A stretch of DNA of 62,320 nt, the filler included, from Rhabdomonas costata (taxonomy: Eukaryota), in assembly GCA_019059605.1 (NCBI GenBank). It is 25 parts of 25 records of this genome, joined end to end, with 100 filler letters (N's around TTAATTAATTAA, not from the genome) between each part and the next. Parts side by side here need not be neighbours in the genome. Positions count along the whole stretch, not along the records: positions 32,483 to 34,879 come from JAHMHO010003623.1; 24 more parts are not named here. The stretch is one strand, 5' to 3'. The notes beneath the pieces are model-generated. The model was not told where the DNA came from. It was given only the letters and a program-made list of their open reading frames with translations, and ran no database searches. Position 1 is the stretch's first letter. Every line of letters starts with the position of its first letter. Below, piece after piece: positions 1 to 62,320 of this stretch. Both the position numbers and the translations under genes were made by a program.

Positions 1-9
1 TGTGGGGGT

Positions 10-173
10 TGGAAACTTGACCTGCCCTGGAGGAGGAAAGAACCGTAACCAAATTACCCATGAGCGCGGTAGTCACCCCTCCGTAATCGGAGTAAAATAG
101 GATGCTGTGTCCTCCTTCCTCATGGGTAATTTGGTTACGGTTCTTTCCTCCTCCAGGGCAGGTCAAGTTTCCA
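10..173. repeat. Perfect 55-bp inverted repeat (10-64 / 119-173) at contig start; probable amplification fold-back
   Basis: tggaaacttgacctgccc...acccatgag is the exact reverse complement of ctcatggg...caagtttcca. Confidence 0.9.
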
Positions 174-287
174 TCCCCCGCCACCAGAACAGGGTTCGGG
201 CTTGCATCGTTTTTCAAGAGCTGCCAAGTCATTGGCGCATGAGTGTGATTATGATAATTATGATGATACCTGGCTTCTCACCTACAG

Positions 288-992
288 GCTGCCCAGGACC
301 ACAGCGAGTGTCCCTCCGTGTGTACTGTCTCCAGCCAAGACAGCGCACCACGGAGTGCGCTGAAGAGAGGCACCTCCGTGGGGCCCAGCTGCGGCAGCAC
401 CTCCTCCATCCCCTACGCTCCCTCCTCGCCCCGTAGCGTGGGGCCGGAGGCTCCCGGGGTGGAGGATCGCTCCACAGCACCCGCCGCGGCCCACCGTGTC
501 AGCTTCGCCACCACTTCAAAGCACGGGGACTACCCTCGGACGCTGACACGGGTCAGAGCAAGGTTGGTAGGATCCGGTGGCTTCCCTTGCGCAACCCGTT
601 AGCTGCCTTTCGTTCTCATTCTTATAAAAGTTCCACCATGAGGGGACAACACAATTTCAATGTTAACCAATTGACAATTTAAACAAATTGAATCGATTTA
701 AAAAGGCCGCAATGGAAATACAATACAAACGCGCTCTCTCAATCGCTCGTCAAGTCCTGTTTCCTCTTGATGATGAATGGATGCCTCGAAACTACTTCAC
801 TGTAATGAGAGTATGTCCCTCCCAGCCATTGATCCGCGGGGTTAAGGGTAATGAGATGCCAATCTCTCTAGTCCCTTGTTTGATGTGACCTGCTCTCCAG
901 GAGCCTTATTGGGCAATTCATGGAAGTCTTCCGCCACCCCAGTGGACTGTCCGACCGAAAGCCCAGGAGCTCCGCAGCTCTGCAGAAGCTTA
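288..992 (+). CDS. Probable 3' exons of an unknown Ser/Pro-rich protein (exons ~288-551 and ~900-992)
   Basis: cctacag acceptor, GC-rich open frame AAQDHSECPSV...AHRVSFATT...RTLTR, GT donor; next ctccag acceptor gives a short frame to TAA. No recognisable domain. Confidence 0.35.
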
Positions 993-2400
993 AGCGGCTG
1001 CTTTCATGCCACCAGCGTGCCCCAGAGACCGAGCTGCGCCCCGTGGGGCCGCTGTAAGTCTGAAGATACATCCAGATGCTACATCCATGGCCTGTGAGCG
1101 CTGTGTAAGTATTAGCTTGTTTACCTCTGATCACCTTCTGGGGGTATCCAGAGCGTCAGTTCGCAGTGTGCTTCCTGTTCGGGTACATTCCCCAAAATAT
1201 TATCTTTTTCAGCCCGCCACGCCTTGTCCTGAACCGGAAGTAGACGAGGTGCGGTGGTGAGGAATGCATATATCACTATCGGCGATAGCTGACCTCTGCG
1301 GGAAGGCGGGAAGACTTTCCTAGGTCCTGCAGCTCAACTCCTCACCCCTCACCTCAACTTTTCGTTCGGAGAGTGGCCTTCTATTTTTCTGGACGTAGCG
1401 CATATTTTTTGGGCTTTGGTTGATTTTGCATCATACCGTTCTTTTTACTTGTGTCCTTTCATATCTGCGGTGTGGCTGTGTTCTGGCACACCGATGGAGC
1501 CTTTGCCCCATGTTGTTGTAGCTGGAGGAGACGATTCTCGGGCTCAATACAAAAACATTCGTTTCCCTCCACAATTCCCAGTCGTTCCCTTTTTCCTTTT
1601 CCGTTTTCTTTCGTGATTTGCACCTTCCCTAGCTTGGTCCGTTTTTTCGTTGCTTTACCCCACACACACACACACCCCATGACTTTTCCTTGGTTTCATT
1701 TCGGTATGTGGGTGCACTTGCGTGGGTACATCGGCATCTTCTTTTAGGCGCGCAGAGCGAGAGGTTTTGTCTCCTTAGCCGGCGCTGTCTAACCACGCGC
1801 TTCATCTCTACCTATCTCCTTCCAATCATTATGGTGTCAACCAATGTGCCTGTGTTTTCTGCATAGAAAAGAAGTGGTGTTGTGAAGGTTGTCTTCGGCC
1901 ATGGCTTCATGAGTTCCGAGGGCCGGTCGTCTTCCCTTCGGAACTTGGGATGACCATGCTCGAGCCCCAACCGAAGCCCAGCTTTTTGCGTGTATTCCAT
2001 CTTTGGTCGCCTTAGCCTGTTCTCTCCTTCTGTGCTTGATCCTGCTTTGTCACCACCCTCAACAGACCCATAGACCAGGCACAAACACCCGCGCCCCCTC
2101 CCTCAGTCCTTCCTCCCGGGAAGCGACTCGGACGCACTGCTGCGCGGGAATCTTGCTGGACGTTGGCGCTCTGAGAGCGTGTGTGTTTGTGTGTGTGGAT
2201 CCCCATTGATTGCAGAGGTCGATTCGCAGCAATCGCACTGCATGTATTGCACAATACAATGTGTACGATCTCCTTTTCTCCTTCTTTCTCTTTTCTTTGC
2301 GGCAGCATTTGGCGTGCCGCATGAGAGCCGGTGAGGCGGAATGCATTCCGGGACGGAGGTTGCTCTCACAGATCATACATGGGTCGCCGCTAGCAAACAA

Positions 2401-2500
2401 NNNNNNNNNNNNNNNNNNNNNNNNNNNNNNNNNNNNNNNNNNNNTTAATTAATTAANNNNNNNNNNNNNNNNNNNNNNNNNNNNNNNNNNNNNNNNNNNN
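2401..2500. other. Artificial contig-joining linker N44-TTAATTAATTAA-N44 (first of 24). Others start at 4901, 7402, 9902, 12402, 14901, 17400, 19898, 22397, 24894, 27391, 29885, 32383, 34880, 37376, 39871, 42365, 44860, 47354, 49849, 52347, 54842, 57335, 59830
   Basis: Identical 100-nt spacer with a six-frame stop palindrome recurs about every 2.5 kb. Contigs are near-identical in size (~2390-2400 nt), as expected for a length-sorted concatenation. Confidence 0.99.
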
Positions 2501-2632
2501 AGACAGATTGTGATGGGGCCGAAGGGAGTTTCAGACTGTTGGAGGAAGCAGGAGCAGTTTGTGTGGGCGAATGAATTGAATGCTGTCTATTACAATTCAC
2601 AATACGAGTTGCACGGGTCTGCGGGGTCACAG

Positions 2633-4900
2633 GTGGAGGAGTTCGTGTCCTACTTGCAGTTCCACCAGGTCTGCCATCCGTCCCTACCACACCTGTTCTC
2701 AACCTCGTGATTAATTGGCATATGGTGCGGTGGGTTGTTGGGGGTAGTGTCTTGAGAGTCTTGGACCCCACCCAATGGGTGAGGATGGGAATATCAAGCT
2801 TTTGCATAGATCCGACAGACAGCTTACCAGGGGGATTGCTAGCTTGCTCATTAATGCCGTTATGTGGCTCAGGCGTCAAAGATGGAAGTTCTTGCTGTGA
2901 AGGGGAGGGCTTTTCAATCGCGCCGCTTGTGAGCGTTCCTATGAGTGGTTGGGTGGGATGTGCAGCACATCACTGAGCGCATCGAGGGAATCGAGCAAGA
3001 GTTCGAGAACATCAAGGAGACCTACATGCTGGCGGACATGGAAGGGGTCCACGTATGTTCCCAACTCACCCCCCCTTCCCTTCCTGCCCTGCAGCCTGGA
3101 TCGTCTCTTCCTCCTTATTTCTACTTCTTGGACGCACCCTAAAGGTCACGAGTTTTTCATCCATGGTTTTGCATATCGATATTTTGGTGTCTCACCCAGG
3201 GGTTTTGGTTTGGCTTGTTGGAAAGTTGGGAGTCGATTTAATCTCTTGTCTCCTTCATGGTGCCTCCCACAGGTCGCGCAGGAGGACAACCTGGCCTTCC
3301 AGTCTGGAACGGTGCCGCTGATGCAGAAGCTGCGGCTGGCGATTACCTTCGCCGATGACTCCAAGGAGGCCAACATCCGTAAGTTCGCCGCGGAGATTGA
3401 CGGTGTGTATGTGTATAAGTTGGTTGTGGGAAGGTTGGTGTCCCAGAAGAGATCTCTAATCACCCCACGTTGGGCTGGTCGTGCACGGTGAGATGACTGG
3501 CTGGCTGACCAACTGACTGATCCTAGCGGTGAGTGGGTGGCCGCCCTAAAAATCGCTTTCTTCTTTCAAACGGCACGAGACGTACTGCCCGAGAAGTCAG
3601 CGGGATGGGGAAAGTTTTTTGTTTGCATTTTGGCAAAGTGTTCGAGGTGCGTCGATGTTACCACCGTGTAGGCAGGATGTTAGGGAAGAGGAATCAGTAG
3701 GAACGGACGAATCGGGTGCCGCCGACAAGGGATGACTGTGAAATGAGGAGGTTGGAAGACACACCACCTTCTGAGGCACAACTGTACAACTGTCCTTCTT
3801 CGTTGTGACAGTGTTTTCTTTTTGTACATTCAAATTCCCTTTCTCTCTTCAGAGCGCCTGACTCAGCTGAAGGCTCGCGTGGATGACGTCCACTCTCGGG
3901 CTGAGAACCAGATCATCAGCGACGAGGAGGCCAACATGGAAGAGGCTCGCCAACCTTCCCCACACCCCCACCCACGCTCTCCATATTTTGCCCCGTTTTG
4001 TCGTACTGCACTGACCCCGTTTTTTATTAGTAACGAGAGTTTCCCTCAGATGCCCGCTCGGGCCGTGCCACGTCAGCCTCCTTCCGGCTTGTCGGCCAAA
4101 GCCCTAAAATGATAGTTCTTCCTTAAGTAAAAAAAAGGTCAGAAACGCGCAGAAGAGTCTCCTTTCCAGCGCATGACCGTTTAACGGCGATCTTTCTCTC
4201 CCTTTTATGTACGTGTCTTCTCTTCCGTGTGTGGTGTGTGTGGTTCTCCTCGCACAGGTCATCACGTACGTCACAGACTTGCAGAAGGAGCTGGAGCAGA
4301 TCAAGCAGACCGAGAAGACCCTCACGGGGTACCAGGAGCTCTTCGGAGTGGACATCTCTCGGCTGGAGGTCATCTTCGAGGTCATCACCGACGTCAACAA
4401 CAAGGTCTTTCGTTTTTTTCTTGCCGCTTGCCCAATGCCCGCAGACCCCGTTTTGCAACAACCACTGAGGACAAAAGTCCCGTCAGTGGCGAGGCACTTT
4501 GTGTTTAGCGCATCAGCCTTTAAAAAGAAGCGGAGGAATTTTGATGTGATTCCCCCAGAGATCCAGCAGATGATAAGCACGGTATGCAGGGAAGCGATGA
4601 ACATTTTCCTATTGACGCATTATTTTTAATGGAGACGGCACGACACCCCCACCCCCCCTTACGGTAAGGTCTCAAAGGCAGGAAGAGAAGCCGCAGAGGC
4701 TGCGCGCCAGCAACCACCTTCCCAAAGGTCAATACGATGTGACAGTCAATTTACAAACACACGGACGAACCATACACACCGCAGGTCAAGTTATGGACCG
4801 GGCTTCGGGACTGGATTGGGCTTACCCGGCTCTGGAACGAGACAGTGTTCCAGAAGATCAACCCCGACGACGTGGGCAACGAGCTGCAGAAGTACGTCAA
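2633..4900 (+). CDS. Dynein heavy chain, tail into DHC_N2 region, partial; exons 2633-2668, 2966-3052, 3273-3402, 3853-3944, 4258-4404, 4785-4900
   Basis: Exons splice in frame: VEEFVSYLQFHQ/HITERIEGIEQEFENIKETY.../...EKTLTGYQELFGVDISRLEVIFEVITDVNNK/VKLWTGLRDWIGLTRLWNETVFQKINPDDVGNELQKYV. The YQELFG...LW....W......W....F pattern is typical of the start of DHC_N2 in axonemal dyneins. Confidence 0.85.
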
Positions 4901-5059
4901 NNNNNNNNNNNNNNNNNNNNNNNNNNNNNNNNNNNNNNNNNNNNTTAATTAATTAANNNNNNNNNNNNNNNNNNNNNNNNNNNNNNNNNNNNNNNNNNNN
5001 GCACATGTTTCAGTTCAAAACATCTGCCTTGATCATGAACCACTGAGACGCTTTAGCTT

Positions 5060-5700
5060 CAGAAAATGGCACATCAACAGGCAATGGTTCATATCTGTGG
5101 CGCAGGACCTGAGTGTTGTGGCAGCGATAGACTGTGCACAAGAGCTTGCAGAGACCGAGAGCGCTGGCTAAACTGCATTTACCACGGAGAAAAGGGGCCT
5201 GATTTTATTGCTCAACTCCATGACCTGAACACATTTCTTCAAACTGCATGTGTTTTGTGTCCCACAAGAGTATGGACCACGCACACAAACAGTGCAGTTG
5301 GCTGCAGTCACCTCCGAGTGACATGTAAAGTTGGCATGAAGCCACTCTTTTACTGCACACCAATTAGGTCGTCTGTGGTTTAGCTCACTTTATGTGCGCA
5401 GGACCAAGAGTTATGTGCACGAAATCACATTATGTAGAAGCTGTATTATAGTCATGTATGAGTGCAGTCAAATGCGAACGTTGCAGCTTTGAGAGCACAT
5501 ATCGGAAAACAGCAGTATTCAGTACAAGTGAAAGGCAAATGTATATTGAAGTGGGCAACAACTTCAGTGGTCAATACTGAATCTAGTGGGTAACGCTTTT
5601 AATTCTGCATCTTGTGTAATGCAAAATGAAATTGAAAGCATCAAACATGTCATTGAGAACAGTTAAGTGACGGTTTTGAAAAGACAAAGACATCACCTGG
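5060..5700 (+). mobile_element. Possible highly decayed hAT-family transposase remnant
   Basis: VLCPTRVWTT resembles the hAT LCPTRW motif and upstream AMVHIC resembles the A.y.HC box; AT-rich, frameshifted, no intact ORF. Confidence 0.3.
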
Positions 5701-7532
5701 AGGTACAAGACCGCTTTAAAGTGCTACGTCTGCATGAATAGATATCCGGCTGCGTGTAGCATAACAACTGCACCATGCGTAGCTGCGGTAACTGTAATTA
5801 ATACAACTGCTAAAACTTGGCATCACACACAGAATAACTGAAATCAACCGGAAACGTTCCAGTAACCTTGCTTGATGATCTCCATTCAGCAAAAGATTCT
5901 GGTAGTTCTTGCAAACGACACAAGCAAATACCACCTGCAAGTCCTTTGGAGTATGCTTTCCGTGGAAAAACATCCACAACGTTATAGGCACTTACATCTT
6001 CCAAGTATCCCCAGATGCGGCTGTAGAGTAAAGTAATGGTATAGTGGTGTATACGGTAAGTTTTTGGTTCAGCAAAAAGCTGGTTGTCGACATCTGCCAG
6101 CTGTACCGCACTTCATCGTCAAATCCTGGTTGAATGAGCACGTAGTTTGACGTCGCCATCAAAATTTCCAAAGCCGTGGAAAGTTTTGTGGTGCCGCGGT
6201 TCTGCGCCCGGTGTATACACCTCTACCGCATATGTGGTTCATCCGTCACAATAGCTCACTTGTGTAGTTATAAGTGAAATTGTTCAGGATGTGTCGATGT
6301 GGCAACTCAGTGTGCGTTTCCATGGAAATCCAACGTGAGAGAGAATAAAAATGGCCAGATTATCTGAAAACCACCAATAGGGCAACACAACAGGTTGTCT
6401 CCTCTAATTTCCTCCAAACACTTCTCTTGTGTTTGATTGTAGCGTGCAAAAACAGAGATTATGTGCTCTCGGAGACGTTAATCATTTAAACCAAAAAGTT
6501 GTTTGTTTTTAAAAACTGCGCATTTTCTCCAAAATGAACACTGGCACCACATGTGCTGGAAGTTTGTGTGATATATTACAGTCGTTAATGCCCACAAGTT
6601 TTTATTGGAGTTTAGCAGTTGGCATACTTTAAATATGCACAAAAGGCTATAAATTCTATAAAATAGATCAAAATAGTATTACATGATACAATTTTACTTT
6701 GTATATATTAGTGGACTATTTCAAACAAGTTTGCACATAAAAGACACTTCATCACAAACAAACTCTGATACTGAATTTAAAAATTACAATCTCTACGCAA
6801 TACCAACCATTTACTGACATCTGCTCAATTAAAAATCTAAAACATCGACAATGCGTGCTGTAAAGCTTGAAAACAATCAGTGTGCCTATTTAAAGAGAAT
6901 ATGTATTTCCAAAATCTGATTTTAAATCTGCCATTGGCAACAGAAAAAGTCAAAATTGAATTAATTTGCATTAGTGCAAACACGAGTATGCACGTTATCA
7001 TAATGTAAATCAAGTGGGAAAATGCACAAAAACAATTTTATGCCCTTTCAGTTACAACTACTACATATGAGCGACTAAAATGAGATGCACAACAACTGGA
7101 ATAGAATCACAAAGAGTCTTTGTTGGCGTACCATTGAGACGTTAGGAGCTTCCAATATGAACTATTCGCACTAGCCAATAACTTTTAGAACTACAGTGCA
7201 TCAATGCGCAGTTTAAGCAAGAAGTCTGCAATAGAAAAGCATATTTTTATAACGTTTTCGCATTTAGCAAAACGCCATTTTTATCAGTGTATGTATCGTG
7301 GAGCAGATATAAACCTATGAGCAAGCATATGCACCGTAATTTGCGGATAATGTACATATGTCAGAAAGAGGGGAAACCACTTGACGTCTACACAACACAC
7401 CNNNNNNNNNNNNNNNNNNNNNNNNNNNNNNNNNNNNNNNNNNNNTTAATTAATTAANNNNNNNNNNNNNNNNNNNNNNNNNNNNNNNNNNNNNNNNNNN
7501 NACAGAGAACGCAGGGGGGGGGGGTTTGTGAC

Positions 7533-9805
7533 CTGTGCGGGGTACGAGAACTTCTTGTCGGCCCCCGTGAACCCCGGCATCGCAAGCGCCTTTGCAATCA
7601 CGGCGCTCCAGTCGTAGTCCTGGTACTCGTCCCCAAGGTGGGCCAGCCCGGTCCACCCCACGGGGCCCATCGTGAATAGCCGGTCCGCGTAGCTGGGCTG
7701 GGGCTGGGTAATGCAATTCGTGGTCATCACAATGGACCCCGGGAAGTGAGGGAACTGCGAGGGGCGGTGCGTGCGTTGAGCGGAGAGCTCTAACCGCTGG
7801 TTTTCTGCGCTTGTAAACTGTGAATGTGCGGGAATCTTGTGGCTAAGTATTGGACGAAAACTAGGTGACAGCCAGGGTGCTCATCCTCAGCGACCGCTGA
7901 CGAGCGCGCCCTTGGCCACAGGATCACGACAGCGATCTTCGAAGCCAACGGTGGTGTGAGTTAACACCTGATCGCTGACATGTCGTAACATCCCTTCTGC
8001 CAAACATATCCCGGGACTTTGTCGCTAGCTGCTGTCCCACCAGCTACTCGATCTGTTCCATTGCTGCTCGGTGTGTGCGTGTGTGCCTGCCTGTGCGTTT
8101 CTGATGAATAGATGAGTACCTTTGAATTCACCAACATCGAACTTTCCCGCAAAATCCAAGGAAACTCTCTGAAAGCAGGGCGCACCTCGACGGACTGGCG
8201 GTTCCACGGGCCCCCGAAGTGCCCGTAGAGGTTTCCATAGGCCTTCAGTGCGGGGTAGGCGTGGCACGGCAGCATCTCCCCATGGGTGTACACCTTGATC
8301 CCGGTCTTCGCGGTGGCGCGCAACAGGGAGTCCAGCATCACCAGGTCGTGCCCGGAGACCAAAATGCACTTCCCCGGGGTGGGGGTGGCGGGTACCTCTG
8401 TGGGCTGAGGCGTACCTGCGGTGGCGGAGAAAGGAAGGTAGGGATTCCTGAGAACTTGCTCAGGCTGTAGGCTGCCTGATAGAACCCAAGATTCACGTTG
8501 TTGTGAGAGGCACGGCACTACTAATGGTCCAGCATGAGGACATCTGCGGAAATGAATTGCATCCCTACTTTGCTAGCACTTTCCAAACAGTATCAAGAAA
8601 TGGGAAAAGGCTGGCCATGCGCCATGAGCTTCACACATCTCAAAGTTACTCTCTAATCCAACTAACATCGTGATAACATCGTGGCACAAAAAAGTCGTCG
8701 TATTCATCCAGATCAACAGTCTTTGGTCCGGGAATCCCGTTTTGTCAAGAACCGTGAACACCCCGGCAGCCAATCACAACTTGAACAACGACAACGCCAA
8801 GGAGATAAAGACAGCACCCATTGCAGAGAGAACTCAGCGCACCAAAGCTGCTGTTGCACTCGTACAGGAGCTGCATCACCCGCACATTGGTGCTGCCACA
8901 GCGCATGCACGCGTCCAGCATCTTTCCCATGTCCGTCCTCTCCGGGCTGGCCAGCAGGGCGCAGGCCTCATTGAAGAACTGGTACACCGCGGCGTCCTCC
9001 TTGTTCCGTCCCCGGGCGTGGTCCGCGTAGGCCGCCATTCCCTTTTGAGAATCGCACCTCAACGGCACTTGCGCACCACAATCCACCAGCACCTTTCAGC
9101 CCAAGCTTTGCGCCTCCTTCCTGGATTAACTTTGCGTGTATCACTGTGCGTCCGTTTGTTGCAAAAGTCTAGGCGCACTCCGGATACGATTAATTCACTG
9201 TGCAGACAAGAGCTCCAGAAAGGGTGAGAACTAGGCGAACCGAATTCCGACATCGAGCTTATTATGTTAAGTCCATCCTGGGCCTACACCTTCCAGAATA
9301 ATTTCTACCGCTTCATTGGGGATAACCTGCAAGATGGAACCACCACCAAAACGCCTGGCCTGGACAGCGATGCAAAAATGCAGAGTTACCTGCCCCAGAG
9401 TGATCATTTTCAGATTGATTCAATAAACATTTCCATGCGGTCATCCAGTGGTACAGCACTGCCACAGGGACTCCATCCTCTGTATCGTTTCACGGTACAA
9501 AAAGACGAAGCTGGCATAGAACTGCGAAAGCATCCTTCAACAAACAAAGCGCAAACTGATCCCTTCGAGGCTAAAAAAAAACAGTCTCAAGGCACCTTCA
9601 TGCCGTACATCAGCAGCTGTGCCAGGCTCTCCGCGGCCTCGTCGGGGTTCTGCTGGAACTGCTCCAGCACCCCCACCATCTTGCCCTCCTGGACGAGGTC
9701 CGCCTCCAGGCCCTGCAACAGCACGGACTCCTTCGGCGGCAGCAGAGCAGGGCGCTGCACAGGCACTCCTTTCGCTGCGCAGGCCGCTTCGTACGCCGCC
9801 CTTGC
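7533..9805 (-). CDS. hcp: Hybrid cluster protein (prismane / hydroxylamine or NO reductase), internal fragment; exons 9805-9596, 9041-8843, 8415-8186, 7754-7533
   Basis: GT-AG exons join in frame: LLMYGMK/GMAAYADHA...; GKCILVSGHDL; IKVYTHGEMLPCHAYPALK; FPGSIVMTTNC; YADRLFT..PVGW.G - diagnostic HCP motifs including His, Glu and Cys cluster ligands. Confidence 0.95.
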
Positions 9806-10152
9806 CTGAGCGAAGACACACCACCGCAACCCTCAAAAACGGGATCGCGGGACAGATCGCAAATGCCAATACCCACTCACCCCACCACCCCCCCCAACCA
9901 CNNNNNNNNNNNNNNNNNNNNNNNNNNNNNNNNNNNNNNNNNNNNTTAATTAATTAANNNNNNNNNNNNNNNNNNNNNNNNNNNNNNNNNNNNNNNNNNN
10001 NTGGTTTGTTTTCCGTTTCCCAATTCCCATTCCTGAACTCTGCTTCGTGACCCTATAACGTAACTTCTTCTGCGAATACTTCCAAGGAAGAGTTTTGTTT
10101 TCATATCATTCTCCTCTCTTCTCCGCTTCTCCCTCTCAAACGCACCAAACAG

Positions 10153-11706
10153 GTGAACAACTGGAGCGTCGTCCCAGATATCATCACTTGTGCCAAGGGG
10201 TTGACCTCCGCGTACCTTCCTTTGGGTTGCGTGCTGCTCAGCGAGAAAATCGCGAAGCACTTCGACGACAAGGTGTTCTATGGAGGTCTCCACACACATT
10301 CACTCATCAGTGGACGCACCATTTTTTCGCCGGTAATGGTTGTACTTTTATTGAAAGAAAGGAGGAGTGGATCGTTGCCTTGTAAAGCAAGACTGAATAG
10401 GAAGATCTTTTATTGCTGGTGAGGTGCTGAGTGTCGATGCTGGCTGTGGGATTTTGGCTTATGCTGCATCTTCTTCTCTTGCTGGAGTTCGTTTCGGCTC
10501 CTTGCAGTTAGGTGTGCAGGCTTGCCGCATTTTCCTTTCAGGACTGACGTACCATGGCCACCCAATGTGTCTGGCTGCGGCCACTGCTACGCTCAAGGTT
10601 TTGACCTTTTGCCCCTGCCCCCCCGCCCCCCCCCCCGGGGGGCAAACAAGCAAACAGAGTTCGAATCGCAGGCATATGAGTGCAGTGAATGGCGGAATCA
10701 GGAGGAGGCTTCTGAAAAGCAAACGCAGCAGAAAGAGAGCGGTCATAAATTGTTTCTGTGCAGCTGCCCTTCCCGTGGCCGCAGGTTATGGCAGAGGAGG
10801 ATACCATCGGCAACGCTCAGCGCATGGGCAAGGTGCTGTCCTCTCTGCACCAGGAGATGAAGCAGAAGCACCCCTGCGTGGGCGATGTCCGCAGCATCGG
10901 GTTGTTCGGGTGCCTTGAGCTGGTGAAGAACCGCAAGACGAAGGAGCCTCTGTGCCCGTTCAACGGTACGTGCGTGCTCGCGGAATTGCAATGCGTCAAA
11001 AAAGTTGCATCCCTTGGAGTTCTATGCAGCGTTGTTTCAAGTCGTTTCTGTGCTCTGTGATGGTGTGTGAGTTTTGCTCATCGACCCCTTTGTGACATTG
11101 CTTTTTGAAAGCGGGCTGTCAGCAACAGCGAAGGGATCTTTTTTTAGGAACTCACTCCGTCCCTTCACCGTGCGCGAGGTTGCGAACTCTTTCCTGCCCC
11201 CCCCCTCGATATTCACCTTTGCGCTGCGGCGCTGTTCATGATGCCGTGAGTAGCGTTCGCTATCCGTGAGTAGAGTCTCAACCATGGACATAAAAGTGTT
11301 TCCATCACCTTTCTCTTACAGAACCCGTTCGTTGGTGAAACTGAGCGTCATGCACGTTACCCTGGAATGACGACAGAATGCTAGCACGCTGAGCTTCGGT
11401 GTCTCAATGAGAGCAGTACTCATGGCCCCGCTGCTGTAGCCGTCCTCGGCCCATGTTTGTCCGCTCATGCCTTTCAGGTCACGACGTCCGTCATTTCCAT
11501 CATTCCCTTTCCTAAAAATTAAAAAAGGGACTTCACCCGCAGTGCAGGAGGTGGCGGCCTACCTCCGCGCCAACGGGGTGTACGCCTTCCAGCACTGGCA
11601 CTTCCTGCACACCAACCCCCCGCTGTGCATCACGGAGCCCCAACTCCGCGAGGGGTTTGAGGTCATTGATAAGGCCCTCTCGCTGGCCGACAAACACGTC
11701 GCGTAA
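10153..11706 (+). CDS. PLP-dependent class-III aminotransferase, C-terminal half; exons 10153-10285, 10542-10597, 10785-10965, 11528-11706
   Basis: PDIITCAKGLTSAYLPLG (PLP lysine), GGLTYHGHPMCLAAA, VGDVRSIGLFGCLELV, NPPLCITE, stop TAA; all junctions GT-AG and phase-compatible. Confidence 0.92.
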
Positions 11707-12736
11707 GGAGAGAGGGGAAGTGGGGGTCAAATCTTTTTGCTTTGCTGTGTCGAAGGGAAGCTCCGTAGCGGAAACTCTATTTGATTTGGCGTTTGGGTAC
11801 AGACTTTCTCCGTTTGGGTCTCTGCATTCATGATCTGTTTGACACACGACATTGTCAAACGCACAATTTCCCTGCGCTGTGTACAGTAGACATCTCTTAC
11901 CAGTCTGTGCACGGTATCTTGTGGGGTTTTCTGTGGCTTCAACGTTCTGCAGTGCGGGTGCTGCTATATTGCTATGCTTCGGGCAGCTCTAGAAGCTGCA
12001 AATATCAGAAACACAACTGGAGAATGGTCTCAAGTTTCAAACGTCAGATTGAAATCCTGGGAATGAGAAGACATTGAGCAATTAAGGTGTCTTTTAGACT
12101 TCCCGTCTTTGGAAACCGCAAGGCTCAAGCAATAATAGCGCTTTAGCAATAATGTGGCGACGACACCAGGATCGGATGGCTCCACCTTTTTTTGTGCCCC
12201 TGTCCTCAGAAGTGTTCCGTTCCGGCTTATTGGTTTTGTTGTTTGTACAGTGATCCACTCCGCCATGTTTTGAGTGTTCTTGCGGGCTTCGGACCTTCAT
12301 GGAAAAGCTCCCTTCTTCTCCGGGATCCCCGCTGGACGCCCCTGAAGATTGCTGCGTTGCAGCCTCAAACGGTGCCCCGGAGGTGATCCCACCCCACACA
12401 CNNNNNNNNNNNNNNNNNNNNNNNNNNNNNNNNNNNNNNNNNNNNTTAATTAATTAANNNNNNNNNNNNNNNNNNNNNNNNNNNNNNNNNNNNNNNNNNN
12501 NGTTTCTGATCTGCAAAGTGGACTACCCCAGGGATGGCGTGATGAGTTCGTCTTTTTTGTCGTTGTCCTGTCAGAATCATGTCCTGCTGACACCTCTCCT
12601 GACGCTTTTTCTTGGAAGGCGAGTGCTCACTCTCGGGGTTTTTTTTTTTCATTCTCATGCCTATTTCCCCTATCACCCCTTAGACTCACTCTTTGATCTG
12701 TTTTGTTTACCCCTTTTCTTAAGACGGCTCTCACAG

Positions 12737-14900
12737 GTTCTCCCTCTGTGGTCGCTGTGGCGCTGGCTGTGGTGACGGTGTTTGTGGTGGTGGTTCACGG
12801 TATGCCGGGCGGCGGCACCAGTCTGCACATTGCCTCGGTCGCTCCTGTGGCTATTCTCTCGGAGTTCACGGGGCTGGCCAACAGCAGCAGCTTCTCGGTG
12901 GAGGTGTGGTACAGCGCTCAACTCTGTGGATGGGTTGGGTATGCCGTGGAGATGGTAACGGAAGACAGCACGGAGCTCTTCAGCATTATGGTCTTCGAAG
13001 GTTTGCCAGTGCGTCCCTTCACCGATGTTTCTGCCCCCCCACACACACGCACACACATACACATACACAAGCTTCTGGCCCTGGGGCGTATCTCACGGAG
13101 ACCAACCACCAACGATCGACGCCTCTGACTGCGCAAATGGCACTAGTCTATGCTTTGTTCCGGATCCAAACCGTCGGATTTCATGGCCAGGATGTGGCTC
13201 TGACATCTATGTCCGTCGGTGGGTGATGTGTACCTTTGGAGTAGCAGGTGCCTCAGAACCATTCAAATTTACCCCCAGTGAGGTTCTCGCCTCTTATATC
13301 GGAGTTGGTGTCTCACCTTTTGCATTTATTCCAGCTGCTGCAGGGGATTTATTCGCTTTTTTGCCAACATGTAGGATGCCATATGGAGGCAGTGGTTTAC
13401 ACATGCAGGACAGGAGTACTGAGCTTACTTCTCACCTACCGCTGCCTGCAAGGTGGTTTTCCGAAAAACAGAATGTGCACTTTTATTCTCCTTGGGACAG
13501 TACGTGGGGAACCTGAGACTCGCGTTTCCTCCAGCGCTTGCCCCAAGTTGCACCACTACTTTGATTCAGCACAGGACAGGATGGCATAGGCTCCTGTCCG
13601 GTTGCGCGTGGTGGCAGATTCTGTGGAGTGGGGCTACGGCAACAACTTCAACTGGAGCTACCTCCCGGTTCTTCCCGAGATCTCTCCCTGGCACTTCGTC
13701 GGGGTGGCCATCTCCCCGCGTGAGGTCCACCTGGTGGTGGATGGCTATGCCTACGTCTTCGCTTCAGAAAACCCCTCGTTGCCCGCCTCTGTGACGCTGC
13801 AGCTGGGCAAGTACTTGCTGGGCTTCGGAGAGAACTCCATCTCAGCGGACGACTCCCTCAGCTTTCGTGGGTCGTCACCCGCTTTTCCCTTCTCTTCCAC
13901 TTATTTTAGTACCTGCTGACGACCTTGGCTGCTCCCAGATCTGTGTCGTAAGGGATGTGCAGGATAAGCAGTGCGGACGGATCCCTTTCCGTTGCTGTGA
14001 AAGTCCCTGCGGCCCTCATGGATACATGGATGTGCTTTTCGTCCTATGGCATGTACTCATTGCCGTTTGTGGTGCTGCAACGCAATATCTCTGTTTACCT
14101 GTTTTATCTCTGTTTTCCTGACGTCAGCAGCCCCTTAGCTCATTCCTCTGAGTGACCGAGTCGTTCCCCGTTCCCCGCCCCTCTTACCTCTGGCACGCTC
14201 CTGGTGACTTAGCAACGCAATAAAGCACCCTGCCCATGTTTCATTCCCCCCAAATCAGAGTTTAGTATGTTCCTCTTTGAATACAGTCGGGGGAAAACAC
14301 TCAGTTTTTGCGGTCTTGAGTCCTGCACCCTGGTAGGGAAGAGTAATGAGCATCAAGCGCTTTAGCTCCAGAATTGGAACCTCGCTGTCAATTTGTTTGC
14401 GGGTACCGCTGGTGGATTTTTTGATCGGCTTTTGGGAACTGCGTGATATTAGGTATCTGGACGAGCTTCGGATCTGGAACTTTTCTGTATCTGACGAGGA
14501 TATGGCTGTGCACATGTACTCCAGGTCAGTCTCTGCATGCTCTTCTCTCCTGTCCCAACTCCGCCCCTACTCTCATTCTTTCCGTCGTGTGAACCGTGGC
14601 ACGCTTTGACTACCTGCGGCTGGAAAATTGGTCTCTTCGATGCTGCTGAGGGGTCAGGGATCGTTATTGCATTTCGTCCGTCCCCAATTTGCAATTTGTA
14701 ATTGGCAATTTGTCACGCCCCGCAAGCACCCTCACACTAACACAAAAACCTCGAGAATATTCCTTCCGTAATTCTTTCCCAGGGTCCCCGAGAATGCCTC
14801 GGGGCTGGTGGCCCAGTGGCACTTCGACGATGAGATCGACCCCGCGAATGGTCTCACCGCGGTCTCTGCCCAGGGCTACACCCTGAATCTCCCCCACCCC
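12737..14900 (+). CDS. Secreted/membrane LamG (ConA-like jelly-roll) domain protein, partial; exons 12737-13000, 13618-13870, 14453-14524, 14783-14900
   Basis: Hydrophobic VVAVALAVVTVFVVVVHG, FSVEVW, WHFVGV...LVVDG, FRGYLDELRIWN, GLVAQWHFDD = LamG_3-type signature. Confidence 0.8.
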
Positions 14901-15645
14901 NNNNNNNNNNNNNNNNNNNNNNNNNNNNNNNNNNNNNNNNNNNNTTAATTAATTAANNNNNNNNNNNNNNNNNNNNNNNNNNNNNNNNNNNNNNNNNNNN
15001 ATAGGAAGCACGACAACACAGCCAAAACCATCAAAACCAAAGTCATATCAGAGCTTTTTGTGGAAAAAGACCGTTATGCGTGCGCAGCAGAATGAGCGAA
15101 TGTTGGGTAATAATGGAAAATGCATGCAACATAATTGCAACAGCTGAAACGCATGTCCAGTGGAGCCAACTTGGCCCACCACTGCTTTTCCTCACGGCAA
15201 ACCAAATCCAACACCGCAGTGCTCCTAGAAATAATGCGGATGCCGCTCTTCGAGCCGTTCGGAAAGGGAACTCTTTCTATCCTCCGCACTCTTGGCGCAT
15301 CGCATCGCATTTCCCTTATCCGAACCCTGCCCTCAACCTCCTAAACTATCTGGAGGCTTTTCCCTGCTGTGTTGATTGTGCCGTGCCTTCCGGTGCCATG
15401 TTTTCCAATATTTTGCTGGGAAGAAGGAGGGTGTCAAGTTAAGCCAGCTTCTTCTTAACAGTCGTTCTGGAGAAGCATGGAGCTCTCTCGACCCACACAC
15501 AGAGTGAAGAGTTTTTCCGACACCTTTCTGGCGAGAAGGATGAGCTAACTTCTTAACCCCACCCCCAAGCTCGTTTGCGCTCTTTCAGGGCAGCAGTCGC
15601 CTGCATACCAGGCTCAAGTTCTTCTTCGGAAAGATCACCACGCAC

Positions 15646-16445
15646 CGGGCCCGGACGTCAACGTCAGACACGCACCCCACCGCCGTGACATGCTCATACC
15701 CGGCCGTGGGCAACGCACCCAGAGTTCTTTTCGGATCAAGTTCGTAGTACTCCACCTCGCTCCCTTCTGGGACCAAATGCTGCCGCAGAACCTCAGCCAG
15801 CCTTTCTTTGGGCACACTTTGGCCATCCACAAACACAAGCCAGGGCCGCACCCCTGCCCCTGTGCCCGAGGTGGGTGGGGCTGCAGGGGAGGGAGGGTCA
15901 GGGCCAGAGCCCTGGACAGGGGAGGAGGAAGGTTTGCTCTGCAGAACCACGGAGCTCTGCTTTTCCAGCGAGGGGCTTCCCGCCGCGACAACGGTAAGTC
16001 CCTTGGCATGAAGGAAGCGCGCCAGCATATTCAGCTGGTCAGTGTTGGAGACCAGCCCGACCGAGGCCGGGGTGTTTGAGGAGCAGACCAAGGCGGTCAC
16101 ATCACAGTACAGCTGCCACACATTTGGCTGCGCCAATCCAGTCCCTTCGGTGGATACAACCCTGACCTCCACAGGGCCCAGAGCAGCGCTCACGGCCGGC
16201 TCCACCCCAAAGCCCGGGGTACTGCTATACAGGAAGTACCGCCCCCCAATTCCCACAGAGCCCCGAATTGCGGAGTCCAGCTGGAGAAGCTGCTCCGGCG
16301 GAAAGCTGTCTGCATCGACGAACGCGGGCAGTATCCTGGGAAGGACTCCGGCAATTGCGGTCGACAAGCCCCGGGAGAAAAGATAGGTTTGTCTGGCTTT
16401 GGTGTAGCGGAACGCGAAAAAGAAACGGAAAGGACTCTGCATCAT
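15646..16445 (-). CDS. Tandem NYN/PIN-like domain protein with predicted mitochondrial presequence (first exon; a further exon probably ~15292-15074)
   Basis: N-terminus MMQSPFRFFFAFRYTKARQTYLFSRGLST (basic, no acidic residues); AFVDADS...VGLVSNTDQLNMLARFLHAKGLTVVAAG resembles a NYN fold; second VFVDGQS after a Pro/Ser linker; GT donor at 15645. Confidence 0.5.
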
Positions 16446-16985
16446 CCAATAAAAAAGGTTGCTTCAGAAGTCGGAAAAACCTGCAAAACAAAATAATTCC
16501 ACCCAAAATACCCCCCCCCGAAAAGAAGACGCGACCGATGATGTATCACCACAGTGAGGACATCACATCAAACTCTGTACGGCTCCATGAGGAAAAGACA
16601 CATTCAGCACCAGAAGGCGACACACGCTTCTGGAATTCACTGATTTATCGCCGGACCGGTTCGGGAGGAGGATTGGAACCCCACCACCACTATCTTGGGA
16701 GCAATCGTCCAGATTCCGTGAGGGCGGGAAATGGCTCTCGGCTTCGAAGTGGACACCAGTACGGCTGCTTTCCCTCCTGCTTACACTGCGTGGATGGATT
16801 GGCACCGTTTCCCTCCTGCACGCACACATACGAACACACATACACACGCACACAGAGACACACTCTCTGTTTCAAGTCCCCCGAGGGAATCACAAGGGTT
16901 GGTGAAATGATACTTGGGTGGGGGGGTGCCCGTATATTTTGTAGCCATTATACTATAATTTCAGTATACTATAATGGTATTATAC

Positions 16986-17389
16986 GGGCCGTATGATGGT
17001 TTTATACGCTATAATATATTATATAGTATATGGGTGATGCCGATTAACTGCTCCCAACGATTAACTGCTCCCCACAGCTCTGTCGCTTTCTTTGTCTCCT
17101 TGTTCTTGGTTATGTATCGTTTTCGTGATCTTACACTGGATGAAATTGGCCGTCGCGACAAGGAGAAGGAGCAAATTCTTGTACATGATCTGGTTGAAGC
17201 TGGTTTACTTCGTCCTGCTCCTACTTGCCATGGAGTTATGTCAACTACAGCATCCCGACCATGGACGTGGCGGTGCGGCGACAGATCGTGCCAGTGACAG
17301 GTACAGGGGCCGTATGATGGTTTTATACGCTATAATATATTATATAGTATATGGGTCATGCCGATTATCTGCTCCCAACGATTAACTGC
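16986..17389 (+). mobile_element. Merlin/IS1595-like transposon fragment: truncated N-terminal Zn-ribbon ORF (17112-17297) between two 83-bp direct repeats (16986-17068, 17307-17389)
   Basis: LVEAGLLRPAPTCHGVM......WTWRCGDRSC matches the GLL....C...M...WRC...C start of ISXO2/Merlin-type transposases; repeat copies differ at 2 positions. Confidence 0.55.
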
Positions 17390-18927
17390 CCCCCACCACN
17401 NNNNNNNNNNNNNNNNNNNNNNNNNNNNNNNNNNNNNNNNNNNTTAATTAATTAANNNNNNNNNNNNNNNNNNNNNNNNNNNNNNNNNNNNNNNNNNNNT
17501 CTTTCTTTTTCTGCCGCAGTGTCGCTTTTGTCCTTTGTGCTGCTTTGGACGCTGGACGATTGTTTCGAAAACCTCGGAAACTTTCGCCGAACCATGGGAC
17601 CAAAATATTGTGCAACCAAAAACGACTCATTCTTTCGTTCTTTCGTTTGCTTATAGTTATCACCCAGAAAGAAAATCGTCTTCCACCGCAACCACAATGC
17701 CTTCCCACACACGCCGTATGACACCTGGGATGAACACATCAAGTAGTCATTACTGATCTGTTCTGTCTACAGCACACGAACCCCCTACCTGTCACCCACA
17801 AACACAGTGCGCAACGTGCACTAATCACATTTGCGAATTGCCTTCGCTGCGCACGCGCCAGTACTTTGCCAGTAATGAAAAGGAAGCCTGACACCCGCAA
17901 CGCTTTGTCTGTTTGGACTTTCACAGCTAATCAAACCTTTGGCCACGCGGCGCACAGCGAGCGGTTCCACCGCCGATGTTGCCCAGAAAAGGAAGCAGCA
18001 CCATGCCACCTGACCTCAACGGGGTTTGGACGGATCAGAACATCTCAACGGCACCACAACGTGGCGGCGGATCCGGAAGATCGATGAGAGATGGGAGATG
18101 ACGGTTGACGAAACAGACTCAAAGGACTCGAAGGATCCAGAAGAAGGCTCCGAGAAGGTTCCGGATAGGTCTTTCTGCGGTACTAATGCTTGATAAAAGT
18201 GGTGACGCCTACCACTCATGTGGTTCCGGCTCCGGCTCCTTCAGCACCCTGCTGCCAAAGCCTCAACCGGGAGGCCACAACCTCGACTAAAAAAAACCCT
18301 TGCACCACGTTGAACACGAGGGTGACAAAGTAGAAGAAGTTGACATTCCCCGTTCCTGTTGGGTGAACAGAGCGCCCATGGCTGCAAGCAAAGGCTCCAC
18401 CTTGAGACAATTGAGAAAGGAGTCCAAAATTGAAAATTGAAAGCTGACCGCCCGAACGAAAAAAACTCAAACAGAGCTTTCACGGGCACGCGCAGCCCAG
18501 TTGATATAGCCGCTTCATCTGTACGAGGTAGGGGAAGAGACACAAACAACAGGCCAAATAAACGGAACTACGCAAAACCAGAGACCGATCCTTTTTAGCT
18601 TTTATGTCCGAAAGTGCCTTAGAGTGCACCTTGTTTCGATTCTTTCAAGTGTCGCTGCTACTGCAGCATGACAGTATGATGGCGAACCGGTCGAGATCAT
18701 CAGACATCCAGGAAGCAGGCTCCAAGCAGCAGCCGCAAAGCTTGTGTATTAACACTTTCCACCATTCCAACGTACCATTAAAGTGAAGGTTACAGCTGAA
18801 GGGCAGCTTCAGAGAGCAAGCTAGAACAGCAAACAGGTGATTTGATGTGACACAAGTGAGGTGTGGTGGACGCGTTGGAGCAGTCGTTGTCTGCTGGCAC
18901 GCTGCCCCCCCCCCCACAGACAGCTCA

Positions 18928-19742
18928 CCCAAAGTTCCAAAGAAGGCAACGATGATAAAAAATGCTGAGCAGATCAGGAAGCAATCGAGCATAAGGAAAA
19001 TGCGTGAAACCATATAGCATCCAGGCGTAGAAGTACACCGGCCCCAAAACCATCGTAAGCCCCGCAGTGAGGAACAAGACCAAGCCTCCGCGAGCGGCTG
19101 ATTGAGCAGGGAAATGCAAACCAGCACCAGTATGGCTGCAGCAGGGTGTGAAAATTTTTGTCACTGTCACAAAAATCACCGAAAAGCCAGCGCCTGTAAC
19201 CAGTGTGACTCTTTGGGTGAGGAATGACGATGGTGAAAGAGTGGTGGTGCAGGATGTCAGATCCTCGGTGATGACACATTATCTCATGAGAGAAGGAGGT
19301 TGTTTGGTGCACAGCACGACGGGGGGTTCCGAATGCACCTTCGCCCTCACTTACCACATAAATGGGAGAGGACCAGTCTGCCTGCGAAAAAATACGGGCT
19401 GGGGATGACTCCCACCGTGTAAAGGTGGGGAACGAGGAGAACCCCTCCTCGACAATCAGACAACCCAAGGACATAAACCCAAGATGCCTCATGAGGTCGA
19501 GAAGGATGACGAGAGCCAAGAGAAAAGGAATTGCTCGAAAGCGCGCGCGTTGCGCTTTGAAGTTTGACACTGAGGAAGACAAAGGAAAATAAAGCAAAGG
19601 AGGGTAAGGAAACCCTGAACGGCCTCGGCATCAGTGACGATCAGCAGCAGCGCACAAAACGCGGCAAAGGGAAGCGTAGGATGGTCTGAGCCCAACTGCC
19701 AGAGGCTCACCACTACGGCCACCATTAAACCGCCCGAGGACC
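18928..19742 (-). CDS. Possible exons of an unknown multi-pass membrane protein
   Basis: Hydrophobic segments (LMVAVVVSLW, FAAFCALLLIV, IPFLLALVILLDL) bounded by plausible AG/GT sites; frames not resolved. Confidence 0.3.
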
Positions 19743-20001
19743 TGCACCAACACCATAGCGTTAATCATGCCTCTGAACCCCAGGTTCTGTCAAACTTCCA
19801 CCGGAATTCAGCAGATTAAGGCTTCAATGAGGCGTCAATGTGTTGCAAAGAGAAAAAGGTCAATGCAATGCCGATGTAATGCGAAAGCCACAAAACANNN
19901 NNNNNNNNNNNNNNNNNNNNNNNNNNNNNNNNNNNNNNNNNTTAATTAATTAANNNNNNNNNNNNNNNNNNNNNNNNNNNNNNNNNNNNNNNNNNNNGGT
20001 T

Positions 20002-20096
20002 TGTTTGCATCCCACTTCAACCTCTCAGACGCCGTGCCTCCACCAAGGAAACCGTACGCTGTGGAAAGGCTGCGAGGTTGAAGTGGGATGCAAACA
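20002..20096. repeat. 23-bp inverted repeat at contig start (20002-20024 / 20074-20096)
   Basis: tgtttgcatcccacttcaacctc ... gaggttgaagtgggatgcaaaca. Confidence 0.85.
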
Positions 20097-20435
20097 GGTT
20101 TTCCGACCTCACACAACAAAGAAAGTAGTGAATCAGATAACTCAACCTCTTCTTTGTGTGGGCCGTCCCCTTAGCTGCATCAACCACTCCTCTCCTTCCT
20201 CCTCCCCGCAGACGTCATGCCCTCCTGCGCGTGGGGGACTGGGGATGGGGGTGGCAAAAATATTGGGTGAGAGATTGATGCAGTGTCCCAGCAATAATTG
20301 ATTGATTGGGCGTCAACAAGCAAGTCTTTTCTTCCGTTTCGTATGATTTGCTTTTCCGAGGAAAAGGAAAAGGACTTTGTTTTCCAGTGGCCTTGGTTTC
20401 TCTGCCATCCTTTCAGGCCGTTGCATGTGTTCAAG

Positions 20436-21016
20436 ACAAGCTGGTGGGGGATATTCTTCGGCTGTACACATTTGAGTGCCGCAAGGTCGACAGGTATTTC
20501 ACTTTTCTTCCATCCTCTGAAGTCGAAGAGTGCCCTGATGATTACTGTGCTATGCCTGTTATCGTGTCTTAGGTTGTTGGGGAACTTCTACGCTGAGCAA
20601 AGCGCGGAGTTGCTGAACGGGAAGGGCTCGGTCTTCCACGTCACTTACGTAAGCTTCGCATGCATTGATAATGCTCGCTGCACAGTTTGGTTTCCAATTG
20701 GCCTTATTTCCACTGTCAAATTTGCCCTTAAAGTAGTAAAGTCTGCTGCAGTCGAGCACTGAGCTGCCTCTGTGAGCAGCGCAGTTCAAGCGCATGTGTC
20801 AAGGAACTGCCGGCACCTCGCCTGTGCGGGCTTGCTTGTTTTGTAAGGTTTTACGTATCAATATTTTTCTTTGTTTTTTCCCATCAGAAAAGACTCCCCG
20901 TGAGGCCAAAGAGGAGCGGGTCTGATGGCCTCATGACTGTGGTTGCCGTGGATGAACTTCGCACAGAGATGCACCCACAACTCTTTGCCCCTGAACCTGC
21001 CCCCTGCTGTGGGGAG
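20436..21016 (+). CDS. Short exons of an unidentified protein
   Basis: AG..GT bounded GC-rich segments DKLVGDILRLYTFECRKVDR / LLGNFYAEQSAELLNGKGS / KRLPVRPKRSG...; no domain recognised. Confidence 0.3.
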
Positions 21017-23409
21017 GTCCCAAAAGGAATTGTGCTGCGACGGTATGGCCATTGCTCTCTGCATAAACACCTTCAATGGGGGGGGGGGGCGAAACGTGGT
21101 TCCTCCGTACTGCACATTTGGGTTTTGATGGTGATTTTAATGGTGTGGTGTCATAAGTGAACATTCAACATTCAGTGCGACCCAACATACGCATTTCAAT
21201 TCGGGATTTTTCTCAGCACAAAGCCCGTGTTGCTTTCTTTTTCCAGGAATCTTAGATGCTTCCTCAAAGCTCACCCTTCTTCTGATGCTGGCCCCAGCTC
21301 GCCTGAGCACTGGCCTCTTCCGGACGTTTTGCTGGGTTCTTCGGTGATCACTCCGGAATGGTACTATCGTGGTGCCCGGGGTGCAGGGCGCCGGGGCAAC
21401 GGCCCCTCCTCAGCCGACTTGCAGGGGTTTCGGAGGCAGAGATATTTGCCCTCAACCTCTGTGCTGATGCGTGTGCCCAGAAAGCCCACCAGAGAATCTC
21501 GCATTTGTTGAAACATTGAACTACCCGTCACTGGTTACAGTCTCACACATTTGATAGAATGGGAATGACATTTTTGCCGTGGTACACACCATTGTGCGAA
21601 AAATGAGTTTGTCTGCAGTGCAGTACACCCTCTGGAAGAGGGCGAATGGAAGGCTGCTCTCGTCTAGTCGTCGCTGTTTTCTTTGGTTTGGGCCCTCTGC
21701 TGGAGGTTGGACGCCAGAGGGAGAGAAGGGCTTTTGAGCATGGCATTCTCATTCTAATAGAGGTTGCAATTGAAACCGCAGAAGTTTGATGTGACATACA
21801 TAGCGCAGTTTGGTTGCCTGTGTCACAACAGGCAGACAACCCCACCAAGGCTAGAAAATGTAAGAGAACACTTTTGTCCAACCTCGAGGAGAATGTCCAT
21901 CATAAAGCAAAACACGAAAATAATGTTGCACAGAAGCATAGCGCGCGAGCAGGAAAGCAGTATACATAATGGGAACAATTAGTACTTAGAACCGAGCAAC
22001 CAAATTACAAAGGCGGGGGGAGGTAGAAATGGTGAAGTCGACCTATGCTCGTTTGTGGGACAGGGCATGGTGGTAAGATGCTAGATGCTGAATGTGAAAA
22101 AAAAGAATATGTAAGCAACCCTCGGGTTGAGGTGCACGAATCGAAATATGCGCTGCAGAAGCCCAGGAGATCTCCTAATAGATCTCCTAATCTGAATGTG
22201 ATGCGCTTGTGGACCTGGAGTATTTTCTTTTTTTTTGCTGTGCATGGAAGATCCATTTCTCGGTGCTCGTGAGTGTTTTAGTCTCAAGCTTACGGCGACT
22301 TTTACTCCTTGACTCTTTGACTCTTCTTTTTACTAGGTTTCTTCAATCGTCTCAGACGGTACCCGGAAGGTTGCTTTCCCCCCACCCCCACCCCCCNNNN
22401 NNNNNNNNNNNNNNNNNNNNNNNNNNNNNNNNNNNNNNNNTTAATTAATTAANNNNNNNNNNNNNNNNNNNNNNNNNNNNNNNNNNNNNNNNNNNNGGGG
22501 GGGTGTGGATACTTTAAGAATATCTGACCCAAACCTGTGGATTGCCTCGCAGTTCGGCACCTGCCAAGATGAATTGCTTGAAGGTGCAAGCCCTTTAGGC
22601 CCCTAATTGCTTTCTGTGATTCCTTCTCAACGCTCTGGCAGTCTTCCCGCTGTAGTGTTAAATCGAAACCAATTAACTTCTCCCTTTCTTCTCATTTTTC
22701 ACTTCCGTCAGCGATACGCTGTGTGCCAAACCTGCACTTTCGTCTTTTGTCTCCTCCCTTCGAAAGTTTTGGATTATTTCAAAGGAGATTTCCCACCAGT
22801 GCACTGCATTAGGAAGATAGTGACTCCAGAAGCGTAATCCCGTGGAGAATTGGTCCCCTTGTATCCCCTTGAATTCCAATAGGAGATTTACAAAGGTGGG
22901 GTGGGGTTGCTCATCTTGGATTTGAACACAAAATTTGCGGTGTGCACAAAAACTCTATGTCAGAATCCCGGGAACAGGTGCACCGCTCCCTGTCTAGTTT
23001 TCACCGAAAGGATTTACCTTTTCTTATATTTTTGTGATCATCACTGAAAAATACAGGCACTTGCTTTATCTTGAGCTGGACGCCTTGTTTGTGAGCTGCC
23101 TTTATTTTTAGTGCACTGGAATGGTACCTATCTTAAGACAACTGACGGTGTTTCACAGGAACACGAGAGCCATCAAGGGGTCCAATGGGAGTGGGGGATA
23201 TTGCAAACAAAATTTCAGGGCGAAATGAAAACACAATGGCAATGCAAAAGCAGGCGCAAAAAAAGGTTGGGTTATCTACTGGTGGAAGAGGGCAAAGCAC
23301 AAGCAGGTCTGAGGGTATTTCTATACACCGCAGGCCTCCCGAAACGCTGTGTGGTGGGTCCCAGGGGGACTCAGTTTTCTCCTTGATACCCAATTTGCGC
23401 CCCTTTCAG

Positions 23410-24135
23410 GTGGGCTGTATGCGGCTCCTGAGGTGTTGTTAGGCACCCTGGACCTTGGCTATGCCCCCGCTGCTGACGTCTTCAGCCTGGGGGTTCTCTT
23501 CTACTATGTTTACACGTTCGGGGACCACCCCTTTGCTCCACCAGAGCTGAATCTTCACCATCATCGCAATGGGGTGACCCAGGTGAAAGAAATCGCTGCC
23601 CCCCCCCCCCCTCTAACGTGCTGGAATTGGAGTTCTTTCTCTTCGGTGGTTTGAAATTTTCGGATTTTTTCACGATCGTTAAAGCGAGCTTTTTGCACCT
23701 CCTTTGCTATGCCCCCCTCCCTTCAGTACAACATTCGCACGAATAACTGCTTTGTCACTGCGAAGCTGCCCATTGCCGTCCACGCGCTGGTGATGGCAAT
23801 GTTGCAGGTGTGTTTCGCGAATTTCAGGCCGTGGTGAGGGGGCCTTCGTTGTTTGGTTTGTTTCTGAGTTCGTTCGTCTGTATGAAACCTTGCACTCCTC
23901 TGCATTTTTACCTTGAACTTCCCATAGGTCATTGGAGGGACAGGGCACATGCGAATGAATCAAATGCAGCTAATGCGTAGCCGTGCTTGGGGGGAGGGGG
24001 GTCCTTCTGCAGCCAGTGCCGGCTCCCCGCCCCTCTGCGGAAGATGTGGTCCAATCTCCGGCGATGTTTTGGGACGACGAGACCGCCACCTTCGATTACC
24101 TGGCGCACATCTCCGGGATGGTGCAGAGCAAGAAG
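23410..24135 (+). CDS. IRE1/RNase L-like protein kinase C-lobe; exons 23410-23582, 23727-23807, 24013-24135 (possible further exon from ~24564)
   Basis: YAAPE...ADVFSLGVLFYYVYTFGDHPF / YNIRTNN...ALVMAMLQ / P.PAPRPSAEDVVQSPAMFWD: subdomains VIII-XI with the FYYV..G.HPF and terminal FW pattern typical of IRE1-like kinases. Confidence 0.7.
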
Positions 24136-24993
24136 GCGCGTTCTTTTTGGATGAATTGGCACAGGGAGATGAAATTCAGAGAAGGAGGGGAAGAACACCG
24201 TCATGTGTGAGGGCAATAATGATCTTATTAAGACCCCTCCCCCTCAGATGCACTATTCAGGACTCTATTCAGTTGAATAGTGAAAAGTGCTCAGCTGAGT
24301 AGTGGTACTACTCAGTCTTTATTCTTGAATAGGGGGAGGGGGAGGGGTGGTGTCACATTTTCACACATCTTAAAGTGGTGTGTGGCGACATACACACATT
24401 CACACGAGACGAAAAGGGAGAGGGAGATGCCCAGTTTGCAGAATCGTGCTGATATTTTGAACGCATAGAGAAAATCAACAAAATCATCAATCGTGCGGCT
24501 GGAAATCCATCCCAAACGTTGCCCTCGAAGAATGCATCTGCAGAGCGATTTGTATTCTGTACAGGTTGAGCTGGTCCTGCACCATTACGTGGGATGGCGA
24601 TTTCCCTTACAGCACTATCCCTTCCTGAACTTGCCTCCGGTCGATGTTCATCTCTTTGTTTTTCCTGTGACGCGTCCATTTGGCTTTTATCACGTCCACC
24701 GTCCTTTTGAGTTGTGAAAGCGGTGGTTGGTTTGCCCCCATGTTATTTCTTTGAGAGTTTTGCTCTCCTCGAGCGAAGAGCGAAGAGCGTGGTTGGGCAG
24801 GTTCATGCATGCTCGCTTACGATGAATTTATTGCATCCAATGTGTCGTGACTGGAGAGGCCTGCAGTATATGTGCAAAATCCCCAACCCCACCNNNNNNN
24901 NNNNNNNNNNNNNNNNNNNNNNNNNNNNNNNNNNNNNTTAATTAATTAANNNNNNNNNNNNNNNNNNNNNNNNNNNNNNNNNNNNNNNNNNNN

Positions 24994-26822
24994 GAGGGGG
25001 CCTTTGCGGTGGAAGCTGTGGAGAACCGCCGATCGGGGCCCGGGGCGAACATTACGGGAAACAGGTTGAAGTCGATCGAGGCCCTGCTGAAGGACTCTCG
25101 GTTCGACCGCAGCGGGTTGGGCGGGGTGCACCGCTGAGAGGAGCTCTGCGGGACCTCCAACGGCACCGGGCTCAGGGCTGAGGGCTGGGGGCTACTCTGG
25201 GAGCCTCTTCCCGATAACCGGGAGCCATCCCGCCTGAGCATCCCCGAGGGAAGGAAATGGGTGTACGGCTCCAGGCACCTCACCATGCCTCGAAACGCCC
25301 GCTGCAGGCTGTCCAGCTCCAACGAGGCCGTCTCCGCCAGACTCACCCCGGTCAGCTGCATCTTCGACACCATATTCATCTGCAGCGAGAGCTGCCGCAC
25401 CAGAAACACGGTCCGCAGCACAACCCCCGCAGTCAGCGCTAAGCATCCCGCCAGGACGCACACCGCGGTGCCTACAAACACAACCTCCGAGGACCGCACC
25501 CCAGACGTGGCCTCGGTAGTTAGCTCCATGGTCAGGTCCGCACTCTGTGAAAGGCTGCTCAGGGTCCCCATCAGGCCGACCATTTTGCTCACCGAGGAGC
25601 TCCCAAGGCTCAGCACTGCGGTGAGGTTTGCAGCGGCAGAGCTGACTATCCCTTGAAAGTCCGCCTTTGGGGTGAGCTGGCAGGCCAGCCACTGCAGGCC
25701 TCTGCGGTGGAAAACCAGCGTGCTGTACAGGTACAGCGTGCCGTTCCATGAGAAATCCGAAAACTGCGTGGTGACATTCTCCAGAGCTCCGGAGGTCGAC
25801 GTCAGGTCTCCCACACAGGCTTGCACAAGAGGGCTAGGGAACATCTCCAGGGTAAAGGGAACCAGGGTTTCCGCAGCGGTGTCGTCGATAAACAGCGGGA
25901 GCTCTGGAAAGGTGTGGGCTACCACACTGTGCTTACGGGTGAGATCTACGACAAAGGCCGAGGACTGCGGAGAGACAAGACTGCGGTGCAGGGCACTACA
26001 CAACAACTCCATACTGATGTCGGCACACAGAACGCCCATCAGGCTGTTATTCCTTGTCGTGGTTAAGCACCGAGTGTACATCAGGACAGGGGACACCCAT
26101 AAGCTCACATAGGACTCCCATAGAGCCCCGGTGGCGATTAGAACTGCAAGGTCGTCCTCGTCGTAGTAGAAGGAGCTGGCGTTCACGTCCTTGCTGACGT
26201 ACACGTCACGGCTCACCCTAGGGCCATCTTCCCAGCAGACGTACTTTTGGTCGTCGCCCATCGCATACAACTCGCAGCCGGAATAGTTCCCCCAGCCACA
26301 CTCCATGAATTTCCCCTCCGCCGTCGGGACGGGCTCGTCGTAATAAATGTTCTGAATATTCGGGTGGAACGTCAGAACTTGCCCCAAAAAACTCGCCATA
26401 AACGCCACCAGCGTCAGCTGCGGGGAGTCCAAGTCACAGGACTTGAGAAGCCCAAACTCCCACGCCTCGTGCATGGCGTGCGTGGCACCCTCCACCGCGT
26501 CCAAGCGGCGACTCACTGCGGTGCCCATCTGCTCCATGGCTCTGAGGTGCATCTGCAGGACCAGCGTCTTCAGCTGCACCAAAACCTCTGCAGTGGCCTG
26601 TTCGCTCGCCACGGATCCCCGCTCGGAACTGCTCGAGGCATTCATCGCCAGCCTGATGGACTGCTGGGCGACAAGTGTTGTCTCTCGGGACAGGCCGACC
26701 ACGTCGCCTGCCCAGTCAAGAACCGCGAAGGCACAAGCATGAAACAGTACCGCAAACAGCACCCCGGGAAGGACGGTGAGAACAATGACGGCGATGGCGG
26801 CAAAAAGCAAACGAACCCTCAT
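24994..26822 (-). CDS. Intronless TM-dCache-TM-HAMP sensor protein, 3'-truncated (output domain not in contig)
   Basis: N-terminal TM; ALWESY...LMGVLCADISMELLCSAL...SAFVVDL...VVAH and GLQWLACQLTPKADF (dCache_1 pattern); second TM; HAMP-like VRQLSLQMNMVSKMQL...ELDSLQRAFRGM..LEPYTHFLPS. Confidence 0.8.
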
Positions 26823-27820
26823 CTCTCAGGATCACAACATAAGGTCACGAATACCTCGCCAAAAAAAACGAAGAAAAAGCTGCATATCAAACGAAAGTCT
26901 TCTTACGCTGGTAAGCACCTGCAACTTCCATAAAAACAGATACGACCAAACATGCTTACCTTTCCCTTTCCGCAATCGAGGACACTGGACGCAAAAATGT
27001 GTTCTCATAACACCAGTTCTCACCGGCAGTAATATGATGTCATATTCAAATTAAGTACACCACTGTGGTATGACTGCCTTTCACCTCGAGTTCGAAGTGC
27101 TGCTGCTACTTTCTACTTCCGTGACAAACTCCCACAGTTTATATGACACAGCAGAATTTTGAGAGAAATCAAAAAGACCAACGCAACGACATGTCCGAAA
27201 CCATTACAACAAGTCGCCCCCCACCATAGTTTCGGCTTTCCAGAGAAGACAGTCTCAAGCAAGCGACGATAAAAACACTGACTTCCCACGTGCTACTTTA
27301 AATCTGCACGCCGAAAAGGGTATTCCAACCTTTCTGCACAACGCCTCATCGCTCAAAAATGGACAAAGCGGTGTTCCACAAACAGCAGCANNNNNNNNNN
27401 NNNNNNNNNNNNNNNNNNNNNNNNNNNNNNNNNNTTAATTAATTAANNNNNNNNNNNNNNNNNNNNNNNNNNNNNNNNNNNNNNNNNNNNAAAAACCGGT
27501 GTGTGGGTGGTTTCTCCATTTCATGGGAGCGTTCATCTGACTCGTCCAGTGTTAGCTACCACAGACTTGTTTTGTTGTGGACGTCCTCGCCCTCAAGGAT
27601 TTTGACGCCGGAAAAAAGCACTAAAGAACTTAATAAACGTAAAAGAAAAGTAAAGAAAGTAAAGAAAGGAAAAGAAAAGAAAAAAAAGAAGGCACAGTTA
27701 TGTTGCATGACCGGTGTTGCTGCCTTTCTATGTCGAAGCGAGCGAATGGGTGTGTGGAATCCATAGGACAGAAACAATGGGAACAAAGGGAAACCATCAC
27801 ACCTCCCGACTCCGACATGC

Positions 27821-29814
27821 TCACTCCTCCGCGACCTTCGACTTCTTCTTCTTTTTCTTTGGGACCTCAGCGTCCTCCTCGGCGGGCTCCGCCGCAGCTT
27901 CCGGCAGGGCTTCACCCTCGGCCTCCACCTGTGCGCATTTTGTGATGAATATGGGATTGCGGATCATTTCAGTTAGGTGATAACGGACACAACCAACTCA
28001 CCATGGGATAGCAATCTGGCCTTAGAGCCCCCACAGGTAAGGGTAAGAGTTATACCGCCCCCCTTCCCCTTTCAAAATACATCGCACCTGAGAATGGAGA
28101 ACAAAATCCGATGGGAAAAAATGTGACCTCACCCACCCAATCAACGCAAATGTGCACATGCATGTGACCCACCTAAACCCACCCAGTCACTCCATTACCA
28201 GCTTGCGCTTCTTCTTCTTGGCCTTCGCGGAGTCATCCACAGCCGCAGCTTCGGCCTCCGTGGGTTGGTCAATCTGCCCAAACAAGTGAGAGGGGGGGGT
28301 GCTACCACGAGGAAAGTGGGACAGTTCTGATCCTCTCCAAGATCACTTACACCACCCATCCAGCACCCGCCATCGCCACCATAAACCCCTTCTCTTTCTT
28401 TCTCTCTTTCTCCCCTCCGCCTATGCCAGCTCTCCTTATCGCGCACGGTGGCCACTTGCAACGCGGCAAACATACAGTGGATTTTGAATACATACACGCA
28501 TGCGCACACCGCGATCGTGCCCTGGGTTGGCGCAGCAGGACCCCGGCTGGCCAGCTCGGCGTGCTTGTTGTACTTCTCCGCCTGGGCCTGCCCGCGCCCA
28601 CGGCCACTGACAGTGTAGGCCTCCCCTGCCTGAAGCTTCCTCAGACGTACCTCGACCTGTGAGTGTTGTGAGCACGCTTCTTCTCTTTGCTGAAAGCCTC
28701 AGAGAAGCCACCAACCATTCTATGCGTCTGCGAGACAGCGAGGAGTTCCTTGAGCTCCCGCTTTGAGGCGGCGGATGTGAGTAGGATACGATACGAGCGG
28801 GAAAGGGGTGACCTGTGGTTGCACAGTTCTTGTGCGTGGACAGGGGACAGAACGCAACTGTGCATGACACACTTTGCGGTAAACTGCTGTCATCTGCAGG
28901 TTTGTTGTGACTGAAGACTTTTGCTCTCTTGTTTTCGCTTGGGTGGAAACTCGAGAGTAACCATCACTCTCAAAAGTGCAATGAGCCCCCTGGTTGCAGA
29001 GAACTGAAACGAAGGGTGACGGGGGGAAGAGGCTGCTTACGTTGTCAGTGGGCCCGAACGCTTCTGAGAGCAATGAATCGCAGCTTACGCTCCTGATGCA
29101 CACAACCTATCGGCAAGAGAAAGGCACACACGCACACAGAGCGGGATCGTACCCGCTCTCGCCCATCCACCCCAATGGTGGGCCCTACGACGCCCTCGGC
29201 CAGCGCGTCCACTCGGGTTGCAAGCGCCGCCTGGCACGCGGTCAGCCGAGCAATCTGTGAAGAGGTGAACGCGAGGCGAAGGCACGTGCGTTTGCAGGCA
29301 GGCTTGGCAAAAAACCGCTTCAAGACAGAAAAACAAAGCCAGAGCGCTTTGAAACGGTCTTGAAACATTTTAAAACAGACAGGTTTTTGTTTCTTTTTGT
29401 TTCTTTAGTCATCCGCAGCTGTCCGCTTTGTTTGCTTTCACCACAGCAAAGACCAAGGGGGAAAAGGACTTTGCCAAAACTTTATGCGAGAGAAACGGTA
29501 CTAAACGGCGCTTTAAAACAGTAATGTGCTACCGCAGGTGGTTTTAAAACGGTGGCGCAGGAGCAAAAAGGAGATCGTCAATGCTGTGAGGGGAATAAAT
29601 GTCCTGGCAGGGCAGAACCTGATCCTCATGATGATCGCGTCACAGAACGGCATAAAGCCCACACGAGAAGTGAAGCAGAAAAAAACGGAGCTTCGGAATA
29701 TAAGCGCAGAATGCTTGCAAAGCCAAGGTTCCAGGTGGTCCAGATTCGCAGACCTTGCCCTTGAACGGCCCATCTGCAGCGCCCACGCACGAAGCGTGGT
29801 AAATCAGGCCATAC
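27821..29814 (-). CDS. NOP58: Nucleolar protein 58 (box C/D snoRNP), C-terminal part; exons 29814-29754, 29254-29153, 28656-28510, 28273-28199, 27928-27821
   Basis: YGLIYHASCVGAADGPFKGK/IARLTACQAALATRVDALAEG....GVDGRER/VEVRLRKLQ...SGRGRGQAQAEKY.. plus a Lys/Glu-rich tail to TGA; all GT-AG and in frame. Confidence 0.92.
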
Positions 29815-29986
29815 CTGTTGAATCGCAAAAGGGAGCGCGCGAAGCCCAGAAAAGAGCTTCACCACTTCTAGCACACCACCCCCCNNNNNNNNNNNNNNNN
29901 NNNNNNNNNNNNNNNNNNNNNNNNNNNNTTAATTAATTAANNNNNNNNNNNNNNNNNNNNNNNNNNNNNNNNNNNNNNNNNNNNTG

Positions 29987-30131
29987 TGTGAGCAATGGAA
30001 ATATGTAATTTGTGAGCAATGACACAAATCATCCGAAATCGACAATCTCATATGTGATATTACGATAACGATCTGTCAATTTCGGATGATTTGTGTCATT
30101 GCTCACAAATTACATATTTCCATTGCTCACA
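29987..30131. repeat. 53-bp inverted repeat at contig start (29987-30039 / 30079-30131) containing a duplicated tgtgagcaatg motif
   Basis: Direct reverse-complement match. Confidence 0.85.
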
Positions 30132-32482
30132 TGGTAATTGCGCCCATTCATGTTGTGCATCAAGTTGCCCCTGCGTTTTCCCACTTCTGTACCATCTACG
30201 TTGCGATGTTGCGCAGCTTGTAGCGAATAGTGAAGTGTGCTTTCATGTGGTATGCTTGCGGGGTCTTCAGAACAGTTTCTTCAAGCGTTTTTTCAAGTGT
30301 CTTGATAACTATTTTGGAAAAGCAGGCTCTTTCTCTGAATTGGGCAAAAGTCTGGATTTTGAGTAATGCGTTTATTGTGTTCTGAGATCTTCCTGATTTT
30401 ACGCTTCACTCACGTGCCTTTGAGCAATGGTATAACTGTAGCTCCTATGTTGGAACAATATGGTACACAATGTGCCAAACATCTGTCAAGTCTCGGTGGT
30501 TTTATAGAGCGTCTGTGTTCAATTGAGTACAACCATACATAACTTCTTCTGTTTTATCCAATTACATATTTTTAATGGAAACAAACATGCAAGCTTTCTA
30601 TTTATTTTCAATGACTCGGTATCTTTAACCTCTGCGTATGGATACAGTGGAGTTTATTGCTTATGATGCATCCACTGTGAGTTTTGATCGCTATCACATT
30701 TACGTGTTTCTTTTTGGATGCAATCCGTCTTTTCCGAGCACACATTGGAGATGCTACTACAATGGTTACATTACGGAGCACTTACACCTATGAGGGCTAC
30801 TGAAAGTACCACTTTGCTGCTTTATTATAAATGTAGCACACTTTCTTTGTCCCACCTCACGGATTAGTGAGACGCAGTTGTGGCCAAAAGTTAAGGATTT
30901 CGCTGTCACATTGATTTATGTGAAGATTTGGTCTTTACATCTGATTTCCAGGTGTTTGTTTTTTGGAGTCAACTTGTTTGCAAATTGAAAGCAGCACCAT
31001 TACATGATTGATGCAGACACGAAAATGTGCAAGGTAAACACGTTATGTGCTACGCATATAGCTTTGGAAGACAGTATTTCACATTTACGCGTGACCACAT
31101 GCGTCTTGACAGTCTCCCAGACTACATGTCATGTCACCCCTGTTCCTAAGATAAGGAAAACTCGGAGGTGTGGTGCTTTGCATCAGTTTGGCTTGAGAAG
31201 ACTGTGTGGCCGTGTATACAAACGTGTTTTGTTGGAATATCTCGATTTCTTAGTCACCCTTAATATTCACAGCTATCCTTCGTCATTTTCTCCTCACCGT
31301 TGGGCCATAGAGTAAAGTAATTCCGGTTATGTTGTACGTTTGCGTTTCCTATCCGAGCAATATACTGCTTATATTTTTAAGCACACGTTTATGCCTTCGC
31401 TCTTTAAACCACATATCCTCAGCGACACTGGCACGCACTTCCACACTTACATCTGTAATTACGATCGGTATTTACATAATTGTGGTTCTTCCAACGTAAT
31501 AATACGAGCATTTTTTGGGTAGCGGTGTGATTTTGGTGTTCAGCTAAATGTAGATTGGCCTCGAGATCCACCACACGCTTGTTATCTATTACTATTGCTC
31601 TCCGCTTTTGAATGCCAATGCCAAAGTGTCCACTGGTTGGTTAGATCAAACATTGGATCCCAAATGACTATGTCAGTGTGTTAACGCAGTCCAACATGCT
31701 CCTAAAGGCTCTGAACTTCCTCATTTCCACGTTTTTTTATTCATTTAGTTTTATATATCAAATACTCAGGAACTATTTAGTTAAATTTGACACCTAACCT
31801 ATGGGTCATTTCTATATAAAAGTGCACACACAGCGGCACGGACATTGTGGTTTTAGAAAATTGTTTGTGTCAATTAGTACGTACACTGAATAAAATTGAT
31901 TCAAGATTCAATGTACCGGTAGAATTCTCATATTACCCCGAGCAATATGAACATACAATGGGAGCAGAAACAAAAAAAAGAGACATCACATCACATCACC
32001 GGTTCGTCCGTTTCTTCATACAAATGTTATACTACAAACAGTACACTTCCAGCGTTTAATATGATCAGTGTTCATGGCTGGGTCGTCACCATCTAGTTCT
32101 CCTGCTCTAATGTCAGATTGTAGGTTAGAAATGCAAAAAAATCTATTCTTCCGCACCGGAAAGACAATGATCGAGTGGGACGCCCGGAGGTTTGAAAGTA
32201 CAGGCACCTCAGATAGGCGGACCGCATAAAAGCCACCCCCACGCGTTTAGGATCTTGGGCATCGGGGTAACCGCCACGTGCCAACCTTTTTGAGGAATGA
32301 GCTCCGTCCGCGTGGGATAAGGCCGCCGCAGATGGACGAGGACAACGCAGCGCCTGGATGCATAACGGGTACCACACCAACCNNNNNNNNNNNNNNNNNN
32401 NNNNNNNNNNNNNNNNNNNNNNNNNNTTAATTAATTAANNNNNNNNNNNNNNNNNNNNNNNNNNNNNNNNNNNNNNNNNNNN

Positions 32483-32636
32483 TGTGTTGGGGGTGGTGAT
32501 ATGGAGATTTTGCGTCTCTACCGTCACGGGACATATCATCGGCATGACTCTCTGGTTCGAATATGCCGAGAATAACACGGGAAACCCATCTGCGATCATC
32601 ATGGACTGCTGCGGTGATGACCTTTTGACCCAAATG
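32483..32636 (+). CDS. Probable upstream exon of the BLUF gene (unknown domain)
   Basis: Open frame VTGHIIGMTLWFEYAENNTGNPSAIIMDCCGDDLLTQM then GT; phase with the next exon is ambiguous. Confidence 0.35.
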
Positions 32637-33024
32637 GTTGTGACCGTGGTTCCGTGTCGCCTTTAGGAATCCCGAAGTTTTATTCTGCGATTGTCGTGAG
32701 CGTGGACCGTGTGAATGGGTGAGTAGGTGGGTGCTTATGGTGATTGAGTTCTGCCTCCCACTGGGCTTTTGGATATTCGAGAAATCAGCGGCCCCTGAGT
32801 AACGTTTCTCGCACGCAGATACGCGACAAGTTTTTTCATAACACTAAAGATGCGTATAGAACACAGTTCCACGTTATAAACGCAAAAGGTAAAAAAATGT
32901 GAAAAAAATGAAGGAATCCATTTTTGATCATCATGTTTGCCTCAAGACCCCGCATTACCCTGATCGGAACCCTTTTCATGTCAGTTTTGACTTCCGTTTA
33001 GTTTGTTTTCCCTTTTGGCATAAG

Positions 33025-34854
33025 ATCCCTCTTGGGAGATGGCCTCCAGCGACGTGGCCAGCCTGGAGGGCCCTTTTAGCCTCACATATGTCTCCAAGTG
33101 GGCTAAGGGGCTTAGCAGCGCGGATCTCTCGGCTCACATCTCTCGGTGGGAGGCCAAGAATGGGCAGACCCGGCTGACCAGCTGGTTGCTGTGCTCCTGT
33201 TTACCTGAAAGGGCCTTCTTTTTGCTCCGCATCCATCTCGTCATTGTTTCCCGTCGGCAAGGATACCCACGTCCAATCGTTGAGTTTTCATTCCTGTATC
33301 ACTTTCTGGCTACGCACTCCGCTGCTGTACATTGGCTTTTTCCTTTGCTTTTCTTCCAGGCAAACTGTGAACATCGCTTTTGTGGAAGTGTTTCTGCCAA
33401 GGGCAAAAGAAATCGTTGAGTATTGCCTTAAGAGTTCATGAATCGGACAAAAAAGGCGAAAAATTTGAAGTCAGCTACTTTCTGTTTGTATAATCCTGGA
33501 TGAATCACTGACTCGTTGGTGGCTGGGACATCGCGAAAGTCTTAGCTCCGTTGGGGCACTTTTGCTCTGCAGGACGGGGTTGTTTTAATTTCGGGGGATT
33601 CACAGCCACCGTTCATGGGGTGGTCGCGCGCGTGGGGTTTGCTCCACAAAAGCCAATCTGTCGACGAGATTGCACGGTTTGCACTGGTGCAGTAACCCCG
33701 TACCTTTCAGGTTGATCATCACTGAAGTGGGGGCGCATCGACAGTATGATTGGCGTTTCGTCTGCCTGAAAGACCGGCGGTTGCCTTTTTGCAGCTTGGT
33801 CACGATGGAGGAGGTGGTGGTGCAGACTCTCGAAGGTCCCAGGGCTGTGGTGGAGGCCACCTTTGAGAGGATTCGCTCCAGCCCACTTCATCAGGACCAC
33901 ACCGTGCTCAGCCAGGTGGGCCATTTTTGATGAATGCCCGTTGCTCAGCTTTGCATATGCACACCTAAAAACAGTTTCGTACTCGCCCTGACAGTGTGTC
34001 ACGGGGAACCCTTGTTTTGCCCTCTCTCACAGTTCGACTCCTCCGTTTTATTCTCGTGGAAGATGGCCTGCTCTGTTCACGCAGCACCCATGGCGCGGTG
34101 ATCTTAGGGGCCTCTTGTATTTCTTTTGGAGGGGAGGCGTAAAAGGTTAGCACCGCTAAACGCGTAGAAGTTAACGGAGCGTCCTCCCATGGCACTTCCT
34201 AGCCCATCCGCCCCCTCCGGCCGCGCCGCGAATTGCCTCCACCCCTAAAACGGCCCGGCCCTGTCCCATTCGTCTGTCAATGCCCAGCAACGACAAAAAC
34301 AATTCCAAAATTGGGGCATGCACTAAGATAGATCCCCTCTAATTTCTCCTCCTTCTCACTCATCCGCCTTTGTCTCACAACGGGCAGAGAAGCATCGAAG
34401 ATCGGGGCTTCCCAGGCTGCAGCCTTCAGTGGCTGCCCATCGAGACCACGGACTACACGTACCCCTTGGTCCAGGTACTGCCCTTGCTGCCCTTGATTCT
34501 TCCCTGCCGCGGTGCCCTCTGCTTGAATTGCGGGTGCGGTCGAGAAAGCTTGCAGCTTTCGTTCCGATTTTCCCTGTTGGTATCTGCTTCTTTTTCCGTG
34601 GTGGAACCCCACCCATGGGTTTCGGGTTGGAACCCCGCACAAATTCGCTCCCTTTCTCCTCTATGCCGCTCCTGTCCTCCCCTCCCCCTCTTTCCTTTCG
34701 TGACCTTTGGATACGTTCGTTTTGCTGTGCTCCGGCGGGGGTCAGGTCTTCTCCGCGATGGGAGTGCAGCTGGCGAAGTTGGTGCAGTTCTGTCCGCTCG
34801 GGGTGCGAGCGATGGTGGTGCGCGGGGTTGACCCCTTGCGGGCTCCTCCTGCCG
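33025..34854 (+). CDS. BLUF domain plus PAC-type linker (photoactivated adenylyl cyclase-like protein), partial; exons 33025(or 33039)-33184, 33795-33915, 34388-34474, 34746-34854
   Basis: Spliced (GT-AG, phases 2/0/0): FSLTYVSKWAKGLSSADLSAHISRWEAKNGQTRLTSCLVTMEEVVVQTLEGPRAVVEATFERIRSSPLHQDHTVLSQRSIEDRGFPGCSLQWLPIETTDYTYPLVQVFSAMGVQLAKLVQFCPLGVRAMVVRGVDPLRAPPA. It fits the BLUF consensus (L.Y.S...N...T..L.....Q.LEG...V.....RI....H...R.F) followed by the P..V.....G..PL helix linker of PACs. Confidence 0.85.
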
Positions 34855-34986
34855 GTCTCTGCCAGTCATAAACCCACCCNNNNNNNNNNNNNNNNNNNNN
34901 NNNNNNNNNNNNNNNNNNNNNNNTTAATTAATTAANNNNNNNNNNNNNNNNNNNNNNNNNNNNNNNNNNNNNNNNNNNNGTGTGGT

Positions 34987-35784
34987 GTGGATCTGGTTTC
35001 TGTCACAAACGGAACGGCATGGGGCCGCGCCTCTCGGGCGTCGCCCGTGTTTTGCTTCCCGTGGGAGTTCGCCTTCGACGTCCCCTCAGGAAGCCAGCCG
35101 ATCCTCCTGCTCCTGCCCTTGCAGCAAACCGGGACGTTCCACTACAACTACACCCTAACCCGCAGCCTTCTACAGCAGCACTACCACCACCACCACCCCA
35201 GCAAGGCCAGGACCCAGGGCCCTCTTTTCGTTGCCCTGCACCTGCGGCTGGGGGACGTCCTGATCTCCCGGGGGTACCGCTGGAAGTACACCGGCCCGGA
35301 GTTCTACCTTGCCGTGGTCGGGCTGATCCTTGCGGCCATTCCCCCCTCCTGTGGCACTTTCAGGATCTTCACGGATGAGCCTACTCACAAGGACGTGCGT
35401 GCTCTGAGGGCGGGCATGCTGTCACGTTTTGGGGTTACCCTTACCGGGGCGCTCGCCAAGAAACCCGCAGCGGTGGCTGCGCGGCAGTCAATGGACTTTC
35501 ACCAGCTTGCCACCGCGGATGTCTTGGTGGTAGGTACCAGTGGGTTCTCTAGACTGGCAGGCGTGCTGTGCCGTGGGGTGATCCTGGCTCCACCTCTTGG
35601 GGTGCAGCCTCTGGAAGGCCTATCGGGGGTGGTCTCGTTGCCGCGAAGAAGACTGCGCGCTACCCCGTCAGTGTTCGGCAGGGTGGTGAATGACACCCTC
35701 AAAGCAGCGTTTGGGAGCCGGCTGCGGCAGTGTGAAGCTGATGCTTCGGTGAGGAAAGGGAACGGGTCATCCGCGGTGGGGTAG
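34987..35784 (+). CDS. O-fucosyltransferase-like / GT11-like glycosyltransferase, 5'-truncated, intronless here
   Basis: VALHLRLGD (GDP-fucose-binding HxRxGD), FRIFTDE, DFHQLATADVLVVGTSGFSRLA. Confidence 0.75.
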   Translation: MDLVSVTNGTAWGRASRASPVFCFPWEFAFDVPSGSQPILLLLPLQQTGTFHYNYTLTRSLLQQHYHHHHPSKARTQGPLFVALHLRLGDVLISRGYRWKYTGPEFYLAVVGLILAAIPPSCGTFRIFTDEPTHKDVRALRAGMLSRFGVTLTGALAKKPAAVAARQSMDFHQLATADVLVVGTSGFSRLAGVLCRGVILAPPLGVQPLEGLSGVVSLPRRRLRATPSVFGRVVNDTLKAAFGSRLRQCEADASVRKGNGSSAVG

Positions 35785-36249
35785 TGCCGGTTTGTTCCTG
35801 TACTCTGTGGTGTCCTTTAATCTGGGACTGGCTTTGTTTTTTTAAAGTTATTTCTGAATGAAGTATGTTTTCCCTGGTGTGAATTGTTTGGGTACCCGCC
35901 GGTCTTTACAGTAGAACTTTTTTTTTGAGAATTCAGTCCAACGGCTCCGAAGAAACGGAAATTGTCCAAGAGAGAATCACGATACGCACGGGAAAGATAT
36001 CTGATAACCCAGCCCATGACACCAAACGCCATTACACCATGCTGCACCGGTAACGTTTGTTCTGCCGTTAACCAGCCCCCTCCCCCGTTGCACAAAAACG
36101 CTCCAGAACACAGGGCTTTGGGGCAACCTCACTTATTCAGCAACTCAATGATGGGCACTCTGTCCTTTGTTAACATTATTTCAGACACAGATCCTCTTTT
36201 CTTTTCTCCAGTTTTTTCCACTGCCCTGCTTTTTTGTTTTCGTGTCTTC

Positions 36250-37211
36250 ATGGCCGACGGTCTCGCGACCACCGGCGATGGGCCTGTGTGTGATTCCGCA
36301 GTGGGCGAGGCTGCCTCACAGCAGGCTGCTTGTACTGTGCTTGTAGCGGAGGAAGACCCTCCTCCGACACACGAAAGTGCCCCGTTGTCGAGCACTGCGG
36401 CTTCAGAGGAGGGACAGCTGGAAATGGCCGCTCATTCCTCAGAGAATTTCTTGCTGCCGGTACACGGCCCAAGCCCAGCTGTGTCAGCAGCAGCCGTGCC
36501 CACGACCGTCGCCCCGGCAGGTATTACTGTGAAACTTTATCCTGTAATGATTTATCCAGGGCAGTTAGCGTAGCTCCATGATTACATTGAGGAGAGAGCA
36601 CAGCGGCTTTGTGGGCTTCCCGTATACAGGACGAAGAGACCCAATGGCTTGTTCCGGAACCCACCCGGCCATTGTTCTTCTGTTATGAAACGTGTGTGGG
36701 TGGGATTCTACACGGTCACGCGTTTCAACCTGAAGTCATCACACTGCAGATGACCATATTCCGCTGCTGAGCGATTTTGGGGTTTAGCGGTGCTTTTCGG
36801 CATCCCTAGTGCGCATTTACACATGTTACCACCAACGATTAACACGCAAAGCATCATATATGCATAGCACCCCCCCCCCAATTCTCTAAGCTGGGTACTC
36901 ATGTTTGTTCCGCTGCCCCTCCACCTGCTGAAACCTAATCTCATCCTTCTCCTCTCATGGATGCTTCACAGGGCAGTGGTCCTGTGCTGCCTGCACCCTT
37001 TTCAACGCGGAGGGCAACGTGCAGTGCAGCCTGTGCCACACTCTCCGGAACTCACCCTCGAGTTTCTCCTCCTCTTCATCCTCGGCGACGTCCTCCTCCT
37101 CAATGCCCTCCCAGTCCTCCCCAGAGCCCGTGCTGCGGCCGTCGACGATTCCGACGGGAGCGAGCTCGGAACAGCTCGCTGGTGAGCCCCCTAAAGCGGA
37201 GCCTGTGCCAG
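36250..37211 (+). CDS. Low-complexity Ala/Ser/Pro-rich N-terminal exons of an unknown protein
   Basis: ATG at 36250 after a pyrimidine tract (MADGLATTGDG...VAPA, GT donor ~36521); second S/P-rich segment after ttcacag at ~36970. Confidence 0.35.
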
Positions 37212-37729
37212 GTGTTTTTCCTCTCTCAGCTCTCTAGGAAACCATGCAAATGGGCACAAGGGTTTCGAAGACATTCGGCATCAGTCCTCGTTGTTCAGGT
37301 AGGCGTGTACTGTGCGGGCTCGGGACCGTGAGAGACCCAAGGCGGTTCACACCCACCCCACACACACCCAACACGNNNNNNNNNNNNNNNNNNNNNNNNN
37401 NNNNNNNNNNNNNNNNNNNTTAATTAATTAANNNNNNNNNNNNNNNNNNNNNNNNNNNNNNNNNNNNNNNNNNNNGGGTTTCGTTGGGCTTAGCTGCCTT
37501 TGTTTTTCATACAACTGCGTTGGGGTGTACCCAGTAAAGCGTTGGAAAACTAATGGCGCAGGCCTGTGACGCACATCGATTTTAGTTCACAGTTTGTCTG
37601 AAAGAAAAAAATCAGGAGTGTCGTGCAGGAGGTCCGTCAGAAGCTTGATAAATCCATGGTGCCATTGTGAACTTCGCATCATGGATGGCCCCCTCCCTTT
37701 CCCCCTGATGGGCAAAATTCTTTTCTCAG

Positions 37730-39472
37730 ATTGCGTGACGTGGCGGTATGCGGAGTTCGAGAACTGGACCATGATCCCTGTTGTGACTAACACTTGGCAT
37801 TACGTCGGGTTTTCGGTGTACCCGGATCAAATTCGGATAATCGTTGACGGTAACCTGGCAGTCTTCCCGGTGACCGTCCCCCCGTTGCCCCCAAGAATGA
37901 CCCTTGTGGTGGGGAAGTATTTTCAGGCCTTCGGCGACAACTCCATCTCCATTGACCAATCGGTCAGCTACCGCGGGTGTCTATCCCTGATTTGCCTGTT
38001 TCTTCCAGAAAAGCAAAGAATTTCATAGCAATTGGGCGCAAGACGCCTGAAAGTTCTGGCTCGGGTCAGTATATTCCGGTTGGTGCATTTTCTTCTTTAG
38101 GTTCATTGACGAGTACCGTATTTGGTCAATTTCACTTCCTGACGAGCAGCTTCTGGCACAGATGTACAATAGGTGCTTTTCACCCCACCCCACCAGCTTG
38201 TCGGTGGAATGGTATGCTGTCCCCTTATTTAGGAGACGTTTGCAACTCCTCAGGGACACTGAGAGCTCCAACGCCTCACTCAACGGAAGCGGAGCCCTCT
38301 CTAAAGTTTGGAATCCCTCCTTTCTCGAAAGGATTTGTTTTCTTCAGGGTGCCAGACGATGGCCTTGGGCTGGTGGCGCAGTGGCACTTCGACGACGAGA
38401 CGGACCCCTCCGATGGGTTCACCGCGGTCTCCGCACAGAATCTCACACTCACCCTGGCCGACATCGCAAACCTGGGCAACGTGCCCTGCGGGCCCAGCCA
38501 GCGGCCCGCCCACAGCATACTGGCCGCGCCCATATCGCACACCTCCGCCCCTTACGTGGTGCTGAGCTACATCCCGGGCAGCAATCTGAGCATCCCGTTG
38601 ACCTTTGCTCTGACGCTGGTCTCCCTGCCTCCGGGGGGCTCCCTTCGGGAGGCCTCGGGGGCGGTGATCCACCCCGGCGACTCCACAGGCCCAAATGCCA
38701 CCATTGTGTTTTTCTGCTCGGACCCCTTCAGTGGTGGGGTTATCACGTACACCGGCGTTGAGAACGGGACTGTCGTCGCGGTAGGGGCATGCTCACGCTC
38801 TTTTCTGTACCCCTAACTCAGCCGCTTGGGTGTCTCCAAACTTTGCCTACTCCATCTGATTCCACCCAAAACCAGGCAACCCAACTGACTCTACCCAATG
38901 CGGAGGGAGCCTGAGGTAAAGCTGCAAAAGGCAATGCAGCGTAATTGCACTGTAACAGACAGCTGCACACTCGTGCTTCTCGTCGGAGGTTGTCCACCTG
39001 AAGTTGTGTGTCCTTCTTGCCTTCTCGCTGCAACCCCGACAAAATGCAAAATGCTTTGTCCCGGTTCTTCCGCCCCGATGAACGGATCGCTCCCTTAAGC
39101 TCGTTTGTTTTTGTGTTTTCCCGAACCCCCAGACCTTATGACCATATTCCAGTTTGGACCGCATATAATGATGTAATGGCATATACATTTTGGATTTTGG
39201 GGCGACACCACCAGAGATATTTGGATGTTTGAAGGACACCACCAGAGCCCGACAACATTGACAACACTGGCACTGAATTCCTCACTCACGTATCAACTAA
39301 GCCCTGCATTCCCGTCCCTAGGGCCGCTTTGTATTGCGACGGAACAGCCCCCCGGTGGCGCCTGCCATCACGGTGAAGGCAGCGGCAGGCCGCAACGCGC
39401 TGTTCTTCCTCCCCGTCTCCACGGCAACCCACCAGGCCCTGCAATGCACCGTGGTCACCTTACCCCCGCGAG
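37730..39472 (+). CDS. LamG domain protein, paralog of 12737-14900, followed by an Ig/cadherin-like segment; exons 37730-37976, 38101-38172, 38348-38780, 39322-39472
   Basis: WHYVGF...IIVDG...VVGKYFQAFGDNSIS.D.S.SYRGFIDEYRIW...GLVAQWHFDDETDP; last exon NSPPVA...VVTLPPRG resembles bacterial Ig-like tandem repeats. Confidence 0.8.
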
Positions 39473-40442
39473 GTGTGCCTTGCAGCTACCGGCTTTGAAA
39501 GGCTGGTTATGGTCCAAAAATTGCTGTCGAGCTTCCCCAGGCCCGTGGAAACGACTGATTCGAAGTGACGTTGGAAAGCACCCCCAATGAAACCACTCCG
39601 CGGAAAATATCTGACGATCGTTCTTGAAAAAGAAGAAGCTGAAGAAAAGAACGTTGGTGTTGCTTTCCTCAGGCTTTCATGCATTTTGTAGGATGTGCTG
39701 CAGGCGAAAACAAATCTCGCGCATGCTGTCTCATTGGCCTGGCCCCACCCCTTCCCGCGAGGAGCGTCCCTCGAGGAACATTTTTGGTAGAGCAGGGCGG
39801 ACCAAATTTTGCAGAGAAAAGGCGTGATCTTATCTGCTGCCGTGCACTGAAAAGTTGAACGCTTAGTTGTNNNNNNNNNNNNNNNNNNNNNNNNNNNNNN
39901 NNNNNNNNNNNNNNTTAATTAATTAANNNNNNNNNNNNNNNNNNNNNNNNNNNNNNNNNNNNNNNNNNNNTTTGTGGTGTGACAATATAGGCAATGCCCA
40001 GGGCACATCAATACTTGTGGGGGGGAAAGGTGCTTTGGTAGTGGGCAGACAGGTGGTTAGGTACTCACCATTTCATCCGCGTTGCACCCCGTTGTTTCTC
40101 ACAAAGCTCCTACTACGGCATGCTCAATGCACATCTGCGCGGGGGGTGTTCAGAGATCAACTCTGTTTTACTGGGAAAAAACCGTTTGTGTAATTCTTTA
40201 TGGTCTGTCAGGAACACACACCTTGAAACGTGCACTAATCATGAGGGGATATTCCGGAAATTGGAGGAGGAGGTTAAAGGGGGCTAATGCTCCAGTCTTC
40301 AGCCTATCCTCTGTGCGACGTACCTTCTCCTTTCCAAACTTTCCAAATTTACGTTGCGCTGATTTCGTAGAGTGAGTCGGGATGTTCCCTGTATGCCAAA
40401 AGTTGACTTATGTAGGAGGGTGTGGTGCGGGAAAATGGTTGC

Positions 40443-41643
40443 CCTTGGCCCGCGCAGGAGCAGGGTGCGGGTGGCCTTGTGGCGCTCCTCGGCGGCGCAG
40501 TCCTGCCGCAGCAGCTCCTCGGGCCACTGCTGCTCCAGAAGCCGCTGCTGCGCCGTGCAGCAAAACCGCAGGCACTGCAGGGGGTCCGCGAAGGTCACCA
40601 TGAGGCTGTCCCTCTCCGCGCGGGCGAGGTACCCCCCGAAGCTGCGGAGGGCCTCTGCGTGGGTTTGGCAAGAAAGAAGGTGCCTTGCCTTTTCAGAAAG
40701 TGGGTTTGCTACGGGGTCAGTGTTCATTGTTCGAGACGGACCCGCACAGACCACAGAAACTGCGCTCCAACATCCACACCCACACCTCCTCCCTGCACAC
40801 ACTCAGGTTTTGGGAAGTTTTGTGAGGTTTTGGGTGAAGAATCATCAACCCCCGCCCCCTCCTAATATAGCTCAAACAGATCGACAATCTGTTCGGGAAA
40901 CAACCATACAGGCAATATCATGCGAGTTCCTCCAACACGGCCAGCGCCCATAACAATTTTAACACACGTGAATGGCATGAATGGTCTGCGCGAAAGGGTG
41001 AATACTTGCCACAAAAAAAATACGCTCGATCCCGTGCACATCGATGCACTGAATCCCTGTGCATACAGCGAAAAGACCAATACATTGACAGGGGTGTGAA
41101 GAGTAAACAATGGTGCGGATGCTGTATCGAAATCGGCTCGAATCCATATCACGGTCCAACACACTGGTATCGATTGGGCGTAAGAATGAAGGCAAATCTG
41201 GCTCACCCAACCAGGTCCTCCCCTATGAAACATGGGGGCCAGCAGGTGCCCGGTTGCTGGGGACACACTTGCCTTGGGTCTCGAGCAGTCGCGAAACGGG
41301 CAAGACAATGGTGGTTGGAAAAGGTCTCTCTCTCACGTGCAACTCTACCACTCAAAACGCACAGGCACTTCCCACCTCGGAGGATGTGGTGGTGAATGGT
41401 CATTGCGCTGACCATGGTGTGGGGGACCTTCCTCCACAGCGCCGCCGCATCCTGCACCTCGGTGAAGCACACCACGACCTCCCCCACAGGGCCCACGTCG
41501 CGGGTTCGCCGGAGGTAACCCCGCGCGGAGGCTGTGACGCGTTCCGCAGCCTGCAAGCGGAGCTGCGCCCGCAGCTCCTCCGCTTGGAGCTGGAGCTCGC
41601 TCACCTTGGATGCAGCCTGGGTCTGACTTCGCTGGTGCAATAC
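40443..41643 (-). CDS. Class-III nucleotidyl cyclase-like domain after a coiled coil, degenerate active site; exons 41643-41376, 40654-40443
   Basis: GPVGEVVVCFTEVQDAAALWRKVPHTMVSAMTIHHHILR/EALRSFGGYLARAERDSLMVTFADPLQCLRFC..AQQRLL...WPEELL...LLRGPR matches the fungal/trypanosomatid-type AC pattern (FTDI..ST.LW...M..A...H....R.....GYEVKT.GD.FM..F). Confidence 0.8.
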
Positions 41644-43925
41644 CTAATAGAAGGAGCACAAAGGCGCCACGTGAAAATTCCAAGAGAAAATGATCCCTTT
41701 GAAAACAAGGTCGAGCCATATTTTTGCCTCACAGCTGCCATCAATATGGGTGGTATACTTGACACTTCCCTCTTCTGTGCCAATGACAACACTTCAACGA
41801 CAACACGCCGATGGCAACACCACGTTTGCGTCCAGAGTGAGGGCATTCGTCAGAGTGGGGTCACATCTGCATGGGTGATGGTGCACAGCCTGCCCTGATA
41901 TCTCTCACCAGATGAGTAGACCCCTTTTCGTTCTTTACTGCAGGAGGACATTCATGAAGACAGAGAAAAACCAGTTCCAAACGCGAAGGTCTGCAAATGC
42001 CGAACCACAGTTCACGCGAAAGTAATGCCTGCAACATGGTGGACATGACAAATGCCCACAGCGCTTCTGCCCGTAACCACTTCTAAACCCTGCACCCATT
42101 TGGTTGTTTCCGGGCTGGTGTTGGCTCGGGAATGCGGCGGGGTGCTCCTTTTGCTTGCAACTGCCACCGCTTACACAGCCCGAGAAACAGCCCACTGACT
42201 CTGGAATGCAGCAGTGCAGGGGTGCCCTAGCCAGCAACTTGAAGTGCTCCGGTTCTGCTTTATACTTCCCCCATTTCCACTCCCATGCTAACCTCACACC
42301 CCCTCATGCTCCCTTCTCACAACAACCGCCCACAAATCACGTGGTCTCGCTTAAAACCCAACAANNNNNNNNNNNNNNNNNNNNNNNNNNNNNNNNNNNN
42401 NNNNNNNNTTAATTAATTAANNNNNNNNNNNNNNNNNNNNNNNNNNNNNNNNNNNNNNNNNNNNGTGTGTGGGGACATGGATAGGGGAGGGAGGAGGTAC
42501 CAATTCCCTGGTTTCCCTATTTGACTTAGGGAAAGTTGTGCTTGCTTGTTCTGCTGTGGCTGCGCCAGGTTAAATGGCCATATGCCCCTGCGATTCCAGA
42601 CACCAGAGGAGCCCACTTCAAAAATAAACTTTCCAGCAAGCCAGGCTAATCTGTGTAAACCTGAGCGTCTCCCACCGGTAGTCTCGAAACTGGGAGGTTA
42701 GCGGGCAGCATCCCCTCACCTGTATATTCGATGAGCTTGCATGCCGAGGCGCATTTTCATCAACACTTTCATTAGCTGACTATGTTGCGCAGCACGCGTT
42801 CTCCGATTTAACAGAAAAAATCCGTACGTGGCAAGAATATTATTATATACAACAATTGGAAGATAACCGCGGCGCCCCCAGTCCAGCTCGCAGTGTTCCC
42901 GTCTCGATGCGGTGAGGGGGAAAAGAAATGACCTTCCTTTGTATAGTTCTGGTGTCTGGATAAGGGACACAAAACCAACTGCATCTGACGCTCTTTTTGT
43001 CTGTGTTCTTGCCCTTGCCCGCGCGTATGCGTATGCGTGTGAGGAAACCAGAAACCGATCACACACTTCAGAAAGACATTTTCGGGACCAGACCATATTT
43101 CACACGCATTTACTTCTTACAAATCGTCGCACGTGTGCATAGTGTGCTCCACACACCTTCTGCCTTCGAAAGAGCTGCAGCAGCCGAAGCTTCGAGGTAG
43201 GCGAGGTAGGCGTAGGGGGTTCACTAGCCATTGGGATTCACACAAAAAAGAAAATCAGTGGGAACACGCAGCCAACGCACGCCACTAAGTGGCGAAAAGC
43301 AATGAAAGGGCGATGACGTTGAAAAAGATAAACCGAGGATGCTTCAATTGAAAGAATACAGAGTGAAGTGCATAGCGGCAGCATCGATATGGAGCTGGTG
43401 GGCGTAACTGCACTAAAAAAGCATCTAAAATAATCTTTCCAACCCCCAAATGCGCATTGGCTGGCTCCCCTGGGAAATTGAATGTTTTACAACGTCCCTT
43501 TTTTTTATATATGTACACCTCTCCACATTCGCAACAGCCTTAGCTTGCCCGGGGACATCCAGCAAAGACAGCAAATATAAAAAAACTCCGAATTCCAACG
43601 GGGCAGCGAAGAGCCCCGTTGAGACAAGGGGTAGACTCAAAAAAATCCGAGGAGCCGAAGCTTCCAGTAATCTCCTGGACACAAGGCACGACGCTCTTTT
43701 CCCAGCGTTGGGACAGGAGAAAACCCGGCCCGGAGAAGGTGACCATCAAGGCTGGAGCAATGCAAGGCGCCCCAGGGAATCGCTGCGGAAATCAGGGCAA
43801 AAACAAAGGCCGAGAGTTATTCCCTATTGTCACGTTAAGGCGTCCAGGTAGTTCCATCTCTTAAATTTCAGCCGCACCAAAAACGAACGCCCCAAAGCAT
43901 CTCTCGAGAATAAAGACCAACGTGT

Positions 43926-44520
43926 ACCTGGAGTAGGCATGAGGGGCCCTGTTCCCTTGGAATCGTCTCAAACCCAGGATGCGTGTACATTGCGTCTTTT
44001 TTTTTTCGTGGCGACAGAAATGGCCCGTGTTGGGCCTCTGAGCATTGTTAAATATAATTCCATGACCCCAGAAAGGCTGCAGAAAATGCTTCCAGAGTAG
44101 CCGAAACATCATGTCCATGTGGTACGTCTAAATTCTAAATTGGGAAATTAAGTAATGAAAGAAAAAAAAGCGAAAGTGAGTCGTGGGGCAGAAGGAAAAT
44201 GGCGAAAAATTAACGTGGGAGCGAGGCACACCCACAACCATGTGGTTACCCGCCATTGTGGCTTGCGTGTCCAGGGTTGCCTGGAGCTTCCTGAGCAGCC
44301 ACGCCTCACGGTCGCGCTGCCGCTTCAGCCGAGCCGAGCCATGGGGCTTAATAAGGCTGCGAAGCTCCTTTCCTGTCATAACCTCATCGGCATGAGTCCA
44401 CCGGCAGTATTCCCGGTACATCGCAATAAAGTAGTACTGGGTGAGTACTTCTGCTGAAAACACCCATCTCAGCAGCCACCCCATGCGGTCATAACCCACT
44501 TGCATGGCTTTCGCCTCAAC
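43926..44520 (-). CDS. Exons of an unidentified protein
   Basis: AG/GT-bounded frames VEAKAMQVGYDRMGWLLRWVFSAEVLTQYYFIAMYREYCRW...QATMA and DAMYTHPGFETIPREQGPSCLLQ. Confidence 0.4.
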
Positions 44521-46037
44521 CTGTGCAAAGGCAAACTACAGGGTAGCCAGAGCAGGCTTGACTACGGGTTGACGGCTTCAAGACGGCTTGGTAACGCCTT
44601 CAAATACTCATGCTGAAAGACAATTTCATAAAACACCCGTGAGGAGCCGCTTTGTATTTTTACACCTCACTCAACAGGGACGAAAGAAAGAGGAGGAAAT
44701 CGGCTTGAATCAGTCACTCATGAATCGCTTTCTCAGCCACGTGCTGCTACTGTGGATTGTTTCTTATGCTTCGTGCGGCGCTAAGGGCATACGCTGAACC
44801 ATACGCGTATCTATCCTACTATGTGGTAGCCACAGTGGAACGTAGAATAACCAACAACANNNNNNNNNNNNNNNNNNNNNNNNNNNNNNNNNNNNNNNNN
44901 NNNTTAATTAATTAANNNNNNNNNNNNNNNNNNNNNNNNNNNNNNNNNNNNNNNNNNNNGAGACTTTCGAATCAGTGCGTTCTTACCTCATTGATTTCGG
45001 CCCAGTGAGCAGTTGTGCTGTTGGATTTGTGACCCCAATTGGCACATTCGGCAGTCTGGCGAATATCCACACATTTGGTTTTGGCGCATTTTTTCCCGTG
45101 GTGGCATATCCGAGTGAGCGGTGAGGGTAGTGGTCAGTTCTGCTTCACAAACACACTTTCAAAAGCATGCAAGTAGTTGGATTGTATTCTCTGATGTATA
45201 CATTTTATTTCCCGCATAGCATCGAGGAGAGGGAAGGAGAGAGAAGGCGAGATGCCCGGGTAGGATTGGTGGTAATTTGTTGGTGTTAGGTTCCGTTGCG
45301 AACCTCGAGAATGGGCGGTGTGGTCGTTGTGCAGTGGAGTTAGGCTTTGGGGTTCTGAGGTGAACGGGCATCACGGGTCCCGTTCAAAACAAAAAAACTT
45401 AGGCGGCATGACCATGCAAGGCTAAAAAAACCAAACAAAAAAACGTGAGCTTACGCAATGCAAGGTTCCGGCACACATCATTGTGGAATGGAAAAATTCA
45501 CAGGGGAACGGGCCCCTATGATTCCAAGACTCTCGTATGGAGTGTCCACAATTGTTTTGGGACCGCGGCCCAAGATCCCAGTTGTTTATCGTAGTTTCAT
45601 TACTTCTTTGCGTTGCGCGGATCAGGTACACATGTCAGATGTAATTTTCGCCAATTACTGGAAAAACATTGGAGAAGCTGACTTTTGTCCAACTACTCTA
45701 CCAGTTCCAGATGCCATAACTGATCCTTGCCATGCAGCCAGAGGCTGGAGTAACGAACCCCTCCCCCCATTTACGGGGTGACCCCCTAACCATTGGTTTA
45801 TGTCCGGCGGTTTGCAGAGGAGGATATGGATGAGTGCTTTTGGAAGAATCCCAGAACTAAAATTAGCGGTACAGTCACCAAAAACTGAGCAATCCTGCCC
45901 TTTAGCTGGCTCTTTTCTCTGCACTTCTCTTGGCAAAAACTTCCGGTTTTGCTCTCCTTTGCGTCCCATTTATAGATTCCTGCTCTCTCTCCTTCATAAC
46001 TTCGACATTTTCACCCGTTTTCTCTCAGCAATAACTG

Positions 46038-47141
46038 ATGGTGCGCCTTATCATCCTTGTCAGTATCATTCTGTTGCATTTCCTTGCGCTCGCCATTCCG
46101 GCCCCAGACTTTGAAATGCAAACCTGCACCTTCGCTGGTAGGTCCTATCCATGTCCGAACATCTTTGACTGGATCTTCTATAACCAAACCTATCCCGACG
46201 TACGTGCCTCCTCACAGCAGCAGGCTTGGCACCACTGGATGACGTTTGGCATTTCCGCTGGTCGCCGCTGTCACCCAGGACCCCCTGTCGTGAAGATTAT
46301 AGTGATGACCAAAAACCAACCCGTCTTGCTTGACTCCTGGATAACGTATCATTCCCACGTGTTTGGTCCAGAAGCACTGTACATTATTGACGGCAGCCCG
46401 AGGCGGGGATGGGTTCGGCCCAAAGGGCCTCCGTGGATATTCTATTTCAAAGCGGATTTGCACGACCTAGGCCTCATGAATGCCATTAATAAACTGGCGC
46501 GAAGCCTCGCTCACTCCTGCGACTTTCTTTTGAAGCTGGACACGGATGAGCTGGTTACTGTTCTGGGGAAGCGCAGCAATGGAACCTACTTTTTCGACCC
46601 TGGGAGTGTTCGTCGTCATTTCGAGAAGCTGAGCGTAACCGGTGGTTTGTATGGAATTTACCAGTGGGCAATTAGCGTTCCCGGTCCTGAGCTTTGCGGC
46701 CGGGACCCCACCTCTGCCACAAGGTTTTCGCTAAAATTTGATCCCGTCGTGAGTCCCGCTAAGATTTTCCATCTAGCGTGGACCTTTGATCGCGTTGACG
46801 TTGGTGCCCACTTCGGTTCTACTCTTCCTGAGTACAAGTTCCTCCTAATCCAAGACTCTGGTCTTGCGCTGGCACACTACCACTACCGCTGCTACGAGGA
46901 CGTCATGCGTGCCGATCGTACCGTTATGCTTTCACACCGGTATATTCCCTCGAACGGAGACGTGAGAACGGCCATCACTGCCCTGGAAGACCTTCTGAAG
47001 GGGGGTGCGACCCCGATCAGTTTTCACAAGGCCAGACGCTATCTCGAACACCTGAAGGACCCCGTGGGCTCTCGTGAAAAGTACTACCGCGAGCACGGTG
47101 GTACTTCCTTCAGCATTCCCGAAATCGCAGAGCTTTTACAG
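46038..47141 (+). CDS. Type-II membrane/secreted GT-A (GT2/GT92-like) glycosyltransferase; single 1.1-kb exon (probable donor at 47142)
   Basis: Signal anchor MVRLIILVSIILLHFLALA; FDWIFYNQTYPDV.....AWHHWMTFGISAGR module; IIVMTKNQ..LL..WI.YH...FG....YIIDGS; LLKLDTDE (DxD); HYHYR. Confidence 0.8.
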
Positions 47142-49681
47142 GTGGCTTCTTTTAGAATTCTAGTACTTTGCACTCAACAGGCTTTGCGTTCATTAACTGG
47201 AGCCTATTGCGCTGGAATTTGTGCCCGTGTTACAGATTATTCAGGACCCTTTTCGCTATTTCAAGTTCTTTTCTTAGGTCGACCGTGTTTTGTTTCTTGT
47301 CCTTCTTTGTTCTATTTCTTCTGTTATTGCTTTAAGCGGCTCCATGGAACGGCNNNNNNNNNNNNNNNNNNNNNNNNNNNNNNNNNNNNNNNNNNNNTTA
47401 ATTAATTAANNNNNNNNNNNNNNNNNNNNNNNNNNNNNNNNNNNNNNNNNNNNGTGTTTTTGTGCGATAGAAAAGGTAATGCTTTCACGTATGCCCGCTG
47501 GTTGGACCTACGATATCACGCAAACAACTGACAATGGTGCTATTGTGCCCTCCGGAGCACCCAGGCTGCGCATATCTTGGGTTAGGCTTAGTTTTCCTTT
47601 TAATCGTTGCTCTCCTTCATATGTGTTTGTGTGTTTGTGTGTTTGTGTGTGTGCGTGCGTTTGCTTTTCACCGACATGCACTAACGCGAACGAACAAGCA
47701 CGACTGTCCCGAAGTCAACTGAAGAATGGCTCACAACAAAAGTGGCTCTCGTCTCTTTCTATTTTGTGCAAGCCACCAACGCTTCAACGCATAGAGCATT
47801 CGTGTCTCTTTCCATTGGTATTGGCTTCTGTTCTGTTCGGCGGCTTTTATGAAAATAAAACTGCCTGGTTTCGCTCTGCCTTCCCTTCATTGCAGTGTGA
47901 TTTACGACAAGTCTTTTTTTCGGCGGTCTTCCCTATTCGAAGCCATACAAGGGGAAGGGGGTGTCTCGCTCGGAAGGTAGGCCTGTGTATCGGTCTTCCC
48001 TTTGTTTCCTTTGTTTGGTACCCTCCCCTCTCTTGCTCTGTCAGCTCCCCAGAGGGCCAGGTCGCTTGGGTGTGCCTCTGGAGAGGACCCCCAGACGGGC
48101 TCGCCGCAATTCCCCCGAGGCTCAATCACTCGTTTGAAGCCCCCGGTGCCCCGGCGTGAGGACTCCAACAACAGCCGCAATGGGATGCTCTGAGAAGCCC
48201 AGACTCATCCAGATTGTCGTTTTGTTTTTTGTCTGTTTTTTGTTTCATCTTCGGTTCCGTCGTGTGATTGCTGAGAGGGCTGCGCGGGGAGCTGACTCGG
48301 CTGAGTTTGTGGCTTGCGTGTTTTGAACTTGTGCCTTTCCATCTCATCTGGCTCTTCGAAGAAGCACGTGCGACAGCTCTGTCCATCGTACAAATTGACA
48401 TGGCATCAATTTGGCATGGACTGAGACGAGGATGGAGTTATCCGCCCCACCTTCCACCCCTTAACATAGCTATCAGTGCAAATATGCCAGGATTTCTCTC
48501 ACCCGCTCACCCTCCCCGGAGTTTTTGTGGGGGGGGGGAGGCATAAAATAATTTGGCTATAGCAGCGGAAGGAGATGTAATTGCAATGTAAAATGATGAG
48601 GGTTAAATCGCTTACTGCTTTGATTAGCATCCCAATTTATGAAAAGTCCCCTAAGTTCTTCCTATCGTAGGGTCGGATCCTTGCACGCAACATCCCGCAA
48701 CTCTCCAACCAGCAGCAGCTCTGTGAAGCCAGCCGCCTTGATGTACTTTTGATACCGCATCTGTGATGCGAGAGTTTTTTTCTCAGCTGGAGTTTTGTGG
48801 AGATCCCCTTCCTCAAACCACTGCAAGGATGCGGGTGCACATCTTGTCAGTGCCAGCCTCGCTGTGCTGTGCTATGTTGTGCTTCGTATTTTTATAGGCG
48901 CTCTCCTGCACCAACGCGGGTGAAAGATGGGGGTGTCATTTTTTCTGTCTCTTGGACGCTCTTGGCACTGCTTTGTTCGTGTGCATACTCCCCCGGAAAA
49001 AGGAAAGTTTTTTCATCGTGGGCGTGTGCTCGAGTCCAGAGGTGCTTCCCATCGCATGGCGGAGTGAGCTCACCTCAAATCCTCCGCTCTGTGCCAAAGG
49101 GAGTGGTTTCTGGTTTGTTCCATTTGCGGGGGAAGTACTGTCACTGCGTTGAAGAAGAACTGCGATTTTTCTTGGGCGGATGGCTCTACACACGGCAGTG
49201 CAAACCGAACAAGGAAAGCTGACGGTGTGAAAAAAAAGGGGGGGGGCGAGATTATTGGCGCTGGGCTTCACCGTGGTGCTCGGTGGATAGGTCGCAAATT
49301 TGGCATGACGTTAGACGGGAATTCATTCGTTGTTTTCGGCCTTTTTTGCAGTGTCGTCCAAGTTCTTCGTGATTTTATGCGTTTGACAACACGAAGCTGG
49401 ACGTACGAATCGCAACTTTCCCGTTAACATTATTTGCAGCGTTGCTGCAAGTGAAGCGCAAAGTTGGAGTATCACGGCATGTGGAGGTCTTATTGAGAGG
49501 AAAGCAAAACGGCGTCATCCCTCTCTATATCAGAAAATCACGTGTCACGACAATTTTTCGCATCGGCATCGCAAGTGATTCCCCTTAATTGCTACGCTAC
49601 CGGTGTGCGCATTACGCGGCTTCCGGATGTAGATGCTTTTTACCCATGTCCTTTTTTCGGCTCCGTTCCTCACACGCTCGG

Positions 49682-49848
49682 ATGGAAACCGACTACCCTT
49701 TGGTAACCGCAGTGGTCTCTGTGCTTTCCCAGGTGATGAATGCCGATTGTAACCCACCGTTCTTATGCAACGCTGAGGCCACAGTGTTTGACGCCAGTCC
49801 CAAGATGGACCTGGGGAGCTACCTGGGCCGGCTGTGCAAGTACTCGCA
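49682..49848 (+). CDS. Pho80/CYC-U-type cyclin, N-terminal fragment
   Basis: METDYPLVTAVVSVLSQVM...TVFDASPKMDLGSYLGRLCKYS resembles the T.F....P.ISI..YL.RI.KY start of the P-type cyclin box; cut by the contig end. Confidence 0.7.
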
Positions 49849-50482
49849 NNNNNNNNNNNNNNNNNNNNNNNNNNNNNNNNNNNNNNNNNNNNTTAATTAA
49901 TTAANNNNNNNNNNNNNNNNNNNNNNNNNNNNNNNNNNNNNNNNNNNNGTTGTTGGTGTGGCGTATTTACCTTATTTTGTTTTTCGTTTCCCATGGTTTT
50001 TATTTGGCTCGTTTTAGCCTTGCTGACATTGGAAAAAATCTCCACAGTCAAAACGCACCCCCCCCCCAGCGTAAAGGTAGCGGGTTGAAGTCGTAGGAAT
50101 CGTTTTACAAAAAACGTCAAAAACGCATAAAAAATTGAATATGAAGGCTGTGGAAAGGACCCATTTGAGATGGTACGCTTCCAAGAGGGCACACCTCCAC
50201 TCACTGCCTTTAGAGAGGCAGCGCGACACAGCGGGGATCCCGCGGCTGCGGCTGTGGAAGCCCAGGCTGCCAAAACGCAACAGCAACCCAGAAGATGGCG
50301 CTTCGTCCGTAGCCAAACCGGAGCTGGGGGCACCGGAAAATGAAGTGCAAAAGGGTATCATCCTAGTGAGGGGGAAATTCTAATCGTTGACGGCGAGGTC
50401 GCTTCAGATCAACAGCTCACGCGAAACTCAGTTGGCTTGTCCCCCGAGTCTTTTCATGATCATTCTGCACGTGCTGCGGCAG

Positions 50483-51622
50483 GAACTGACGGGAAGAGCA
50501 TCTGCGGGAACTTCCTTCTGGAGGCCGGGGAGCAGTGCGACGACGGCAACGTTGAGAATGGTGATGGGTGCAGCAGGCTCTGCCAGTGGGAGGGCAGCGC
50601 GGGCACCGGGCACTGCGCCTGCCCCTCCGTCTTCACGGTGGACTACAGCCTGGACGTGCTGCTGCGGCCCACCCCCCCGCAGCCCACCATGAGCCTGCAC
50701 AGCAACGGCAGCGGGTTCTATGTGGAGGTGAGCTACCCGTACATCGCGGGCGGGGTGTACATCACGGGCAGCGAGCAGACCACGATGGCGCTGGGCACAC
50801 TGCCCTCGGTGCTGCCCTCCTCGGCGGTGAAGATGCCCCTGGGTTCCGCGGGGACGCCCTTCACCACCACCACGACCACCCCGCAGACGGTGTGCACCAA
50901 CCTCAACGCGTTTGCCGTGGTGGCCTCCCCGCCGTGGGCGCAGGCCGTGCAGCCCATGGGCTGTGGGTACAGCCTGACCCTTCCGGTGGACCCCTTCGGC
51001 AACCTCAGCGCCGCCGTGGAGCTCAGTCCGCGTCCTGGGCCCACCACATGGCCCTCTCCCCGCAGTCCGAGGGTACGGTTGTTCAACTGCGGGATGGCAG
51101 CTACCAGGTGGCGATGCAGATTGTCGTGACGACGGAGGGCTCGGTGTTCAGCCCCGCCGCTGGCGCTGCGNTCGCATGGCCCTCTCCCCGCAGTCCGAGG
51201 GTACGGTTGTTCAACTGCGGGATGGCAGCTACCAGGTGGCGATGCAGATTGTCGTGACGACGGAGGGCTCGGTGTTCAGCCCCGCCGCTGGCGTTGCGAG
51301 CCCCAGCTCCCCCTCCGGCTCTTCCACCACCACCACCACCACAGGCACCACCACGTCCTCGGGCTCCGGGTCTTCCTGGGTGATTCCGCTGGGGGCTTCG
51401 CTGGGAGCGGTAGCGGGGCTTGGGCTTATCGCGGTGGGGGTCCTGCTTGTGGTTCGCCGCGGGCGAGGTGGGCTGCGAAGGCGGTACCGGCAGGGCAGCG
51501 CCTACTCGACGGCCCCGCTGGGGGAGCCATCGTCGTTCGCTGGGGTTCCCTTCCCCCAGGCCACGGCGAAGCCCAGTGTGGATGGATCTCATGAGCAATC
51601 TGCGGAAGGAGCGACGGTTTAA
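50483..51622 (+). CDS. Type-I membrane protein C-terminus with Myxococcus-type Cys-rich repeat (DUF4215-like), S/T stalk and TM helix; frame broken near the assembly duplication
   Basis: CGNFLLEAGEQCDDGNVENGDGCSRLCQWE; later SSTTTTTTGTTT, WVIPLGASLGAVAGLGLIAVGVLLVV-RRGR, stop TAA at 51620-51622. Confidence 0.75.
51047..51293. repeat. ~119-bp exact duplication (51047-51165 / 51175-51293) around a single N; unmerged overlap artefact
   Basis: Identical copies separated by ctgcg-n-tcg. Confidence 0.85.
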
Positions 51623-52726
51623 GAACAAGCAATCTAAGACTCCCATGCAAACACGCACACATGCACACACCCGTTGGATGTCGTCTTCGGCAGTTTTGCG
51701 CTTCTTTTGGATCCCACAGAGGGAAACCCACCGACCTGTCCACACACACGAACTTGCATGCACACTACTCATCTGTTTGCGGGGTAGTGTGGTAGTGGGG
51801 CGCCAACTAGGTTGAAATTCTCTTTCTTCTCTGGTCCATGAAGACCGAAAAGACTTTGAAAAGGCCCCAACCGCCCGAACGGTGCACTCAAGAAAAGGCC
51901 TCGAAAAGGCCTCAAAATGGCCTTTTGAAGGCCCCTATGGCTGCATACGGAAGGCTTCTGCCCCACTCCGGTGCCAGCAGGAGGTTCTCCCGGGCTCACT
52001 GTTGAGTAGGCCAGGCAGGGCGGGCCGAAAGGTTAGGCTCGGTGTGTAAGCCTGCAAAAGTTCAACAAAAAAGGGCCCACTCAAAAAAGGTGCAAAATGG
52101 ACCCTTGAGCAGATGTCACTGCCAGACGTAGAGATGCAACTCAACTCACAACCCACCCACCAAGTATGAGCCTCCTCTGTCCCGTCTAGCTCAAGGAATG
52201 ATACCCGTGCCACCGGTCTGGCTCAGGTCAGGAGGATAGATCGATCCAGCTGGTAGCCCCCAACATCGCGCACAGACAACAAATTACACCTACGGACACA
52301 TGCATTCTGGTCTCTGTGCCTTTCGATTGTGGTGCAAACACCTCACNNNNNNNNNNNNNNNNNNNNNNNNNNNNNNNNNNNNNNNNNNNNTTAATTAATT
52401 AANNNNNNNNNNNNNNNNNNNNNNNNNNNNNNNNNNNNNNNNNNNNGGCTTGGGCTGTGTCTTTCGCGGCTTCTTGTGGAGCTGATGGGGTACGTTTTGC
52501 TTGCCCGTCATCTGTGCTGCGTACTTGGTGCTTTTTACTCTTAGGTTTGGTTTGGGTGGTTATCTGAGCTTATCGGTAACCACCACGATTGTGTCGTGTT
52601 GAGGACAAAGCGCTATTTCTCTCGTTTTCTTTCCGTAAAAAAGAACCGCTTCGGAGGCAAAGAGTTGTAGCTTTGCTACAGATCGGCCCGCAGACAGTTC
52701 TGGTCTTCCTTTTATCCCTCCTTCAG

Positions 52727-54585
52727 GGGCACCCTCACCCTCAGCAGTGAGCTGGACGTCGGCACCGCGGTCACTTTTACGATTCCCGCGGGCTCCCCCA
52801 CCACGGGCACCTCTTCGTCCTGCCCCGTGCCCGTGCTCCCCCTGCTGCACACCGACGTGCACAGCCGGATGTCCCGCGCCCCCCTCACCGGCCGTACGCA
52901 TCGGGGAGCCCATCCGCCCGCCTCTGCGTCTGTGGGCAGCTCCTCGTCCACGACGACGCGCAGCTGGCTTCCCACGTTGAGCCTTCTCAGCGCCCCGTCG
53001 CACGACAGCCGTAGCAGCAGCAGCAGCATCGGAAACACCACCACCTCGAGCAAAAGGCGTCGGCGGGCCTGGTCGGCTTCCGTGCCAGGGGAGCTCTCTG
53101 AGAGATCGCAGCGAGAGCCATCTATAACAGAACTTCCTGTGGTGGCGAGGTTCTCGGAGTTGCATCCCCACCTGACTGACCTGGCGCTGAGCCAGAATGG
53201 CAGCCAGGCGTGCCTGCTGGACAGTCCGCTGGTGAGCGAAGGTTTGGCTGCGCTTTATAATCCTAACCCTGCTCGTTTCGTAACCGTAACCCTAATCCTG
53301 TTTGTTTTATTACGCGGCGTTCACAACCGTTTGCACATGATTGGAAGTGTGGTCAGTGCATTCCTTGTTTGCGGTTGCGGGACTACAGCTCTTTCCATCT
53401 GACCTCACTATAATAAGTCCAGAAATCGGCCGCTGAAGTTGTTTGGAAGGTGCCGATGCAATTGAGATAAATTCCTATTTTTGCACGGGGGCTCCGTGTA
53501 CAATGCCACAAAAAGTCCTAAAATTGCCCATAATGTCTACCGTGGCTTACTTAAAACATTGTCGGACAAAACGGGAGCCTTGGTACACAGACCGGCAAAA
53601 CTCGAAAAGTGCACCCCAGACCACCAGACCCCCGTGCCACTCTACCGGGTCGGGCCTATTGGGAGTGGGGTGCGGGTATAACGCCCTTAAACTGTATAAC
53701 GCTGTTTACAGTATAAGGCTATTATTTTATTTCATATACCACGCCACGACCTCATTGTGCCGTTTTTCAGTATAACGGCGTTATACCGTTTCATTCTCCC
53801 CACACCCCACCCAAACAATAGACCGGATCGGTCGCCTCCAAGACTGCTCCTACCACCAATACTGACCAACGTGAAAGGCAACGTAATGGCGAAAAGTCGT
53901 CTTTCATGTACCATGTACCGTCCCATGGCCGTAATAAGGCATTTTCGTCATGACGCCTCGCGATGGGCGCGACCGTGGCGCTGACCAAAGCTGTCCATTC
54001 GTTCACCTTTACCGAGCAATGTCCCAGCCACCCTCCGCAAAGCTTCCTTGTTTTATGTGGGTGTTGGCGTGGGGATTGGGCTCAGCTTCTCGCTCGGTGG
54101 AAGACCTGGGGGCCCAGCCTCTCCCCGGGGCAGTGGCGCCGTGGGCCCACCGCGGGGGAGCCCCGGGGTTGCATCGCGCTGCTCACTCCCCTTCCTTTGA
54201 GGTGGCTGTGAATCTGGAACCGGCGGAGGAGGGCAGTGGGGTTCTGGGCACCGCGATTTCGCCCACCCTCAGCGCCGTCGCAAGTCTGGCCGCTATGAGC
54301 CGGTGCGATGCCTTCCATATGCCCTTTGGTTCCAGTGTCCCCTTTGACCTTTTCCCTTATTTAGTGGAAATGCAGGGGCGCAGGCAAGTAACGAGGTCAT
54401 TCACTTCTCTGGTCTTCCCTCCATGGGTCATTCGCGTTCAATGCATTTCACATCAACCAGCTCTGATTTTGTGTTTCTTTTGCACTGCTACTGCAGGCAT
54501 CTTCGCTCATCACGACGATGAGGGCTGGGTCTTTTTCCCCTCGGAAAAGCTCTTAGGCAACAGCTGGGACCTCAGTGGGATTCAG
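52727..54585 (+). CDS. Probable hybrid histidine kinase: end of HATPase_c domain, long S/T/P linker, possibly approaching a receiver domain; exons 52727-53241, 54086-54302, (54376-54383), 54497-54585
   Basis: GGTLTLSSELDVGTAVTFTIP fits the GG.I.V.S..G.GT.F.F.LP end of HATPase_c; DLSGIQ(V) resembles the L.G..VL.VDD receiver start. Confidence 0.6.
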
Positions 54586-54711
54586 GTGAAGCGTGTTGAT
54601 GACCACGGTTCCTCGTGGTGAAAGGCAGGGCTCCAGGCTGCGTGAAGATCTCCTCCAGAGTCCGAAACTCCCCAGATTCTTGCCGTAGGCCAGGTTGATG
54701 GCTGGTGTTGA

Positions 54712-54836
54712 GTGGTCGTGTTTGAAACTCCATTTGTGCTGCCAGACCCGGAGCAGTAACCACGGTGTAGATGTATTGTATTAAGGTTTTGACGCTCCGG
54801 GTCTGGCAGCACAAATGGAGTTTCAAACACGACCAC
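54712..54836. repeat. 43-bp inverted repeat at contig end (54712-54754 / 54794-54836)
   Basis: gtggtcgtgtttgaaactcc...ccggagc versus gctccgg...aaacacgaccac. Confidence 0.88.
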
Positions 54837-55391
54837 CCAACNNNNNNNNNNNNNNNNNNNNNNNNNNNNNNNNNNNNNNNNNNNNTTAATTAATTAANNN
54901 NNNNNNNNNNNNNNNNNNNNNNNNNNNNNNNNNNNNNNNNNGGTGGTGGTGGTCAGAAAGCAAGCGACTGGCGAATCAGCGGGGGTTGTGGGCCGCAGTA
55001 GGAGCTGGAATGAAGCAAGGGCCGAGTGCAGCCAAAGAGTACTCAATGTGGAATTGCAATGCAGCTTGCAGCGCAAACAGCATCGTCCCAAATTAAAAAG
55101 GACCACGCTACCAAATGAGCCGGTCTCAAAGCCATTAATTCAAATCCGACTTTAACCACATCCACGATCAATTTTCTTGCAGTGTATAAGAGGTCTCAAC
55201 TTTAATACACAGAAGCAGACGGCACACAATGCAAGCGTTGCAAGGTTAACTGGGTGCCTTATTCAGTGCACAACAACAAGTCACCTTGGATACCTCCAAC
55301 CAACCTGTCCGCAGCAAAGAAAAGCAATCGAAGCCTAAAGGGAGAGACAATTATAGAGGATATTAGAGAAATCCCTCCAAGCGGTCAGGAC

Positions 55392-55728
55392 CTGAGCCTA
55401 GAGTCGAAGATCCAGCATCCAGCGCCAGCTGGCTTGTCTCCGCCATCAGAAGCTGCATGTAGGTCGCCACATGACCCTGCACCGTGGCGCAGGCAAGCTC
55501 GCGGTACTTCACAGAGATGTAGTCCATCGAGCTGAGGCTCCATTTCAGGGTCAGCCAGTAGCTCAGAACACCCACCAGCACCAGCGAAACAGACGATATG
55601 AGAACCATGAACAGCCAGACGGGAAGCTGAAACCGCTTTCCGCGGCAGCAGGGAGGGGGCCCACATGGGCATAACGATTTCCGAGCGGTGAGTTCTGGGA
55701 AGTGGACCTGCTCAAGGGAGCGCTTCAT
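55392..55728 (-). CDS. First exon of a membrane sensor-like protein (TM plus helical extracellular start)
   Basis: KRFQLPVWLFMVLISSVSLVLVGVLSYWLT then amphipathic helix SMDYISVKYRELACATVQGHVATYM, an architecture like Cache receptors. Confidence 0.45.
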
Positions 55729-58679
55729 TACGGCAGAGAAGAGAGGGGGAACGCTCGGCGGTTGACGCAGACCTTGACATCCACCCTCCCTTTGACGAAA
55801 CTAATTTTTCTGCTGAACGTGGTGATGTTCGTTGAAGGGACTCTGGCCTGCTATTATCAATACCGCGACCAGAACAGCAGAACTGACAGCAGAATAGGAC
55901 TGCGATGCTGAACAGCCCAGGGAACGTGCACTGAAAGGGTGTATACCACTTGCACGCCATTGCGAATTTACTGACATAGAGCTGTTGTTCTCAATTGAAC
56001 CGCAAGGTAACAGTCTAAACACTGAGGTAGTGCCGGCAGCCTGCAACAGGATAACAAATTAGAACAAGGGTTTTTAGCCTTTCAAGGATGGGCGGACGTC
56101 AAGCGTAGCGACGCCGCGGGCCTGCTTGCGGACTGCGAGATCAAGGCACCCCAAAATGAATTTCAAGGCAGGTGCAATGCGTGCACCTGCACAACGCAAA
56201 CAGAGCCAAGGAGTCACGGAGTCACAGCCAGAGCGAAAATCATTCAAATGCTGCTGGAGAAAGGATTGCTAGGAGAGCACACTAGGCAAGTTAGACAGCG
56301 GGTGTTGAAGGCCTCCTGGGGTGACAGACGAACATAACGCCTGCCAATACTTCAAAAAAAGGCGCGACGAGATACTTTCAAGTAATTGGCTACAATTTCC
56401 ATCTTACACATGAAAGCGAGGGTAAACGGGTTAGAGACAAAAATTCAATGTTAGGATAGATTAGCATAGGGAAAGGAAGGGCAGGTCAGAGCTTGCGCTC
56501 TCCTTATTTTCCACCCTCTGAATCTACTCTGACAGAAGAGTAGGATCCTGCAAACTCACTGGAACAAGGTCGGCGGGCGGCGACCGTGCATGCAGAGGTG
56601 AAAGGCGGCTTCTTTTTGTTGAGATGGATAGTCTTCATTCCAACAGAAGAGTGGATGCGACAAGAAACATAGACATACACATGAATGGCGTGCGGGGGTA
56701 TGCTGCACACGAGGTGCGTTGGTCAAGAAAGACACTTCCCTTCACAGTTCCACGAAGGGGAGAACCAGCCCCCCGGGGAACCTCTCCATTAACGCCCGCA
56801 CAGCCGCAGTGGCCTCAGCGGAAGACGCAGCCTCCCGACTCCTTCGTGGGGCAAAGCTTCCCGAGCTCTGAAGCCCAGACTGCGCCAGCACATTTCCTGA
56901 CTCCATCAAATCTGTGGAAAGGCTCTGTCCAATCTTGTGCACGGGGCCTGCGGATGCCGCGGTAGCCCCGCCAGCGGCCACGGCTGCGGCGATCCGACGG
57001 CACTCCTGGACGTACCGCTGAAAGGCGTCAACGGAGGCGATGCTCTGTGGGTCGTCGGTGGACAGCTTGGGCGGAGATAGCGATTCCGATGGAACCTAAG
57101 GTGAAATAAGCACACGCGTAAGTACAGAGGGCAGTGATAAGCGTTTAGCAATTACATTGAGGTCACGCAAGGGCGATGAACGGTTCCCCGCAGATGGCAA
57201 AAAGGATTCGATTAGTTTATGTGCGAAGGCCAGCGCCGCGGCGGCCGGAGCGGGCGGATGGGTTGGGACGTTGCGTGGGATGGGCGATGCTCCGTTCAGC
57301 ACTAATAAACGTTTACTGGTGCTAAACGTCCAACNNNNNNNNNNNNNNNNNNNNNNNNNNNNNNNNNNNNNNNNNNNNTTAATTAATTAANNNNNNNNNN
57401 NNNNNNNNNNNNNNNNNNNNNNNNNNNNNNNNNNTTGTTTTTGTCTCCTCCCCTATTAACATTCTTCAGACGAACATAACAGGCAGGTAGCCCTTTGGAT
57501 TTCAGTCCCTCCTTAGTTCCCTCCCCCTTCCGCACCTTTTTGTCTTAAGAGTTGGGCATTGGGCACCCACCCCGATAACCCTTCCTTGATTCCTCGGAGG
57601 GGGTATGCATTGCTGCTGCCCCCACTGCATTTTTCGAACTGTAGAAATGTGCGTGATCCCAATTTTGCCGGTTTGGTCTTCCGCTTTACTTGTGTACGGA
57701 GAGAAAGGGGGAACCGACGGTGGAAACGAATCCAATTGTGGCAGGCTTCAGGACACCGTTAACCTTATCAAGAGATTGGGAGTTCTTGCCTTGCAGTGGA
57801 ACCATGGAAGCGTTTGTGAGATCGGCTGCCACGCCTAGTTTATCCGAGCCAAGGCCCACGCATTCACGAGACTGCGGTTTAGTGCCCTAAGTGCTCTTAA
57901 GCACCTGTTGTTCGTTGCCACCGCGGGATCTTGCCGCGTGCCTGTCCAACTCTTCTTCTTGGACATATTTTGCTTTTCAATGTTTCAATGTTTTTCATCA
58001 AAAAAAAACATGCTAACATGACACCGTCTTCTGGATGTAATTACAGCAACGGGGTGATGATGATAACCGAGGTGGCAATGTGCTTTTGCAGTTTTCCGCT
58101 TACACGTGGTATGCGGTGGAAGTAAACCAGTGTGCAAGAAAAAACATCAGTGCTGTTGCTTAAAAACATGAGTGGTGTGGGCAGTGGCATTCATGTAAGG
58201 TTGAACCTACGGGTGTATTGGCAGTGAATGTGAGTCAATGTTTTATTACTTTGTGCGCGAATTATTGAGGTCTGTATGGCAGAGGCAAACGCATCGGCTT
58301 TGGCCTCTTAATCTGCTGAGGCTACTTGCGAATCCAACGCAAGACATCGTCTGGTGTTGTGCCTGGAATCAACGCGGTATTCAATTAGTGCCACTGTGAT
58401 TATCCTCTTGCGTTAGTGGAGCGTTAGTGGACCTGTAGGCTCAGGAACGAGCGGTTTAAATGGTACTGATTCCGTTAGTGATGATACTGGTTGCGCATTA
58501 GGTACGTGATTGCAGGCAACTCAGGGTGTTGGTCTGTAACATGTGGTGTAGAGACGGACGAAGAGACGAAGAGAGAAGGTAAAGACAATGAGACATACCT
58601 GAATGTTTTTCAAACCTTGCTTCGAAACTTTAACACATCACTGGACTCTTATACTCTGTATTAGTATAACTGCTCCGTG

Positions 58680-59600
58680 TAGGCAGCATCTGGTACATCA
58701 ACAAAGATAAAAGGATTGAATCCTTTGTTCATATAGTAGGGACTAAATTTCATGTTTGCGATTGGAGCGTTGTTAATGGCCATTTCCCCTAAAGGTATGA
58801 ACCCATGAACACTGGAGGTCTTAGTTTCTGAGGTATTCAAATGACTTGATTTAGTGTCTGATCATTCATTTCAGCTTGTCCGTTAGTCCGTTGTTGGTGC
58901 GGGGTTGAATCTTACATTTTGATGCCTGCCAAAAGGTGCGCATAAAATGCTGATCCATGTCGCATACTACACTTTGCTGTATCCCATGGTCCTTGAAAAC
59001 GGCATCCAAAACCTGGGTTGATGTCAGAGGAGCGATTTGGATCAGATGAACCATTTTTGTTCGCCTGTGCGTGACTGTCAGGATCTTGTCAAAGACCATA
59101 TGGTTGCCATGGATTTAAAACTCGTCCACAATTGTCCAGTCTATTGATACAGACAGCAATTTTATTTTAAGGATCTTCACAGAATTCCAGTAGACTGCGC
59201 GGTAGATGGTGCTCTGCATTGCAAAGTTTACACATTATAGAAAGTTTGAAATATCCGAATACGCGTCGCTTATGTGGTGAAAGGTGTATCAACGTTTGAT
59301 TATTGCTTCGTTCCGGTGAAATCCCCAATGTACAGCTGCATGGAAATATTAGTACTTTTGAATAAATTCAGCAATTCTGAACGCTTGACGAGTTACGAGT
59401 GACAATACGACAGTATTTCCACATGCGTTATAACCGGTTGAATGCTCTGTCAATCATTAGTCCGAGGGTGTTAGTATAAAAGTACTTGGATCTGACATTG
59501 GGTAGTCAAGGCATTTGTTGCTCCAGTCTTCTGCTGGATGCAAATGGATTGGCACGCAGAGAGTATCATCAAAGTAGATTGGCGTTTAGTTGATTCATTG
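58680..59600 (-). mobile_element. Decayed Ty3/gypsy LTR-retrotransposon pol (integrase) relic
   Basis: DKILTVTHRRTKMVHLI...VFKDHGIQQSVVCDMDQHFMRTFWQ and EMAINNAP...FSPYYMNKGFNP mirror the gypsy integrase core; many stops and frameshifts. Confidence 0.75.
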
Positions 59601-60569
59601 GAGATGTAAGATCAAGATGAACGTAGCCATCGCCGATTTGCGCGCTACTCACCACGAAGAAATTACTGAATAGGACGCAATCGGGACATCTATCAATACA
59701 GAGACAGAAGGAACTCATGTCAAGACAAACACGCCTCATTAGGATCTTCAAAATAACCTAGTGGTACCACCGCAGGATAGTACTTATAACTACTGTGGCA
59801 AGTTTGGGCACTTCATCAGAAAATGTCCCNNNNNNNNNNNNNNNNNNNNNNNNNNNNNNNNNNNNNNNNNNNNTTAATTAATTAANNNNNNNNNNNNNNN
59901 NNNNNNNNNNNNNNNNNNNNNNNNNNNNNGCGAATGGTTGTTACATCTGGAAGTGTGTTAATCTCAGTGTGGGCTTGACATTTCCTACCTGCCGAAAAAG
60001 AACGAACGAAATACTGCCAGTGTGCACTAGAAAATGCCGTTGGTATACCAGATTTTTGGTTTCGAGGAGTTTTGCAAACATGAATATCCGGGGATCTCTT
60101 TTACCACCTGTAGTTGAGGACACCTGGATGGCACAGAAGGAAGAAGGAATGTCTGCAACTATCAGTCGGAGACAAAGTACAACAACCCCAGACTTTGTTT
60201 TTCCATCTTCAGGAGCTGGCGGGCCTTAACAAGCCGCTAGATGCATAATAGATGCGTAATGTAGTTTGGATAGATGCTCCTTCTGAGGAGATGAAAGCGT
60301 GTTCGCAGTTGCGTTTCTGTTGGTGTCGATTGCTCCAAATAATCACCGCTATCGTGTATTTCTGGTGCTTCCGCGCCAAATCCATTGCGTTGGCCTTCTA
60401 TTTTCTTGGTTGACCACTCCGGTGGAAGTTTAACTACCAAAGCTTTGCTCTTTCCGGAAGGCTAGAGGGCTCAGTTTTCAAACACAGCCGCATCTTGCAG
60501 CTGCAGGAAAGTTGGGGAGATAATTTTGTGATATAAAGACCACTAAAAAGGGTTATAAATTAAAATAGA

Positions 60570-61103
60570 GCAGGTTACACCGTAAAGTAAGAACTTACGG
60601 TCTGGCTGTAAGAACAGAATAACCAACGCCGAAAAAGACCACCGCTTTAAAGTTGCCGTGAAAAATTCATATTTTACTTTTGGTGTGTTAATCTCTTTGA
60701 AGGCAATGGAACAAGGCACTGGCATTCAATTTGTTCAAGAAACTCTGAAGAAGAGATTGCAAATCCTACGACAGGCAGTCACTGAGTGCTGCGCTGACCT
60801 TTAAGATGGTTATGTTTTGCACCTTTGGTCTTTTTTCGTTAACCAGGCTACACCGACAAGATTTCCAGTTGAGATACAGGTTTTCGTCAAAGCCCGAAAA
60901 TTTCCAATCCAAAGCCCCGAAATGGGTCGAAAACGAGTGGCAGAGTGCACGCTGTCACTTCCACCACTGCCACCAAAAAACATTCGTTGCGCACTATCGC
61001 AAAGCAGGTTACATCGCAAAGTAAGAACTGACGTGTTGGCGGTAAAAACAGAATACCCAACGCCGATAAAGGCCACCGTTTGAAAGTCACCGTGAAAAAC
61101 TTC
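60570..61103. repeat. Diverged ~100-bp direct repeat (60570-60668 / 61004-61103)
   Basis: gcaggttaca..aaagtaagaact....aacagaata.ccaacgccga.aaag.ccaccg.tt.aaagt..ccgtgaaaaa shared by both copies. Confidence 0.75.
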
Positions 61104-61817
61104 TTTTTCTTTTGGAGTGTTGCTTTCTTTATGTAAATTGATTTATGAAGAAATCAACACACGCACCTATTTTGGAAAACCAAATTGTTTTGTGAATTGA
61201 CCATGTGGTTCCACTTCTATATCGTTTTTTTTCGTAACCACCAACTGGTGCCTACAGGACCAAAGGGCATAAACCAATCAACAGCACAGTATCAAAAAGG
61301 TGAAGCTCTGGCACTGAAATGGCAGCGCCCTTCCCACCACAACCCGGTGGGCCGTGATCCTTTTCCCATGCGTGCTTGGCATTTCACATGGTGGCCCATT
61401 GTGCGGAACCGGCTTATTACATCCCTTTTTACTGCTTGCATTGTGCATCACAGCGGCTCCAACCAGTGGCGACGCTTCGGGGGATTTTAAACCGATTTGT
61501 TGCCGACGATGATTGAAACCAGAAGCGGGCCGGATTACCGGGGGGAACAGACAACACGATAGCCGTTTACGAGCCGTGTTCGTGATGCCGGCCAAAAAAG
61601 GCGTTGAAGGAAAGAACAGGGGGCATATTCACATAGCCGGGCCGGCCTTCCCTTCTGATCTACCAACGGTTCAGAGTTTTCTCTTCTTCGATTCTTCTTC
61701 GATGGCCAGAAAAAGATTTGTGACTTTCTTTTTCATTATACCGCGCGGTTTGTGTACGTTTATTTTTTTGGCCCTTAAAATAGCACGGACCAAACCAATG
61801 GTTGCTATGCGCCGCCT

Positions 61818-62320
61818 ATGGAGAGCAGTCACGATGACCGCGTCGAGGCGGTCGAGCTTTACTTCCGAGGCACCGTTGCGGCACGACATGCTTACGCCGG
61901 AAGCTTGGCCGGAGATCAGCGCCTGAACGCTGCACCCTTCCGAGATGGGGGGGACACTTTGAGGGGCGAGGGCGCGTGGGCCAAAAGTGTCACAGTGGAA
62001 CCCGCGGTTGTCTCTCAGGTACTTGTCAGCTAGGACTGGAACACACGAGCTACTGCGCATGATGTCTTGCGGCAATTGCCGGGTTGTTTCCCTATAAACT
62101 GCAACTGCTGCAACGCCTCAAGCGAGGGGACAAAGCCAAGAGGCTGCGGTTTTGCAAACGGGCTCTACCCAAGTGGCGTACTGCAGGGTTTCGAAACCTG
62201 CTCATGACCGAAAAGGCCCAGTTCCGTCTTTACGGCAGCGTGAACAAACAAAACTGCCGCATATGGGGCACATAAAGCCGCCGTTTTGGAGCAGGAACGC
62301 AGACACCCTCAGTGGCTGTG
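61818..62320 (+). mobile_element. Tc1/mariner-superfamily transposase pseudogene (HTH plus start of catalytic domain)
   Basis: DRVEAVELYF; FPYKLQLLQRLKRGDKAKRLRFC...LLMTEKAQFRLYGSVNKQNCRIWG matches the PYK.Q..Q.L...D...R..FC...SDEA.F.L.G.VNKQN.R.W family; stops at 62031 and 62273; first catalytic D replaced. Confidence 0.85.

Follow-up and report, generated by a model that had tools for sequence, protein, structure and literature searches.

In BLUF domains, a Tyr and a Gln drive the photocycle, and a Trp and a Met on beta-5 relay the signal and tune recovery. A gene of Rhabdomonas costata, lying in a window of 62,320 nucleotides (the whole stretch of DNA analysed), encodes a BLUF domain with the Tyr, Asn and Gln of the flavin site and with substitutions at other pocket and relay positions. 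What can such a domain still do? A first-pass annotation of the DNA had offered two answers: a photoreceptor with altered spectrum or kinetics, or a flavin-free domain repurposed for another input such as redox or a ligand.

Structure and expression of the gene

The window is a chain of ~2.4-kb contigs joined by linkers of the form N44-TTAATTAATTAA-N44, which recur about every 2.5 kb. The gene's contig is therefore the 2.4 kb from 32483 to 34879 alone, and the adjoining contigs are not its true neighbours. Within it, positions 33039 to 34854 on the plus strand comprise four exons with GT-AG borders and 154 codons. They form the 5′ part of a gene that is cut by the contig end at 34879, with the remainder lying beyond. 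The features of the contig are as follows.

32383 to 32482, no strand: artificial linker (N44-TTAATTAATTAA-N44); left end of the gene's contig.
33039 to 33184, plus strand: exon 1, from the ATG to the TG before the gt donor; residues 1-48 and two bases of Cys49. It codes for beta-1, alpha-1 and the L-T-S motif of the BLUF domain (Tyr17, Trp21, Trp37, Asn41, Ser48) and matches positions 3-42 of the Pfam BLUF profile.
33185 to 33794, plus strand: intron 1, GT..AG, 610 bases, phase 2; the junction yields Cys49, as in the transcript-derived protein RCo035041.
33795 to 33915, plus strand: exon 2, residues 49-89, 98% identical to RCo035041; scores 28.5 bits against Pfam BLUF by itself. It codes for beta-2, beta-3, alpha-2 and beta-4 (Gln59, LEGP, Arg74, S78-P-L-H81).
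33916 to 34387, plus strand: intron 2, GT..AG, 472 bases, phase 0; houses a rejected alternative exon.
34388 to 34474, plus strand: exon 3, residues 90-118; codes for the end of beta-4, the loop and beta-5 (Arg95, Phe97, Cys100, Leu102) and aligns ungapped to OaPAC and to the BLUF profile.
34475 to 34745, plus strand: intron 3, GT..AG, 271 bases, phase 0.
34746 to 34854, plus strand: exon 4, residues 119-154 and one base, with a GT donor 3′ of the exon; codes for the alpha-3 linker helix and the F-C-P handle motif and aligns to alpha-3 of OaPAC.
34880 to 34979, no strand: artificial linker; right end of the contig, truncating the gene.

Three opposite-strand open reading frames of at least 127 aa on this contig gave no Pfam match, and an Rfam search of the contig gave none either.

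The joined exons matched RCo035041 (EP00906_Rhabdomonas_costata_P024370; 198 aa, 3′-partial) at 152 of 154 residues. Exon 1 is identical to it apart from residue 12, which is Pro in the genomic copy and Leu in the transcript and in all relatives; residue 136 is Leu in exon 4 and Pro in RCo035041. The RCo proteins are described as TransDecoder predictions from a Trinity transcriptome (PMC8219788), and the evidence for expression comes entirely from this transcriptome-derived set. The gene is expressed and spliced as the first-pass annotation had read it.

That annotation had also pointed to an alternative exon at ~34032 that would restore a W-x-M motif. Spliced in at ~34033, this candidate (FDSSVLFSWKM...stop; 34033 to 34101, plus strand) would make the domain a canonical BLUF, and it does possess a CAG acceptor at 34030 to 34032 and an in-frame F-S-W-K-M. 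However, it is absent from RCo035041 and adds 0 bits to the BLUF-profile match: with it the score was 94.9 bits and the alignment stopped at residue 89, compared with 126.0 bits (+31) with exon 3. Its spacing is two residues short, the invariant Arg95 is missing, and a stop after 23 codons would drop the linker and all that lies beyond. The relatives described below likewise have Leu and no Trp. The exon was rejected as part of the gene product, and a canonical domain produced in this way is barely credible.

A BLUF domain with substituted pocket and relay residues

RCo035041 matched Pfam BLUF (PF04940) far above chance, at 64.6 bits (cut-off, 25 bits; E 9e-18), the match covering positions 1-91 of the 92 in the profile. 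Its AF2 model has the b-a-b-b-a-b-b (ferredoxin-like) topology followed by alpha-3, with a core pLDDT > 90; the elements are E12-21, H27-43, E47-53, E56-64, H65-77, E81-92 and E103-107, and the alpha-3 region is formed by helices 114-133 and 136-143. Foldseek returned OaPAC 9f1w (E 8.7e-12) and bPAC 5m2a as best matches, and OaPAC, bPAC, TePixD, AppA and BlrB all matched at a probability of 1.00. With phmmer, RCo035041 aligned to OaPAC over residues 9-159, past the BLUF domain (E 9e-13). By both sequence and fold, OaPAC (4yus, 5x4t, 9f1w) and bPAC (5m27) are the best solved relatives. RCo035041 thus begins with a genuine BLUF domain. The highly conserved beta-5 Met and semi-conserved Trp that serve signal relay in BLUF domains are replaced in it by L102 and C100; their absence concerns signal relay and not the fold.

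Residues were placed by reference alignment to OaPAC and surveyed in 163 related BLUF domains. The codons (all on the plus strand) and their counts are as follows.

33087 to 33089, plus strand: Tyr17 (LTYVS), the photocycle Tyr; Tyr in 161/163, the other 2 being gaps.
33099 to 33101, plus strand: Trp21, at the end of beta-1; Ala in 91/163, Trp in 6/163.
33147 to 33149, plus strand: Trp37 (WEAKN), on helix alpha-1; Trp in 11/163.
33159 to 33161, plus strand: Asn41, the flavin-binding Asn; Asn in 161/163.
33180 to 33182, plus strand: Ser48 (L-T-S), replacing the Gly of I-T-G; Gly in 150/163, Ser in 8/163.
33823 to 33825, plus strand: Gln59 (VQTLEG), the photocycle Gln; Gln in 158/163.
33880 to 33891, plus strand: S78-P79-L80-H81, replacing D-x-R-H; Ser78 in 11/163, Leu80 in 8/163.
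34403 to 34405, plus strand: Arg95, with its codon in exon 3.
34418 to 34426, plus strand: Cys100-Ser101-Leu102 (RGFPGCSL), replacing the beta-5 Trp-x-Met in the OaPAC alignment. Position 100 is Trp in 130/163 and Cys in 6/163 (RCo035041 included); position 102 is Met in 139/163 and Leu in 14/163.

Retention of Tyr, Asn and Gln, as originally read from the DNA, was borne out in the joined exons: Y17 falls on Y6 of OaPAC, Q59 on Q48, and N41 on the Asn of Q-K-N. The reported W37, LTS, SPLH and C-S-L substitutions are all present in both the genomic exons and RCo035041, and OaPAC has, at the aligned positions, Ser for W37, Gly for S48, Asp for S78, Arg for L80, Trp for C100 and Met for L102. The Tyr17 and Trp37 positions are those of AppA Tyr21 and Ser41. 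The first-pass description of Trp37 as replacing a Ser four residues before the Asn was correct as to the Trp but not as to Ser being the norm, the position being semi-conserved and occupied by Ala in 68/163 and Ser in 64/163.

The annotation had further held that its reading would fall if such substitutions were common in photoactive BLUF domains. Taken one by one, each does occur elsewhere, in 4-20% of the 163 domains. All six together were found in RCo035041 only, which makes it the most deviant domain of the set. Trp37 also occurs in the short BLUF proteins P0032 and P0045, both otherwise fully canonical. The Tyr-Asn-Gln triad has a residue changed or absent in 8 related domains, for example the second BLUF of P0018.

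A small subfamily with a cyclase fold lacking catalytic residues

RCo035041 falls in one group with P0006 and P0010. To these full-length relatives, one of 546 aa and the other of 563 aa, it aligns over residues ~10-198 (P0006, E 1e-25; P0010, E 4e-19). The subfamily comprises three independent sequences only, at ~30% identity (30-32% with RCo035041). Y17, W21, R36, W37, N41, S48, Q59, LEGP, H81, R95, L102, F133-C-P and R165 are invariant; the Arg74 position is kept as Arg or Lys; the beta-5 Trp is absent from all three; and an ~8-residue insertion in the cyclase domain is common to them. The survey of relatives that the annotation had called for thus upheld W37, S48 and L102 as conserved substitutions but not S-P-L-H or Cys100: P0006 and P0010 have D-D/G-R-H where RCo035041 has S-P-L-H, and at position 100 they have Leu, or Gln or a gap depending on the alignment.

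In a tree of 49 rows and 210 columns that included the linker, the three members lay on one side of a branch (SH-aLRT 79.6), apart from the tandem euglenozoan photoactivated adenylyl cyclases (PACs) and PAC-like proteins. A BLUF-only tree (163 rows, 113 columns, quick method) had too little resolution to place RCo035041, with 95 of 159 inner branches open; there RCo035041 was not joined to P0006 and P0010, its neighbours being a pair of short BLUF proteins that carry S-P-L-H (SH-aLRT 86). An exhaustive search found no further subfamily members among the 150 matches listed. A word-based search with the subfamily alignment recovered P0006 alone among 8000 scored candidates, and one with RCo035041 recovered itself and one weak match, P0154.

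The conservation pattern bears on two explanations of the substitutions. The first is decay, in which RCo035041 would be a PAC paralogue drifting without function and its substitutions would be signs of degradation. A partial transcript, the genomic Pro12 at an otherwise invariant Leu and the rank of the domain as the most deviant of the set are what decay would leave. Against this, the reading frame stays open through all four exons, their GT-AG borders are intact, the gene is transcribed, and the AF2 core is modelled at high pLDDT. Moreover, W21, W37, S48, L102 and R165 are common to relatives at 30-32% identity, which argues that they are old and selected. We consider decay improbable. Because the gene is expressed and spliced, and because Tyr/Asn/Gln, W37, S48 and L102 are invariant at ~30% identity, the evidence leans toward a functional, constrained domain.

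The second explanation is a thiol sensor, in which Cys100, placed beside the flavin, would form a LOV-like adduct or sense redox state. A Cys does occupy the beta-5 Trp position, as in few other domains of the survey. Since Cys100 is not conserved in the relatives, however, a redox or ligand role for this residue is unlikely to be the function of the subfamily, and we rate such a sensor as very improbable, below decay.

In the subfamily, a class III cyclase fold follows the BLUF domain, with the alpha-3 helix as the connection. The subfamily profile matched OaPAC over 12-290 (E 2e-23) and bPAC over 39-342, and the order of parts is the same as in these two proteins: BLUF, alpha-3 helix, (Y/F)-x-x-P handle and cyclase fold, with Tyr/Asn/Gln kept. 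P0006 and P0010 each have one BLUF domain and one such cyclase fold, and the AF2 model of P0006 shows a cyclase-like fold at ~161-320 (pLDDT 55-78). For RCo035041, only the first ~34 residues of this domain are available, up to residue 198; they are supplied by the transcript, the window's copy being cut at residue 154.

Unlike those of OaPAC and bPAC, the catalytic residues of the subfamily's cyclase domain are replaced. The first metal Asp is Arg in RCo035041 (R165), P0006 and P0010, and in P0006 and P0010 the substrate Lys is Gly, the second metal Asp is Thr or Ala, and of the transition-state residues the Asn is Thr and the Arg is Trp. Pfam Guanylate_cyc was undetected in P0006 and P0010 even at E 10. 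Judged by these residues, the domain is a pseudo-cyclase derived from a PAC, and the losses predict an absence of light-stimulated cAMP synthesis. Because the catalytic residues are replaced, the subfamily is not to be filed as a PAC enzyme. What the first-pass annotation had not claimed is a PAC origin for the protein that carries the BLUF domain, with a cyclase part that is catalytically dead by the residues it has lost. A literature search on BLUF proteins with an inactive cyclase found no paper on such a protein.

The full-length relatives also differ from OaPAC and bPAC in having a C-terminal region of ~200 extra residues. It matched no Pfam family above noise and no solved structure by sequence. 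Its language-model look-alikes are EF-hand pairs (0.91, with few shared features), a lead only.

Flavin binding, signal relay and comparison with known systems

The explanation that we prefer, and to which we give about an even chance of being right, is a flavin-binding BLUF sensor derived from a PAC, without the canonical Trp/Met switch and with a pseudo-cyclase scaffold, not cAMP, as its means of signalling. The BLUF domain would still bind flavin through the retained Tyr-Gln-Asn set, and Tyr/Gln photochemistry would persist with altered spectrum and recovery. The relay would be non-canonical, with Leu102, W37 on alpha-1, W21 at the end of beta-1 and Ser48 in place of the beta-5 Trp/Met switch that serves OaPAC, AppA and PixD. 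A light-driven change may then travel along alpha-3 to the dead cyclase fold, which would act by protein contacts with no cAMP made, by analogy with E. coli BluF and its dead EAL domain. For the subfamily we infer flavin binding, a light response, dimer formation and this protein-contact output. That all three members keep the triad, at least one residue of which is altered or missing in 8 related domains, indicates that it is held under constraint.

Several of the same substitutions could work against this explanation. The bulk of W21 and W37 on elements that face the pocket, the change of Gly48 to Ser and the species-specific loss of D78 and R80 could weaken or abolish flavin binding. The change of Met to Leu removes sulphur pairing with the Gln and could, by analogy with PixD M93A, uncouple photochemistry from output. 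In that mutant the red shift is reported to be kept and the protein conformational change lost (PMC5899715), and for OaPAC a pivotal part is attributed to the W90-M92 switch (PMC13740344).

The pocket Trp may have moved rather than disappeared. The beta-5 Trp is absent in 8/10 domains with Trp37 compared with 24/152 without it (kinship ignored), and this association favours a Trp relocated to alpha-1. We tentatively entertain a working flavin photoreceptor of this kind, with another relay route to the dead cyclase and possibly an EF-hand-like tail, as a possible though less probable form than the sensor just described. If true, a non-photosynthetic euglenid would have a light-signalling output that does not involve cAMP.

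Alternatively, the domain may be a flavin-free BLUF-like module, structural or regulatory and blind to light, with its pocket filled by Trp21 and Trp37 or by another ligand. This remains a minority possibility in our judgement. The six deviations at pocket and relay positions are the most among the 163 domains; Trp21 stands for a small residue and Trp37 for Ala or Ser (132/163); and the output enzyme appears to be dead. R. costata is described as a colourless osmotroph (PMC8219788), so that light sensing has no obvious use to it. DYBLUP/MOT7 offers a precedent: it binds FAD/FMN weakly, and its authors doubt that these are native ligands (PMC7909887). Like RCo035041, the dynein-associated ciliary proteins DYBLUP/MOT7/TEX47 are eukaryotic BLUF proteins of flagellates with doubtful flavin occupancy (PMC7909887). 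They differ from it in having another architecture without a cyclase-like part, and a search of RCo035041 for Pfam TEX47 found no match up to E 1.

Other observations speak against a flavin-free domain. Tyr17, Asn41 and Gln59 are invariant in the subfamily despite its divergence, and we know of no role for them besides flavin chemistry. The Arg74 position, whose equivalent in PixD we take to be a flavin contact, is likewise kept as a basic residue. The presence of Trp37 in the otherwise canonical P0032 and P0045 implies that this residue fits a normal pocket.

The sensor that we favour can be set against known BLUF proteins. Unlike OaPAC, RCo035041 has Cys and Leu for W90 and M92, Trp37 for Ser and Ser48 for Gly. 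In the same phylum, Euglenozoa, are euglenid PAC alpha/beta and PAC-like tandem BLUF-cyclases (Euglena gracilis, E. stellata and the diplonemid Rhynchopus). These tandem proteins were top-scoring among the exhaustive-search matches listed, the best-matching stretch being the second BLUF and the linker (P0004, E 8e-18; P0005, E 5e-16). In their second BLUFs, Leu often stands in for the beta-5 Trp, and Leu or Val sometimes for the Met. We take the second BLUF of Euglena PAC-alpha to be photoactive but draw nothing from this here; a literature search for that domain with a Leu where the Trp would be turned up no paper. The tandem PACs have two BLUF and two cyclase domains (F1-C1-F2-C2), unlike the single pair in P0006 and P0010; RCo035041, read as far as residue 198, may carry further domains.

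E. coli BluF (YcgF), whose relay is of the canonical BLUF type, would work alike in combining a BLUF domain with an enzyme fold that has no catalysis and acts by protein binding. Its EAL domain is described as degenerate, and it acts by binding BluR (PMC3509220). BluF differs in being bacterial and in having an EAL and not a cyclase output, and it has no kinship with the subfamily beyond the BLUF domain. BlrP1, the Klebsiella BLUF-EAL protein, also matched RCo035041 in the solved-structure search and also lacks the beta-5 Trp, having Thr there (PMC4630285), but it keeps the Met and its output enzyme is active.

RCo035041 thus belongs to a known type of photoreceptor, of which it is an unusual natural variant, and is not a new kind. 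The advance is modest, a variant inside the BLUF/PAC world whose flavin binding is predicted. A conserved lineage that retains Tyr/Gln/Asn, but in which the Met is Leu, the beta-5 Trp is absent and a Trp sits on alpha-1, provides a natural test case for two questions: can photochemistry and signalling separate, and is there another relay? Optogenetic tools built on such variants could gain novel spectral or kinetic properties. PAC-derived genes persist, in a form predicted from their residues to be non-enzymatic, in a primarily heterotrophic euglenid, which bears on the origin and fate of euglenozoan PACs.

Gene structure and transcript

Sequence reading and joining by coordinates gave a model of four exons, listed with the alternative exon that the first-pass annotation had proposed.

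33039-33184, + strand, exon 1, GT..AG borders
33795-33915, + strand, exon 2, GT..AG borders
34388-34474, + strand, exon 3, GT..AG borders
34746-34854, + strand, exon 4, GT..AG borders, followed by another GT donor
34033-34101, + strand, proposed alternative exon (FDSSVLFSWKM), ending in a stop at 34101

The contig carrying the gene (32483-34879) ends after the exon 4 donor, so the BLUF gene is truncated at codon 154. Exon 2 as query retrieved one protein, P0001 (198 aa, 98% identical; EP00906_Rhabdomonas_costata_P024370, name RCo035041), whose exon chain is exactly the four-exon chain of the window. RCo proteins are described as TransDecoder predictions from a Trinity transcriptome, and the draft genome as very fragmented (N50 1194; longest contig 8093 bases; PMC8219788), which agrees with the make-up of the window. 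Since P0001 is transcriptome derived and has the same exon chain, the gene is transcribed and spliced as read; since P0001 stops where its relatives continue, the transcript is 3′-partial. The spliced window and P0001 agreed at 152/154 residues. The window has Pro12 (33072-33074) and Leu136 (34797-34799) where P0001 has Leu and Pro, respectively; Leu12 is invariant among relatives. These differences could be allelic, stem from a paralogue or be assembly errors, coverage being 10-20x.

The alternative exon at ~34032 had been put forward as restoring a W-x-M motif. It was rejected because it is not in the transcript-derived protein, lacks the invariant Arg95 and scored worse on a BLUF profile of 120 relatives (P0001 and its subfamily left out). 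The gene model with this exon scored 94.9 bits, its alignment halting at residue 89, while the model with exon 3 scored 126.0 bits and aligned through beta-5.

The window strings together about 25 contigs, each roughly 2.4 kb long and apparently ordered by length, and is not one chromosome stretch. Linkers of the form N44-TTAATTAATTAA-N44 occur every ~2.5 kb (2401-2500, 4901-5000 and so on up to 59830-59929), so genes on either side of a linker are not real neighbors. The next contig contains a 267-aa open frame (34981-35784, + strand) whose H-L-R-L-G-D motif, judged by eye, resembles fucosyltransferase-type glycosyltransferases; the frame also has a His-rich run. It had no Pfam match at E 0.01 and, because of the intervening linker, is unrelated to the BLUF gene.

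BLUF residues and their rarity

P0001 matched Pfam BLUF at 64.6 bits (cut-off 25; profile positions 1-91 of 92). Its best solved relative was the photoactivated adenylyl cyclase (PAC) OaPAC (E 8.8e-13), and the alignment was ungapped across the BLUF domain. Tyr17, Asn41 and Gln59 fell on conserved OaPAC residues. At the deviating positions, OaPAC has Ser opposite Trp37, the V-T-G Gly opposite Ser48, Asp and Arg opposite Ser78 and Leu80, and Trp90 and Met92 opposite Cys100 and Leu102. All residue calls of the first-pass annotation (Tyr/Asn/Gln kept; Trp37, LTS, SPLH and C-S-L) were borne out. An AF2 model of P0001 (125 aligned sequences) had a confident BLUF core (pLDDT >90) with a long helix (114-133) after it, and Foldseek placed OaPAC and bPAC at the top, then TePixD, PixD, AppA and BlrB. 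The domain is a BLUF domain by sequence and fold, and the relay feature of the family, beta-5 Trp/Met, was not found in P0001.

An exhaustive HMMER search returned 649 proteins at E <=0.001. The best 150 of these (P0001 included) and P0153, a cluster mate of P0006, gave 163 BLUF stretches from 151 proteins, 139 with one stretch and 12 with two.

Residues at P0001 positions among 163 BLUF domains (best 150 of 649 proteins plus P0153)
Position 17, here Tyr: Tyr 161
Position 41, here Asn: Asn 161
Position 59, here Gln: Gln 158
Position 37, here Trp: Ala 68, Ser 64, Trp 11
Position 48, here Ser: Gly 150, Ser 8
Position 78, here Ser: Asp 152, Ser 11
Position 80, here Leu: Arg 147, Leu 8
Position 100, here Cys: Trp 130, Leu 10, Phe 8, Cys 6
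Position 102, here Leu: Met 139, Leu 14

A survey for the same substitutions elsewhere, as suggested earlier, thus had a divided result: each single change recurs, but all six deviations together were found in P0001 alone among the 163 domains of this set (none in 110 domains, one in 23, two in 14, three in 9 and four in 6). Trp37 is present in the short, otherwise canonical BLUF proteins P0032 and P0045, S-P-L-H in P0066, and C-x-L in P0112, P0061 and P0120. The second BLUF of euglenozoan PAC-like proteins often has Leu for Trp and sometimes Leu/Val for Met, and BlrP1 is reported to have Thr where P0001 has Cys100 (PMC4630285).

The three proteins with a beta-5 Cys-x-Leu like that of P0001 are short (137-139 aa); in two of them the photocycle Gln is replaced by His, and S-P-L-H is present in P0112 as well. 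In P0009, a Thecamonas trahens adenylate cyclase of 1335 aa, both BLUFs combine Trp at 37 with Phe in place of the beta-5 Trp, and in one of them His replaces the photocycle Gln.

Trp37 was associated with loss of the beta-5 Trp (8/10 versus 24/152 domains; Fisher p 3.6e-5, uncorrected for relatedness), also when the subfamily was left out (5/7 versus 24/152; p 0.0024, likewise uncorrected). For loss of the Met, the uncorrected counts were 6/10 versus 17/152. These counts suggest that the pocket aromatic residue may have been swapped, and those for Trp loss lend support to the idea that Trp37 may take on the aromatic role of the lost beta-5 Trp.

Subfamily and output domain

Two full-length relatives aligned with P0001 over its whole length: P0006 (563 aa, MMETSP; the cluster mate P0153 has 581 aa) at E 1e-25 and P0010 (546 aa) at E 4e-19. 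Additional searches found no subfamily members beyond these. Identity is 30-32%, with Y17, W21, R36-W37, N41, S48, Q59, LEGP, H81, R95 and L102 in common. The beta-5 Trp is absent from all three, which share F-C-P in the handle, V-A-x-R-L opening the next domain and an ~8-residue insertion found in no PAC aligned. Conservation of the substitutions in relatives, raised in the first-pass annotation, therefore held for W37, S48 and L102 and failed for S78, L80 and C100, which are particular to Rhabdomonas within the subfamily. A 49-row tree built on 210 columns, covering the BLUF domain, the linker and the beginning of the domain after it, put the three together as one side of a branch (SH-aLRT 79.6). 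A BLUF-only tree, with 95/159 inner branches open, did not join P0001 to P0006/P0010 and placed it beside P0066 and P0112 (support 86).

The subfamily profile matched OaPAC (12-290; E 2e-23) and bPAC (39-342), which shows that homology extends across the class III cyclase domain. Catalytic residues were read from profile alignments and a MAFFT alignment with 11 PAC-type sequences. The first metal-binding Asp (OaPAC Asp156 by alignment count) is Arg in P0001 (Arg165), P0006 and P0010. In the latter two, Gly stands in for the substrate Lys and Thr or Ala for the second metal Asp, and in G-D-A-V-N-x-x-x-R Thr replaces the Asn and Trp the Arg. Even at E 10, Pfam gave no cyclase domain for P0006 or P0010; one was detected in 13/20 long homologues scanned. 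Judged by these residues, the output domain is a dead cyclase.

In the AF2 model of P0006, a cyclase-like fold came out with moderate confidence, and the C-terminal domain (489-562; pLDDT 71-90), which is conserved in P0010, is helical. This domain had no Pfam or PDB sequence match; a weak likeness to an EF-hand pair was suggested by a language model (score 0.91).

Elsewhere, tandem BLUF-cyclase proteins extend outside euglenids (P0005, from the diplonemid Rhynchopus euleeides, 807 aa), and the PAC-like P0004 (718 aa) has a second cyclase domain with Asn at the first metal-Asp position.

Possible signal relay without the switch pair

In OaPAC, rearrangement of the Gln is described as freeing Met92, Trp90 and Met92 swap places, beta-5 then slides, and the change travels along alpha-3 to the cyclase (PMC13740344). 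PixD M93A is reported to keep the red shift and lose the protein change (PMC5899715). In P0001, the photochemical set (Tyr, Asn, Gln) is intact and conserved, and the switch pair is gone. The alpha-3 hydrophobic positions of OaPAC L111 and L115 are F120 and M123, and the OaPAC Tyr125 handle position is F133. The preferred reading is a flavin-binding sensor, which would be tuned differently and relay its signal by another route. The main alternative is a domain free of flavin, its pocket filled by Trp21 and Trp37, for which DYBLUP/MOT7 is cited as a eukaryotic BLUF with doubtful flavin binding (PMC7909887).

For the flavin-binding sensor, output would proceed through protein contacts of the pseudo-cyclase, by analogy with E. 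coli BluF, in which a dead EAL domain is described as giving output via protein contacts (PMC3509220). A literature search found no description of a BLUF domain fused to a cyclase that lacks activity.

The BLUF variant is real, expressed and conserved. By sequence and fold, its domain is a BLUF without the relay feature of the family, in a protein that is PAC derived without catalytic features and, for that reason, should not be filed as a PAC.

Follow-up and report, generated by a model that had tools for sequence, protein, structure and literature searches.

A PAC-derived BLUF protein, probably with a pseudo-cyclase domain, encoded by the colourless euglenid Rhabdomonas costata

Photoactivated adenylyl cyclases (PACs) are the receptors for phototaxis and photophobic responses of Euglena, and are in wide use as optogenetic tools. 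Rhabdomonas costata is a colourless osmotrophic euglenid that does not photosynthesise and is not known to have an eyespot. A preliminary description of one contig of its genome proposed a hidden, spliced gene for a divergent PAC-like protein, in which a BLUF domain would be followed by a PAC-type linker and, past the contig end, by a cyclase domain. The locus raises the question of whether it encodes a working light-activated cyclase, or a protein of PAC descent that has lost this activity.

Structure of the gene

The window analysed here, a stretch of 62,320 nucleotides, is made up of 25 short contigs joined by 24 artificial linkers of the form N44-TTAATTAATTAA-N44. One of these contigs carries only the 5′ part, namely the first four exons, of the BLUF gene (Table 1). 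Spliced by script, the four exons gave 463 nt, corresponding to 154 codons plus one base; the three complete introns are all of the GT...AG type and another GT follows the fourth exon. A search with exon 2 alone recovered P0003, a 198-aa EukProt protein labelled Rhabdomonas costata, whose first 154 residues are identical to the spliced peptide at 152 of 154 positions (differences P12L and L136P). Because the spliced peptide matches this independent gene model, the proposed junctions 33184/33795, 33915/34388 and 34474/34746 are confirmed, together with a fourth donor after 34854, the public protein P0003 being the single support for them. The joining of GT–AG exons in frame into a BLUF domain was therefore rightly described, and the 40-residue peptide originally quoted is correct for the window. 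The coding sequence, on the contrary, begins with the ATG at 33039 and not at 33025, the first position originally given.

Reading through past 34854 leads to a TAA stop at 34869–34871 (...RAPPAGLCQS*); P0003 instead reads ...RAPPAAAAGRF... and extends 44 residues beyond the contig end. No significant trace of the remainder of the gene was found on the other 24 contigs of the window by tblastn with P0003, P0006, P0010, P0082 and P0015 (best E 0.15). The contig holds the first four exons of a euglenid nuclear gene with at least four spliceosomal-type introns. Since the gene model is already public, unannotated, in the protein set, what is new here is its interpretation and not the sequence.

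Table 1. Features of the BLUF gene and of its host contig, in window coordinates
Feature	Coordinates	Strand	Content and basis
Host contig of the BLUF gene	32483–34879	.	N/TTAATTAATTAA linker on either side; basis: N runs, linker positions
Exon 1, coding	33039–33184	+	ATG at 33039; residues 1–48 and two bases of Cys49; basis: translation, identity to P0003
Exon 1, BLUF features	33087–33089; 33159–33161	+	Strand β1 with Tyr17; Asn41
Intron 1	33185–33794	+	610 nt, GT...AG; junction confirmed by P0003
Exon 2	33795–33915	+	Last base of Cys49 and residues 50–89; 100% identical to P0003
Exon 2, BLUF features	33823–33825	+	Core VVQTLEGP with Gln59 (coordinates of Gln59); basis: Pfam BLUF, 29.9 bits
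Intron 2	33916–34387	+	472 nt, GT...AG
Exon 3	34388–34474	+	Residues 90–118; BLUF β5, then start of helix α3
Exon 3, β5 sites	34418–34420; 34424–34426	+	Cys100, usual Trp position; Leu102, usual Met position
Intron 3	34475–34745	+	271 nt, GT...AG
Exon 4	34746–34854	+	Residues 119–154, first base of codon 155 (Ala); helix α3, handle
PAC-type handle in exon 4	34788–34850	+	FCPLGVRAMVVRGVDPLRAPP; basis: OaPAC/bPAC alignment, PAC profile, ~145-column fold match
Intron 4, first 25 bases	34855–34879	+	GT donor 34855–34856; contig end interrupts the intron

The BLUF domain and the PAC-type linker

The BLUF assignment was upheld by the Pfam profile (PF04940), which matched P0003 with 64.6 bits (cut-off 25), residues 12–102 covering profile positions 1–91 of 92. 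Exon 2 alone also exceeded this cut-off (profile positions 41–77 of 92, score in Table 1), and exons 1, 3 and 4, each taken singly, gave no Pfam match. The flavin-pocket residues Tyr17 (β1), Asn41 and Gln59 (β3) are kept in P0003; among 168 BLUF domains their columns hold Tyr in 165, Asn in 166 and Gln in 162. The same three residues are common to OaPAC and bPAC, as well as to the short BLUF proteins (TePixD/Tll0078, 1x0p; Slr1694, 2hfn; BlrB, 2byc; AppA BLUF), with which P0003 shares the BLUF fold.

Strand β5 departs from this pattern. Leu102 occupies the position of the usual Met and Cys100 that of the usual Trp, both present in OaPAC and bPAC, and neither member of the Met/Trp pair is retained. 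In the 168 domains the Met column reads Met in 139, a gap in 17, Leu in 9, Ala in 2 and Ile in 1, and the Trp column contains Trp in 135 and Cys in 5. In one report (bioRxiv 10.1101/2023.09.05.556344), this Met (Met92 of OaPAC) and the semi-conserved Trp (Trp90) are described as exchanging places under light. Leu at the Met position of β5 is unusual (9/168), which is no proof of a defect.

In phmmer searches of the PDB, OaPAC was the top match to P0003 (E 5e-12 to 9e-13, within residues 9–159) and bPAC aligned with residues 14–172, whereas BLUF-only proteins aligned only up to approximately residue 104–109. By hhalign, P0003 was aligned over residues 12–156 with a profile of eight BLUF+cyclase proteins (99.0% probability, E 3.7e-18), the stretch FCPPGVRAMVVRGVDPLRAPP of P0003 falling onto YTQPAVRRIIESGADPLRLAP of the profile. 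The AF2 model of P0003 (pLDDT 79.5) matched the fold of OaPAC and bPAC over 143–148 columns, compared with 93–110 columns for most BLUF-only entries; its input alignment, like that used for P0010 below, contained true PACs, possibly pulling the model towards the PAC fold. From alignment and predicted fold, P0003 is thus a protein with a PAC-type α3 helix and handle after its BLUF domain, in agreement with the linker recognised in the preliminary description. The short BLUF proteins named above, unlike the P0003 family, are without a PAC-type handle or a cyclase-like continuation.

The C-terminal part and its catalytic positions

The 44-residue tail of P0003 aligns with the start of the cyclase-homology domain of two sister proteins, P0006 (563 aa) and P0010 (546 aa), which in a search of 1.84 billion representatives were the only ones aligning to the very end of P0003 (residues 11–198 and 10–196, respectively). 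In a tree of 68 rows the three proteins formed one clade (ultrafast bootstrap 99, SH-aLRT 91), with P0003 outside both the first-BLUF and the second-BLUF groups of two-domain PACs; the wider placement of this family among PAC-type BLUF domains is not settled by the tree (supports 73/9 and 74/92). When further members were sought, a word-index search with P0010 returned P0010 itself only, and a profile built from P0010 and P0006, limited to their cyclase-like and C-terminal regions, returned those two only.

The cyclase homology of the family is visible only at the level of profile–profile comparison and of fold. The alignment of P0010, P0006 and P0003 matched the PAC set by hhalign over 323 columns (99.9%, E 5e-33), and its cyclase part alone did so over 151 columns (98.0%, E 2e-13). 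When the BLUF domain was left out of the family profile, 10 of 12 PDB matches were PAC cyclase domains (best 5mbg, E 0.0048). The AF2 model of P0010, with pLDDT 80–94 over residues 150–320, matched full-length OaPAC/bPAC with E 2e-24; its match to the bPAC cyclase domain taken alone had a TM of 0.87. Pfam Guanylate_cyc (PF00211) was present in 12 of the 21 P0003 search matches scanned with Pfam, whereas P0003, P0006 and P0010 all lacked it even with E values as high as 10 admitted. As for P0003 itself, the known part of its own cyclase-like domain is 42 residues long and aligns only through the family alignment: hhalign of P0003 alone against the PAC profile ended at residue 156, phmmer with its last 80 residues retrieved no match in the PDB, and the model over the tail had a pLDDT of 53–69. 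The tail would then begin a class III cyclase-homology domain, as seen through P0006 and P0010, relatives that are few and 31–32% identical to P0003.

After the cyclase-homology domain P0006 and P0010 continue for a further ≈200 C-terminal residues, absent from OaPAC and bPAC, over which the P0010 model is poor (pLDDT 46–58). This region looks EF-hand-like by eye, and P0082, a looser relative treated below, has a sub-threshold EF-hand_7 match (20.3 bits vs a cut-off of 30). No Pfam EF-hand match was found in P0006 and P0010, nor any EF-hand structure among the PDB matches of the family profile without BLUF, and the EF-hand identity was set aside, being kept only as a weak lead.

The catalytic columns were compared over 38 cyclase-domain rows. 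In PACs the Lys and Thr columns are those of substrate residues, and the Arg column, with that of Asn, of transition-state residues. In PMC11533990, Asp156, Asp200 and Asn273 of OaPAC are given as metal and ATP site residues. The corresponding columns of P0003 and its sisters read R, A/T and T, and those for Lys, Thr and Arg read G, A/T and W; the first metal-binding Asp is replaced by Arg165 in P0003, the other five columns being read from the relatives. None of the six positions is kept in P0010, and one (Thr) in P0006/P0153. In two-domain PACs of the Euglena type the active site is divided between the cyclase domains, each of which retains the half that the other lacks. Among 13 first domains, Asn is present in 12, as is Arg, and the two Asp are found in 0/13 and 1/13; the second domains have the Asp in 11/12 and 12/12, with Asn and Arg absent in 12/12. 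On the contrary, the P0003 family keeps neither half, the P0006/P0153/P0010 rows scoring 0/3 at five of six columns.

On this residue comparison, the cyclase part appears to have lost what is needed for cAMP synthesis. Because Arg165 in P0003 is joined by the lack of five or six of the six catalytic positions in its full-length sisters, a working photoactivated cyclase is unlikely; since the rest of P0003's own domain was not recovered, we infer from the relatives that it would be equally dead. The cyclase domain foreseen past the contig end is thus represented by a cyclase-like start, recognised through P0006 and P0010, with a catalytic set that is degenerate in these relatives. Likewise, the divergent PAC-family reading stands for the BLUF domain, the linker and the descent, and not for the enzymatic activity, and the suggested use as an optogenetic scaffold becomes unlikely for the same residue losses, the protein looking unpromising as a source of cAMP.

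A BLUF–pseudo-cyclase reading and its bearing on euglenozoan light sensing

The gene probably encodes a PAC-derived BLUF–pseudo-cyclase protein rather than a working light-activated cyclase, the domain being termed pseudo-cyclase because its catalytic residues are lost. Such a protein would descend from the BLUF–cyclase (PAC) lineage and would comprise an N-terminal BLUF domain, a PAC-type α3 helix with handle and a class III cyclase-homology domain without catalytic residues. The BLUF domain would probably still bind flavin and detect blue light via Tyr17, Asn41 and Gln59, with a photochemistry in which the β5 Met/Trp switch is altered (Leu102, Cys100). The α3/handle region would relay the signal to a cyclase-fold dimerisation module incapable of cAMP synthesis. 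This module would serve as a scaffold or regulator controlled by light, pairing for instance with a second cyclase-homology domain or with a different partner.

Among the alternatives, P0003 might be a working component of a split PAC, in which an Asp-less domain keeping the Lys/Thr/Asn/Arg half-site pairs with an Asp-bearing domain on another polypeptide. Arg165 is by itself no bar to a function of P0003, because functional first PAC domains are also without the first Asp (missing in 13/13 first domains of two-domain PAC-like proteins, which keep Asn and Arg at the frequencies given above); moreover, its linker is fully PAC-like, and the relatives with the highest summed bit scores have two BLUF and two cyclase domains. 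We nevertheless hold this to be unlikely: the partners of P0003 in the 99/91 clade, aligning to its end, have G, T and W where Lys, Asn and Arg would stand, and P0006 and P0010 contain no Pfam cyclase domain at E up to 10. There is even less chance that ≈200 residues make up the whole protein, or almost all of it. In that case a PAC-type C-terminal helix and a vestigial cyclase stub would follow the BLUF domain, and the protein would act by protein–protein contacts, as the short BLUF proteins do. P0003 is indeed 198 aa long, no longer R. costata model was found in protein searches, and most BLUF proteins among the search matches are short (below 300 aa in 118 of 151, P0003 itself excluded). 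However, P0003 ends within a conserved block (…LTRLLNLFTAL), and because this block runs on in P0010 and P0006, it suggests that P0003 is probably a truncated transcript model; in addition, a 42-residue cyclase stub would not fold alone, and the sister proteins have 546–581 aa. Finally, the ciliary BLUF-like type (Chlamydomonas DYBLUP/MOT7, animal TEX47), to which the flagellate organism, the BLUF-like domain and weak TEX47 matches in some PAC-type search matches could point, was rejected as extremely improbable, TEX47 (PF24787) not matching P0003 even at E values as high as 10, and PACs being its closest counterparts in sequence, profile and fold, linker included.

The PAC-derived BLUF–pseudo-cyclase protein may be placed among known systems as follows. 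OaPAC (4yus, 5x4t, 9f1w) and bPAC (5m27), the best PDB matches by sequence for P0003 and by fold for both P0003 and P0010, have, like the full-length members of the P0003 family, a collinear BLUF–α3–handle–class III cyclase fold. They are bacterial, whereas the P0003 gene is eukaryotic and intron-containing, and identity is 17–25%; P0003 has Arg for their first metal Asp, and their second Asp, Lys, Asn and Arg are lost in its relatives. Euglena gracilis PAC α/β (P0150, UniProt P84739, PAC alpha-like) belongs to the same broader euglenozoan BLUF+cyclase lineage, whose proteins were among the search matches of P0003, with alignable BLUF and linker, but its architecture is BLUF–cyclase–BLUF–cyclase, compared with one BLUF and one cyclase-like domain in the P0003 sisters. 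In P0015 (labelled Ploeotia vitrea) and P0082, as in the P0003 family, BLUF is followed by a PAC-type linker and then by a cyclase-like domain in which the catalytic set is missing; they fall outside the 99/91 clade, are 23–24% identical to P0003 and, in the case of P0082, have lost the BLUF Gln, unlike P0003.

The published account of the R. costata genome (PMC8219788) contains in its main text none of the terms BLUF, phototaxis, photoreceptor, photoactivated, adenylyl cyclase or adenylate cyclase. Our literature searches found nothing joining BLUF with a pseudo-cyclase or inactive cyclase, and the matches listed for BLUF or heterotrophic euglenozoan genera contained no mention of BLUF.

Tentatively, and with more doubt than for the protein itself, P0003, P0006/P0153 and P0010, perhaps with the looser P0015 and P0082, could form an undescribed BLUF–pseudo-cyclase family of light-gated, perhaps calcium-integrating regulators of cyclases or flagellar proteins, the PAC module having diversified into non-enzymatic light sensors. 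PAC-type proteins are labelled from a primary osmotroph (P0003), a phagotrophic euglenid (P0015) and a diplonemid (P0005); because of this spread, the module would have been present in Euglenozoa before the green plastid, if the family reading is true. The family would then offer a natural experiment on the coupling of BLUF to cyclase in which catalysis is gone and the sensor and signalling linker are kept, and it bears on the question of whether PAC-type receptors were acquired with the plastid or were present in euglenids earlier.

Gene model and composition of the window

The four exons of the BLUF gene join into a frame open over 154 codons plus one base, across introns of 610, 472 and 271 nt that all start with GT and end with AG; a GT is also found immediately after exon 4, at 34855. 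With exon 2 (40 residues) as query against the longer proteins of a 5.8-billion-protein collection, the sole match was P0003, a 198-aa protein with 100% identity across the exon, which carries a EukProt / Rhabdomonas costata label in the collection. For this organism, a protein set predicted from transcriptome data has been published (PMC8219788), and we infer that P0003 comes from it. The spliced peptide corresponds to P0003 residues 1–154 at 152/154 positions (differences P12L and L136P), thus bearing out, by an independent gene model, the in-frame four-exon gene and the three junctions of the preliminary description, although its start at 33025 has to be replaced by the coding ATG at 33039. 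The end of exon 4 at 34854 is likewise confirmed by this model: P0003 continues as ...RAPPAAAAGRF..., while unspliced read-through would give ...RAPPAGLCQS and a stop at 34869–34871. An unannotated protein model with this sequence is publicly available already.

The sequence TTAATTAATTAA is present 24 times in the window, in steps of about 2.5 kb and with 44 N on both sides of each copy, indicating that the window consists of 25 short contigs (about 2.4 kb each) and is not one locus. The DNA flanking contig 32483–34879 is unrelated to the BLUF gene, and adjacent "genes" in the window are not genomic neighbours. The G+C content is near 0.5 in most of the 25 contigs; it is 0.40 in contigs 4991–7390 and 29941–32340, against about 0.44–0.59 in the other 23, and these two may be of different origin, e.g., organelle, repeat or contaminant. 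A Pfam search with a limit of E 0.001 gave no match for eight long frames that lack stops, located on other contigs; two of these span 627 and 456 aa.

Table. Exons of the BLUF gene and other features located in the window
Feature	Position	Strand	Basis or match
BLUF gene, exon 1	33039–33184		Sequence read and scripted joining
BLUF gene, exon 2	33795–33915		Sequence read and scripted joining
BLUF gene, exon 3	34388–34474		Sequence read and scripted joining
BLUF gene, exon 4	34746–34854		Sequence read and scripted joining
Spacers N44-TTAATTAATTAA-N44	2445, 4945, ... 59874		Window 1–62320
203-aa open frame, fragment, other contig	7961–8572	-	Pfam Prismane/CO dehydrogenase family (hybrid-cluster protein), 72.3 bits, profile 186–271 of 513
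Long stop-free frame, other contig	24942–26825	-	
Long stop-free frame, other contig	46035–47405	+	
Long stop-free frame, other contig	34981–35784	+	
Five more stop-free frames (214–292 aa), other contigs			

BLUF domain and PAC-type linker

The BLUF assignment was confirmed by the Pfam profile, which P0003 matches with 64.6 bits (residues 12–102, profile 1–91 of 92). Exon 2 by itself clears the cut-off (29.9 bits vs 25, profile 41–77 of 92), while exons 1, 3 and 4, each searched singly against Pfam, gave no match. In a comparison of 168 domains from 151 BLUF-matching proteins (P0003, 150 listed representative matches and one cluster mate), aligned with one HMM, Tyr17, Asn41 and Gln59 of P0003 fall in columns with Tyr in 165/168, Asn in 166/168 and Gln in 162/168. 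Leu102 falls in a column with Met in 139/168 (gap 17, Leu 9, Ala 2, Ile 1), and Cys100 in one with Trp in 135/168. In the bacterial photoactivated adenylyl cyclase (PAC) OaPAC, the earliest rearrangements upon excitation involve Tyr6, Gln48 and Met92, and the place of Met92 is subsequently taken by Trp90 (bioRxiv 10.1101/2023.09.05.556344). By sequence, then, P0003 has the electron- and proton-transfer pair intact and the signal-passing β5 switch altered.

The top PDB matches of P0003 were OaPAC entries (E 9e-13 to 2e-11, from residues 9–14 to 159), and the bPAC alignment spans residues 14–172; in contrast, alignments to the BLUF-only proteins Tll0078, AppA and BlrB end at about residue 104–109. 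By hhalign, P0003 matched over residues 12–156 (99.0%, E 3.7e-18) a profile of eight PACs of 335–369 aa with BLUF and Guanylate_cyc (Pfam domains checked in P0014 and P0020; cyclase columns seen in all eight), with FCPPGVRAMVVRGVDPLRAPP of P0003 aligned onto YTQPAVRRIIESGADPLRLAP of the profile. The AlphaFold2 model of P0003 (mean pLDDT 79.5; BLUF 86–97; helix α3 and handle 73–81) superposed on OaPAC and bPAC over 143–148 columns (rmsd 2.9–3.7), compared with 93–110 columns for most BLUF-only structures, true PACs being present in the alignment behind the model. These matches in sequence, profile and fold through the linker indicate that the PAC linker motif proposed in the preliminary description is real.

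Relatives of P0003 and their cyclase-like domain

With a limit of E 1e-3, a full HMMER scan of 1.84 billion representatives retrieved 649 proteins, of which nine, including P0003, reached 1e-10 or better; the best-scoring were mostly long proteins with two matched stretches. Among 21 relatives searched against Pfam, BLUF was found in all and Guanylate_cyc in 12, including P0150 (E. gracilis PAC alpha-like) and P0005 (labelled diplonemid Rhynchopus euleeides). Only P0006 (563 aa, aligned to P0003 residues 11–198) and P0010 (546 aa, 10–196) aligned to the C-terminal end of P0003, with 31–32% identity. A maximum-likelihood tree of 68 rows (160/330 columns kept), built with P0003, the 47 BLUF segments present in the 32 matches of at least 300 aa and 20 of the 118 shorter ones (every sixth by id), grouped P0003 with P0010 and P0006/P0153, P0153 being a cluster mate of P0006 (ultrafast bootstrap 99, SH-aLRT 91); the attachment point of this clade was not settled by the tree.

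P0003 reaches 44 residues past exon 4. This tail had no Pfam match, the last 80 residues of P0003 had none in the PDB, the alignment of P0003 alone with the PAC profile ended at residue 156, and the pLDDT of the tail is 53–69. Through the family alignment, the tail matches the first strand and helix (…FLVAFRL…, …LTRLLNLFTAL) of the relatives' cyclase-like domain. For P0006 and P0010, Pfam showed BLUF alone at E up to 10; methods of greater sensitivity revealed a domain homologous to cyclases. The three-sequence profile of the P0003 family matched the PAC set from BLUF through linker and cyclase (99.9%, E 5e-33, 323 columns), and over the cyclase part alone (98.0%, E 2e-13, 151 columns). A BLUF-free profile of P0010/P0006, covering the cyclase-like and C-terminal parts, had 12 PDB matches at E up to 10, 10 of them PAC cyclase domains, the best being 5mbg, the isolated bPAC cyclase (E 0.0048). 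The AlphaFold2 model of P0010 (mean pLDDT 65.9; 80–94 over most of residues 150–320) matched full-length OaPAC/bPAC (E 2e-24, about 367 columns) and 5mbg (target TM-score 0.87, rmsd 2.6), PACs being present in the alignment behind it. By eye, the relatives' C-terminal 200 residues resemble EF-hands, a weak lead: the sole match, in the possible looser relative P0082, was sub-threshold, and the Pfam, model and PDB comparisons of P0006 and P0010 added no support.

Catalytic residues and reading of the gene product

In class III cyclases, Lys, Thr and Arg residues have catalytic roles. In OaPAC, one chain contributes Asp156, Asp200 and Glu279 to the binding of the metals and ATP, and the second chain contributes Asp270 and Asn273 (PMC11533990). 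Catalytic columns were compared over 38 cyclase-domain rows from the relatives of P0003. Single-domain bacterial-type rows hold D/K/D in 9/9 (P0085 partial). In two-domain PACs, first cyclase domains hold the metal Asp in 0/13 and 1/13 and Lys, Thr, Asn and Arg in 12/13 each, while second domains hold the metal Asp in 11/12 and 12/12 and lack Asn and Arg in 12/12, pointing to one active site built from complementary halves in euglenid-type PACs. This split is consistent over the 13 first-domain and 12 second-domain rows (proteins P0004–P0150).

Unlike these two-cyclase PACs, P0006, P0153 and P0010 hold neither half (five columns 0/3, Thr 2/3). In MAFFT and both hhalign alignments the first-Asp column is Arg (Arg165 in P0003, Arg156 in P0010, Arg167 in P0006), and the family has Gly at Lys, Ala/Thr at the second Asp, Thr at Asn and Trp at Arg; hmmalign leaves the first-Asp column of the family unaligned, likewise not Asp. 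The gene is a PAC relative by architecture and descent, so this part of the preliminary description stands; a cyclase-like domain probably follows the contig end, as it expected, but is unlikely to be a working cyclase, the closest kin being pseudo-cyclases and the only catalytic position covered by P0003, the first Asp, being lost (Arg165). On these sequence grounds, we read the product, with moderate confidence, as a BLUF–pseudo-cyclase protein that would sense light without cAMP synthesis. The main alternative is a domain in this organism that, in contrast to the sister proteins, retains the Lys/Thr/Asn/Arg half and functions together with a partner. A complete short protein of 198 aa is less likely, because P0003 stops inside a conserved block.

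No paper joining BLUF with a degenerate cyclase was found in the literature search, and the main text of the R. costata genome paper mentions neither BLUF nor cyclases nor photoreceptors (PMC8219788). The E. gracilis genome paper mentions photosensor cyclases that combine a double cyclase domain with either one or two BLUF domains (PMC6366073), and a 2009 review places PAC, probably of bacterial origin, in phototrophic euglenoids and trypanosomes (PMC2781859). P0005 is a two-BLUF, two-cyclase PAC-like protein, and P0015, labelled as the phagotrophic euglenid Ploeotia vitrea, has BLUF and a degenerate cyclase, with Thr as sole catalytic residue kept; the labels of both indicate that PAC-type modules occur beyond phototrophic euglenids. 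In a BLUF–pseudo-cyclase protein of R. costata, the dead cyclase fold would act as a dimerisation or regulatory module.
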